A stretch of 64,000 nucleotides of DNA from Antechinus flavipes (taxonomy: Eukaryota): NCBI RefSeq assembly GCF_016432865.1, contig NC_067401.1:323578001-323642000 (forward strand), given 5' to 3'. This document shows positions 1 through 64,000 of this stretch, piece by piece. The notes below the pieces were generated by a model, which saw nothing but the letters and a program-made list of their open reading frames with translations, had not been told where the DNA came from and ran no database searches. The translations under genes and the position numbers were made by a program. Positions within the stretch are counted from its first letter, which is position 1. Each line of letters opens with the position of its first letter.

Positions 1-2103
1 ACATGCTATTATATCTGTATTTATTCACTGCATTACAAAGGTTGATATTTTGCTAAGACCAAAGGAGCCAAAAGCAGCCAAATTGGTGAGGGAGAGAGTT
101 GTGCAGTAAGAAAAGATATTAGATACACTACACCAAGCATCACTATTCAATATTAGTGGGAGGAGAGAGCAGGGCCAGCCTTTGTCCTTATGGATTGCAA
201 ACTGCAACAATGAAGAACAACTGTTCAACAACTATTTACCAGGACAGTTACCAGAGAAGGTAAATTGTTTATAATGCTCTACCAGGATTTTTTGTTTTAT
301 ATCCCATGCAAGTTAATTCAAAGGGAAATTCAGAAAAACTGATAAAATCTAAAATTGCATCATGATTAATTTCCAATAGTTCTGTGCTCAAACAGAACAG
401 ATGTCTTAGTGAAACTGCATTAGCAGATAAAAAGCTCCATTAGCTAGTAAAGGCTGGGTATAGTGGGTGGGAATGATGAAAAAGTATGGCAAGGAAAAGA
501 TAGAAAGGGAATTGAGACATGCCACCTTTATATTACAGTTTTTTTTTTTCTATAGGGGCAACATGGACAATGAAGAGCAGAAAATTGAATTCATATATCT
601 AAAAGTTATCTCAGCAAAAATTTAGGTCACAACATTTCACAATGTGATCAGAGTAAGTTAAACAGAGTGTGGGAAAGGTGTGGACTACCTTGAGGGTATG
701 AAATGTATTAATTGAAATTGTCAGCTGGATTTTGTCAACTTAGAAATAAATCTGCTGATCCATGTGTTAATTCTAATTGAGAGACAGTCTAGTGGGAGAA
801 ATGTAGGTCAAATCTAATGCTTAGCTAGCTCTATAACTATGTGCAAGATATTTAATCCCCCTCAGCTGTTTCCTCATCTGTAAAATGGGGATAATAATTA
901 TGTTGTCTAACTCAAAATCCTAACTGAAAAATATTTGTAAACCTTAAAATACTATGAGAATAAGAAATATTGTTATTAGTGATTCTTCATTGTGCCTGTA
1001 ATCATAAAGTATCATCCTTTTCTTATTTCCAACCACCAATACTTTTTTCTCTTGTTTTAATAATGAAATGAATGTTATTCCATAAAGAGTGATTTTAATA
1101 TCTTTACTCCATAAATTTTTAGCTATTAATGAGGCATTTTAAAATTGATTTCAAAACAATCATCTCCCTCAAAATCTAAAACCCATACAAAATGATGTAA
1201 TGACTAGCAGTCCTCTTTTTTTCACAGTAAGCCTAACAAGCATTAGATAGTGTAGGAAGGTCTAACATTCAATTACACAGAAAACTATCTTTTAAACAAA
1301 TTAACTAAAAGCAGGTAAAAAATTAAATCTAATTTCTATTTTGGCACAGAGGTTTCTGGTATCCTTTATTAACCTGAAGGTAGCTAACAGCTTGTAAGCT
1401 GCAATTGAGACACTCCAGCAATGTGTAGTCAAATTGGAAGATATCATATTACACTTACATATTAAAAAGCCCCTATCCTCTGCAGTAATGGAGTATCACC
1501 AAGATTACTCAAAACCAAACAGCTTAAAAAGATTCTAAAATAACAACACAGACTTCCCTTGTATAGAGTTTGATAACAAACCTTATCCAGAGTACATTCA
1601 ATGCATTATTTTTACACTATAAAATAAAATATAGGGGGACCTCTCAAGTTACTATATTAAGAATTCCCACTGATTTGCTGAAACAGCAGACTGACTACAA
1701 TCACCAAAAAAAAAAAAAAAAAAAAACCACCTCAAACAAAAACGGTTTTGTTCCAAACAATCTAGAAGGCTTTGTTAGTACTGTGTCCATTTAAAAGACT
1801 ACCTTTCCTTTTCCATCTTTTGTCTGTCTTTAACCACTCAAAAAAAAGTGGGAGGGGAGCCATTATTTTACTTCACTTGACCAAAAATGTAATTGTTTAC
1901 TTAACTTTTTCTTTACAATGCCATCAATTTCTTGATAGTAAACTATTCATCATGATAATGAAAGTTTGCTTTTAATCAGAGACATTATTCATTTACCAGA
2001 AATTTTCTGAGCTTCAAAGTGAAGTGCAAATTTACATTCTGACCATTAATTTTAATACAGAAGTAGACTAAAATCTTCTTGGTCTTTTAAAAATTTCCCA
2101 CTC

Positions 2104-3212
2104 GAAGCAACAAACTGGGAAAACATTTTCACAGTTAAAGGTTCTGATAAAGGCCTCATTTCCAAAATATATAGAGAACTAACTCAAATGTATAAGAAAT
2201 CAAGCCATTCTCCAATTGATAAATGGTCAAAGGATATGAACAGACAATTTTCAGAGGATGAAATTGAAACTATTACCACTCATATGAAAGAGTGTTCCAA
2301 ATTATTATTGATCAGAGAAATGAAAATTAAGACAACTCTGAGATACCACTACACACCTGTCAGATTGGCTAAGATGACAGGAAAAAATAATGATGAATGT
2401 TGGAGGGGATGCGGGAAAACTGGGACACTAATGCATTGTTGGTGGAGTTGTGAACGAATCCAACCATTCTGGAGAGCAATCTGGAATTATGCCCAAAAAA
2501 TTATCAAACTGTGCATACCCTTTGATCCAGCAGTGTTTCTATTGGGCTTATATCCCAAAGAAATACTAAAGAAGGGAAAGGGACCTGTATGTGCCAAAAT
2601 GTTTGTAGCAGCCCTGTTTGTAGTGGCTAGAAACTGGAAAATGAATGGATGCCCATCAATTGGAGAATGGCTGGGTAAATTGTGGTATATGAATGTTATG
2701 GAATATTATTGTTCTGTAAGAAATGACCAGCAGATGAATACAGAGAGGACTGGCGAGACTTACATGAACTGATGCTAAGTGAAATGAGCAGAACCAGGAG
2801 ATCATTATACACTTCGACAATGATATTGTATGAGGACATATTTTGATGGAAGTGGATTTCTTTGACAAAGAGACCTGAGTTTCAATTGATAAATGACGGA
2901 CAAAAGCCGCTACACCCAAAGAAGGAACACTGGGAAACGAATGTGAACTATCTGCATTTTTGTTTTTCTTCCCGGGTTATTTATACCTTCTGAATCCAAT
3001 TCTCCCATTGCAACAAGAGAACTGTTCAGTTCTGCAAACATATATTGTACCTAGGATATACTGCAACATATCCAACATATAAAGGACTGCTTGCCATCTA
3101 GGGGAGGGGGCGGAGGGAGGGAGGGAGGGAAAAAAAAATCGGAACAGAAACGAGTATCAATATAAAGTAATTATTAAATAAAAATTAAATTTAAAAAAAA
3201 TAAAAATAAAAA
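2104..3212 (+). mobile_element. Relatively young 5'-truncated LINE-1 (ORF2 C-terminus, 3' UTR, A-rich tail)
   Basis: ORF 2188-2772 has typical L1 ORF2 C-terminal motifs (TTLRYH.TPVR.A, CWRGCG..GTL.HCWW.C, PFDPA..LLG.YPK) and a probable 1-nt frameshift near 2735. It has a G-rich 3' UTR and an A-rich tail. The 15-bp TSD is AAAAATTTCC[C/T]ACTC at 2089-2103 and 3213-3227, at a TT/AAAA endonuclease site. Confidence 0.96.
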
Positions 3213-5529
3213 AAAAATTTCCTACTCTTAAATTTCAGATCTGTAGTTATAGTTTTGGTTATTCCTACTACTAATAAAGTTTGAAGCTGATCTCTATGTT
3301 CATCTTAGTCCTTTCACCATTCTTTAATTAGCTGACATATCCAACTTTTTAAAGTTCCAAAAATAAAACACGAGTGTTCAATGATAACACAACTGGAATT
3401 TATCCAGAAATATTTACTAAACACTAAGTTACATAATGATAATGGGGGAAAAAACATAACCAGTAGCTATACCAGTCTTTTCAGGAATTTCAATAAAATA
3501 AAAATTATTTGAAAAATAGTAATACCTTCCCCAAGACCTAGAGTAACCAGCCATGTATCAACACACTTTTGGCTTATCATTTCAACTTTATCATAGAAAA
3601 AAAAAATTCCTATCTAAACCTCCCAAAGGGTACTATTCTGAACGATCTGGATTTTTCTGAAATATTATTAATTTTTCTGCATCCTAAAATGCACACAATT
3701 TGAAAAGTAAGTTATCTCTTATAAGTGATAAATTCTACTCACACAACTTACCAGTAACATATCTTAGGCTGTAAACATGAAAGATAGCAAACATCATTTT
3801 ATATCTGAGAAGAAATTCAAATATCATCCAATTTGCACTACATATATGCTATGTATTGATGAGGAAACTGAAAATAAATAATTTAATTTTCTCCTTTTGG
3901 CTTTGAAATCCTTTAACAGTCTGGTTCCAATCTAATCCTCCTGGAGAATAACCCATTAGTCCCTTTCACACACTCTTATCTTCCATTCCAAATGGTCTGT
4001 TTGCTTTTCCATAGGTACAACACTTCAGCTCTGATTTCTGGGTCTTTATACATATTGTTCTTTCATACCTAGAATGCTTTTTTTTCCTTCTGCCTCTTGG
4101 AATCTCAATTTCTTTAAACTGATGTATCGCTCAAGGACTATTAAGGCCACTTTTCCTATATCTTCTTCTGTTGCTTGCACCTGCTCTGTACCCTAATTAC
4201 CTTGCATATAGCAAACATAAGTTCATTATAGGAACAGTCTCATTCTTTATATCTTCAGCATCTAACACTGTGCCTGGCCCATGGTAAGCACCTAGTGAAT
4301 ACTTGCTTATTCACTAACTGATATACATTTTGCATTTCATTATATGTGTATATTTCTTGCTATAAACTTGTAGGCTCCTTGAGGGCATTGACTGCTTTGC
4401 TTTTTTTAAAATTTAGCTACCATGTCTGGAACATAGCAGGTACTTAACAAATATTTGTTTCTTGACAGACTTAAGTCTTACAGACAGAACTAGAATTAAT
4501 ATTGCTGAGGATTAGATTTATTTAATTTTATGACATGTCTAGCAATAAGACACAAAGCCATAGGAATGGTAATTTTGGCACTTGAGAAACTGAGAGATTT
4601 TCTCTCTCATATTTTCTTTTTTGCTTAATTACTGAGTGAGAAAGAAATCATAAGCATTTGGATATAAATGATCAGTTTTATAATCTTTTAAAAATTATAA
4701 TTTTTCCATTACTTGTTTTTTGTATTATTATCTGTGACAATATCAGTCTTAAGAACTCCCAATGGGGGAATAACCTTCACCCACAATGATTACAACTTCT
4801 CTATGAGTTACTGAGTAAGTCCTACAAAGTATCTGTCTGACTGAGGTTCGCACAGCTAATGTCAGAGTAGGGATTTGAATCCCAGTCTTTCTAACTTCTA
4901 CACTCAATGCTGTCACACTGCTTAGCTTATATTTACACTAAAATACCACCTGTTAAGCAACCATGTTAATACCAAAAAATTTAAGGCAACTTTAAATGTT
5001 CAGTCTTCTATAAAAATAAATTTTATAATTTCTTTTCATCTTTTGTTGGATGTGAACAAGGGCTGAATTCTACCTATAAGTGTTAAAGCATTCACATGTT
5101 TAAATATTTCCATAACTTCACCTTTTACTTGCCCCTTTTATAACCTGAGAACTCCTTCAAGCCTGCTCAAGCACTAATGATCTGACTGGTTCCCTCAGAC
5201 AAGAAATGCACTCTGTAGCATAAAAAATGAAGCAATGATTATAGATATTAATCAAAATATGACACATGGGAAATGTAAAATGTTTCTATCTTCATTTGTC
5301 TTCAGATTTTTTGAATTTTAATGGAAAGGAGATGGGTGGTGATAAAATATTACAAGATGTAAGAAAGTTACCAACTTTTTTTCTCCTCTTTAAATGGGGT
5401 AATTACCATTCCAGAAGTTTCACTGACTGAAAAATAAATGTTATTAGGGGAAACAACAGTTTGCCCTGTGTCCTTAGGACCCCCGCTCCCCCCCAAGAAC
5501 ATAAGTCTCTCAAAATCTTGAAGGAAAAG

Positions 5530-5970
5530 TGTTATGTCCTGTTTTCTAGAGCCCCCAAGTTGGGGTGACAAAACATACCATTGATTTTCAGAGCCCCCAC
5601 ACCGGGTTGATTAAAATATACCTTCCTAGTGGAGAAGTGATGGGGTGGGACTCCTGAGGATGGTGGAAAATGGAGTCCATTTATTTCAAGGACTTTCCCC
5701 TTTATATAATGTAACAAAAACAACACTGTGCACATGGGACCACATAAACAACTTGCTATTGTATGTAGTTTGCCACCTGGTATCACTCTTCCACCTGGTA
5801 TCACTCTGCTTCAATTTCAACACAGATTGTCACCGCCCCCTGACTTCTCAGGAAGGCTGAGAACCCTTAGAGGAGATGGGGAGCCAAACCAGGCATTGTT
5901 AGCGGCTCCCTCTGGGCTGAAGGGTCTCATACCTCACCCAGAGTTTCCTCACTGACTGTGACTGTCTACA
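5530..5970 (-). mobile_element. Solo LTR (441 bp), probably class II ERV
   Basis: TG...CA termini and an exact 6-bp TSD GAAAAG (5524-5529, 5971-5976). On the minus strand TATATAAA is at 5701-5708 and AATAAA at 5680-5685. There is an internal 18-bp tandem duplication at 5773-5807. Confidence 0.85.
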
Positions 5971-8653
5971 GAAAAGGGTAGTCTGAGATGCCATCACAGG
6001 GAGGTGTCTCCATCCAAGTCTGCAAAGCTAACTTGATTAATTCATGAAAGAAGTTGGGCATTTTAAAGTATAACTTGTCAGTCAACAGGCATTTAAGTAG
6101 TACTTAGTCAATAAATAATGAAAAAAAACTTTTATTAAGTGATTACTATATTGTAGGCACTCAGCTACTTGCTAAATTTGTTACCCAGTCATTCAGACAA
6201 CTCTTTAGGACCTCATATGGAGTTTTCTTGTCAAAAACCATTCCTTTTGCAATGGATTAGAAAAACAAAGATTAAGTGACTTACCCAAATTCATAAAGCC
6301 AGTGAGTGTCTAAAGTCAAATTTGAATTCAGTTCTTCCTGACTTCAGAATCCAATGAGCATTTAGCTGCCTCTACAATGTACAAATCCCCAGCTCCTTCT
6401 CCTCCCCATCCCCTCAAAAAAATCCACAATACACAATTCAAGGAGCTTACAACTTAAAGGAGGAAGGAAATACATAAAAGAAAGCTGAAGGAAGGTTTAG
6501 AGGTAGAGATACCCATGCAGGAGGCAAGGTAGAGAAGCCAAAGAAGTTCAAACTGAGTGTCTGACTTTGAAGCCATCAAACTGAATTGTTGTCTTCATCT
6601 TTCCAATTTACTTCATATGAGTTTCAGGGATTCTAGATTAATGTCATGAGAATGCAAATGAAATATAGAAACTTTAAAATTATAAGCAGCTGGAGTTTAT
6701 CTGATGATACCAAGGGAATATTCTTAGTTTTTCTAAAAATAAGAATCTTGAGTTAATGCAGTAAAAATCCATTAGGAAAACAATAGGAGAAATTCTCTAG
6801 TATAATGGCTAGAGTCATGAAGAGCTGAATTCAACTCTCATCTCTGGAATACACTGACCGTGTGGCTCTGGACAGGTGACTTAAAATTTCACTGTTCCCA
6901 GGCAACTCACTAAATCTTTGCTTTTCTCCTTTTGTAGAGGAAATTTTCCCCCATAGGAAATTACCTACATCAAAGAAATCATAGGCCCACTTTAAGATAA
7001 TAATAAAGAAGTAACTGAATTGTATTGCATTTAAAATATATATATTTGGCTTTCATTTTACTAAGTAAATCCTTTTAATGGCCTACACTTTTCCCTGAAA
7101 TAAACTTCCAATGAGAAGGTTGGGGTATGTGGATACTTGGGAACTCTTACCAGACTCTTCCTTTGAAAAGGGCACCCAAAGGATTCACTTCAGCATTTTC
7201 CATCCAGCTGCTACTTTGCTGGATTTCATGATCTTCAGAAACTTATCATTCCACAAGATAATTTCAACTTTTAAATTCATGCCTCTTAAGATCATTTCCC
7301 ACCCCAACCCTTAGACTTCTTCATGCCCCCGTGCTAAGTCACCACTCCCATTTTCAGGTTCTTCTTACATGTTGTCTTTCCTCATTAGACTGCAATATCC
7401 TTGAGAACAGGAACTCCTATGCCTTTCTTTATATTCCCAGTCCTAAGCACAATATTTGCCACGTAGTAAGCACTTAATAAATATTCCTTGACTCTTGACT
7501 CATTTATAGCAACAATATTGTTCTGATTAAGTTCGTATGGAACTAGGGAACACTACACATTACAAAGATTTAAAGTGGAGCTTCATCTTCAGTTTAATTC
7601 AATGGAAAGGCTTATGGAGGGTGAAGCAGTCTATACAGGGTATACTAGAATACTTAGTATAGTTATTTAAGCTGTTGAAGCTTCAAAGAGCACTAAACTT
7701 TTGGGGATACACTATATTACAAAAGAAGAACCACAGAAGAGAAGCAGAGTAAAGAATGTTATTGGAGACTCTCTAAGATGTGGGAAAAAAGGGGGAAGAG
7801 GGGAGAAGGTAAGTTAGCTATATACAGAAGGAAAAAATGATGCTGGAAGAATAGGCTCTTTTGCTATTTGCTCCACTGTTACCCAATGCAAATCAGGAGG
7901 TTTGGCTCACATTATAAAACTACTGTATGGAAATTTTATGAGAAGACATGTACAAATCATTCAGGATGGGCAGACAAAGAGGAGTTACAATCCATATTGT
8001 TTAAAAAAAAAAAAAAGGAGAATATCTACATTGGTGGAATTTTTGCAATTCTATAGAAATAAAGTCAAATCTTAAAGCCTTGTAGTGTGATATAATCCAT
8101 ATAAACAACAGTAAACATTATTAGCATATGTATTTATTACAAAGTTCTATTCCAATGCTTCTATTATGGCACAAAAGTTACTCTGAGTTGGATTGGGAAT
8201 GCACACAATTCCAGGAGCTGAAAAGCTTTGACCTGAAGCTAGGCTTCATCTGAGCTTTTTTGGGAGAGATTTGTCACCAAGGAGTTTTATGCCACAATGT
8301 GAAGATTTATTTTTTGACCATAACCACAATGCATGCCTACAAAGGCATGGAAAAATTTCCATCACTGAAGAATGAAATCAGTATTACTGAATTGTCAGTA
8401 ACAATAAAAACTACAATTATTTTAGTAAATGCCATTATATCAGTACCCTTTCATGCTACCTACTTCTAATTTCTTAAAATAACCTGGCTTATTTTGGAAA
8501 TTTTGGAAAAAATCATTTAAGATTTTAATACAATATTGTCAAAATTGACAACACATGCACTGTGAACTAATTTCAAACAGTAAAATACAAAAGAACAATC
8601 ATGAATATCTGACATGATAAAAGAAGGTACATACTCTTCCCTAATTATTTTTT

Positions 8654-9265
8654 TTAATGGCAGGGTCCTGACAGAATACATGTCCTTCTTTTAGCCTTTA
8701 ATATTCTTATAATATCCTTATGAGCTTTATAGGTTGTATAAAATTCACTTCTTGATATCCTTGTAAACCTGGATCTGACCCTTTTGGCTTTACATCTTTT
8801 TACTAAAACTGAAAAAGACTGCCAAGAGACTAAGCTTCTTAGAGAAGGATTATTCAGCATTATAGCTAACTCCAATTTAGTTCCCAGCCATAATGATCAA
8901 GCCATAATTATAAAAAGGGCAGAATACTACAGACTACCTATCTGGAAGTTCTCTCACTAGGCCAATTAAGTGCTTTGTAGCTAATGGGATCTGTCTTCAG
9001 TGAGTTTCATATTACAACATTAACCAGATGTCTTCTAAATATCATGTTTCTCAAACCATCTGAAAAGTTTGCAATGAATAATATGAGTAGCAGTTTTATG
9101 TTCTTTACCTATGTTGCTAACAGGCCCAAGGCAATTGATTTAAGGGCATCATCACCAATTCTGCATTCTCTAGTGACTAGATCTAGCAATACATATAAAA
9201 TTTTAAATGATGCATACTGAAATAAAAATGCAAAAATAATATTATATAAGTAAATTAACCAGATA
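8654..9265 (-). mobile_element. Highly diverged CR1/L2-group LINE reverse-transcriptase fossil
   Basis: Two minus frames give RT-like blocks in the correct order: LIYL..FQYASFKI (~IYLDFSKAFDKV), RIGDDALKSIALGL (~GI.G..L.WI..WL), LLLILFIANFSDGLRNMI (~LLF.IFINDL.DG), VVCSILPF (~KCKVLH), LNNPSL...V (~LVRP.LEY), RVRSRFTR (~RVQRRFTR, 8759-8782) and Y...K......KRR (~SYEERLKEL..FSLEKRR). There are stops, a frameshift and internal deletions. Manual alignment only. Confidence 0.7.
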
Positions 9266-10866
9266 ACATTAGCAGACTCAAATATACAAACAGTTCTATG
9301 CTTGATCACAATGACAGAATTCCTATCTGCTGATAAAGAAGGGTCTGCTAATCAGGATAACCCAGTAGAGCATTCATCTGATGGCAGCCACTATAAAGAC
9401 CAGCAAGTGAAACCTATCCATTACAGTTTACCATCTCAATACAAAAAGTCAACTCAGCTTGCAGAATTTATCCTATAAACTGGCAATGAATCTATGTTGC
9501 CCTTGCATTCTGATTATATCAGGACCACAGTTATCTAAACAATGAACTAACAACAAGAATATTGGATCTAGTGAGAGGAACTGGATTCAAATCCTAATTT
9601 TGTCACTGGAGTATGTACTTGTGACTGGAGGCAAATCATCTATCTGTGGGCCTCAGTTTTCACATCCATGAAACAAGGGAGTTGGATTTTGACAAGACTT
9701 TTCAAGATCTAAATATATGAACATTAAACTCAGTTCCTGCAGTATGAAGGACTGCTATGCTTTTTTCATTTCTTGCTTAAATTTCATGGGCTCTGTTGCT
9801 GGACAGAGGCTTAGCCACTGACTCAATTCAGCACTACAATATTTACGGCCTTAGGTGGGTAGAATACTATTTTGTGGTTCATTTGTCTAAGTAACTTTCA
9901 GGAGTTGGTGATCTTTAAGGAGAATTTTTCTCCTAGCAGAACCAAGAGGAAGTCTGTGGAGAAATTTCACTTAAGATTCTGGTTTCATGCAAACTGAGAT
10001 ATATTGAAAATACAAAGGAAATGAATTAGCCATCACTGAGATAACTGCATAGGCTATTTCCCATGTCTAGAATGTCTTCTTCCTCAAGCTTTTACAGCAA
10101 AGCATATCCATTATCACCTTAAACCATACTCAAAAACTCCTCTTCTCTGTGAAACCTTTCCAGACAAAGCTGGCCAGTTTCCAAGTGCTGCAAGACAACC
10201 CTGAAGCATTTATGTGTATCACCATGTACTTGTAGTTGGTTATGAGCCTGTTGTTTCAATATGTAGTTTTACTGCTACTTGTCTTTAGACTGCCCTTGAG
10301 GAGCCATATATCTCCCCTCTTTCCTAGTAAATCCCCACAATACCAAATTCACTGAGTAGGCACTTAATAAATGATTATTATCAAGCCATACCTGCAATTT
10401 ATCATAAAGAATAGGATTTCTTCCTATAAAAATAAGTGACTGGTAAGGTCACAAAAAAGACAATAAGCTTTGACGTTTTTATATTTTCCTGCCTGTATTT
10501 TTAAAAGAAAATAAAATTTAACTCTAGTTCACTTAGGATAACCTTCTATATAGCTATATAGATAATAGGGAAAAATTCAGCAATTGAGCTCTTAATATGT
10601 AACCCTTCATTAAGAGGTAATTAAGAAGAATATGCTTATATTCTGCTATTCATTTCAGGGTATAATAAGAATCAAATTCATAGTTTCACAGTCTTAGATC
10701 TGGAAGTGATCATACCTGTTATAATCCGATCTTCACACTTTAGAGATGAGGAAAATCATTAAATAACTTTTCCTAGGAAGTGGCAAGGCTCAATCTCAAC
10801 TCCAAATCTAATTCTTTTACTGCTCCACCATGCTGTCATGTCTAAGCCTTCTAAAACCTGGAAGCA

Positions 10867-11008
10867 TTCTTTCTTTCTTTCTTTCTGCTGAGGCAATTGG
10901 GGTTAAGTGAGTTGCCCATGATCACACAGCTAGAAATGTTAAGTGTCTGAAGTCTGTCCTCTGACTTCAGAGCTGGTGCTTTATCTACTGCACCACCTAG
11001 CTGTCCCC
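10867..11008 (-). mobile_element. WSINE1-type short CORE-SINE
   Basis: The reverse complement of a GGGGCAGCTAGGTGG..CAGT.GATA head, a GGGCAA.TCACTTAACCCCAATTGCCTCAGC end and an (AAAG)n tail. CATTCTTTCT occurs on both flanks. Confidence 0.85.
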
Positions 11009-11634
11009 GGTACCATTCTTTCTAGCCTTACTGCATGCTATTCTAACACATACACTGCTTTTTAGGCTTGTTCGCCTATCTTCCCTATCTGTTTTTCTTC
11101 TATAACCCCAAAAAAGAAAAGATATAGCTAAGTAGCTATAATAAATAAGGAAAAATATCCTAAGTGCTATAAGAAATTTATACTTCAATAATCAAATAAA
11201 GAAAACATCAAGTGTCAACTTGTCTTTTCAATGAAACCTTTCCAAACAACAGCTCATGCTGTTCTCCATACTTCAAATATCCTTGCTATTCTATCTCTCT
11301 GTATTAAAATCTTCACTCCAACACTCTTGGAGATAAAACTCAAATACCATCTGTTTCATTAAGATCTGATCCTTCCTCTTGGCCCATTAGAAAAAAAAAA
11401 TTCCCTCAGATTTGGAAGTTCACATTGTTTGTATCTTATCCTTTTATGCTCTATTCTGAAAATTCTGTATTAGAATTGATAGCAAATTTAGTAAACAACA
11501 TGACTATTTCATTCTTATATTTCAAACCTCAATATCAGTGGTTCTATACAGTGGGTGATTAATAATTGACTATTGCATTGAAATGTTAAACCAAGTTTTG
11601 TAAAGGAGAAAAATAAGTGAACAGAGAGAGGAGA

Positions 11635-11806
11635 NNNNNNNNNNNNNNNNNNNNNNNNNNNNNNNNNNNNNNNNNNNNNNNNNNNNNNNNNNNNNNNNNN
11701 NNNNNNNNNNNNNNNNNNNNNNNNNNNNNNNNNNNNNNNNNNNNNNNNNNNNNNNNNNNNNNNNNNNNNNNNNNNNNNNNNNNNNNNNNNNNNNNNNNNN
11801 NNNNNN
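11635..11806. other. Assembly gap (172 N) inside a GA repeat
   Basis: N run flanked by gagagaggaga and gagagacagaga. Confidence 0.99.
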
Positions 11807-12244
11807 GAGAGACAGAGAAAATGAATAAATATCTTGAGTCCTCTCCAAATCTAATTACTAATTTAGTTTCTTGATGTAAAGTCATAAAGCAATTGTATTT
11901 AAAAATTTCTTAAGAGTATTTAAAATCAAATTTAAAATGGACTTGAGCAAGTTTTCCCAAAAGCTTCTGATGAAAAATTTTTTTCTCTTGATGTATGTTT
12001 GCTTTTAGGGTTCTCTTCCAGGGAATGGCTTAAGGCATTAAAGCAATTATTGAAGCATAGGCCTTTTCAAAATAAAAATACAAGTCTAGGCAAAACCAGC
12101 AAAACCAGCAATAAAGCTGTTTGACATTGGTATACTGAAATGGTAACCTGAAAATGAAATCATGAGAGTTAAATAAAGGTCCTCAATATAGTAAAAGAGA
12201 AGAAAAGTTTACAGATCAGGATTTTGAAAAATCTATTTAATATA

Positions 12245-12333
12245 CAGGGTGTTCCAAAAGTCTGGGTTGCAGTTTTAAGCTACTGAAAACTACTAAAGCT
12301 TAAAACTACACTCCCACTTCTGGACACCTATTG
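12245..12333. mobile_element. Palindromic Tc1/mariner-type MITE (marsupial ~80-90 bp family)
   Basis: TA|CAGGGTGTTCCAAAAGTC...GCAGTTTTAAGCT...AGCTTAAAACTAC...GGACACCT, a degenerate inverted structure starting after a TA. Confidence 0.7.
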
Positions 12334-12667
12334 TAATACAGATTTTCCTGATGTTTCATCAGAAAACTGATAATGAAAATTGAATTTGCATTATATTTCA
12401 ATGATCCAAATTGGTGCATTTGAAAATTCACATTTTAAAGATGCTACTAAGGTAACTCCCATTAAGTAAAACTATAAGGTGCTTTACCATTCAAATCCCA
12501 TAAAATATGAATAATTGCAAGGCTTTAGAATTTTAAAGTCATTTAATATTGTTAAAGAGATGGTAGAAAAAGTGGGAAATAATTCAGGATTACCTGCTAA
12601 TGACATTTACTGAATTACTAAGGACTAAAGGTGGTTTTAGTAAATGGATTTCAGTAAACAGAGAGAA

Positions 12668-12895
12668 GGGAAGCTAGATGGTACAGTGGGTGTAATAACA
12701 ATACTGGAATCAGGAAGACTCATCTTCCTGATTTTAAATCTGGCTTTAGACACTTAATAGCTTTGTGATTCTGAGCAAATTACTTAATAACACAATTTGT
12801 CTCAGTTTTTTCATCTGTCAAATAAGCTGGAGAAAGAAGTGGCAAACCACCTTTCCCAAATGACAAGACTGAAAAATAACTCAACAATAACAAAC
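12668..12895 (+). mobile_element. Mar1-type CORE-SINE with RTE-derived tail
   Basis: A tRNA-like head, then a CORE (..CTCAGTTT..CATCTGT.AAAT), then GCTGGAGAA.GAA.TGGCAAACCAC, the RTE/BovB-like tail. Confidence 0.75.
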
Positions 12896-14254
12896 AATGA
12901 GATAGGACAAAGCATAAATGCAGACGGCATCAGAAGTCAAACCAATATCAATTTTTACACAAGCTTGTAGCCTATTAATTTACAAGATTATCAGAAATAT
13001 TAAAAAGAGATTGACAGCAGAATATTTTTCCCCCAACAGTTCTATGTTTAAATCTACAACAAAGACTGATTAAGGTAATTTGACATTTTAAACTTTATAC
13101 AAAGTTGATGAGAAAGTAAAGAATAATTTCCCAAAGTATATGAAACAATAAAATAAAGATTGATCAATCAAGTCAAAGCAACTGTTAGAAGTACTGAATC
13201 CTCTTTTAATTCCATCAGGAGAAACATCTGTGAAAAGATAAACCTTCCCTCCTGGCACAAATACACTCTCTTTCCTCAAAATTCTGCCAACACTTTTCAG
13301 GCTAGTGCCTTAGGGCATTTAGTGCTTGCTGAATTGAATTGTTTAAATATGCCTTTCAAAGCACTTTAGTACATTTTATTTTATAAAATGCCCTTACTTG
13401 TGCACACAATTTGTGTTCTCTACTAAACTATAAGCTCTTGGATGAGAGGAATGTATCTTTTTATTCTTTTTGCAGTTTTGCAACAATATCATACACACAT
13501 ATACATATTTAGAGAGATTAAGCTATATAGATATGAGCATTTTAACAGTTAAAAACTCCATTTTTAATAAAAATGCTAATAAATCTCTGTTAAACCTGAG
13601 AAAATGCTGCAAAAATGGTACATATGCAGGATTTTGCAAGGGCTGTTTTATAAAATTACACCAAGATCTTTCACAAAAATAATTTTTTCTCAAGTAAAAT
13701 ATTAGAACTTTTCTTAGGGTTAGAATAGTCTGAAGAGAACAAAGTGAGAAAGAAATCCAAGATGGTAGCAGAGTAGGAAATTTCAAGTATTGCTAAGCCA
13801 AAGTACCCTTCTCTGTTCAGCACTACCCAATTAGTACTGTTTCCTCTATTAGAATATAAAGTTATTGAGTTCCAGTACTATCCTTGCTTTTGTATTTGTA
13901 ACAACTGTATTTACCCCAGTGTTGGCATATATTTAAAAAATGCATTTTCATTCATCTATCCATCTACTCATTCATTCATTCATTACAAGGAAAAGCCCTA
14001 AAAAAAAAAAAAATCACATCAGAGAAGCACTGTGAAAATTTGATTAATCTGTTAGAAAGGGAAGGTCTAAGCCTGAAGATAATAAAAAGGGAAGAATTCA
14101 GGGTAACTATAAATGAAATACTAAAGATCTTTGAATTTTCAAGTATGTCAATGATATATTTATATATGTGTGAATATTTATCTGCCAAATGACAACAAAG
14201 AAAAATGGCTTGTTAAGTACAAGGATTTTGTATGGAAGGTAAGGTTTATATGGA

Positions 14255-14500
14255 AGGAAGAAAGGGAGGAGGAGAGGGGAGGGAAGAAAGAAAGGAAGGA
14301 AAGAAGAGAAGGAGGGAAGAAAGAGCAAAGGAGGGAAGGAGCAAGAGAAGGGGGTGAAAACAGAAGAATTTAAAATTAAGGGTAAAAGTAAAAGTAAAAA
14401 AAAATAAAGGGTAAAAAGGTAAAATACTATAAAAGGTAAAGTAAAAATTAACAGTGAAAAGTAAAGTAAAAAGCATCACTATAAAAAGTAAAAGTTACAC
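14255..14500 (+). repeat. Polypurine (GA-rich) tract followed by degenerate (GTAAAA)n
   Basis: About 100 bp of almost only G/A (14255-14355), then repeated GTAAAA/GGTAAA units (14380-14500). Confidence 0.85.
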
Positions 14501-15067
14501 TGGGTATGTTATAATTACAAATATATATGAATTTTTTTTCATTTGCCAAAAGGTTTACTTATTTATTTGTGAAGGATCAAATAGGACCAATCCAAGTTTT
14601 GGTAAATCAGTGACAATGATTACTAATCTAAGTGTATAAACCCTTTGAAAGAGGGCTTAGACCCAAGTACAAATATCCAAGTTCCCACCAAAACTTGGAT
14701 TAAACAGAATAAAACATTAAGATAATACTGTTGAGACATTTTAGGTTTTGAGAACTTAAAATTCTGAAAAACCTATAAGGCTTTTTAAAAAGGCACTGAA
14801 ACTAGCATCCACTATTTTGTGATTTGTATAATCAAGTTAGAGGTAATGAATTTAACAGGTTTAAAGTGTCCTAAATGATTCTGTCAACTTCAGCAAGGCC
14901 TGCCTTTGATGAGAGAACTAAGTGTATATATATATGTGTGTGTGTGTGTGTGTATATATATATCATATAAGTATATGATATCATATATCATATATATATA
15001 TATTTTTAAATGTCTTATCATATTTTTTTAAAAGTACTTATAAATGAAAAAAAAAAAGTCCATAAAG

Positions 15068-15282
15068 TAAGAGCTATTGACCTGGGATCCACAGACCTTC
15101 AAAGGGCTCTATGGATAGATTTCAGGGGATCAGACAAAATTACATCTTCATTTTAATAATTGGTTTCCTTTGTAATCATATGTGTTTTATTTTATGTTTA
15201 AAAAATTAATTCTGAGAGTGGTCCATGGGCTTCCCCAGACTGCCAAAGGCTTCTATTACACAAAAGAAGTTAGGAACCCCTC
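15068..15282. mobile_element. hAT/Charlie-type non-autonomous DNA transposon
   Basis: Degenerate terminal inverted repeats resembling CAGGGGTTCTTAACC...GGTTAAGAACCCCTG. Same family as 27612-27802 in the opposite orientation. Confidence 0.65.
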
Positions 15283-15479
15283 TCTTAGAACATAGAATAT
15301 CTGGATTTGTCCTGTTGTGTATTTCAAGTATTTAACGCTAACAGATCTTTTCTTCCAAAACTGAATTTACTGGAGAGAAATTATCCAGGACTATTATCAC
15401 CATATCATTCAATAAGTAAGCAAGCCAAAAAAAAAAAAAAAAAAAAAAAAAAAAGATTTACTGATGTCATACATCTTAC

Positions 15480-15632
15480 CTCTCAGCACTGATTTTAAGT
15501 TCAGTTTGGCTTGTCGATGCAAGTCTTCCACACAGGGTGGCCTCGTGGTAGGTAAGAAGACATTTTCCTGCTGGTGCCATGGTGCTGTGTAATGAACCGT
15601 CCATCTACTCTCTTCATCTAAATTGGAGACAG
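15480..15632 (-). CDS. NHSL1: NHSL1 (NHS-like 1) common coding exon 2, 153 nt, phase 1/1
   Basis: The minus strand reads ...tttctctttacag|CTGTCTCCAATTTAGATGAA...TCAGTGCTGAGAG|gtaagatg, with canonical AG/GT ends and a polypyrimidine tract. It translates as (x)[50 protein letters not shown](E). I recognise this as the NHS-family block following the N-terminal WAVE-homology region, NHSL1 paralog (NHS has [21 protein letters not shown]). It is too short and lacks an ATG, so it is absent from the ORF track. Confidence 0.96.
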
Positions 15633-17779
15633 CTGTAAAGAGAAAAATACAATGTTGAGCGAAACAATGCCTATTCCATGACAGCTACATCAATATGGGG
15701 AAAGATAGCATGAATTAGGAAAATAGCAAGATAATTATGGAGGAGCAAATTTTGACATTTAATCTTATACTGCAGTATTATTAGTATATTAACAGGTTGC
15801 AAAGGAAGAAACTTCAGTGTTACCTATCATCCATTACACTAATGACATAATTATACTTTTCAGTTGATTTTCCCCCCAGAATTCAATATTCCTTTTCCAT
15901 GAAAAAATTACAATATGGCTGATCAAACAGGTAAAACATACTTGTACTCATCACCTAGTCTAATACTTATGCTAGAGCATTTCATGATCATTTTATTATA
16001 AAGTTTTTGATATCCATGTAGAAAAACAAACACCAAGTAAGGTTCGAAAAAAAAGTAGTGTTTCTTTCCAAAACAATGCTTAAAAACATTGTAATTATAA
16101 AAATTGTCACAATTTGTTTGAACAAAATAATATTTAATAGCCTTATAAAGAGTACTCCTGAAATATTTTTTGAAAGAAATCATTAATCGAATTCTTTATT
16201 TCCATGAGTTTTGGTTATTTGCAAAGATCACAAGTGAACACTAGGCAATTTATTATATGAAATTTCAGTGGTTACCTAATCTAACATATACTTCACTTCT
16301 GAAGCCCCTTAGAACATTCTGACAAATGGTTCTTGGGTTCAACAGGGAAGTATTTTAATCTTTTCACATTTTTACTGCCAAGGTTTCCTTCAGTCAGGTC
16401 TTTTAGCCTCTCTCCATAAAACCTAAATTGAGATGGGAGGCAACAAGAGGTTGAGTACAACAAATGTCCAACTAGCAAGTCCTTATCCATGAATGACCTG
16501 ACAGGAATAGGAGGGGGACACACTGAGGGGTCATAAGGAAAGGATACTAATATAAAATGAAGTCTCTGTTTTGGAGAAACTCAGTTGGAAAATGATTTTA
16601 ATTGAAGTGAAAGAATAGCAGAAACAGAACTGTGCAGTCCAAGAAGCTGAGTCCAATCCTCTCTGATTATGTAGTACTAAATATAGTTTTTACAGGTCTA
16701 ACTTTTGCAACTTTAGTAGATCATAAAGCAGACTGAACAAGTGTAAATTGTTGGCAGAAAACCAAAATGAACAGGCCAATGAGTCAAGAAGAGAATTATA
16801 AGTGTTGATTATATTTCAATATTTCAAGGGGCCATGATTTCCTCAGTGTAGGTACTCTCTCCACTGATGCAGAATGGAACTTTTTATGAATCCTTTGACT
16901 GAAAAATTCATCATTTTCTGTTGGTGAGCCATTTGGAATTTAGCTCACATTTCTATATCTCCTTAAGTTTTAAAAATTATTCAAGGAGTTTAGTAATCGA
17001 GGCAAAATTTGAATCCTACTTTTCAGACAATTCAATTAGTAAGCACTGCTTCCAGGCAAAGCACAGTGCTGGATGCCCAGGGGATATCAAGGCAAAAAAG
17101 AAATAACCCATAACCTCAAGAGATTTGTATAATAAAAAGAAGGTAATTTTTGAGGAGGCAAAAAACACATAAAAAGATAAGGAGAAAGATTAAAAAAAAA
17201 TGGCATCAGAAATGAGGAGGGATTTAGTACCAAGTATGGTAATGGTCAGTGGCTCTGACACTGGAGATGAAAAGACAAGTTGGGAGCATAGTTAGTATTG
17301 GACACTCACACTCAAGAGCCAAGGCTCTTTACTTTATACCACACAGCTGCCTCTTTGCTACTGAATACTAATTCAGTAATCTGAAGTCCATTTTTTCTAT
17401 TATGCCATAAACCTTCCATCCTGGTCTTAATCCATTAACCACACTACAAGTGTTAATTAAATACTGTTATGTGCCAAAGGCTAGGGATATAAAGAAAAAA
17501 GTAAACTGTCCTTGCCCTAAAGAAACTAAAGTTCTAAAGGAATGGGGAGAAAAGAAAATATGAATGAATGAATGGATGAATGAACAAATACCCACACAAT
17601 ATAAACAGGTATCACATATAAAGATATATGTGTGTACCTTCCCTTCCCTATAAAGCCATCTATAGAAAAATTTAACCTTTGTGTTAAATGTTTATATAGG
17701 ATCAAATATCTGGAAGGGACTTTGAATTATGTGGTTCAAATCCTTCATTTTACAGATTATTTATGTGTCAAGCTCTGGG

Positions 17780-17844
17780 AATGAGAGATAGAAAAGAGAA
17801 AAGAGGGAGGGAAGGAGAGAGGAAGATAGGGAGGGAAGGAAGGG

Positions 17845-17890
<46 letters not shown>
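17780..17890 (+). repeat. GA-rich tract plus (TG)~22 microsatellite
   Basis: Seen directly. Confidence 0.9.
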
Positions 17891-17892
<2 letters not shown>

Positions 17893-19433
17893 TCCTACCC
17901 TCAGGAAGATTAGAATACTGTAGGCCTAGAAAGATTAAGTGATTTGGTCAGTCACTTGGATAACAGAAATGAACTTGAACTCAGTGCTCTGACTCCAAAA
18001 TTAGCCCTTTTAAAGTTATCTTTGGCTGCCTTCTTTTTCCTTCTTACTGACCTAATCCTTTGTTGATCAGGTTATATACTGACATCAATAAATGTGTCTA
18101 AGACTAATCAGAATTCTGATTTTTTTTATCGAAGCACTTAATTTAGTGCCACAGATCCCGATCCTACCTCCAAATTACAGGATGTTTGCAAAATGATTTG
18201 TAAATTTCAAATTTTTAAATCTTAACTCTGCTTTCATTATTATTGTTACTGATACTACACCTAAAGGCTATTGGTGATAATGTTACTAAAAACCAATGAG
18301 TTCATTGTAACAAATTATTTGATTTCCCCAGTAAGAAAATGTTGAATGATGCAGAAGTAAGAAAATGTTGAATGATGCAGAGTATTTATTTGTTATAGCC
18401 AATCATTTCAGATTTCTAACTCTTTATATTCTATATTACTACAAAAAGAAAAAAAGGAAAACATTTATCAGTTGGCTCACAATGAAGATTCAGTTGTCTC
18501 ACTACCTAGAACCTTACTATCAGTAAGGTTCCCCTTTCAGTATAGATTCTGCTCAAGTAGAACAGTTGAGTAAACATTTGGAGGTGGGGGGGGGAGGTGG
18601 GGGGAAGGGGAATACCATCTTCAGATGTTATTTTTTTGTTGCTACTAAAATAATACATAGACTTGAATTAAACAGCATAAACAATTGACACCACGAAAGA
18701 AGAAACAACCAAAGTAAAAGAAAACATTCTAAATGCTTAGTTCTTTTTTTCCAAATAAATAAAAAAGTTCCTGGATGGAAATTTTTCCTTTAGTGACATT
18801 TCAACAAAACTGTACTGCTCTGGTTCTCAACTTTAAAATGATGCCTCTTCAATTTAGACAGAATTTGGTAGGTAGCAGGATTCTTCTGTATTTAAACAAG
18901 TACACAGCTGGGACCTTCCTCAGGAAACTTTACAGGATTATCCCCACCTTAAACATGGAACAAATCGTTCAAAGACTTCCTTACTACCCTGCCATTTAAA
19001 ATATATACACACACAATCTATTAGTGGAAGATAACACAAAGCAAACAAATACATTTCTTTTCTTCTTTCAATGGCTTTATAGAGGAACAAAGAAAGTCGC
19101 ACAATTTTGACTCCCATTTTAAAAATGGAAAGCTAAAAACAAAAATGTTCTCCTTGTATTAAATAATAAAAAGGCTGAACTATAATAAAGGCTTATTTGC
19201 AAATAACATATAGTTAAATAGCACTCCTACAAACATCATTTCATTGATTCTTTCAAAACCCAGTCTGTATAGAGAGCGAGTTAACCTTATGGTAATTATA
19301 CATTTCCACCATTTCTTTTCATTCCATCACTCAAAGAGTGAGAAAGTAAATAAGAAACATAGTAGGGGGTATGAGTGGGTTGGGGTGTCTAAAGAAAGGA
19401 ATCGGAAGAAAGAAAGACAAAAGAACTACTTAC

Positions 19434-19491
19434 TTTTCTTCTTAAAAAGTTTAATTAAAGACTTGATCTTTGCGTTAATGAATATGACCAT
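19434..19491 (-). CDS. NHSL1: NHSL1 alternative first coding exon, 58 nt (MVIFINAKIKSLIKLFKKK + first base of T)
   Basis: The ATG is in a strong context (ggaaATGg), followed by 19 open codons plus 1 nt and a perfect donor A|gtaagt. The phase-1 end joins exon 2 to give ...KKKT-VSNLDEE. It matches my recollection of the human short isoform N-terminus MVVFINAKIKSLIKLFKKKT. The intron to exon 2 is 15633-19433 (3801 nt). Confidence 0.92.
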
Positions 19492-20400
19492 TTCCAAGGT
19501 GCTTATATGAAGTTCTGTAGTAGCTTATGTCTCTTAAGAAGTCAGATGCAGCAGAGGACACCAAGTCAAGATTCAGTCTAAAATGCCTCAACTTCTGTTC
19601 CTAACTTTCCTCCCCTCCTGTATCCACGAATGTAGGCATCTGCCAGGGCAATGTAACTTGGAGGCTGGGCTGACTATCCCGGTGGTTACAAACCATTAAC
19701 AATCCTTGAACCTGAAAAGCTTATTCTGAAACCTAATCCTCAAGACTGAGAGCAGCCAGTTACAACATGTGGGGGGAAAACCAAGAAGCCAATCACTATT
19801 CTTATTTGCATGAAATCCACATCAAATTTTCTGCCTCAGGGCTCATTCATTCAGTTTTCTCTCCAACAAATCAATAGGGGCTTCTCCCCTTTCTAGTCCA
19901 TAGAGCTGTGCAGATTTCACTCTATTAAAAAAAAAGGCAAAAACAAATGCATTTTCCATTTTCCCCTAGGCCATTGGTAGCTTCCAGGTCCTTTGTAGCA
20001 CAGTCCACAGGTCTGTAAGCAATCACATGTTGATTCTTTGTCCCTCTCCTGCTAAGTCAGACTACATAGAACTGACTTCCAACCCCAACTTGCAGCTATT
20101 ATTTCCCCAACTCTGCTTCCCTCTACCCCACCCCCATCTCCAACATAGGAACCATTTACAGGCAGTAAAGATTTTACAATAGAATCTCCATGGAGCTGCA
20201 AATGATGACTCTACTGCATTCTCCTGCAAATTAGAATGCCCTTGTTTTCTCATCCTTTTTTTGCTCAGTCTCAGCCAAAGATCCTGTAGCAGCATCTTAA
20301 CAGCTCTGCCAAAGTGTGATTCTCATTTGCATGTACCTTCTACCATCCTAGAAAGTTCCAGCTCCTCCCTTAACCAAGAAATTCAATTGCTTGCAAGCCA
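19492..20400 (-). promoter_or_regulatory. NHSL1: 5' UTR and proximal non-CpG-island promoter of the NHSL1 alternative first exon (TSS not locatable)
   Basis: This stretch has no recognisable repeats and higher GC, and lies directly upstream of the ATG. It has a CCAAT at 19789-19793 and octamers ATTTGCAT at 19804-19811 and 20325-20332. There is no CpG island. Boundaries are approximate. Confidence 0.55.
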
Positions 20401-22264
20401 ATTAATTTAATCTTTAGACTTAATTACCTAAATTAGTCCTTTCCTAAAGTAATGTGTAATACAAACCATGTTTTTTCAGGAGTGAAGGGTTCTAGTAATT
20501 AAAAGATCAAAAGATTTACAACTGGAAAGGCCTTTAGACATTATCTAATCCAAATCTCTCCTTTTAAAGATGAAAAAACAAATTCTGAGTGTAGAGACAT
20601 CTCATCTAAGATCACATAAATAGTAAAGAACAAATCCAACATTCATATTCTAGTTCTCGGATTCAAATCCAATGTTCTTTTGACCAATCACATTTCTTCC
20701 CCATTAAGAAACACTGAGAATCTTTTAGTGCATAATTATTATACAATAGTTGATTGTTATCCTTCCTGCTTGAAGAGGACCAATAAGACATCACTATGTT
20801 GGGGTAAATGTACAGTGTGTCTGACTGTATCTGATCTGATCAATGTAAGCTCAGAAGGTCTTACCACAGGTGAAAAATAAATAGTTCATATGAACATTTA
20901 GAGAAGAGATATCTCTAAATTTTCACATCTCAAATGTTTTTTGAGCTATTGAAATTCTGATTTCAAAGTATTCTTATATTGCTTCTTCTGATGTGAGCAT
21001 TTGCTTGTGTGAGTTCTCTTTAAAATAGTCTTTTAGGCAAACATATATATTATGCTTGATGGTATATATACGCTACCATTCAAAGAGAGACAGAAATGGG
21101 AATTCATGAAAAATAGAGGTACTATGAGAGGAAGTAAAACAATGAGCAAATGAGCATGAACCAGAGAATAATATTCTAAAGTAAAGTAAATAGAAAGAAA
21201 GGTGAGGAAAAGAAAAGTAAATCAATCTGGGTATACTGTGAAGAATATTAATGCAGTATAAAGAAAGCTGGTGTTGAACTCATAATACCTAGTGTAAAGT
21301 CTAAGCCTTTGATACTAGCTATAAGACCCTAAGAAAGTTCCTGATTTCCTTGAAATTCCAAATAAAATCACACATTCTACTGGAAGCCTTCTCTCTTTTA
21401 AAAATTTTATATTTATCCTATATATAGTTTGCTTTGTATATATTTGCTTACAAATTGTCCTCCCCATTAGATTGTAAGGTCATGTAGACAGAGACTATCC
21501 TTTGTCTCTTTTGTATCCCTAGCTCTTAGTACAATGACTAGCACATAGTAGGTGCTTAATAAATATTTGTTGATTGATTAATATCCCTGTACAAACACTG
21601 GTCTGACATTTGACTAGAAAAGATGAAGGACCTCTAAAATTATGGTTTTTTCCTATTTCCAAGAGAAGTTTTTGAAATAAAACTCAGTGAAAGCCTTAAT
21701 TTATATTGGTATAAATCAGGCTCAGAGCTGCATGGAAAAAAATGTAATAAGCCACTAATTCAAAACATTTCATTTATATTAAAAAGTCCCATTACTGAAA
21801 GACTGAAACTTTGTCTTTCCTTCAAGGCAAGATTTGGAATGCGCTGTCCATTCCCTCTTTCCTCAAATAGAAAACAAAAAGAAAAAAGCCCAACAACATA
21901 TTTTTCCCTTTAGTTTTTTTTTTAAGATAAAAGAGAAAATCATAGCCCTACACAGCTTCTGACCTCATGTTCTATTGGCCTATATAAACACTGCTTTATT
22001 TAGAAGTAACTGCATTTGCTAAAAGGCAAGGTAGAAATGTTGAAAATTTTGTCAAGTTACCTGAATGAAAATTGTCATCATGTCATAGATGAAATTTAGA
22101 ACTTGAAGGAAATCTTAGTCCTTATCTAGTTCAACCCCATCAATCTACAAATGAAGAAAACCCAGGGCAGAGAAGTTAAAAGACTTGCCTAACTTGGCTC
22201 TTTTTAACAATGGGGTGATTTGGACCAGTATCAGTGAATTTGTGATAGGCAGAGCTATCTGCAT

Positions 22265-22560
22265 CCAGAGACTGTATTATGGGGACTGAATGTGGATCAC
22301 AACATAGTATTTTCATCTTTTTTGTTGTTGTTTGCTTGCTTGTTTTTAAATTCTCGTTTTTTTCCCCTTTTGATTTGATTTTTCTTGGGTCCACACATGA
22401 TAAATGTGGAGGTATATTTGGAAGAATTGTGCATGTTTAGCCTATATTGGATTGCTTGCTGTCTAGGGGAGAGAGGGAAGAAGAAAAGTTTGGAGCAAGG
22501 GGTTCTGTGGGGATGAATGTTGAAAACTATCTTTGCATGTATTTTGAAAAATAAAAAAGT
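22265..22560 (+). mobile_element. Older LINE-1 3' UTR fragment within a MIR-like element
   Basis: Resembles a marsupial L1 3' UTR (..CCTATATTGGATTGCTTGCTGTCTAGGGGAG..GAATGTTGAAAACTATCTTTGCATGTATTTTGAAAAATAAAA). Confidence 0.75.
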
Positions 22561-25500
22561 CGATTATTATAAAAAATAAATAAGAGACTTGCCTAAGATG
22601 ACAAAGAGAATAAGTAGCAATAAATGGAATTTTAATTGAGGTCTGTAGACTCCAAATCTGTAGAACACCTTCAGATATCATCAGACTCCATTTCAAAAGA
22701 GGAAAGTCCAGTACTATACAGAAGCATTCTAATCCATAGCACACTGATTTTGTGATAAACTTAATCCATACAGAAATTTAGTAGAAAAGATCAAATGTTT
22801 TTTCTAGAAAACAAACTCTGAATTTTGGGGAGAAGAGGGAAGAACATATTTTCAATATAACTCATTCCTCAACCATTTATAAATCTTTTGATATAAACAA
22901 CAAATACCTTTCAAGTTACCTTGCAAAGCAAAATTCTGTAAAATGAACCCACTTTCCAAACGGTTTTCATTTATTTATAAAGGGATTTCCTAAAGTTGTG
23001 AAAGTGAAAAGCTAGGACTGGAGGAAAGGATCCCTTTCCACAGAGCTCAATCAAGTAAATAAACTTCCTTGAAAATGTTGTCCTACGAACAATGGGTCAT
23101 TTCTATTATATAAAGGGTCACTGTGACAGGAATAAAATCCCCAAATAGTAAGCTAGTGAAGACATTCAGTCAACAAGCAATTATTAACTACTTACTATAT
23201 ACTAAGCAATGGAAATACAAATCCATGCAAAATGAAAGATAATTCCTGTCCTCAAGCAGTTTATTGCATTCCAATGGAGGGAGGGAGCTACAAAGTTTGT
23301 GATAATACTCAAACAGGGCATGGTGAATGAAAGAAAGAATAAAGTTTAAATTACTGTTAAATCCAAGATTGGACAACAGAGACAATAATCATCACTCCAC
23401 TTATCAGTGGTAAAATGAGTGAATAAAATTAAATGACCTGTATGGCCTTTTTTCCAATACTAAATCTTGAGTTTATGGTGCTGTGATCAAGTCTTCAACT
23501 TGAAATTCCATATACGAAATTGCACCTGCTTTAACAACACACATCCCAGAATTGGGAAGATCAGAATAAATCCAGCTCCACTCCCAAAATGGCAAGCAAA
23601 TGTGTGACCTGTAGGCAGTTCAGATAACATGGAGATCTTTGTTCCCTACCATGTGGGTGGGAAGTAGCTTCTTTTGATTGACTTCTTGGGAGCCTACAGC
23701 TTTTTTCCCCCTAGCTATACTCTTCTTTTCAGCAACTTTCATCTGTTAAGCCCTGCACTAACATCATGAATTCTTTTACCCTAGTTCCAAAGACTGAGTG
23801 TGAGGTTGGATGTTTCTGTTCTGTGTTGTTAGTGTTTAGTTTCAGGTACCAAAGGTGATCTCCATGGGACTAAGAGATTAAGCCACAGTAACCCTGGAAC
23901 CAGGATTACAGATGATTTGGTGCACTAAGTCATTGAATAAAAAGCAGGATACCTGGGACGCAAGCCTGAGGAAGGTTTTGATCTTGAAATGTAGACTATG
24001 TTCTATGGGAAATAAGTAAAGCTATGAAACTAATCTCCCCACTCACTTAAGTTGTGGGGAATAGAGCAAAGAACAGGAAAACTATGACTCTAACATATTG
24101 GGGGAATAAGTATATATTTGTGATTATACTTTCTGAAATAAACACTTCTGTGTAAAATTTAATTTGGCTGATTAAGCCACTAATTAAATGGGTAATAAAA
24201 CTGGAGAGTATGGTATCTATATTCTCTACAATTGAAGGAACATATTCGATAGGAACTAGAGGTGATGCTAGAGAGAACCTTCCAGATTCCCCTAACGGGT
24301 ACCAGAGAACCCTAACAGGGGGTTGTTGTGGTATTGGTGAAAAATGGCCTTCAGGCAGTAAAAGTAAAAGTAATTTTTATAACTTTCTCAATGGTATAGT
24401 CCTTGTTATATCCTCCCCCCTCCCCCCCACCATCCCACCATCGATAGAAATTAGGGTCCTTGAGGACAGAGTCTGTATTTATTTTTTTCTTCACATATTT
24501 AATGACTTGCACGTAGTAATTGCCTAATGAATTTTCTTTAAATTTGGTATTGAATTGAGTTCTGTTATCTCATGGAAGGCCGATAGTAGGAAAAATCTAC
24601 TGGAAGTTTTGAACTAAATATTTCTTTCCATTTTTTCCCTCTAAATCTCACTCATATTACTGCTTGAGAATGTAAGATCCACTAAGAAGTGATTTTCATT
24701 TTTCAAATAGGTTTTTAAAAAACGACATTCATTTTATTTTGACATCTTATCTTTCAAAATTTCTAAATTCACACTTTAAACAGTTTGATGATTTGTTTAA
24801 TGTCCTTTCTAAATCATCTTTATTTGTTTCAATGCATCATGGGGTAAAGGCGGAAATAACACTAAACCAAGCATCACTAAGTTTGTTTTATGGGTCCAGC
24901 AATGTCATGCTTAACTATATCACTTAGGAAAAGTTATATAAATTCTCTGAGTCTCTGTTTCTTTGAAGAATGGGGATGCATTTCTATTAAAAGGGAATAA
25001 CTTGTTACTAACACAGTTATTGGGGCATCAATGAAATAATCAAGTAAAACCCCTTTAAAGTCCTTATTTATATGTAACATATAATTTTGTCAACAATATT
25101 CTGTTTTGAACACTCTATCCTGAGTAAATAAGGGCAGACAGGAGAAGAAATATTCTCAGATAATAAGTGACATGTATATACTACTTTAGTATTTTTTTTA
25201 AATTAAGGTACAAATTTTCAAAAAGCAATTCATGTTGCTTTAAATATCAAATATTTCTCTTAGGAAATTTGACATCATAATTATGATCTCTTTGAAATAA
25301 GAGCTGCCATATCTATCATTCTTTAGAATCTGTAAAATGTTATACGTACATTATCTCAGTATAGCTTCAAAACAACCCTTTGAAGTAAGTACTACTGGTA
25401 TTATGATTCCCATTTCCTATGTAGGGAAACTGAGGCTTGGGAAGGTTAACTGTCCATGGTGACAAAGCTAGTGAATGTTAAAAGCAGAATTCAAACCCAG

Positions 25501-25580
25501 GTCTATATGATTCTATGCCCAGCATCCATTAAATTATGCTAACATTTTGTATTTGACTTCATAAAATCCATGGCTTTATA

Positions 25581-25603
25581 CATACACACACACACACACA
25601 CAC

Positions 25604-25659
<56 letters not shown>
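25581..25659. repeat. Compound (CA)n-CG-(TG)n-(TA)15-(CA)n microsatellite forming two overlapping perfect palindromes
   Basis: Palindrome 1 is 25588-25619, centred on CG at 25603/4. Palindrome 2 is 25608-25659, centred in (TA)15. Confidence 0.95.
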
Positions 25660-25661
<2 letters not shown>

Positions 25662-26240
25662 ATAAAACATATGATTATATATGGCTATATATATGGATAG
25701 AATTTTCACCTTCTCCAATGCTCTTATTTAAAAGATCAGCAAAGTGAACCCCTGGAAAGTTAAATTACTTATCCAAGAATAAATAGTAAGTTAACAAAGA
25801 ATGTGATTTAAACCTAACTCCTTTGACTTCAAAGTTAGTGTTATTTTTTTCTAGCTGTGATATAAAAATCCTTTAATATTAAAGAAAAATGTCATATTAC
25901 CTTATTGCTTTGAGTTTATTCTAAACTTTTGCCAGAACTTTGTTCCCTAACCATTACAGAACACTAGTTCATCTTCACTTCTGAATGTCCATTTGAATGA
26001 AAAATGATTAAAATGTCTATGTCTTTAAGCCCACTGATTTTGCTATGAGATGGATGATCAAAATGGAAAATAATAGCTTGGATTTACAGGATGATTAAAT
26101 GCTTGCAAAGCACTTTAAAAATAATCTCATTTAATCCTTTCACTGACCATTTGAAGTAGTGCCATTATTATCTCCATTCTACAGATGAGAAAACTTGTGC
26201 AGGTATACATTAAGTGACTTATCCAGGGTCTCACAGCTAT

Positions 26241-26474
26241 TTGAACTCAAATCTGGTGGATTCAAGGACAGCCCTCCAACCACTGCATCAATTAGCAGCC
26301 TAAAGAAATCATTACAAAGATAAATGTTCAACAAAATATACAAGGTTGAACTCAAATCTGGTGGATTCAAGGACAGCCCTCCAACCACTGCATCAATTAG
26401 CAGCCTAAAGAAATCATTACAAAGATAAATGTTCAACAAAATATACAAGGACTTTTTATATACAAGGACTTTTT
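26241..26474 (+). repeat. Perfect 105-bp tandem duplication with an adjoining 17-bp tandem duplication
   Basis: 26241-26345 is identical to 26346-26450. ATATACAAGGACTTTTT occurs at 26441-26457 and 26458-26474. Confidence 0.95.
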
Positions 26475-27611
26475 ATGCCAGCTGATATCGTGAGACCAAC
26501 TGAGGAATGGCTGGATGTCAAGGCTTATAGAGGAGGCATGGGAAACCTTAAATTTCAGAGTAAAATTCAATCCATGTTTAAGGAAAATAAAATAAAATAA
26601 AATAAAATAAACTTTTGCCAGATCCTTTCTGTACATCTTCAATGCTCTAAGTCAGTTATCAGTATTTATTATATATCTATTGTTATGGAGAAGGAACTTA
26701 AACAAGACCATCAAATCTCCATTGTCAGGAATGATGTAGAATTTTAATTGAGCCCATCCTGTTCCCACTGTCATATACAGAGATAGGCAGAACTCCTGAG
26801 ACTTGTCTTGTTAGAATATCTAAAAGCATACTCAACTGCTCACTCCCCCCAATTCCTTCGATTCTATCCTTATTTTCCTACCCCTCTTCCCTCTGACCTT
26901 AAAAAGTCCATTTCACTGATGACTCATTGCTCAAATTTTTTTTTTTTATTTTGTCCATGACACATTAATAAAGGGCCTTTGTGACTATGATAACATCTAA
27001 TGTGAATACTTCACTTTTCCAACCACTCTCCCACAACCTGGTACTTCTTCAGTACCATGTGCCAAATACTATGCTAGGGTTACAAAGAAAGACAAAAGAC
27101 TTAAAGAGTTGACATCATTCCTCAGGAATACAGAAAAGACTAAGTTGAGAGAAGAAACTTATAGGTTTATAGTCCCCCTTATAAGTGATTTTGCCCTGCT
27201 CTGACCCAGTCCCCCAAACCTTGATACATTCTAATCTTTTTCATATCCTAAATTTCTAAAGCCCTTGAATGTGCATATTTTGCCAGATGTTTTCATTTTT
27301 TAAATCATTTATTCTCCTTTCATTGTATGAGATCTGACTTCTGGCTTCAATTCTATTAAAATTAAAAATAAATTATATTAACAATGCACTTCACTGTGCA
27401 TCTATAACTCATGTGGTCTCTTTCGAGATACTCTTAAATACCACTGCAGCCTATCATAATCATTCAGTAAGGAATGAAATACTGAATGACAATAAGTGCT
27501 GTCTTGAGACCCTAGTATGATGGTCTTGCCAAACTGCTGCTTATATGGGATAGGAGACCATTCAGCTTAAATATTTATACTGTTTCTCACCCCTAAATTG
27601 CTACTGTAGAA

Positions 27612-27802
27612 TAGGGGTGCTTAACCCTCCTTTTAACAGTATGATGAAGCTCTTTGAATCCTTTCTCAGAATATTTAACATATTTGAAAGAAATGTTAAT
27701 TTTTATTTTGAGAATAGTGAAAATGATGTAATTTTTTTCCATCCAAGTTCATGAACCCCCTGAAATCTGTGGTGCTGGTAGATCCCAAATTAAGAACCCC
27801 TG
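27612..27802. mobile_element. hAT/Charlie-type non-autonomous DNA transposon
   Basis: Ends TAGGGGTGCTTAACC and ATTAAGAACCCCTG are inverted repeats. Confidence 0.7.
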
Positions 27803-30800
27803 AACTAAAGGATAAAATGAATATTATTCAAAATATCACATTAAGTTATCTGTAATATGTCAACAATCCATTATTCTTTCTTGACTCTTCTTAGTTTATG
27901 GACCCTTGAGTCCACAGGTTATTAAGAAATTTAGCATATTTTGATCACACAGTTAAAAAATAAATAAATAAAGGTCAAGTGCTCCTATAAGGAATTATCT
28001 GCCTCTAAAAGTCTCCAAAACCACTTCTTGTTTGTTCTTATATATTTTGGGTGGAAGAAATTTTAGAACCACCTTCACACTAAGCTTTTGGAAAGTAATA
28101 AAGGAAAGGTATATATCCAGGAATCTATATCAGGATTAGTGATGAATCCTGCAACGTGGCACCATATGATAGGTCTTCTTAATTCAAAATACAAGTGCAA
28201 GGCACATATGAAGAATTCACAATGGTTTTCTCTTTACTAAAAAAAAAAAAAAAAAAAAAAACACCTTTATTTATGAGAAGTTACAGACAAAATGAAGAGG
28301 TAAAATAGACACCAGGAAATAGTATTGAGAAAGCATATAGTTAGCAAGAAAAGGAATTTTAGATAAAGGAGAAAATAAGAGAAATGTCCCCAGCCCAACA
28401 TGTTATCACAATGCTTGCCACTTTCAAGAATACATGACCTGCTCTTGTTTTACACTCCGAACTTTCTCTCTGTTCTGGATCTACATTGTAGACACACTTT
28501 GACCACTGCAATGTATTACATGGAACCCTGGGATACTGAAACCCAGGACAACAGCCATTTGTACCACATATTCCTATATCAATCAAGACATTTGATTCAA
28601 AAACACTGGAAGAATAAATAGGCAACCAACTTTAGAAGCCAGCATTCATTTCTTGTACCTTGCTATTTCTTACTCAGCTTCCTGTGCATTGGGAAAGTAT
28701 GGTCATTGCCCTACCCAAACTTTCAGCTTAAGTTGTATAGCTATCAAGTTATGAGTAAAAGGCAGTAGCTTACAGATATTATCAACAACTTGGGGGTTTC
28801 AAAATATTTTCATTTCAAAATAAATATTATCTAAAGTCTCTATTTTCTTCTTTGTCTCTGAAAGCCTGTCTTAAATCTTAAATATCATATGAAATGAGTT
28901 ATAATTGGAGACAGTAAGACAGAATACAAAGTACCCTAAATATGAAATCAGGAGAAACTTCAGCTTGAATTCTGATTGCAGGGTTCATTAAGTGTGCAAC
29001 AATGGGCAGATCATTTAACCAATGTAAGCTTGTTTCCTCATCTATAAAGTGAATATCAATACTCATAATACCTAACATAACGACCATGAAGAAGCATTTT
29101 TGTAATCCTTAAAACCATAGAAAAATCCAAGTTATTATAGTCTGATCCAAAGAAAGTTTTCCTCAATGAATTAAAAACCTTGATACTGAATTAATATATT
29201 ATTGTATTTTTGACAAATAAATTATTTATAAATATTATGTAAAATGAATATTTATTTTATAAAAATAACTTAAAAACTGAAATGCATATCACAATTCATT
29301 TGTAATTTATAGCCTTAAAGGGGTGTATAGGATAACAAAAGGAGCTAGGGGAAAGGAAGAAAGAGAAATAGAGAATGAATATTTACTTACTATGTATGCA
29401 TTACTATGATGCTATGTGCTACTGTAACAAATAGAAGCCATAAAATAATCTCTGGCCTCATTGAATTTACATTCTAATGGAGAAAGACAAGATGACAGAA
29501 GATAAAAGGTGGTACATTGTAACACAGTATGTATCAACCCAGGTCTTTCCAGTTGTAAAGCCAGTCCTTTCTCCAAAACAAAATGCTTTATGGAGAAGTT
29601 TAGGTACTTTTTAATAGGTCTTTGATTTCACTGGTATTGGGCTGTACCAGTAAGGAACTACCCTCTATCAATGTAGATTTGCAGTTCTCCAGCAACAATT
29701 CTCCTTTTTAAGTTTTGCCTAGGACACTGAGTGATACAGTATGTGTCAAAGGCAAAACAAGCCTAGTTCTTCTTCAATGGCTCTTTATGCCCTCCTGCAT
29801 CTGCAGTATGAGATCAAAGCGTTTATTACAGTCTTCCGTAAAGAGAAAAGAGTAAATACAATATGTATGAAAATAAGTATAGGAAAGGCTTCATGGTGGA
29901 ACTATAACCTGAGCTAAGCCTCAAAAGGAAAATAAGGGATTCCAAGAGGAAAAGATGAGAAGCAAATAGAAAGTTACTAAAACTAAATTGATCACAAGAG
30001 GAGAGGAATAGAACATAATGATTTTCAGAGTCAAATTGTGATGCCTTTAAGAAATTAATGGAATTTTCTAAATAATACAATGATTGGGCATTGCCTGGGT
30101 CAAATTGAAACCTATTAAAGACTTTAACTTCAAGTCTTTTTAAGTTTAAGTCTTTGAAGAACCAAGTCCTCCAAATCTATATCTGACCATTGGGTCAAGA
30201 TAGCTCAGTAAAAGAAAGTGAGGCTGGTGACTTTGAACAGCCCCTCACTTAAATCATTTAATCATTTAAATCACTTTAAAAATCTGCATGTCATGGCATC
30301 ACTTCCTTAATGTCACAGTCTCTTGGGAAGGAAGGACACACAATAATAACAAAGTAGTCACATTTGAAACTTGGGTCTTCTTGACTCCAGACTCACTTCT
30401 CTATCCAAAGCTCCTACTAGTTATATATCAAGGTATTTTGTGTATATCTCTTCTACTATGTGCTCATCAGCTAAAAAGCAAACAAATAAAATTGATAACA
30501 TTTTCACCGATACTGCCAAAATTTCTGTTCCTTTCCCTAAAGAAAGGAATTTTATAGTGAGTTGATAAATTTTCATCTAATAAGAATTGTATTTAATGAC
30601 CACTGTGTACAATAAACTTTAAATTATCTTAATATTGTAAAGATATTTTGGCATAATGATTATTACACCTAGGCATCCCATTTTAGCCAAACCTCAAAAG
30701 TATTGTTATTATTTATCTCCTCAGATCAATGAATTTTATGAAAAAAAGATAAACAGCTTGAACGATATCATTCATGGGGAAGTGGAGAGAATGAAAAATG

Positions 30801-32479
30801 GGAGGATCCACAAAATATACACTATCAATTTTTTAGAAGCAATTAAATACAGCATTTGGTTTACATGATAATACTGATGTTGGGAAGCACCTTTCACTTT
30901 GCATGTGCTGCATTTATGCACTTCTGTCTCAAATCCTACTTAATAATTTAATCTGATACTATTGCTACCATCTGTTCAGCACTGTGCTTGGCCAGTTTCA
31001 AAACAACGATCACTGTCACTATTCTAGTCAGACCATGATATGTATGGGACAAAAGCTAAACAAATGAAAAGATAGGCAGGCAGATAAAAGCATGTTCCAA
31101 AACAATAGGAGCTCATCTGAAAAAGCATTCTAAGCTCATCACTGTTCAAACCAACAAATGGGAAGATTCTATTCCACAGGAACAGAGAAAGGAATGGGAA
31201 AGTTTACAGACTGTTTGGTCAGTTAGGGATTAAGTGATGTTCTATGGACAAGTCTTCAGTGGGAGATGAGGGCTGGACTTTGATTTGATTGAGGGTCAGT
31301 ATATAGGAGAGGATAAGAGTATACGTATTTAATCATCTTTCATGAGCCAGAAACAGTGCTAAGTAGAAATATTTTCTCATTTGATATTCACAACAATCCT
31401 GCGCATTATGCGCATGATGATGTTATCATCATTTTATATAGAGGAAACTAAGGCAAAGAGAAGTGAAGTGATTTGTCCAATATTACATAGCTACTAAATA
31501 CTGAATCTAAATCTAAATGTTAAACATCTAATGCTAGATTCATTGTACCACCTAGTTTTTTTCTGTTCCTATGGCAGGGCTGACTGGGGGGGAGGGGAGG
31601 AAGGAATTTCCTAGAAAGTTTGAATGGGAAAGACTTTTAGAAATTGTCTAGTAAGATTCTGCAGATGAAGGAAATAGCTAGTGCCTCCAAGGTCAAATAT
31701 GGAATTCTTTGGCTTCTAAATCACTTTATATAACATAACCCTTTCCTATCTTTCCAATTTTCTTCAATCTTACTCCCCCTTCCAATATGTTATAACTTAG
31801 TGACTGATCTCCTTGAAGTTCCTTGTATAAAACACTTCATCTTCTAGCCCAATGCATTTTTACTGGCTATCTCTTCAGTTTAGAATTCTCTACCTTTTTT
31901 TTTTCCCCTTCAAATCCTAGCTAAAATTTTACCTTCTTCAAGAAGCCTTTCCTTGTTCCCATGAATGTTACTACCCTTCACTTAAGAATATCTTCAATTT
32001 CTCCTCCATATATCTTGTTTACATATAATTGTTTGCATATTCAACTCTGAGCTCTTTCAGAGGATGAACATTTTCCCCTTTCTTTGTATCTCCAGTGCTT
32101 AGCACAGAGTCAATGCTGAACAAGTGTGTGTTGAGTTGACTCAGGAGAGTTTACATGACTTATCATAGAATTATAGATTAATTCTGGAAGGATGTTAGAG
32201 GCTATATAGTACACTTCCCTCATTTTGCAGATGAAACACATTAGTTTTATAGACAGCAAATGACTAGTTTGAGGTCATACTGATAGTAAGTTGCAGAGCT
32301 GGGCTTAAAACCCAAGACAATATAGGACCACAGCATAACATGGTCATAGAACCATAGGATGACAGATCTAGAATTGGAAGAGACCTCGAAGACCATCTAG
32401 TCTCTTTTTGCAGATGGAGAAATGAAGGAAATTAAATGACTTCTCCAAAGTTGCATAATTACTGAGCATCAGAGTAGCC

Positions 32480-33270
32480 ACCTATTTAAACAGTTCATTG
32501 CACTACTAATTAACTCAAATTATCAAGAAGGTTTTCTGATCATTAAATTGAAATTTGTTTCTTTGCAGCTTCCACTGATTTTTCTTGGAGCTCTGGGATA
32601 AAATATTATCAAGTCTTGTTGCTCCTTCACATGACACTCCTTCACATACTTAAACACAGCATCAATTCTTCAATTAATCTTTTCTTGAAGCAAAGGATTG
32701 CCAGTACCTTTAACCAACCTTCATATGACATGGATTCAAGGTCATTTACATTCTGATTTCCTTTGTAAATATACTTTTATTTATCAGTATCTTAAATTGA
32801 GTCATCTAAGACTGAAGACAATGTTCTATATGTGGTCTAATTAGAACAGAAGGAAAAAAATACTATCAACTCTTAAATTTCTACAATCTATGCTTCTTTT
32901 AAAGACGGATAAGATCAAATTGGTTTCACACTGAGCCTGCAATTCACTAAAACTACAATTTAGCCATGTACTATCTTCCACTTGTGAAATTGTTTTTCTA
33001 TATCCAAATGTAAGCTCCCATTTATCCCTACTGAATTTGAACCTCCAAGATTCATCCCAATGCTTTAACTCATGAAAGACCTTTTAGATCCTGACTGCCA
33101 TTTAGAATATTAGCCATCCCTCTCAGTTCTGTGTTATCTATAAATCTGATGAGTATTCAATTTATGATTTTATTCAAGCAATATAAAAATGTTCAATAGG
33201 TTAGGGTCAAGATCCCTAGGCACTCCAATGGAGATGTCTTTCCAATATGACATGGAGCCATAAATAACAA
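32480..33270 (-). mobile_element. L3/CR1 LINE 3' part
   Basis: The reverse complement resembles the L3 ORF2 end (ATCAGACCACAT.TGGA.TATTGT.TTCAG.., CCATGTCATATGAAGG..GGTT.AAGG.ACTGG.., GCTGT.TT.AAGTAT.TGAAGG..TGTCATGTG) plus the upstream RT region. Confidence 0.8.
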
Positions 33271-34335
33271 CTTAGATTAAAAACTATATATATATATACA
33301 CACATATATATCCTCAGCATTTAGCATTGTGCTGGGCATATAACAGATACTTAATCAACATTTAATATTTAATAAATATTTAGTATTTATTAATTGATTT
33401 AATTAAACAGTTCTGAATTTATTGAATTCTATTATTATCTAGTCTACATTTCTCTACCTTTTCCACCATACAAGAACAGGATATTTTGTCAAATGTTTTG
33501 TTGCAATCTAGACAGGATCTACTTGATATTGATTCCGCAGGTCTGTTTGTTTTGTATACCTTGTCAGAAAAAGGAAAAGAAATTAATCTGGCAAGATCTA
33601 TTCTTAATTAACTTATGATGGTTCTTTTTAATTATGCCTTCCTTTTCTACAGGTTCACTAATAATTTTTTAAATGATCCATTCAAGAATTTCCCCAGGAA
33701 TACTGGAGTAGTTTATTAGAAAATATCAAATGAGCAACATGGTAACATTTCAGCACCTTTACAAAAACAATTAAGATTTATCTTGATAAATCTCTGTATC
33801 TCTGTTCTGTATTCAAATAGCCATTATATTTTTACTACACAATTTTAGCACTTATATGCTATATTGTCAACTAATTTATTGTATGCTTTAGTCTTGTCTC
33901 CCCAATTAGATTGGTGAAGTTCTTGAGGGGGATCTTATCTGATTATATATTTTCAAAGCCCACAGGGCCTGGGTACATAGTAGGTATACTAAGTCACTAA
34001 TAAGTAAATACATATTTATCAATTGGATAGTAAAGTTGAAGGTTATAAATAGCTCCCAAAGTACACAAACAAGTTATAGTAGATCATTGATCCTGTCCCA
34101 TCCACTATTTTAAATACTTTGAAATTTGAGAATTAGCTTAGTTCTTTAATTCATAGCATCCTCTCCTCAGAAAAGTTAGAGCTTAAGAGTTCCAACATAG
34201 CTTTGCTTGTTACCAAGTCAATCTTACCTCTTTTCCCTATGTTACCCTGGCTACAACCAGAAATTTCCACAATATTAATTTACTCCAGAAAACAGGTGAT
34301 TCTTCTCCTCCTCTATCTTCAATTCAAGAAGAAAG

Positions 34336-34495
34336 GGGGCAGCTACGTGGTGCAGTAGACAGAATACCAGCCCTGAAATCAGGAGGACCTGCGTTCAAAT
34401 ATGGTCTTAGACACTTAATACTTCCTACTATGTGACTTTGGGCAACTCACTTAACCCCAAACGCCTCAGCAAAAAAAAAAAAAAAAAAAAAAAAA
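34336..34495 (+). mobile_element. WSINE1-type SINE with A25 tail
   Basis: GGGGGCAGCTACGTGGTGCAGTAGACAGA...GGAGGACCTG.GTTCAAAT...TCACTTAACCCCAA..GCCTCAGC followed by poly(A) at 34471-34495. Confidence 0.9.
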
Positions 34496-37227
34496 GATGA
34501 AGAAGAGAGGAGAGGAATTTAATACCTTTCACTACTTTTCCTATTAGAAGTAATTACTACAACAGCAAAGATAGAAGGCAAGTACTGCCTCTTAATACGT
34601 AGAACTTCATTAACTGCAAGTCTATTATACTAGATTTGAACAACACACTTCATAGCACTTGATAATGCTTATCACTCTTATCCTAACTCCAGAAAATAAC
34701 ACTAGCTAATTACAATTAAGTTTGTACAAGACCTAACATCATTATATTCATTTTATTGTCCTGTATAATATAAACAATGATATTTCCAGGAAATTAGTAG
34801 TGTACTCTATTCCACTTAGCTTGTTCTATTAATTCACTTACCCTCTTTGAAGAAAAAGTAATGATATACAAACACTTAAAAATTCATATTTCCTTGAAGA
34901 CCATCAAAAATGCTAGCTACAAATAGTTCAATTTTATGACCTCGTAGATTTGCTTTCAAAAGTTAGGTAAATTTTTAACCACTATTTACATGCTTCCAGT
35001 TTTCTAAATTAGAAACTTGCCTTCCTTTAATGTTAGAGATAGATATGAGAATAGTTTACATACTGTACTTTGGATGAAATACCTAATGAAGGAAAACAAA
35101 TGTGCAATAGAGTTCTTTACAGAGGCCAAAAGAGAGATTCTAGCCTCAAGTGAAAGACTGCCATCTACAGGGAAATACTTTAGAATCATGAAAACTATAC
35201 AAAAAAAAATTCTACTTTTCTAAAGGAGGAAGTAAGAAAGAAAAATCCAAATTTCCAAAACAGTTCCTAAAATGAAACTACTAAAAATGAAAAATGGACC
35301 CAATTTTCAAAACAGAACAATACATTTTGGAACAATAACAACAAATATGAAAGGATCTTCATTCAAGGTCTTGAAATTCTATCCAAGGATAGAGAGATTG
35401 GCAGTGTGGGGTAACAAAAAGAGTATTAGAGCTGGAGTCAAAAGACCTGTTACAATTCTTGCTCTGATATTCATAACTTGGAATAACTATGGACAAGTCA
35501 TTTATCTTCTATAAGTTCATTTTGCTAGTCCTGTGTTATATGTATGTAATGTAAAGTTTAATACAAAGAGGCAGGTTATATAGAAATAAATACTCTGTAA
35601 AGTGATATATAAATCAAAGCTATTAATGGATGATGGCTCATATAAAGTGATGTGTGAATACCTTTTCAAACTGCTTGGTATCTGAAACCAATTTCATATA
35701 TCTAGTATAGTATATCTAGTAACAGTAAAAGGATAGCAACATTTAATCAGAAAATTAAAAATAGGAAAATTCTGATAATATAAAAATATGCAAATGGTCT
35801 TAAAATTTAAAGGACAGATTATGAGTATAAGGAAGAATTTGTTCCATTATAAAGGATGATTCTAAAAAAACAACAACCAAAATAACAATCCAAAATACCC
35901 ATGGAAGTCATTTCATTCAAAAGTGCCCCCAAATATCAAATGTATTACTATTCATTTTATTTTTCTGATAATACCTAAATAATATCCTGAAAAAGAAAGA
36001 TTGGGGGAGGGGGTAGAAATCATAGAACAGGTTCTTTTCTAGAAAGCTCAGCCCTTAAACAATATCCAAAAGAAATCTAATGGTTCTTTCTACATTCTTT
36101 GTACCTCCTGTGATTTTTGAAAATGCTTCACATATGGTTAAGATGAATGCAGCAATTAATATGCAATTAATAAGCTGGTGTGATCAACTGCTTTTGTTGG
36201 AAGAGACAGCTGGTTCCCATACAAAATGATAATTAGACAAATTAAGACAAACCACTTTTGTTTGCTGATGAACTGACAGCATTGCCTGATGATAGTTAAA
36301 TGTTACCAACTTTATTTGATTTTCTACCAATATTGAAGGAGTGTCTCAGTGAAAGCAATTTTTACCATTTATGAAGGGAAAAGAATTCAATGTAGTATTT
36401 TTCCCCTTCTTACTACATCATTGAATGGACAGGATTCTCCCTTTCAATAACAAAACTATGCTTCCTTACAAAAAATAGGAGCTGGTAAGGAGAGTACCAG
36501 TACAGGAAGCTATTTGTAGGTGCAGAGAAATACTAACTTAAATTCAAAAAACATTTACAAAACACTATCTAGAAATAATGGGATTTTGTCTCATGAATGA
36601 ACATGTGGAGGGTCCTATGTAGTAGAAATAGTCTAAGTAGTAGCACTACTGTCAGAAAAATTCTAAATATTTTTCAGGACTGATTTCTATATTAGTGAAA
36701 ACACATAGTATACCAAAGAGAAAATAAGAAAAAATGGCATTAACTTAAGAAAAATCCCAAACAAAAGCTCAACGAGTAATGGTTAAAATATAGGTTAATA
36801 GCAAGTTGTTTATCTTGTCCTAAAGCACTTAAATTGCAAGCATTCTTATTTCTAAAGTTGTTTCCTAAGAATGAAGCTCCACAATTTGGATTTATAAAGT
36901 CCAAAAAACTGCCACTGTACCACCTACACTCATTAATTATAGCTAGAGGACAACAGAGAGAAGGAAAAAAAAAATAATTACAAAACTAATAATTGTGTCC
37001 ATTTACTAGACGAAACAGACATAATTTAAAATCCAAGTCCTAATATGGAGTCTGCAGGAAACCCATTGATTTTATCAAAAGAAAAAAAAATCTTTAGCTC
37101 CTCCCAAATCAACATAGCAGGTTGCTGAAGAGAAATCCAAAATGTAATATTTAGAAGCTATTCACGCAGCTATAAAGCTAAACTTAATTAAAAATATGAA
37201 ATTTTAAATATGTACTATTTTTTTAGT

Positions 37228-37940
37228 TAAAATGTCATGACAAATGTTGGAAGGGCTGTGAGAAATCAGGAACATTAATATACCATTGAAACTGTAAATT
37301 AGTACAACTACTCTGGAAAACAATTTGAAACTATAACATTTGACCAGGGTCAAAATAACTAGACCTATACTATAGTACTTTATGAAGAGATCAAAGAAAA
37401 AGGAAAGGATGCATGCAAAAAAAAAAAAAAAAATTACAAGATCCCTTTCCATAGTTGGAGCTGGAAACTAAGAGGGTACCCATCAACTGGGGAATAACTG
37501 AACAAATTATAGCATAGGAGTATACTGGAATACTATTATGCCATAAGAAATGACGAAAGGAAAAGAGATAGTTTACAAAGAATCTTGGGAAAACTTGTAT
37601 GAATTAAAGCATGATGAAGACAGTAGAACTAGAAGAATTTTATACAACAATCACAACATTATAAAGTCAAATAACTTTGAAAGATTTAAGAATGTTGATC
37701 AATATAATGATCAACCATTATTCTAGAGGCCTAATAGTTAAACATGCTATCTATCTCCTGAAAAAGAGGTAATGGATTCAGTACAGAATGAAACCTATTC
37801 TTTGGGTATGACTAACATGCGAAGTTACTTTGCTTTTCTATTACAAAGTTATAGTTTCTGTTGAAGTTTTTCTTGACATAATGGACAAATGAGAGGCAGA
37901 GAAAATAAATTTGCTGATTGCAATTATTAGATAAATAAAT
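37228..37940 (+). mobile_element. Old LINE-1 ORF2 3' end and 3' UTR
   Basis: Degenerate version of the same ORF2 C-terminal region as 2104-3212 (CAAATGTTGGAAGGGCTGTG.GAAA.CAGG.ACA.TAAT..., TGCCCATCAA.TGGGGAAT). Confidence 0.8.
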
Positions 37941-40771
37941 AAATGAATGAAGATAAAGGAATGACTAAACACTTGATGCATGATATGTTTCTTCTAATGT
38001 TCAATTTAATGACAAAGGAAAAAAAAGCAAACAGATTTGTCCTCTACAATAGGGATTTATGCAGTCAATGTCAGCCTACATCAGACTGAAAGACATTTAG
38101 GAGAGAACAAATCAGATCAGATCATGCATCATAAAACAGTCTTTCTAGCATCTCTAATAATCTAGTCTCTTCAATAGCCTGATCAACTTTTTATCTCCTT
38201 ATCTGGAAACAGATGTCTCTTCCAGAAAAGCTATCTATGCAAAGCATTACATGGCAAAATAGGTTTAAATTAGGCTGCCATAATCAATTTTTGTTGGCAA
38301 GAAACATTCAATTAAGGCTACACTTAGGCTAACAAAGGCATTTCTAAAATGCTTTCACTTTTTCTAAATTTTGCTAGATGTTTTAGTGACTAATTTTTTC
38401 ACTTTTTAAAAAGAAACAACTACTCACTCACCAACTGCAGCCCATTGAACAGTGGAATCAGCTGTAGACTCCAGAGAATATATTACACTCATTATCAACA
38501 TGAATTCCAGAGCACTGAATGAGAAAATTTAACAGGCTCATGCCCCATTCTGAAATAGCTCTCCTTGTCACCTAAAAATTAACTTTTTCATGTAGTTTGG
38601 ATGTATCTTCCACCTGATTAAAGGAGAACACTCCAGCTCACCAAAGATACTTCTGTACTCTGTAACTTCCCAATTCTCCAGGCTTATGTAAATTATGCTA
38701 ATAAACCTTCTCTCCCCTCCCCACACCAAACTGCTTCTTCATTCTGCAGCTGCAGAGTGCCACAGATAGCTTCTTGTATGATCTGACTTAAAATGCACCC
38801 CAAAGTAGATATGTAGAATGGCCAAGTGAATGACTCATTGACAAATAAAGTATGTAGATTGTTTTAGATAACATAATTGTGGCAAAGGTGCTGGTGCAGA
38901 AAGTCTTAAAGAAAAAATTTCTTAAGTTCTTTGTTAGGCTTCTAATATTAAAAAAAGACAAAGATATTTAGTATACCTTATTACCCAGTGTAAATGTGGA
39001 AAAGGAGGGGAAAAAATGATTCTCACTTTTATTCTTGTGGCTCAATAGAACAAGTATCAAACTTAAAGCCAGAAGATCTGAGTCAAAATCGCATCTTTTA
39101 CCTATTACACATGTGACTTTAAACAAATTACAACCCCTCTGGACCTCATTTTCCTCATCTGTGAGGTCTCTGACAGCTCTAAAACTAAAGCAACTGAGAA
39201 AAAAATAACTTGTATTTTCTTATCTGCATTTAAATGTCAGAGAAGCATTTTGCATTGACGCCGGGAAACAACTTCTACAAAATTATATTTATTGTCAATA
39301 CTGTAGAGATGGATAAGTATCTTATCACTTATCACCAATATTCTGGAGGCGAAGGAAATTTTTAGGGGAAAAAAGTCCTGAATAACTCTCTAAGATTCTG
39401 GCTTGCAAAACAGTTGCTGACATGGATTGGCCAAAGAAATAGCCTCATCAGTTACAAATCCTTGTAACAAGAAGTCATAGTTTAGGACCAAAAAAAAGAT
39501 AATATAACCTTATATTTTTACTATATTGTACATATATTTGATAATGATGAACTCAAGGCAGACAATTTGTACCAAATAGAGAGTAATGATTTCAAGATTC
39601 TCTAGATAAGTAATTAGACCTTTCACAGCTTTAATTTCCTCATCTGTTTCATGGGGAAAAAAATAGCACAACCTCACTGGTTGGTTGCGAGAATCAAATG
39701 ATACAATTTGTAAATCTTAAGTATTATAAAAATGTTAATTATTTTTATTATTGTGTTGTTGTTGTTGTTATTATTGAGTCTTCTTGATCAATTAATAAAC
39801 AAACATTTATTAAGTGCCTCCAGGCACTATGCCTAATAAAATAAATCACAATCCTATGTATTGTAATTGCTGATACAAAAGAATATTATAGTCACCATCT
39901 TACCTCCCCATCTTTTTACTTTCCTGAGTTCTAACAATTAAAAGGAACAAAATTTCAATTCTCCATTGTTTTTTATTTCATCATTCTAGCCTGTTTAAAA
40001 AGGCAGTTGAAAACTAAAATAAAATGATCAGAAAATCATACACATATCTAAGCTTAGATAATAAAAATAGTAGCTAGGGAACATAGAGACTTCTACTCTA
40101 CTGACATGTTCTCTTAAAAAAATGAACTTTAGTCATATCGTGTTTGCTCACTAGTTTCACAAAACTACACAGATTATATAAGGCACAAAAGCCACTTACA
40201 ATAGTGTTCACTACACTTTAATGAATTAGACAAGTTCAACAAAGATGAAAATTTATTATAATATCAAGATATTAAAGAAAAATTGGTCAAACTTCTGATA
40301 AAAAAATAACTAGGATTTTCCAAAAATCAGTTAGCAGCTTTTAAAATTTGTATTGCAATTCCTCTTCCACTAAAGTCCTACCACGAAGTATCATCAAGGC
40401 ACAAAAATGCTGCTGGCTTCTTAAATACAAAGCCTGTAGAAAGAAGAAAAGCTCTTTACTTGGAAAAAGTTTTGAGAGCAGACCTAACGACAGACAGCCT
40501 ACCATCCATGGAAGGACAAGAGAAACTAATCTTGGTGAAAATCAACAGCAGAAGATTGATCACCAGGTTATCATTATTACCTTGCTTTGAGTTTGAGCAA
40601 CTTGTGAAGACTATCTGCATAAAGGGGTTGCAATTTTAACAGAAGTAGAGGGTATCCACATCGATGGATCTTTGAACATCTGAACTTTTACAACATTAAC
40701 TACTATTAACAAACACCATATTAAATATTATATTTATATATAATATAATACTTATTAATTAATAATATATG

Positions 40772-40930
40772 NNNNNNNNNNNNNNNNNNNNNNNNNNNNN
40801 NNNNNNNNNNNNNNNNNNNNNNNNNNNNNNNNNNNNNNNNNNNNNNNNNNNNNNNNNNNNNNNNNNNNNNNNNNNNNNNNNNNNNNNNNNNNNNNNNNNN
40901 NNNNNNNNNNNNNNNNNNNNNNNNNNNNNN
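40772..40930. other. Assembly gap (159 N) inside an AT-rich low-complexity tract
   Basis: N run flanked by (TA/TAA)-rich sequence. Confidence 0.99.
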
Positions 40931-41823
40931 ATAATATTTAACAGTGCCACTTGCTGAGTCTCAATTGAACATATTCCACAGATAACCTGTCCACCACTGT
41001 ATTCTCTTTTCATCAGGCTTTCACCAAAGACAATAGGGATCTAAAGGAATTCACTTGTATCTCTAAAGAAAAAAAAAAAGACAAGAGTAGAGAGGGAAGA
41101 GGGAAAAGATGCATACAGAATTTGTTAGTGCTTCAAGCATCCCAATTATCCTGCTTATACAAATTAAATGAATGGATTCAATGGTATCTCAATTCAAACT
41201 ACTTCGAATTTAATAAAAACTGAAGTGCACAGAATTTATGTTCAAGTCTTTGCCTCCCCACAACAAATAATGTGTACTCATGCTGAAAAGGCTGTACAAT
41301 TCCAGATGACATTGAACTTCTTAACTCATATAGAGTAATACTACAGATGTACAGTTATGTTTTTGTAATATTTATCATATAACTACTTAATTCAGAAGAC
41401 ATTTTTTTCAAAATGTTAATCTCATTTGAAATCACACATTGAAGAATAGAATTATTTTACATACTTTAGGCCAAAAGTCCTTTTTAATGAGATGAGCTTA
41501 AATGAATGATTGTAGTTTATTAAACAATCATTCTAGATATTCCTTCCAAGTACAAAATATCAAGAGTAATATGTCTTTGGTGTTTATTGCAGAAACACCA
41601 AATGCGAGAATTATAGAGATGCATAATTTAATTTAGCACAATCTGAATGATTCCAGTACATGATGATTTTCAATTGCTTGTGATAACTAGATAACTAGAC
41701 ATCATGGGAAGATCAGCATGGGAGCAAAGGAAAAACAAAAATCAATACTCCTCTGAATGAATCAATTCATTCCTGGCAAAAAAAGCCTACCAGCCTGCAG
41801 GCTTTTACAGGGAAAGTTGGGTT

Positions 41824-41854
<31 letters not shown>

Positions 41855-42589
41855 GGGCCTTGTGCATGTTTTTTTTTTCTTCTCATGCTTTTCTGAAATA
41901 TTACTCCATAAACAGCTGTGTGTCCCTGGGAGGGAAGATGAAGAAAGAGAAAATAAGCAGAGATGCTGACAGTTGAATACTTACAGTGATATTTCCTACT
42001 CATCCAAACTTCAAAGTTCAGTTAGGGTTTACATTAATGATTCCTTGCTAAACTCATTCTGCAAAAATATTCCATTTTTCAACTCTTTAAATGTATACAG
42101 GAAGAAAAAAACCTGTTTTAATAGAATAAATTAAATAGAACCTAAAAATATAGCTGCTTATCCAATTATAAGACATCATTTTTTGAAAATAAAACTATAG
42201 CTGATGCTAAGAGGATAATATAGTCATAGCTAAGTAAATATGAACTACTTTGGTTTAAAATGGTAAAATAACCCAAATCATGGACCTTTTACTCCAATAC
42301 AGGATATTAAATGTATTCTAATAAAACATTATGAGATGTTTTTTATTATCTAAAAAAGTACATTTTTTAAAGAAAAGGAAAGCTTAAAGATTACTATAGA
42401 TCTATCTATCTGGATTTGAAAAATCTAAATATTGTACCAATAATAAGAATCAGCAAAATACCTTTGTCTGATAAAGATTTTCTTTATCTTCTTTGCATTT
42501 TTTAATATTCCCCCAAAATTCTTCTGCTTCCCTTAAACCATATTCCAAATTTTCTGTTCCTTACTATGAATTATGATTGTCCCTTTGTA

Positions 42590-44302
42590 TGGTCATTCAG
42601 TCCATAAGAATATATTAAGCACTTACTATGTGCCAAACCCTGTGCTAAGTGCTGATGAAACAAATGAAAAATAAAAAAAGAAAGAAAGAAAGAAAAAAAG
42701 ACGGCCTCTGTTCTTAAGGAGGACACAGTCTAACAGGGGATACAAGAAGCAAATAAATAAATAACAAAAAAGGACAAACAAGCTATATACAGATTAAATA
42801 GAAAATCGTTAAGATAGGGAAGGCTCTAGAATTAAGGGCGGTTTGACTAAGGATTTCTGTAAAAAATAGGATTTTAATTGGGATATTAAGGAAGTCAGGG
42901 AAGGTAGAGAAGAAAAGGATCAGGTATAACCAGAGAAAATGTCCAGAGCTTAGAAATGGAAAGGAAGTCAGTTTCATTGGACAGAAGGATATGTGTGTCA
43001 GGAAGTAAGGTATGAAAAAACTGGAAAGGAGGAGAAGGAAGGAGATATGATGGCTAGGTAATAAAGGGATTTGAACACCAGAAAACTTTGCATTTGTTAC
43101 TAGAGGTAATACGGTAATAGAGAGCCCCTAAAGTTTGTGGAAGGGGTTGGGGATAGGGGCAGGAAAATTAACACGGCCACTCCTATGTTTTAGGAAAAGC
43201 ACTTTGATGGAAGATTGATTGGAATGAGAACTGACTTGTGACAGGCAGATCAAGCTATTGCAATAATTCAAGTAAATGGTAATTCAGGGACTGTGTTAGA
43301 TTAGTGGCAGTTTCAGAAGAGAGAAGGGAACATAATTTAGAGATACTGAAAAGACAAATTCAAAAGGCCTTGGCAACAGATTGGATGTGGGGGTGAGAAA
43401 TAATGAGGAGTGGAGAATGACAGCTAGATTATGAACCTAGGGATTGGAAGGATGATGTGGTCTCTTTCAGTAATAGAGAAGAGGACAGGGAGAGTTTAGG
43501 GGACTGATGAGTTCAGTCTGGGACATGTTAGGTTTAAGGTGTCCACTGGATAGCCAGTCTGAGATGTCTGAAAGGCAAATGGACACGTGAAGCCAGACAG
43601 AGAAATTATAGCAGGCTAAGAAGATTTAAAACTGATGAGATCACCAAATGAAGTAGTATAGAAGGAGAAGGTAGAGAAATACTGTGGGACAATTTTGGCT
43701 TGAAGACATGACCTGGATGAGGATCCAGCAAAATAGTCTGATAAGTAGGAAGGAGAACCAGGAGAATGACTCCAAATCTGATGCATTTTCTAGTGGCAAT
43801 TCATGGTTTATTGTCAGTGTAAAGAGAGGTCTATGATGAATTGCCACAGAAATTTATTCTTGTTCTGTTCATCATTTGACAAATGACATGAATAAAGGAA
43901 TAAATGCCCTATTAAATTTATAGATGACACAGATCGGTTATGGATGACTATCATACTGAATCAAGACACAAAAAACTATGTGGATGTCTACAGGTCCACA
44001 GTAAGGAGCCAAATTTGAGAAGCAGAGTGGTTAGAGTGTTATCCCAAAAAACTAGAGAGAAGTTATATTAAGGAGAAAAAGGTAAAATAACAGTTCAAAG
44101 GATTCTGAGAAGTAAAGATGAATGAAGGCTGAAAAAAAGCCATAAGACTGGACTGTTAGATCACTGGAAATATTAGAGAGCAGTTTTGGTAAAATGATAA
44201 AATCATAACTCAATTATAGAAGTATAAAAAGACTAAGAGGAGTGAAAGTAAATACCTTGACTATAAATGGTCTCAAGGAGCTTAGAAAGGTCAGAAGAGA
44301 TT

Positions 44303-44333
<31 letters not shown>

Positions 44334-46760
44334 AAAAACCCACCATTATTCAAGGGGATGGAAGGATCCAATAAGAGTTTTTTGAAGATGTGGGGAGAAG
44401 AATCCTTGAACATGTTTGTAGACAGTAATGGAAGAAGCCAGGGACCAAAGATGAGTGAGATAATGAGGATGACTAACTTTTACAAAAGGTAATTAATCCA
44501 GTGCTACAACAGTTCTGTTCACTGACCAATCTCTTTTCCCAGTTAGAAATATCTTTGACCTCAACAAGCATGCTGTGATTTAGCCTAATTATGTCAATCT
44601 ATCTTTTCATTTTGCCCACCTCACTCCATTCTCTATGGTTAAAAAAAAAAAGTGTTATGGTTCTGCAGAACAATTAAGTACTACAATTCAACTGTTCTTG
44701 TGCTTCAGTACAAAATTCCACTCTATTGTCAAGAGTGGGAAATCTATCCATTAATGCACATTTCACTCATTTATACTTTAGGAGAAAGTCTTTATAAGTT
44801 GCTATGAGCAAAACTTCATTCTGCAACATTGATAAATGTTGCCAATAACCTTCTGGTGATTAGCTTATGAGGCCTTGACTAGGCTGGTGTTCAGATAATA
44901 GACATATAATTTTCACCAGGTCAAAACTGAAAGCTTTTCTAGTGTGAAAGAACCTGCCAGAATTTGCTATCTTTTTGAGAGCCCAAGGTCACTTCAAAAA
45001 TACAATGAGGATTCATTATAGAATTTAATGTTAATGTGTAGCTATATTTTAGATTAAATAAGGTTTTAAGAATTCAACTATCCTTTATAACTTTTTTATA
45101 AAAATCCAATACAATAAACACTTAGTAAGAATCTGTTGTATGCAGAGCTGTATGCTAGGTACTAGAAAATAAAAAGATTAAACAAAACATGGTCCCTTAT
45201 CTGCACTTTACATACTAATGGCATAATCCCAATACAGCTATACAAATTAAATGCATTTAAAGTATAAGTATTATGTGAGAATAAAGGGGTAAAATCACTA
45301 GTGGTGGATTGAAATGTGTGTGAGGGTGGGCTGTGATCAAGGAAGGCCTTTGGATGGTGGCAGTGAAATTTTAGATGGACTTTAAAAGTTGGCCTTGACT
45401 TAACAAAGATAGGGAGAAAGGCCATTCAAAGAAGATAGTCTGAGTCCAAGTACTGAATATGTAAAAGTATAGTGTCTGTTATTGGAAAGGAGAATATAGA
45501 ATGTGTGGAGAGGAGTAAAGTCAGATAATCCTAGGAAAGCTTTGGGAATCACTGATTTGAGAATGTAAAAACAAAAATAAAACTGAAGGATGCAAAATTC
45601 ATTCTTTCTTTTTTCCACCATTTTCTACTCCAATATTTTAAAAATTGTACCTGTAGCTTGTTGCTCATAATTTTAGAAGAGGTAAAATAGAAGTATTTTT
45701 GTCAGCTAGGTGGAAAGAACACAGGACTAAGAGTTAAGAAGAGCTAAATATTAATATTGCTTCCAACATCTGCTAGAATCTGAGAGCCTGGTAAGTCACT
45801 TAACTCCCCTAAGCTGCATTTTCCTCATCTATAAAATGTTGACAACAATTATAACTAATTGCAACCTTACAAGCTTATAGTACAAATAGACAATCTATGT
45901 CTATAAAGTATTTTTCAACCTTAAAATACTACATAAATGTTAGCTATTATTATGTTGTTGCCATTTCCCTCGAACACCTACCTATTTACTGTCTTCCTCT
46001 ACTCTGTTATGTGTAGGGACAAGAATTTATGTGGTATCTAAACTTTCACAGATATTGTAATGTCTCCCAGTTCACTAGTGTGATTACAATTCTGCACAAA
46101 CATAAAAACAGGCATTAACAGAGTTGGCTGAATATGTATGTGTGTGTATATGCAGACATAGATACTATATACACATATCTAGACACAGATACATATGTAT
46201 GCACGAATGTGTGCACATTATCTTGGAGGTGATACAGCAAATGAAAAAGTTTTAGCTACGTAACAAGATCAAATCTAAATATAACAAAGATCATTCTGAG
46301 AAAATATGAAGGATCAATTGAAGACGCAGGAGAGTGGATGTGGGAAGTTTATGGCAAAATTTCAGGCAGGAGGAAGTGAGGGTCTGAAATAGGATGGAAG
46401 CTAGGATATATTATAAGAGAAGAGACTGATGCAAAAGCTATAAAAACTAACTCAAATGAGCCTGATAATTAATTAGCTAGGAAAGGCAACAAGAAAAGGA
46501 GACTAAGATACTTCCAACATTATAAAGATGGGTAATCAAGGGATTGGTGGGACTAAAGACAATAATAGATCAGAAGGAAGAGTCAAGAGAGAGAGGAAGT
46601 TAGTAAACTTAGTTTTGAACATGTTTAATCAGAGGGATATCCAGAAGGAGAGAAGGAGTCTAAAGATCAGAAATAAGATCTGAACTAGATAAAAAGTGTC
46701 ATCTACAAAGAAGTGGTAATTGTAGTTATTGGAATGACCAAGATTAGTCAGAGTATATAG
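42590..46760 (-). mobile_element. Cluster of fragmented L2 LINE remnants (about 42590-43800, 44000-44470, 45100-45580, 46300-46760) with an interleaved plus-strand CR1 piece at about 43840-43990
   Basis: L2 3' end reverse complement (TATTAAGCACTTACTATGTGCCA..CCCTGTGCTAAGTGCT) followed by purine-rich L2 body sequence. The CR1 piece reads ~VLFII.TNDM.KGI..L.(FADD-like). Boundaries are approximate. Confidence 0.65.
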
Positions 46761-47349
46761 AAAGGAATCAAGATTTCAAGTACTATTCCTCCCCAAAGTC
46801 AGCAGTAAACTTTGATGTACTGAGAAAATAGCTGTGAAGATCATTTAGGTATTGAAGACTTACTTTGGGATTTAATATGTCATTCGTTCTTCAAGAGGAC
46901 CATGGCTTCAGGAAGGTAATGCCATGACATGCAAGTGAAGTGGATTTGAGTGAGGGAGGGTCACCATCGGGATCCAATGGCCAGATATAGTTCAGGAGAA
47001 CTGGAGATGGCTGTCTCAGAGCAGTGAGATGGGGAAGTGGATGACCCAGAGCCTTGGGTCAAGAAAATCTGAGTTCAAATTCAGACTCAGATGCTTAATA
47101 GCTGAGTGACTTCCCACAAATCACTTAACCTCTGGCTTTCTTAGCTTCTTGAACAATCAAATGTGGATAATAATAGCACTCACTGTTGAAAATTGGTGTA
47201 AGAAAAAAAGATATTTGCAAAGAACTTTGCAAAGCTTAAAATTTTATGTAAATGCTAGCTACTTTCATTATTACTATCATAAGTATTCCAAAAAATACAA
47301 ATGAAATTAATAACAATAACAACAATACCTTCTAGTATTTATATATTTC

Positions 47350-47592
47350 ACCTATCTTTCAGTCATACCCAACCCTTGATGATCCCAATTGGGGTGGTCT
47401 GGCAATGATATAGAATGGTTTGCCATTTCTTTCTCTAGTTCATTTTTATAGATGAGGAAACTGAGACAAACAAGATGAAATAGCTTGCCCAGAGTCACAT
47501 GGCTAGTAGTGTCTGCGGATGAATTTGAACTCAAGAAGATGAGTCTTCCTGACTCCAGACCCAGCACTCTATCCACTATGCAATCTAGCTGT
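47350..47592 (-). mobile_element. Mar1-type CORE-SINE
   Basis: Contains GGTTTGCCATTTC.TTCTC.AG.TCATTTT..AGATGAGGAAACTGAG.CAAAC and a tRNA-like head (reverse complement). A similar copy lies at about 49860-50085. Confidence 0.8.
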
Positions 47593-48824
47593 CCCAGAAT
47601 TTATTTAGGACCAGACAAAATAATTCCATAGTTGAGAATGATAAGAATAATATCCACTTACATCTTAAAAGTTGTTCTTCAAATTGTTCTAACATTTTGC
47701 TCTATTTCTTTTATTCATTAGTTTGCTACTTGCAGGCAGGGCTATCTTGCAGATAGTAAACGACAATACTTTGCAAACTTCCAGTGTCTTATGTAATGAT
47801 CTCCTTTCCCAAGTTGACAATATCTTCCATTTCATCCAAAGTTCATACATTTAACTAGAATGTATCGCTGATTTCTCAATTTAATTTAACCAATATATAT
47901 CTATGTTAATAATTATCCTTCAGAGATGACTTGTTACTAGACTTTTAAAAAAATTCCTATCATCCATTCTTTTTTTTCTCTTTACTTTCAGTTTATATAT
48001 ACATTAAAAGGTAATAAGTACTGTCATGTATATAATATTTGTTCTTTTGTCTTTGCTTTGCAATGTTTAAACAAGAAAGCAAACATAGCCAGCTGTATAA
48101 GCAGCACACAAATTCATATAACCCCTCTATAGTCGCTTTTCTTCAGCCTTATTGACATATGGGGCCAAGACTATTCCTATGAAGCTCCCTTTTGCTTGGT
48201 ACAGTTCCATATCATGATTTATTGAGTAGTTGTATATTTTGACCAAATTTTAAAAAGGCAAGGAAAGAGTGAAATATCAAAGCTTAAATTTTATAGATGA
48301 TATTCTATTACTTTTAGTTGTAAAACAAAAATAATTTATTTTAGATTTTAGAATGCATTTAAGTTTTGCTAACTGAAACAGTTCAAGAATCAGAAAACAT
48401 GAAAAGAGAAATGTGCCAAACCAGGAAGAAAAAAGTTTTCTAGAGTGACAATGGAGTGATATAGCTAATAAGACTGACATATCCAAGTAGAGAAAAAATA
48501 AATATACTGACACCACAAATAGCAGCTAAATTTACAGCTCCCATTAAATGGCAATTCAGACACAGTTGCATTAGAATTTAAGCAGGGTTAGGTCATTTGT
48601 TAAATCCACTTCCATATGTAGAAAATTTTTTGTTCTTCAATTATTTTTCTATCTTGTCCTTCTCTTCATGATTCCAAGCTTTTTAGCATATTTTCAAACA
48701 TGTTGACAAACATGACATCAAAGTCAGCTACCACACCTATGATAAATTCCTCATTTTGAAAAGCTACAAGCCAAAACTAAAATGGAGGGAGTATTGGTTT
48801 ATGGGTTTTTTTTGTTTACAGAGG

Positions 48825-49860
48825 TTTGCAGTCTCTGAAACCGAGATGCAACAAAGCATGAATTAATTCTCTGCTGCTTGTGCTAATTTTTGCCTAACAA
48901 TTAACACGAAGAAAACACGTACTTCATCAGCCAGCACCTCACCATCTTTATGTGAAACAATCGGTCACAGCAAATGGTGAAATTTTGAATACTAAGTTCA
49001 CTTACCTTGACAGTGTACTTTTCGGGGATTTACACACTGTTAATAAGATTGACATACTGCCAGAACTAGCTCAGTATTTGAGAGGCTCCAAAAGAAAGTA
49101 TGGGAGAGCAGAAGTATTAGACTGACTACCAAACTGAAGGTCTACAGAACCGTTGTGCTGACCTCATTGTTGCATATCTGTAAAACCTGGATAATTACCA
49201 GGTTCAATTGAGTTAATCTTTTATAGCTTTTAGATCAGTCTCTTCTCTTATAATATGTCCCAGCCTCCATCCTAATTCAGACCCTCACTTCCTCCTGCTT
49301 GAAATTTTACAATAAACTGAATTGCTTCCATTTGAATTGTCTTAGGAAGATTCTGAAGATTACCTGGCAGAATAAAATACCAGAAACTAGGTCTTTTCTC
49401 AAACTAAACTGCCAAATATTCAAAGTCTACTGCTGGCCACACTGTTAGAATACCAAATGTACACTTGCCCAAAAAGATTATTTTTGGAGAGAACTCACAC
49501 AGGGCAAATGTTCACAAGGTGATTAGAAAAAGCAATGCAAGGACACTCTCAAGATCTCTCTTAAGAAGTTTAGAATTGATTTATGAAATGGGAGACACTA
49601 GCACAGGACTGCCTAACATAACATGCCTTTATTAGAGAAAGTGCTGTGCTCTATGAACAAAACAGAATTAGACCAGAAGAAATGTGAGATACACCAACTT
49701 AGAAAAATTTCCCCATAGGTTCACTGGGACTACTGTTTCCAACCTGTGTTAGAGCATTCTGAACTCATTTTGGTCAAAACTGTCACAGTCAAACACATTG
49801 TAAACTCAATTCTAATATAGGGATATCATTCTTCAAGAACAAATGACACCAATCAACCAT
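48825..49860 (+). mobile_element. RTE (BovB-related) LINE 3' part, interrupted by a ~110-bp L2-like segment at 49203-49313
   Basis: Degenerate translation ARTSSVFERLQKKVWE.R.IRLTTKLKVYR.VVLTSLL..C.TW / KLN.FHLNCLRKILKITWQ.KIP, typical of the RTE ORF C-terminal region. Confidence 0.88.
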
Positions 49861-52800
49861 GTCCTACTCTTCATGATTCCATTTGGAGTTTTCTTAGCAA
49901 AAGTACTGAAATGGTTTGCCATTTCCTTCTCGATCTCATTTTACAGGAAACTAAGGCAAATGGTAAAATTGTGCCCAGGGTCACAAAACTATTAAGGGTC
50001 TAACTAGCTGGAATTGAATTCAGGAAGATGAGTTTGTCTGATTCCAGGCCTAGCACACTATCCACTATGCCACTTAAATGCCCTTTGTGGAAAATAGTTA
50101 CTGCAAACTATTAAGTCTTCTTAGGACCTTTTTTTTTTTTTTTAAATTACATTTAACTTAATGGAAACTTCCCAACTATTGCCCAAAATCCTCTTCCAAG
50201 TATACTTCCTGAAAACTATTAAATCCTATATTCTTCTCTGAATTCTAATGTCCTTTAATGTTGAATGCTCTGCTAATTCTTTGAGAAAGTTATCATGCAG
50301 AAGGAACATTAAGCTAGGAAAAGGCAGCTTTTTTTCTGTAGGCTTTTAATTACTTAAGAAGATTGGTAATTAAAACTATGCATCCAACATAGTACTCATG
50401 AGTATTCAGAGAAGAATATAGGGAACTTTGAGTTAGTTGGGAAGTTTCCATTATGTCAAAATAATGTAATTTTTTTCTAGAACTTCCCAAAAATGATTCA
50501 TTTATTTTGGAGGGAACCCTACTGATTAGAAATCAATTTCCCATCAGTGAATTTTAGTGATTTTAGGATTATTGTCCTAATAAGAATGTGTTATTTACTG
50601 GATATTTGGCAAGTTTGCAAATTTATCCATATAAGCTAATAGTATGGAAGGAGTTTGATTTTAATTGTAAAATAAATTTCCAGGATTGAGAAATTCATAT
50701 TAATAAAATTTTGGATTTTTTTTTTTTTACTTTGAAAAAAATCCTCCCAATTCAAGGATCCTATAGTAAACAATAACTAAAGCAAAAGTGTTTTTAATAA
50801 GTAAAAACTAATAAAATATTTTACTATTACTTAAAAACCATCTTAGAATAATAGAATTGTATAGGCAAAAAGGATGTTAAAGACCATTTAGTACAATCCC
50901 TTCACTCACTTTGTAGATGAGAGCCCTGAGGTCCTAAGAGGTTAAAAAGTAACTTGCTCCAAATCACACAGGTAGTAAGAAGCAGAATTAGTATCTGAAT
51001 CCAGGTCCTCTGACTCCAAAACCATTATTTTCTTCAATACCAAAATATCTATGTTTATACAACACTATTTCTCAACAAAAAAACAATATATATTAGAGTA
51101 TAGGAAGAAAAAAACTCAAAAAGTTGGTTTAAAGAAGAGCTCAAAAGAACTGAAATAAATAATATGAAAAATGAAAAATAAAATAGACACAAAATAGTAA
51201 CCACTCAGTGGCTGAGACCTCACTTATTTACTTCTCATTCCTGACTATCTTTTCACTAATTATTGAGAGTTCAAAAATAGGTAAAATGTACTCGTTCTTG
51301 CTATGGACCTCTTCATGTGGACAAGACTGTCCACAAAGAGTACTTGAGTCAGTGGTTTTCCAAACTGTAGGCTGTGCTTGAAGAACAGAATTAGAATTGA
51401 TCTTCATTTGTCACTTTCAGATTCTACTTCTATAAAAACTTTAGATTAACAGCTGCCCTATGCTGCCAATATAGTTATTTTGACTCTGTAAGTGAACTTA
51501 AATTATTTTAAAATAGTTTTAAAATAAATATTTAAAAGATTACATTTTACATTTGGCAAAGTATTCAAAACTTACTTGATTAGTACACATTGAACCAAAC
51601 AGAGGACAAACAAAGTAAGAAAGGAGCATATTCTTTGGTGATTCTGAATATGGTAGGCCTTAGAGAAAGGACTCCCAATGTGGAACATGAAACTAGATTT
51701 AAGTATGAATTAGATCATCTTTTTATGATTACAAAATTCCAAGTAAATTCAAGCATAAACCAACCTCTGGCAAAGGATCAAGACTCTTATAAGAACAACA
51801 TTTGAAAAAGAATGTTAAGAAAAAACAAGTATCTAAAATTTTACATCAAAAAGAAAAAATTAACATTAATATAAAATCATAACAAAATCTTAGGATGAGC
51901 CTTTGAGGTAATATTGCTAAAATCAATATTCAAGTCCTAGTCAATTAATTTTTATTACTATGATCTTTTTTCCTGTGTAGTGTATCAGCAAATAATAATC
52001 CAAGATTCCTGGTCTATTTTCTAATCTAGTTCCTGAAGTCTGTCTGAGGAACACTCACACTTTGATCTTTGGTATAATATGGTTGAAGTGAGAATAAAAT
52101 AAGTTCAGAAACAGAAATTTAAGATTACTGTCATCTGGGAAATGTCTACTTCATCTTTGTTAATTAAGATTACTGATACTAATAACTGATTCTTTGCAAA
52201 ATTTATTCTTTCCCTGAAAAGCACAGAATGCATTTTTTCCCTCCATAACACTATCTTAATCAATGCATTTCACCTGAGAATGAACATTCAATTGCCAAAA
52301 GAAATTGAAATTATTGATCTTTATATTCAAATAAGACGTGTTAAGTTTAATTTTACCTTTCTGGCCTAGCAAACAGGTGGGCAAACATCCACAAACAGAA
52401 GAATCAACCACTGGACAAATGCTATGATTTTAATACTTGGGCACAATAGACTAGATAAATGTGAAAGATCTGGCTACATAATGCAGCACCCAAGTTAAGC
52501 TTTTAGAATATGAAAGGTATACTAAATAAAATTGGTTGTTTAATAATAAATGTTATTCAAAACAAAAGAAAATCTTTCATTCAAAGATTTCTCTTTTAAT
52601 GACAGGAAGTCGCATTTTTGTTCATTTTATATATGCTTATTTATTTATAAATATTTACAGACTACAATACATAATACTGGCCATTGTGGATCAAACTCAT
52701 GGTTCAACTGGCCCACTTTTATTTGGCAATGTTTCTCATATTTTAAATATATACTAATCTCCTTTATCATGGATCTGTTATGAATTAATTTATTTAAACC

Positions 52801-53665
52801 TTTTATACTCTCTATATAATAGCTCTCATCTATATATTCTGGCCTTACTTTTGTCATGAATTCTAAATTCTCCTTTTATTCTTGAATATCTCCTTGATAT
52901 CCTATTAGAATCTCAAATGCAAAAGGCTTGTCTTTCCATGTGAGTCTGTCCCTTTTCTCAATTTCCCTATTTCTTTTGAATTCCTCACCATCTTTCCATT
53001 TACCCAGATTTCTAATCTAAATCATTCTTGACTATTCTCTCTCACTTAGTCCAGCCTATAACAAATTTGGTGTCAAGTCCTACCAACTCCACCTCCACAA
53101 ATTTTTATTTCTGTTCTTTTCTCTAATTTATACAACTTCCTTTTCATTTCGAGCCTTTATCTTCTCTTGCTTCACTACAATAACATACTCCTGATTGAAC
53201 TCATAATATCTAGGCTTCCCCTTCAAACAATCTTCCTTAGGAATAGGTTGGGACTCTTATAGTTACAGAAGTGGTATCTTCTTTTTATCTTTACCTATAT
53301 GTGATGCTGATTGCTTACTTCTGCCTTAACAAGTTGATACAAATTTTTACAAATATCTGGTTCAGAAATGATGCCCATTATCAATAAGCAGTCATTTCTT
53401 GTCTATTTAGAAGAGGTCAATTTCATGTTTTGTGATGTTGTTCAATTGTTCTCCATGCCCACTGCCTCCTGATCCTCACTCAAGGTCCATCCTTCCCTTA
53501 GCTGTTGAATTAAAATAAGGTTTTGATCATGGGCACGTTCTGTTCCCATTCAATAAGCTTCAGTGGCTTTCTATTACTTCCAGGATAAAACATTCAGAGT
53601 TTTTTTACAATCTGTCCCCCTCCTATCTTTATGTCTTCTTATACATTTTACACAGTTATTTACAA

Positions 53666-53730
53666 TCTAGTGATTAAGATTTGGTGCTTTCACTGCCACA
53701 GCCCGGGTTTGATTCCTGATCAGGGAACCA
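53666..53730 (+). pseudogene. tRNA-Glu(TTC)-derived copy, tRNA positions 11 to 3' end including CCA; its 3' 18 nt form the PBS of the adjacent LTR
   Basis: TCTAGTGATTAAGATTTGGTGCTTTCACTGCCACAGCCCGGGTTTGATTCCTGATCAGGGAACCA matches the mammalian TCCCTG-type tRNA-Glu at 55/65. All 10 mismatches are transitions and 7 are CpG decay. The first 10 nt are missing and CCA is genomically present. Confidence 0.9.
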
Positions 53731-53732
53731 CA

Positions 53733-54392
53733 TGATGAGGTTTAGATTTGGGGAACCCAAATGAAATTAGGGTTTCTGGTGGTCAGGAAGTTAAATGATA
53801 AGGTCTAGTGGCAAGTTCGGGGTTCAGGGAGCCAAATGGAGAAGTTTGGCTCCCCTGCACTCCCTTAAGATTCAGAGCAAGGGTAGGGAGTTTTGGGGAC
53901 TCCCTTCTGGTGATGCAGAGGATCTCTGTAAAGGAATTTACAGACCTGAAAACCTAGACAGATAAAAGAGGTTTATTACAGGGATTGGAAGTAAGATTAA
54001 AGTCTGGTTAGGGAAATAGGTGAGGGTAAAGAGAAGATGGCATTGGAAAAGAGTATACCAGTAGGCAGAGGCTTCTTGGGTAGCTAAGCATGGTATAGCT
54101 GGCATGTTTGGAACCTCTGCAAAGAGAGGATTTTACTTTGACTTTTATATTAGGGATCTTTGGCTACAAGCTGAAGGGGGTTCATGGGTGGAGTCCCAAG
54201 TTGGCTCCTAGCTGGGTTCCAGCTTCGAGCTAGAATTTGAATTGAATTCAATGAGTTTTAGGACTGAACGAACCCCACTCAGATAACAAAGATGAAACTG
54301 TTTGTCCTTTGGGGTAGGGGTCCCTCACTGAGGCTGAGTTGAAGGAGATTTTCTTCTTTAAGGATTTTCAGAGTTTGGGAGTCCCTTCTTCA
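53733..54392 (-). mobile_element. ERV LTR (660 bp) with tRNA-Glu primer-binding site
   Basis: Minus strand begins TGAAGAAGG and ends CCTCATCA (imperfect inverted termini). TATAAAAG is at 54142-54149 and AATAAA at 53972-53977. A 2-nt spacer and then TGGTTCCCTG (PBS-Glu) follow. No internal genes and no clear TSD. Confidence 0.85.
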
Positions 54393-55467
54393 CTCTGTAA
54401 TCAGGTATCAGTGAGTTCCTTGCTGTTGTTCACACAAGCCACTTCACCTCCTGACTCTGGGCATTTTCACTGGCTGTTGTCCATTGCATGAATTCAAACT
54501 ATCCTGGCTTCCTTCAAATTCCAGCTAAAATGCTATTGTTTCAAAGAAATGTTTCCTGACTTCTCTTAATACTTCCTTCCCTCTTTTAATATCTCCTTAA
54601 GATCAAGTACTATTTTGCCATTCTTTGTATTCCCAGGCCTTAGCACAGTTCCTGGCACAAAGGAGGAGCTTAATCAATGCTTATTAACTGGCTGAGTAAT
54701 TGCCTGACTAGTGAGGCTCGGTGTTCTTCATGTCTCCTGCCTTCTGATTCTCTCTCACCCTCCTCCCCCAAAAAGCCCTCATAATATACAGGTATGAAAC
54801 ATCTAAGTAGCTTATAAATTATTAATTAATAATTTTAAACTACATTTTCCAATATATATTTTGTCCTCCTATCTCCATCATTACAATGCAGTCATTACAT
54901 ACATTTATAGTGAATTAATGTGGATTTCTCTGGGTTTTTTTTTTTCATCTTTTGTCTCAGATATTAGCATAAGTTACAATTTTCTCTGTAGTGTCTCTTT
55001 TGCTTCTGGCTGTCATGAATATGGCAAGGTAACAAGTACAAGTATATGTAAAATTATGTTTCATGTTGCTTTTGGATGCATTATCAAATTGATTTTAGAC
55101 AGTCTTTTTTCCTTCCTTCTTCAAAGAAAGCCCTTGGGTCTACTTTTCATTTGGCTACAATTTCTTTTTATCTTCTGATTTCATTTAAAGCATGAAATGT
55201 CAAAAGACAGGATGTCATCTTGCTTGTTGTGGAGCAAAGGTTTCACATCTAGAGCACCTATGGTTAAATTGATATTTGTATTTAACAAAAATTAACAAAT
55301 TTTATCAGCTTTCAGTTGCCTTTCTTGCCAATCTCCTAGTAACTATAGTAATATTTAGAGAGAGGCCCCAAAGGATTAAAGATCATTTTGTATTTTGTTT
55401 CATGGATTGTCATAGTCAAAGAATTCATCACATTATGTCCAGTTTATTCATGATAAAATCCTTTACA

Positions 55468-56090
55468 CTGTGATCCAGATCTGTATCCCAAAAGGATTAA
55501 AAAAGAAAAAGGAATTATAGCTTATAGCTATGAAATTATTTATATCCTCTCTTTTTTGTGGTGGCAAAGAATTGGTAATTGAGAGGATGCCCATCAATTA
55601 AAAAACTACTAAACAAATTGTGGTATACGTTGTGACGGAATACTACTATGCTATAAGAAATGAGCAAGATAGTTTCAGAAAAACCTGGGAAGGCTTCTAT
55701 AATCTAATACAAAGTGAAATGAGCAGAAGTAGGAGAAAACTATATACAGTAAAATATTGTCCAATGATCAACTGTGAATGACTTTGCTATTATCAGCAAT
55801 ACTTGACAAGTATCCAAGACAATTCTGATGGACTTATGATGAAAAAAATGTTATCTACGTACACCAGAGGGAAAAAATGAGTCTGAGTGCATATTAAAGC
55901 ATAATTTTTCATTTTGTCTGTCTTGCTTTTTTGGCAACATAGTTAATATGGAAATGTTTTGCATGATTTTACATGAATAATTGATATTGTGTTTCCTGTC
56001 TTTTCAATGAATGAGGGAGACACAGGATGGATGGAAAGAATTCAAATCTCAATTTAAAAAAAAAAAAGAATTTTAAAAAAATAAATAATT
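55468..56090 (+). mobile_element. Old LINE-1 ORF2 3' end and 3' UTR
   Basis: GTGGCAAAGAATTGG.AATTGAG.GGATGCCCATCAATT..., AAGTGAAATGAGCAGAA..AGGAGAA, then an A-rich end. Confidence 0.8.
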
Positions 56091-57859
56091 AATTAAATAT
56101 TTTGAAGTGAGAAATCTGAGGCTTGAAGAGAGTTAAGTAGATTGCCTTGTGTTGAGGTAGCATCCAACCCAGGTCTCTTGACTCCAAAGTTTAGCCCTCT
56201 TTCTGTGTCATTATGCTCCCTTTCAAAAGCCAAAAATATTTTCCAAAAGTGGAATTGTAAGTCTTTTTGAAAATAATCATAATAGATCACAAATGAAAAA
56301 GGAAGATGGAGATAGATGAAGGTAATAAAAGCACTCATTCAACCACTATTTATTGAGCACAAACAGGTACAAAATGATAACAACAGGAACATGAAGTACA
56401 AAGTAAAAATCAGACAGCCTGTCCAGAAAGATAAATAAGACAAGAAACAGAAATACAGAATTACCACATTATAAAACTGTTTTGAGAGGGAAATTTTTAT
56501 CAAAAAATTATGTAGGGATGTGAGTGGAATAAAATAGGAAAGAGACAGAAAATAACTTTCAAGGTGACCAAAAGAAAAATAATTTTTAAAAAGTTAAATA
56601 GGAAAGAAAAAAGAAATTTGTATTACTGAAAGCAAAATGAGCAGCTTGGACTAAACAACTTCTATGTCCCTTACATTTGAAATCCTACCTTCCTATAGTA
56701 AAAACATTCACTGTAATTTTGCCAGATGTATCCAAGTACATTACAAGTTACAAGGCTTAGGTCTAATAGCAGCTTTGTCACTAATTAGCCCCATGACCTT
56801 GAGTAAAAATCATTATTACTTTCTACTCTCAGTTTCTACATTTACAAAATAAACAATTGAATTAGATAATATAAATGCCCTTTCTGACTCTAAAATCCCA
56901 TGTCCCTATAATTTCCATTCCAAAAACATGTAAGAGAAAAATCTTCCAATAACAATACTCCTATTTTTTACAGGAGAAATTGAACTCTCCCACCACTCAC
57001 AAACCCAGAGGATGTTTTGATGTGACAAAAAGCCACATGGATTCTACAATTCAAAGAATCAAAGCAAAAACATATCATATGCGGGGATTAGACAAGGGGG
57101 AAGGATGGCTCGTATTCATTTAAGAGCAATCTTGCTTTCTTGATTGTTTTTACAACTACCTTATTTGAATTCAAATCTTTACAATTAAGATATAGTAACC
57201 AATTTTCCAAAGCTCCATTAATTCCTTCAGTCAGAAAATCTCTTACTGAATTTATTTAATAAAGCCTAGAGGTAAATCTCTATAGTTAAATTTAGTGCCA
57301 GAAGAAGCTGGGTTTTTTAAACAATTAAGTAAAATGAGATAAAGCTATCTTAATTCCCATCAAGGAGTGATGAACAGACCTCATTTAAAAAAAGAACTTT
57401 AAACCTTAAGCCTATCAATAGCATCAAGTAAAAAAGGAATAAAATGAAAAGACTAACAGGAAGCCCAGTCCTATAATGGACAGAAAAACCTTTTCTTATC
57501 TGCTAGACAAAATGACGTGACATAGAATTTTATTCCTTAGACCTTATTCTTCCTTTCTTGTGTGGATCAGCTTCAGATGATCACTAAAATTTTGATGTAT
57601 AACTAATTTTACCCCTCCCCGAAAAGAATTATAAAACACAAACATGGTTTAATGTACTGTCTACACTGACAAGGAGTCTAGGAAATGGGTGCCTAGTGGT
57701 GTTCAGTTTCCAAAATATGGAAACTCTACAGCAGACCTGGATTTGAATTCTGACTTTGGCACTTAAAGCCCAAGCCACCTTGAATAAGACAGATACCTTC
57801 TCTGAGTCCCTGTTTCCTCATAGACTCAAATGAATCTGTTGTATCTCATTAACTTGGAG

Positions 57860-58255
57860 GTTCCCAGCAATTATTCATCACGACCCATCTCATTGATAAA
57901 ATACTTATCCATGTTCCAGCCTACATTCCACACAGGCAAGTCTATCCAATATGCTGAGAATTGACTTTTCTCTATCCTAATATCACAAGAGTCACAGTGA
58001 AGCACCCTGGCTGACCACCTGTTGTTCCTCATTCGACATAAAATCAACCTTTCTTCATTTCCTAACATAATTCCTTGTTGACAAGCTTTACTTTTGATTC
58101 CTTCTTAGTTTTATATGGCAGTCTGCTCATGTCCACCAAAAGTCTCTCCATTGGTTTCTGAACAGTACTCATTTTTAATTCTTCAGAAACAGTAGGCTTC
58201 CATAACTCACTGTCATATAGCAACACTGATAAAATGTTTAAAAGATGGACTTTTG
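57860..58255 (-). mobile_element. RTE-family LINE fragment (a different, older RTE lineage)
   Basis: Minus frames give KVHLL.NILSVLLYDSELW....SEE.K....QK.MER.LV..SRL (~KAHLFN.NILP.LLYG.ESW) and W...VLH (RTE C-terminal). Confidence 0.75.
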
Positions 58256-58257
58256 CA

Positions 58258-58420
58258 GGGCAGCAAGGTGGCACAGTGGAAGTCCTATGCCTTGAAGTCA
58301 GGAGGACCTGAGTTCAAATTTGGCCTCAGACATTTAACACTTCCAGCTGTGTGACCCTGGGCAAGTCACTTAACCCTGACTGCCTCAGCAAAAAACAAAC
58401 AACAACAACAACAACAAAAA
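58258..58420 (+). mobile_element. WSINE1-type SINE with (CAA)n tail
   Basis: GGGCAGCAAGGTGGCACAGTGGA...GGAGGACCTGAGTTCAAAT...GGGCAAGTCACTTAACCC...GCCTCAGC. Confidence 0.88.
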
Positions 58421-58517
58421 CCATCAAAAAGAAATCGTATTTATCTTTTGATATACACTGGAAAATCAGTGTACAATACTTAAGCTAGGTAACAGGAAAC
58501 TTTTTTTGTTGTGAATG

Positions 58518-58830
58518 TGTTGTGACCAGCTAATGGTGGTTGAAAATAAAGAAACAGGGTTGCTGGTAATTCAACAGAGCCATTTATTAAGAGAAATCAT
58601 GCTGCTTATATATCTTAAAACATATTATTATGAAAGGCATTGTTATGTGACCAACCCTGGTTTCTATTTTCTATGATCTAACTCTCTGAAACATGTTGTT
58701 AGTTTCTAGGGATTCAATCTTGTGTAAAGTTCACAATGCCCCTGTAATTGTGCCAGCACCTCATGTTTTCTCATGATTTCAAGTACTCGAGTTCGAGTTG
58801 GTATGCACTGCTTGTGTACTTCTCACCATT
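58518..58830 (-). mobile_element. Probable LTR remnant
   Basis: Starts TGTTGTGA on the plus strand. Minus-strand AATAAA at about 58590 and TATATAAG at about 58610 are in LTR order. The right boundary and TSD are unclear. Confidence 0.45.
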
Positions 58831-59382
58831 CTAGCCTCTGCCATATGGCCTGATCCAATTGTTATCAGTCAGATAGACAAAGGAAAGTAGATGTCTTTGC
58901 CTACAGAAAGCATAAAGGGTCCCCTCCCCCCGGAAATGGAAATGGGAAATAGGGATGAAAGAAAAAAATTAATAAGAGGCAAAGTCCAAAATAGTTGTCT
59001 GGGAGAAATTCTTGGTATGCAGTAAACCAAAGGAATCTCCCCTATCTCTATCGGATTCAAGTTTTCCCCTTAGAGGATAAATTCTTTATCTTCTACAGAT
59101 AAGCATTAATACACTAGTTCTAAAAAGTGAGACATGAATTGTTTTGTTTTGTTTTTAGTGGGGAGACAGAACAAAGTATTCCCAAAATTAAATTAAACTT
59201 CAGCTAGCAACAAAAATTTATAACAAATATAAAGAAAATAAAGAAATGCAGAAAGAAATATAAAATGAAGGGAGCCAAAACAGTATGCACATTGCTCCTA
59301 AACAATAACAATCATTTAATAAATAGCTATCATGTTCCAGATGATATACAAGGTACTAGATTACAATTACATGAAGATTTTT

Positions 59383-59552
59383 TTTATTATACTTTTTTAT
59401 TTACAAGATATGTGCATGGGTAATTTTTCAGCATTGATCCTTACAAAACCTTCTTTTCCAACTTTTCCCCCTCTTCCTTCTATCCCCTCCCATAGATGGC
59501 AGCTAGACCCATACATGTTAAATATGTTAAAGTATATGTTAAAGACAATATA
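59383..59552 (-). mobile_element. Very short (170 bp) LINE-1 3' end insertion
   Basis: Reverse complement of a marsupial L1 3' UTR with a T-rich tail. Exact 18-bp TSD AATTACATGAAGATTTTT at 59365-59382 and 59553-59570, at a TT/AAAA site. Confidence 0.9.
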
Positions 59553-62500
59553 AATTACATGAAGATTTTTAAAGAAAATGAATCCATGGTTGTTTTGCTA
59601 TAAGGTTTTCAGAAATTCTGAATGATACTCATAGTATTATTTAAAATATATATCTAACATTACCTAATTATATCTCCTCCAAATTCTTTTGGCATTTATA
59701 TTCTCAAAACATTTGAGGAGTGAGAAAGGAAATTTGTATGTTGCCATTCTTGAAAGCTTTCAGATAGTTCCTTGGGGTGGGGAAGGGCTGGCTGTAAAGG
59801 GATTTAGGAAAAGAGATTAGGAGATCTTTGGGCCCCACAAAAGTCTGGGGACATTGAAAAACAGACAGGGGCAGAGCAGAGAAAATTATAATGAAATGGG
59901 TATCCTCCAAACACAGATGAGGTACCAGGAGACAGCAAGAAGTTAAGAACATAAAAGCAAGCAGCTGATGGTGTCTTCTCTCTTCCTTAGTCTTCTGGGA
60001 GAGAGAATTCTTCCTCCTAAAGCTTTCTCATTATGCCATGGTATTTATTTTTTTTTTTTGTTGTTGTTAAGTTAATTTGTTTAAAGATAGCTCTTCTTGT
60101 TTTGCTGGGGGGGTTTTGTTTTACTGCAAATGGCTAAGTAGACTAAAGAGGTTGAAGGGAAGGGGGCAATTTTGAAGAGGTGTTTAGATTTTACAAAATA
60201 TATAAGGGAGGATCTTGCCTGTAGTTGAGACCACTAGGAAAGGGGGCAAGTACTATTGTATTAGTCATTTATACTATAGGTTTCTTAGCTAAAATTTCAA
60301 GGGCATAATTGAAAAAGAACTTGAGGCTCTTTCAGTTTGTACCTCAGACCAAGAATTTGTCTTTTATCTCCATTGGTTGCAGTCACTTAGTGTGACTCCC
60401 TCAGACAGCCTGGTACATTCTTGAAAGGAAATATTTCTCCTTTACTTCATCTCATATCTCTATAGAAAATGAGACTAAGAGAAAAGGGATAAGAGGAGGG
60501 GACCTAAAAGAAAAGTACTGTACTACGTGGTCCAGGAGACTGGGATACAGGTTGGTTTATAAGGTTTTTACCTCATTCCTTCCTAATTGAGAGAAGCTGT
60601 AATTGGGGAAGAATACCCAGGTTCTACAGGAACAACTAAGGGCTATATATTAAAAAAAAGAAAAAAAAAAGCTGTAATTTACCAGAAATTCAAGGCTTTG
60701 TATTAAGATGATAATATCTATGACATTCTATACTGATGTAAAGAATGGGCAAGTCAATTTTTGACGGTATAATCTAAATGCTAAACGTCCAAAACTTAGT
60801 ATCATATCTCAAAATAAAGCAATAGTATTCTTTTTTAAAATCAGTATTATATACTCAAATAAAAGGAGAATACTATGGATGGGCATGATACATTTGTCTT
60901 ATTAAGAAAACATTTTCTTAATATCTACTACTACTTGGTGTGCAGGACACCAAGGAGGGGATTAAAAAAATAAATAAGACCCTTTCTCTATTCTCAAGAA
61001 AAGTAAAGTCAGGAAGAAGAGATAAAACCTGAACAAAAAGTAAAATACAAAACAGATGAGAAATACACAAGACAGGTATAGTAAATCCTCAATACTAGCA
61101 CACTGAATTTTCTTGATTTCGACCATTGATTTCCAATGATTTTATTAGCAACCTCATTTTCTCTTTTGTGGTGGCAACCAAGCATATTCATACCTATGCT
61201 GAGTACAGGGGAAAAAATTTTTTAAAAAGCAAAGTATAATGTATATAAGTCCATAGAATGGCTGATATCTTTCTACTGATCTTGTCGTTCTACCATAAAA
61301 AAGAACTCCCCATGCATTTATTCAATCGTTTCATTGTTTCCCTTTAAAATTCAAGTTTTGTGCTGCAGTGATGCATAGTACATAATATAAGTCCGTTGGG
61401 TCCTAAGACCGAGGGCAAAGTCAGTGATGCAGCTGAATAAGAAAATAAAGGTGCTAGATAAACTTCATGCTGGTATGTCCTTAAGCCATTGTCAGCAGTG
61501 AGACCCTGAAAGATCTCAGTCCATAAGCAGATGTGGCTGACAAACCACAGACAGTTCGTTCACTTTCTATAAGTGGACCATTCTTGTAAAGCAATTTTAA
61601 GTGATACAAATTCCTCTGAAAACAGTGGGAGGGGGAAAAGGGAGCCAAGAACCTGTAGAGAGGGGAGGGAAATGGCCAGCACTGAGTTCAAGGACACAGG
61701 GATCAAGTGCAGAGAGCAAGAGGAAATACATTGAAGCAAGGGCCAGTCACTCAGGGACCTGATCAGAATTAAGAACACTTGGCAGGTTGTGGAGGTGGAC
61801 AGATGGGGGCCAAATGCATACATAGAAGATAGATACGTTGGACCAGACACTTGGTGGATGGGCTGACATAGGGATGCTAAAGGTGCTGACAAAAGTCACA
61901 AGCCACGCTCCCATTTGGCTACAGTAGCAGCACTTTTAGCTATCTATTCCCCTCCTTTCACTTGGAGGTTTTTGTTTTATTTTTGTTTTTGTGTTTGCTG
62001 TTATTGGTTGTTTCTTTTTTTTTGGGGGGGGGGGCGGAGTAAGTGATATTGGGTACAGTAGGAAGAGGTCATGAAGCACTGATCAAAAAGCAGAGAAACA
62101 GAGAGAGCAAAGACACACAGAACAGTAAAAAAGTTAACTGGCATGTATTTTTTTATTTGGTTTTGGAATGCTGAATTCCCTCAGCATTCTTTATTTAAAG
62201 TCAAAATTTGCAAAATGCAGAATTTACATAAAGTGAGAACTGTCTGTATTTCAAGCTGGTTTATCTTTCACCAATTACCATCAATAAACCATGAAAGACA
62301 GAGTGCTGGAAGTATCTTCTTTTAGCCTCAGTGAGTAAAGTCCCAGAAAACACCCTCTTGGTTTTCAAAGGTCTGCCCAAGATAAGAGAGGTTTACAGGA
62401 ATGTAACATACAGTCCAATGCCCTCATATTGCCTTCTGACAAAATGGAAGTTAAGATTTCAGGTTAAAAAATGTTTTTGTTCTAAGAATTTCATTTGCCA

Positions 62501-62896
62501 TACAGTATTTAGGGTACTGGAGATTTCAAGTGTTATTTGAAATGAATTTCAAATGAATATTACCTGAAATTAATAGTGGTTTTTTTTTTTTTTTCTGTTT
62601 TTTTTTATTGAGATGTTAGCACAAAAGATAACAGAATCCTAGGGGATTATTAGTGAGAAATAAAAATGCTCTGCCATGTTACCACTTTTACTTTGTATAC
62701 GGCATTTTATGGATTATTTCAAGGTTACTATGTTAGGAAAAGTGCATATTATCAGAATTAATGTTTTGTCATAAGAAATTGATATGGTATAGTTTCTAGG
62801 GAAATACAGATGTGATTTTGGGGTCCCCTGATCTTGGGGTGGTCCTTCTATTCTGGCAATCTCTCTGATTCAAAATCCTCTGGCTTTGCCACACTG

Positions 62897-62899
62897 ACA

Positions 62900-62968
<69 letters not shown>
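62897..62968 (+). repeat. (CA)n microsatellite, about 35 units
   Basis: Seen directly. Confidence 0.97.
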
Positions 62969-62970
<2 letters not shown>

Positions 62971-64000
62971 AACCTAGTAATGCTACTGTTCTGACAATTT
63001 GCCTGATTCTGGAGACTACTCCTCAATTCATTACTGACTGCTAATCTTGTCAGTAGATCACTCCTCCATCCTACCTATAAGCCATAAAATTAGCATTTTA
63101 ATGACAGAAAGCTGGATAAATGTATCTCCTTTCTGTTTTGCTTCTAATTTCTTTAGGAAATTTAGCCACTTTGTAATGGTGGTACAATTACAATAAACTT
63201 TGCTCCTTGACTAAGAAATGGGTTCAAGCCTGCAAATTCTTTTGAGATACTTCTTGATATTGGCCTATGACCCCAAACTTTTGAGGTCCCCCTTCCCAAT
63301 CTCAACAGAATCATATGCAGAAAAATGTATTTTAATAATCTAGTGAAAAACTATAAGTTTTGGTAGTTACAGGGAATCTAATCTATTTCCTGTTTTCAAT
63401 GTATCAACATTCATATTTTTTTACTTTTGTGCCATTTTCTAAGAGTATAACCCCCAAAAAAGTTGAGGATGGATTGTATATACAAAATGCTATATAGAAG
63501 TTTGAAAGCAAGAATAGAAAAAAATATTTTCAAAATAAAACAAGATATTTCAACAAAAACTTCTTAGACAGCAAAACAAGTGCTTAAATTTGAAATGTTT
63601 GTCCTACCAGCAAATATTTCCATAAAGGAAACCTTTGTTCGAATCGCTGAAGTAACTATTTATTTATTTATTTAGATAATAAATCAGATAGCATTTAGGA
63701 TTTATCTGATCTAGTGTCTGAAAGTATGTCTATACTCTTAGGCTCCTATCCATGTGACACTTAATTATTTCTGTTCAAACTGTGCTTGTATAATGGCAAT
63801 TCTAGAATAGAAATACTCTACAAGAATTGATGTCAAGAGTTCTGCCACTTAATGGAAGATTGTTAAATCTTCTTTTCCTTAAAATTCAAAACAAAATATA
63901 GATCCAATAGATTGGCTTATTTTCAATTACAGAGTTTCAGAGACACACAATATAGAAGTAAGGAGCTAATAAGATGCTACTTATAAAAGGCCAGGGTCAG

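Follow-up and report, generated by a model that had tools for sequence, protein, structure and literature searches.

The window, by which we mean the whole 64-kb stretch of DNA analysed here, contains a complete LTR joined to a CCA-bearing copy of tRNA-Glu, and the two together lie between the halves of an older repeat. The features of the locus are as follows.

53556..53665, plus strand: left half of the host repeat, matching positions 2-150 of a profile built on 29 copies in the genome
53665..53668, plus strand: left half of a possible imperfect 4-bp TSD, 3 nt of which are shared with the tRNA end (3/4 letters equal to 54393-54396)
53666..53712, minus strand: read-through primer copy past position 58, to nt 11 of 75
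53713..53730, minus strand: canonical 18-nt PBS part, the CCA end of tRNA-Glu (tRNA alignment)
53731..53732, minus strand: 2-nt spacer from LTR to PBS, TT in most copies (sequence and copies)
53733..54392, minus strand: complete 660-bp LTR (TG...CA) from a family primed by tRNA-Glu, with edges common to many copies
53776..53784, minus strand: 9-nt U5 box complementary to tRNA-Glu nt 4-12
53783..53806, minus strand: putative second remnant of an LTR end with its Glu PBS in U5, 71% like the present junction
53802..53811, minus strand: 10-nt U5 box complementary to tRNA-Glu nt 9-18
53824..53847, minus strand: putative older remnant of an LTR end with its Glu PBS in U5, 79% like the present end/PBS junction
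53972..53977, minus strand: AATAAA polyadenylation signal (sequence)
54143..54149, minus strand: TATA box (sequence)
54393..54396, plus strand: possible right half of the imperfect 4-bp TSD, just outside the TG of the LTR (sequence)
54393..54493, plus strand: right half of the host repeat, matching positions 135-236 of the 29-copy profile (40 genomic matches)

The LTR runs on the minus strand from 54392 (TG) down to 53733 (CA). Alignments to other genomic copies start at 54390-54394 and stop at 53733, and in contigs from four other organisms loose ends accumulate at 53733 and 54392. Among the loci compared, the closest full-length copies are 83-87% identical to the window LTR. Positions 53730-53666 are the reverse complement of mature tRNA-Glu, 65 nt including a CCA that is absent from the intact tRNA-Glu genes examined in the genome. 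Relative to a genomic tRNA-Glu gene, the copy has 7 CpG-type and 3 other differences, and its read-through part has the correct T opposite A58. Neither ARAGORN nor Rfam makes a call for this truncated tRNA copy. The earlier note had described a minus-strand LTR (TG..CA, TATA, AATAAA), a 2-nt spacer and 65 nt of mature tRNA-Glu with CCA, all of which we confirm; the LTR/tRNA junction, which it had placed within 53700-53760, is refined to 53731-53733. It had also seen no leader or gag and no second LTR, and we find no second LTR or family internal sequence anywhere in the 64-kb window. Two runs of N, at 11635-11806 and 40772-40930 of the window, are distant from the fusion.

The two ends of the insertion differ. 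The U3 end begins exactly at TG, without the AA of the family, and looks integrase-processed; the earlier suggestion of integration without normal integrase processing holds for the tRNA end, to which abnormal processing appears limited. No exact TSD was found at the locus, as had been noted, but an imperfect 4-bp TSD (3/4) is possible, and it would cut the tRNA copy to 62 nt plus 3 nt of microhomology. The locus resembles an ERV solo LTR in having a single complete LTR from a family that makes 4-bp TSDs. However, an ordinary solo LTR has a CA end, a TSD and no PBS, whereas the window locus retains the spacer, the PBS and 47 more bases of the primer body, with no exact TSD.

The flanks are colinear halves of one older repeat, which we take to be an L2 LINE, with no large loss between them. 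The profile of this host repeat is coarse for the exact joint and TSD, such that several joints score within 4 bits, and the tRNA end resembles the host repeat over 3-7 nt. In organisms A and B, individual contigs extend unbroken from the left flank through the tRNA to the LTR, and contigs of A, C, D and E span the other junction of the LTR. There is no empty site among the five other organisms, all of which have the insertion at one or the other junction; the tRNA part is uncovered in D and E and carries no evidential weight there. Because the fusion is spanned and shared by contigs of other organisms, it is real DNA, it is fixed, and it predates the splits from the organisms compared. At 53677 and 53682 the bases in organisms A and B are tRNA-like, and at 53689 both have a C, giving a CTC anticodon. 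Given that C, the primer of the window copy was probably tRNA-Glu(CTC), though the window now reads TTC.

The LTR family has the traits of ERV-like LTRs: dispersed copies, TG...CA ends, TATA, AATAAA, and two-LTR copies with a PBS, a PPT and a short TSD. The family may belong to the class I (gamma-like) ERVs, as the 4-bp TSD and the Glu primer suggest; Gag_p30 is present elsewhere in the genome, unlinked to the LTR of the window. Two copies with both LTRs (L297 and L298) have a PPT ending in AA before TG and perfect 4-bp TSDs. Their insides are 2.4 and 4.4 kb long, none of their 41 open stretches matches Pfam, and these elements are likely non-autonomous. In the leader-bearing copies of the family the PBS is only 12-18 nt. 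The leaders of L002, L004, L008, L024 and L094 include a second PBS-like motif a few bases past the Glu PBS, which an earlier primer may have left behind.

To count fusions like that of the window, we searched the genome with a 26-nt CCA-bearing Glu pattern allowing at most one mismatch, using the reversed pattern as a control. There are 31 matches genome-wide to CCA-bearing Glu copies of at least 26 nt, and none to the reversed pattern, for which reason we dismiss a chance origin. Four of the 31 belong to one fixed 24-nt leader and two share a junction, leaving 26 independent fusions, a lower bound as the search requires a near-exact 26-mer and more decayed copies exist. Directly behind an LTR end, with the short spacer of the family, sit 26 of the 27 Glu copies (L101 does not clearly do so, yet it is counted). 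The fusions span several LTR subfamilies, isoacceptors and end points. Only L097 and L104 share a junction amongst the 27, and no other copy has the tRNA junction of the window. Young near-perfect copies derive from different tRNA genes (L093 TTC, L099 CTC, L086 TTC). The copies end at 26 to 75 nt, and 6/27 reach at least 72 nt, which does not agree with the proposed stop next to the often methylated positions 9/10 (m1G9/m2G10). Nor is the locus the single fossil that it was first taken for: together with the tRNA-Lys3 set described below, the genome includes 26 independent Glu and 42 independent Lys3 fusions. The class is nevertheless rare, in that of 401 genomic sites with an LTR end plus a Glu PBS, none of the 60 sampled (the first listed) has a tRNA match beyond 23 nt.

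Past the tRNA, we observe three outcomes. In one, host DNA follows the tRNA directly, as in the window locus and about ten others, with no exact TSD. In the other two, the tRNA is followed either by a remade LTR end or by an inverted piece of LTR. Where the second end is remade or inverted, there are perfect 4-bp TSDs in L099, L097, L104, L093 and L003; amongst the remade-end copies without one, L095 has 3/4 matching letters, L040 has 2/4, and L085 a repeat of 7 bp. None of the 23 Glu copies whose LTR start was located has a PPT or internal sequence before the LTR. The AA with which the family PPT ends precedes TG in two of the 13 Glu copies lacking a full second end. Three copies (L083, L084, L039) are cut at the 5’ side, for which break capture or later loss is possible.

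Several individual copies have more complex structures. Head-to-head LTR pieces are joined via a tRNA copy or a PBS in L003, L083, L093, L038 and L023, and L003 and L093 have their perfect 4-bp TSDs at two U3 ends. After 44 nt, the tRNA copy of L082 doubles back and continues as the sense sequence of that tRNA. In L092 (G000:C5:230590445-230593470), an LTR is followed by a tRNA-Glu 3’ end that switches to tRNA-Asp(GTC) at the shared T-loop, and then by an inverted leader-PBS-LTR-PPT piece; the PPT is present only on the inverted piece. ARAGORN calls the LTR-derived fossils L033, L038, L039, L093, L097, L104 and L092 as tRNA genes, and such calls can inflate tRNA annotations.

As a control with a different primer, we performed the same search using the tRNA-Lys(TTT) gene of the genome (Lys3), and examined all 51 matches. 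Five copies of a fixed 24-nt module, one segmental duplicate, and three of the four copies of a fixed 39-nt module were excluded, leaving 42 independent fusions. Before collapsing the 39-nt module, 41/45 copies follow the LTR spacer rule; L238, L244 and L245 are not clearly behind an LTR end, yet they are counted. Of the 32 Lys3 copies whose LTR start was located, none has a PPT or internal sequence in front. Two Lys3 LTR motifs are preceded by purine runs, which were considered as PPTs and rejected, as they are LTR-internal.

The Glu and Lys3 fusions differ in where they end and where they err, in a comparison probably confounded by the different RTs and ages of the two sets of elements. Copies extending beyond 41 nt, past the anticodon loop, amount to 18/26 for Glu and 1/42 for Lys3 (P=2e-9), the single Lys3 copy being a doubtful low-complexity case. 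The Lys3 end points are at 36-41 nt in 23/42 copies, where 39 nt corresponds to the base that precedes position 37. The base opposite A58 is wrong in 17/42 Lys3 copies (13 A, 3 C, 1 G) versus 1/26 Glu copies (P=6e-4); at the other 25 positions, the Lys3 copies have 10 mismatches in total (counted on 45). The earlier note had RT reading through m1A58 at the window locus. Copying did continue beyond 58, but the low rate of wrong bases in Glu relative to Lys3 indicates that A58 of tRNA-Glu was probably unmethylated. Relative to exact 18-mers, exact 26-mers number 18/305 for Glu and 18/2580 for Lys3, with denominators that include LTR-internal PBS modules. One Lys3 lineage (L231, L239, L273 and L277) replicates with a 39-nt stretch of tRNA in its U5, and L277 continues into a different Lys-type PBS and leader.

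These patterns can be compared with published tRNA chemistry. In human, according to PMC5066629, no tRNAs other than tRNA-Asp(GTC) and tRNA-Glu(CTC) are low in m1A58; the L092 chimera happens to combine an Asp and a Glu tRNA, the same two. For tRNA-Lys3, PMC13191261 reports plus-strand stops in vitro at m1A58, 55, 54 and ms2t6A37, a full copy in vitro when the tRNA is unmodified, and transfer served by only the short products. According to PMC8599865, read-through blocks completion and integration, and the role of m1A58 as a real in vivo plus-strand stop has been disputed for decades. The fossil pattern matches human chemistry: Glu copies are long and error-free, and Lys3 copies have errors at 58 and stop short of 37. 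Both where the copies end and where they err accord with the known modifications of each primer, where the modifications are those described in human, and we infer that they carry over to the marsupial germ line.

Shorter primer pieces occur within the LTRs themselves. Most of the 60 sampled Glu sites are solo LTRs holding a 12-23 nt PBS and a new end within the LTR. These PBS-plus-new-end modules are shared by many copies and many subfamilies, and Lys3 LTRs are alike. Many solo LTR subfamilies (L136-L195, L256-L267) end in one or two such modules of 12-23 nt, and about a dozen of the sampled module copies are 21-23 nt long, near the known stop before position 54. With automatic TSD calling, for which the edges are crude, 13/28 module-bearing solo LTRs have a perfect TSD. 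The shared modules, their Lys3 counterparts and the two older likenesses of the end/PBS junction in the U5 of the window LTR suggest that the U5 of these families grows through repeated capture of primer pieces. The U5 of the window LTR also has the two boxes complementary to the 5’ part of the tRNA; shuffled sequences include such a 10-mer in 6/300 cases and the 10-mer plus the 9-mer in 2/300. We think that these boxes could be landing sites for a template switch. In the subfamily of L039, L097, L104 and L295, 13-15 nt of U5 are complementary to the 5’ end of tRNA-Glu, and the whole-tRNA copies of that subfamily finish in a remade LTR end.

We propose, with a probability of about 0.75, that the window locus is an integrated plus-strand strong-stop DNA, made by an LTR retroelement, whose synthesis over-ran the primer. 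The locus has the whole U3-R-U5, the spacer, the CCA end, and a primer copied past nt 58, with no PPT or leader, and the LTR, spacer and CCA-bearing tRNA are arranged in the polarity of strong-stop DNA. This is the core idea of the earlier note, of a strong-stop DNA copied far past 58 and then integrated; the evidence supports it, and both of the alternatives that would have refuted it fail, as we detail below. The proposal builds on what we observe directly: the anatomy, the recurrence, the primer-specific stop and error patterns, and the TSDs where two LTR ends exist. Synthesis primed at the PPT would copy U3-R-U5 and then 62-65 nt into the still-attached tRNA-Glu. As tRNA-Glu would often be without m1A58 and would have no bulky base 37, RT could continue error-free to the tRNA 5’ end; on tRNA-Lys3, RT would at times bypass m1A58 with a wrong base and halt before ms2t6A37. 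The over-long strand would fail the normal second jump. Integrase would cut and join the U3 end, and in the window copy the tRNA end would be patched by host repair. In an alternative rescue, a template switch by RT may remake the LTR end, or make a second inverted U3 end, and both ends could then integrate with a 4-bp TSD. Some of the switch products may have gone on replicating, lengthening U5 by repeated primer capture.

Other readings have to be weighed against this one. The same read-through chemistry could have resulted in a different integrated molecule: a provirus with a primer copy at its right end and one abnormal end integrated, later reduced by LTR-LTR recombination to a solo LTR with a tRNA tail. 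Solo LTRs are common products, and such a history accounts for the exact, integrase-made TG end together with the absent TSD. We nonetheless consider it unlikely, as a PPT or internal sequence is in front of the LTR in 0/23 Glu and 0/32 Lys3 copies, although the young Glu subfamily keeps two-LTR copies, and as L092 has its PPT solely on the inverted piece. Alternatively, host repair might have joined both ends of an LTR-tRNA cDNA into a chromosome break, without integrase, as with yeast Ty1 cDNA at breaks. The lack of a clear TSD at the window locus and the 3-7 nt over which the tRNA end resembles the host repeat are what one would expect from such a capture. On the other hand, the U3 end begins precisely at TG, 11/13 copies lacking a full second end do not have the AA that unprocessed DNA would carry, and the copies with two LTR ends have 4-bp TSDs, all of which leaves break capture a small chance.

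The earlier note had named two other ways to obtain an LTR next to a tRNA: a truncated provirus of a family whose consensus carries the whole tRNA, and an LTR landing beside an older processed tRNA pseudogene. Fixed primer modules do exist, of 22-24 nt in the Glu families and of 39 nt in four Lys3 copies, and L097 and L104, which share a whole-tRNA junction, could be one small lineage. But the two-LTR copies of the subfamily have a 12-18 nt PBS and a leader, so for this subfamily a consensus with the whole tRNA is rejected; no other copy shares the junction of the window; and a chance insertion next to a pseudogene cannot yield 26/27 copies directly behind an LTR end with the family spacer. 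Both possibilities are largely refuted already, and we regard them as highly improbable. A tRNA retropseudogene made by LINE-1, independent of LTRs, with an 8-30-nt TSD and with or without an A-tail, was also considered and rejected, as the locus does not have those traits.

Joined tRNA and LTR sequences are known in other settings. In the capture of Ty1 cDNA and tRNA at breaks, tRNA primer sequence is joined to LTR DNA. One-ended aberrant retroviral integration has one normal and one repaired end, a tRNA-Lys3-like sequence is embedded in HIV-1 U3-R, and there is a strong-stop origin model for tRNA SINEs. To our knowledge, these tRNA-LTR cases are experimental or single, and none is a genome-wide fossil class with a modification signature.

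There is a close likeness with over-extended plus-strand strong-stop DNA of retroviruses, as presented in PMC13191261 (products P1-P5) and PMC8599865 (TRMT6 mutants). There too the primer is copied past 18 nt, with Lys3 stops at 55/54 and ms2t6A37 and a full copy if the tRNA is unmodified. Those products were observed in vitro or in cell culture, and the long ones are described there as unable to transfer or integrate, whereas the fusions in this genome are fixed germ-line insertions, dozens per genome. The primer over-extension sequence of lentiviruses and spumaviruses, also from PMC13191261 and PMC8599865, is alike in that replicating lineages have fixed 22-24-nt tRNA matches; here, in contrast, the captured piece and a new LTR end join U5, repeatedly, and private copies reach 75 nt. 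The tailless tRNA retropseudogenes of PMC5322556 are likewise partial tRNA copies in therian genomes, but they are LINE-1-made and have long TSDs, whereas the fusions here retain CCA, are missing the 5’ end and adjoin an LTR. The fusion class is not described in the accessible portions of PMC5322556, PMC11334065, PMC3601003, PMC12789967 and bioRxiv 2025.05.12.650695. A literature search, with thin coverage of subscription journals and older virology, returned no account of LTR-primer fusions in genomes as a class, though they may have been mentioned before.

The genome supplies in vivo germ-line products of plus-strand synthesis, with an error signature at m1A58 and a stop at position 37 for Lys3, and neither of them for Glu. 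Long read-through products, assumed to be non-integrating, are found here as germ-line insertions. In general terms, we think it rather probable that mammalian genomes hold fossils of tRNA chemistry, that is, integrated over-run strong-stop DNAs whose end points and errors record the state of m1A58 and position 37 millions of years ago, and that such slips lengthen U5 again and again and drive LTR evolution. The findings suggest a route by which the U5 of an LTR acquires sequence complementary to tRNAs. The two-pattern search is applicable to any assembly, and the idea can be tested in human, mouse and plants. The approach could infer germ-line tRNA modification for species or times beyond sampling.
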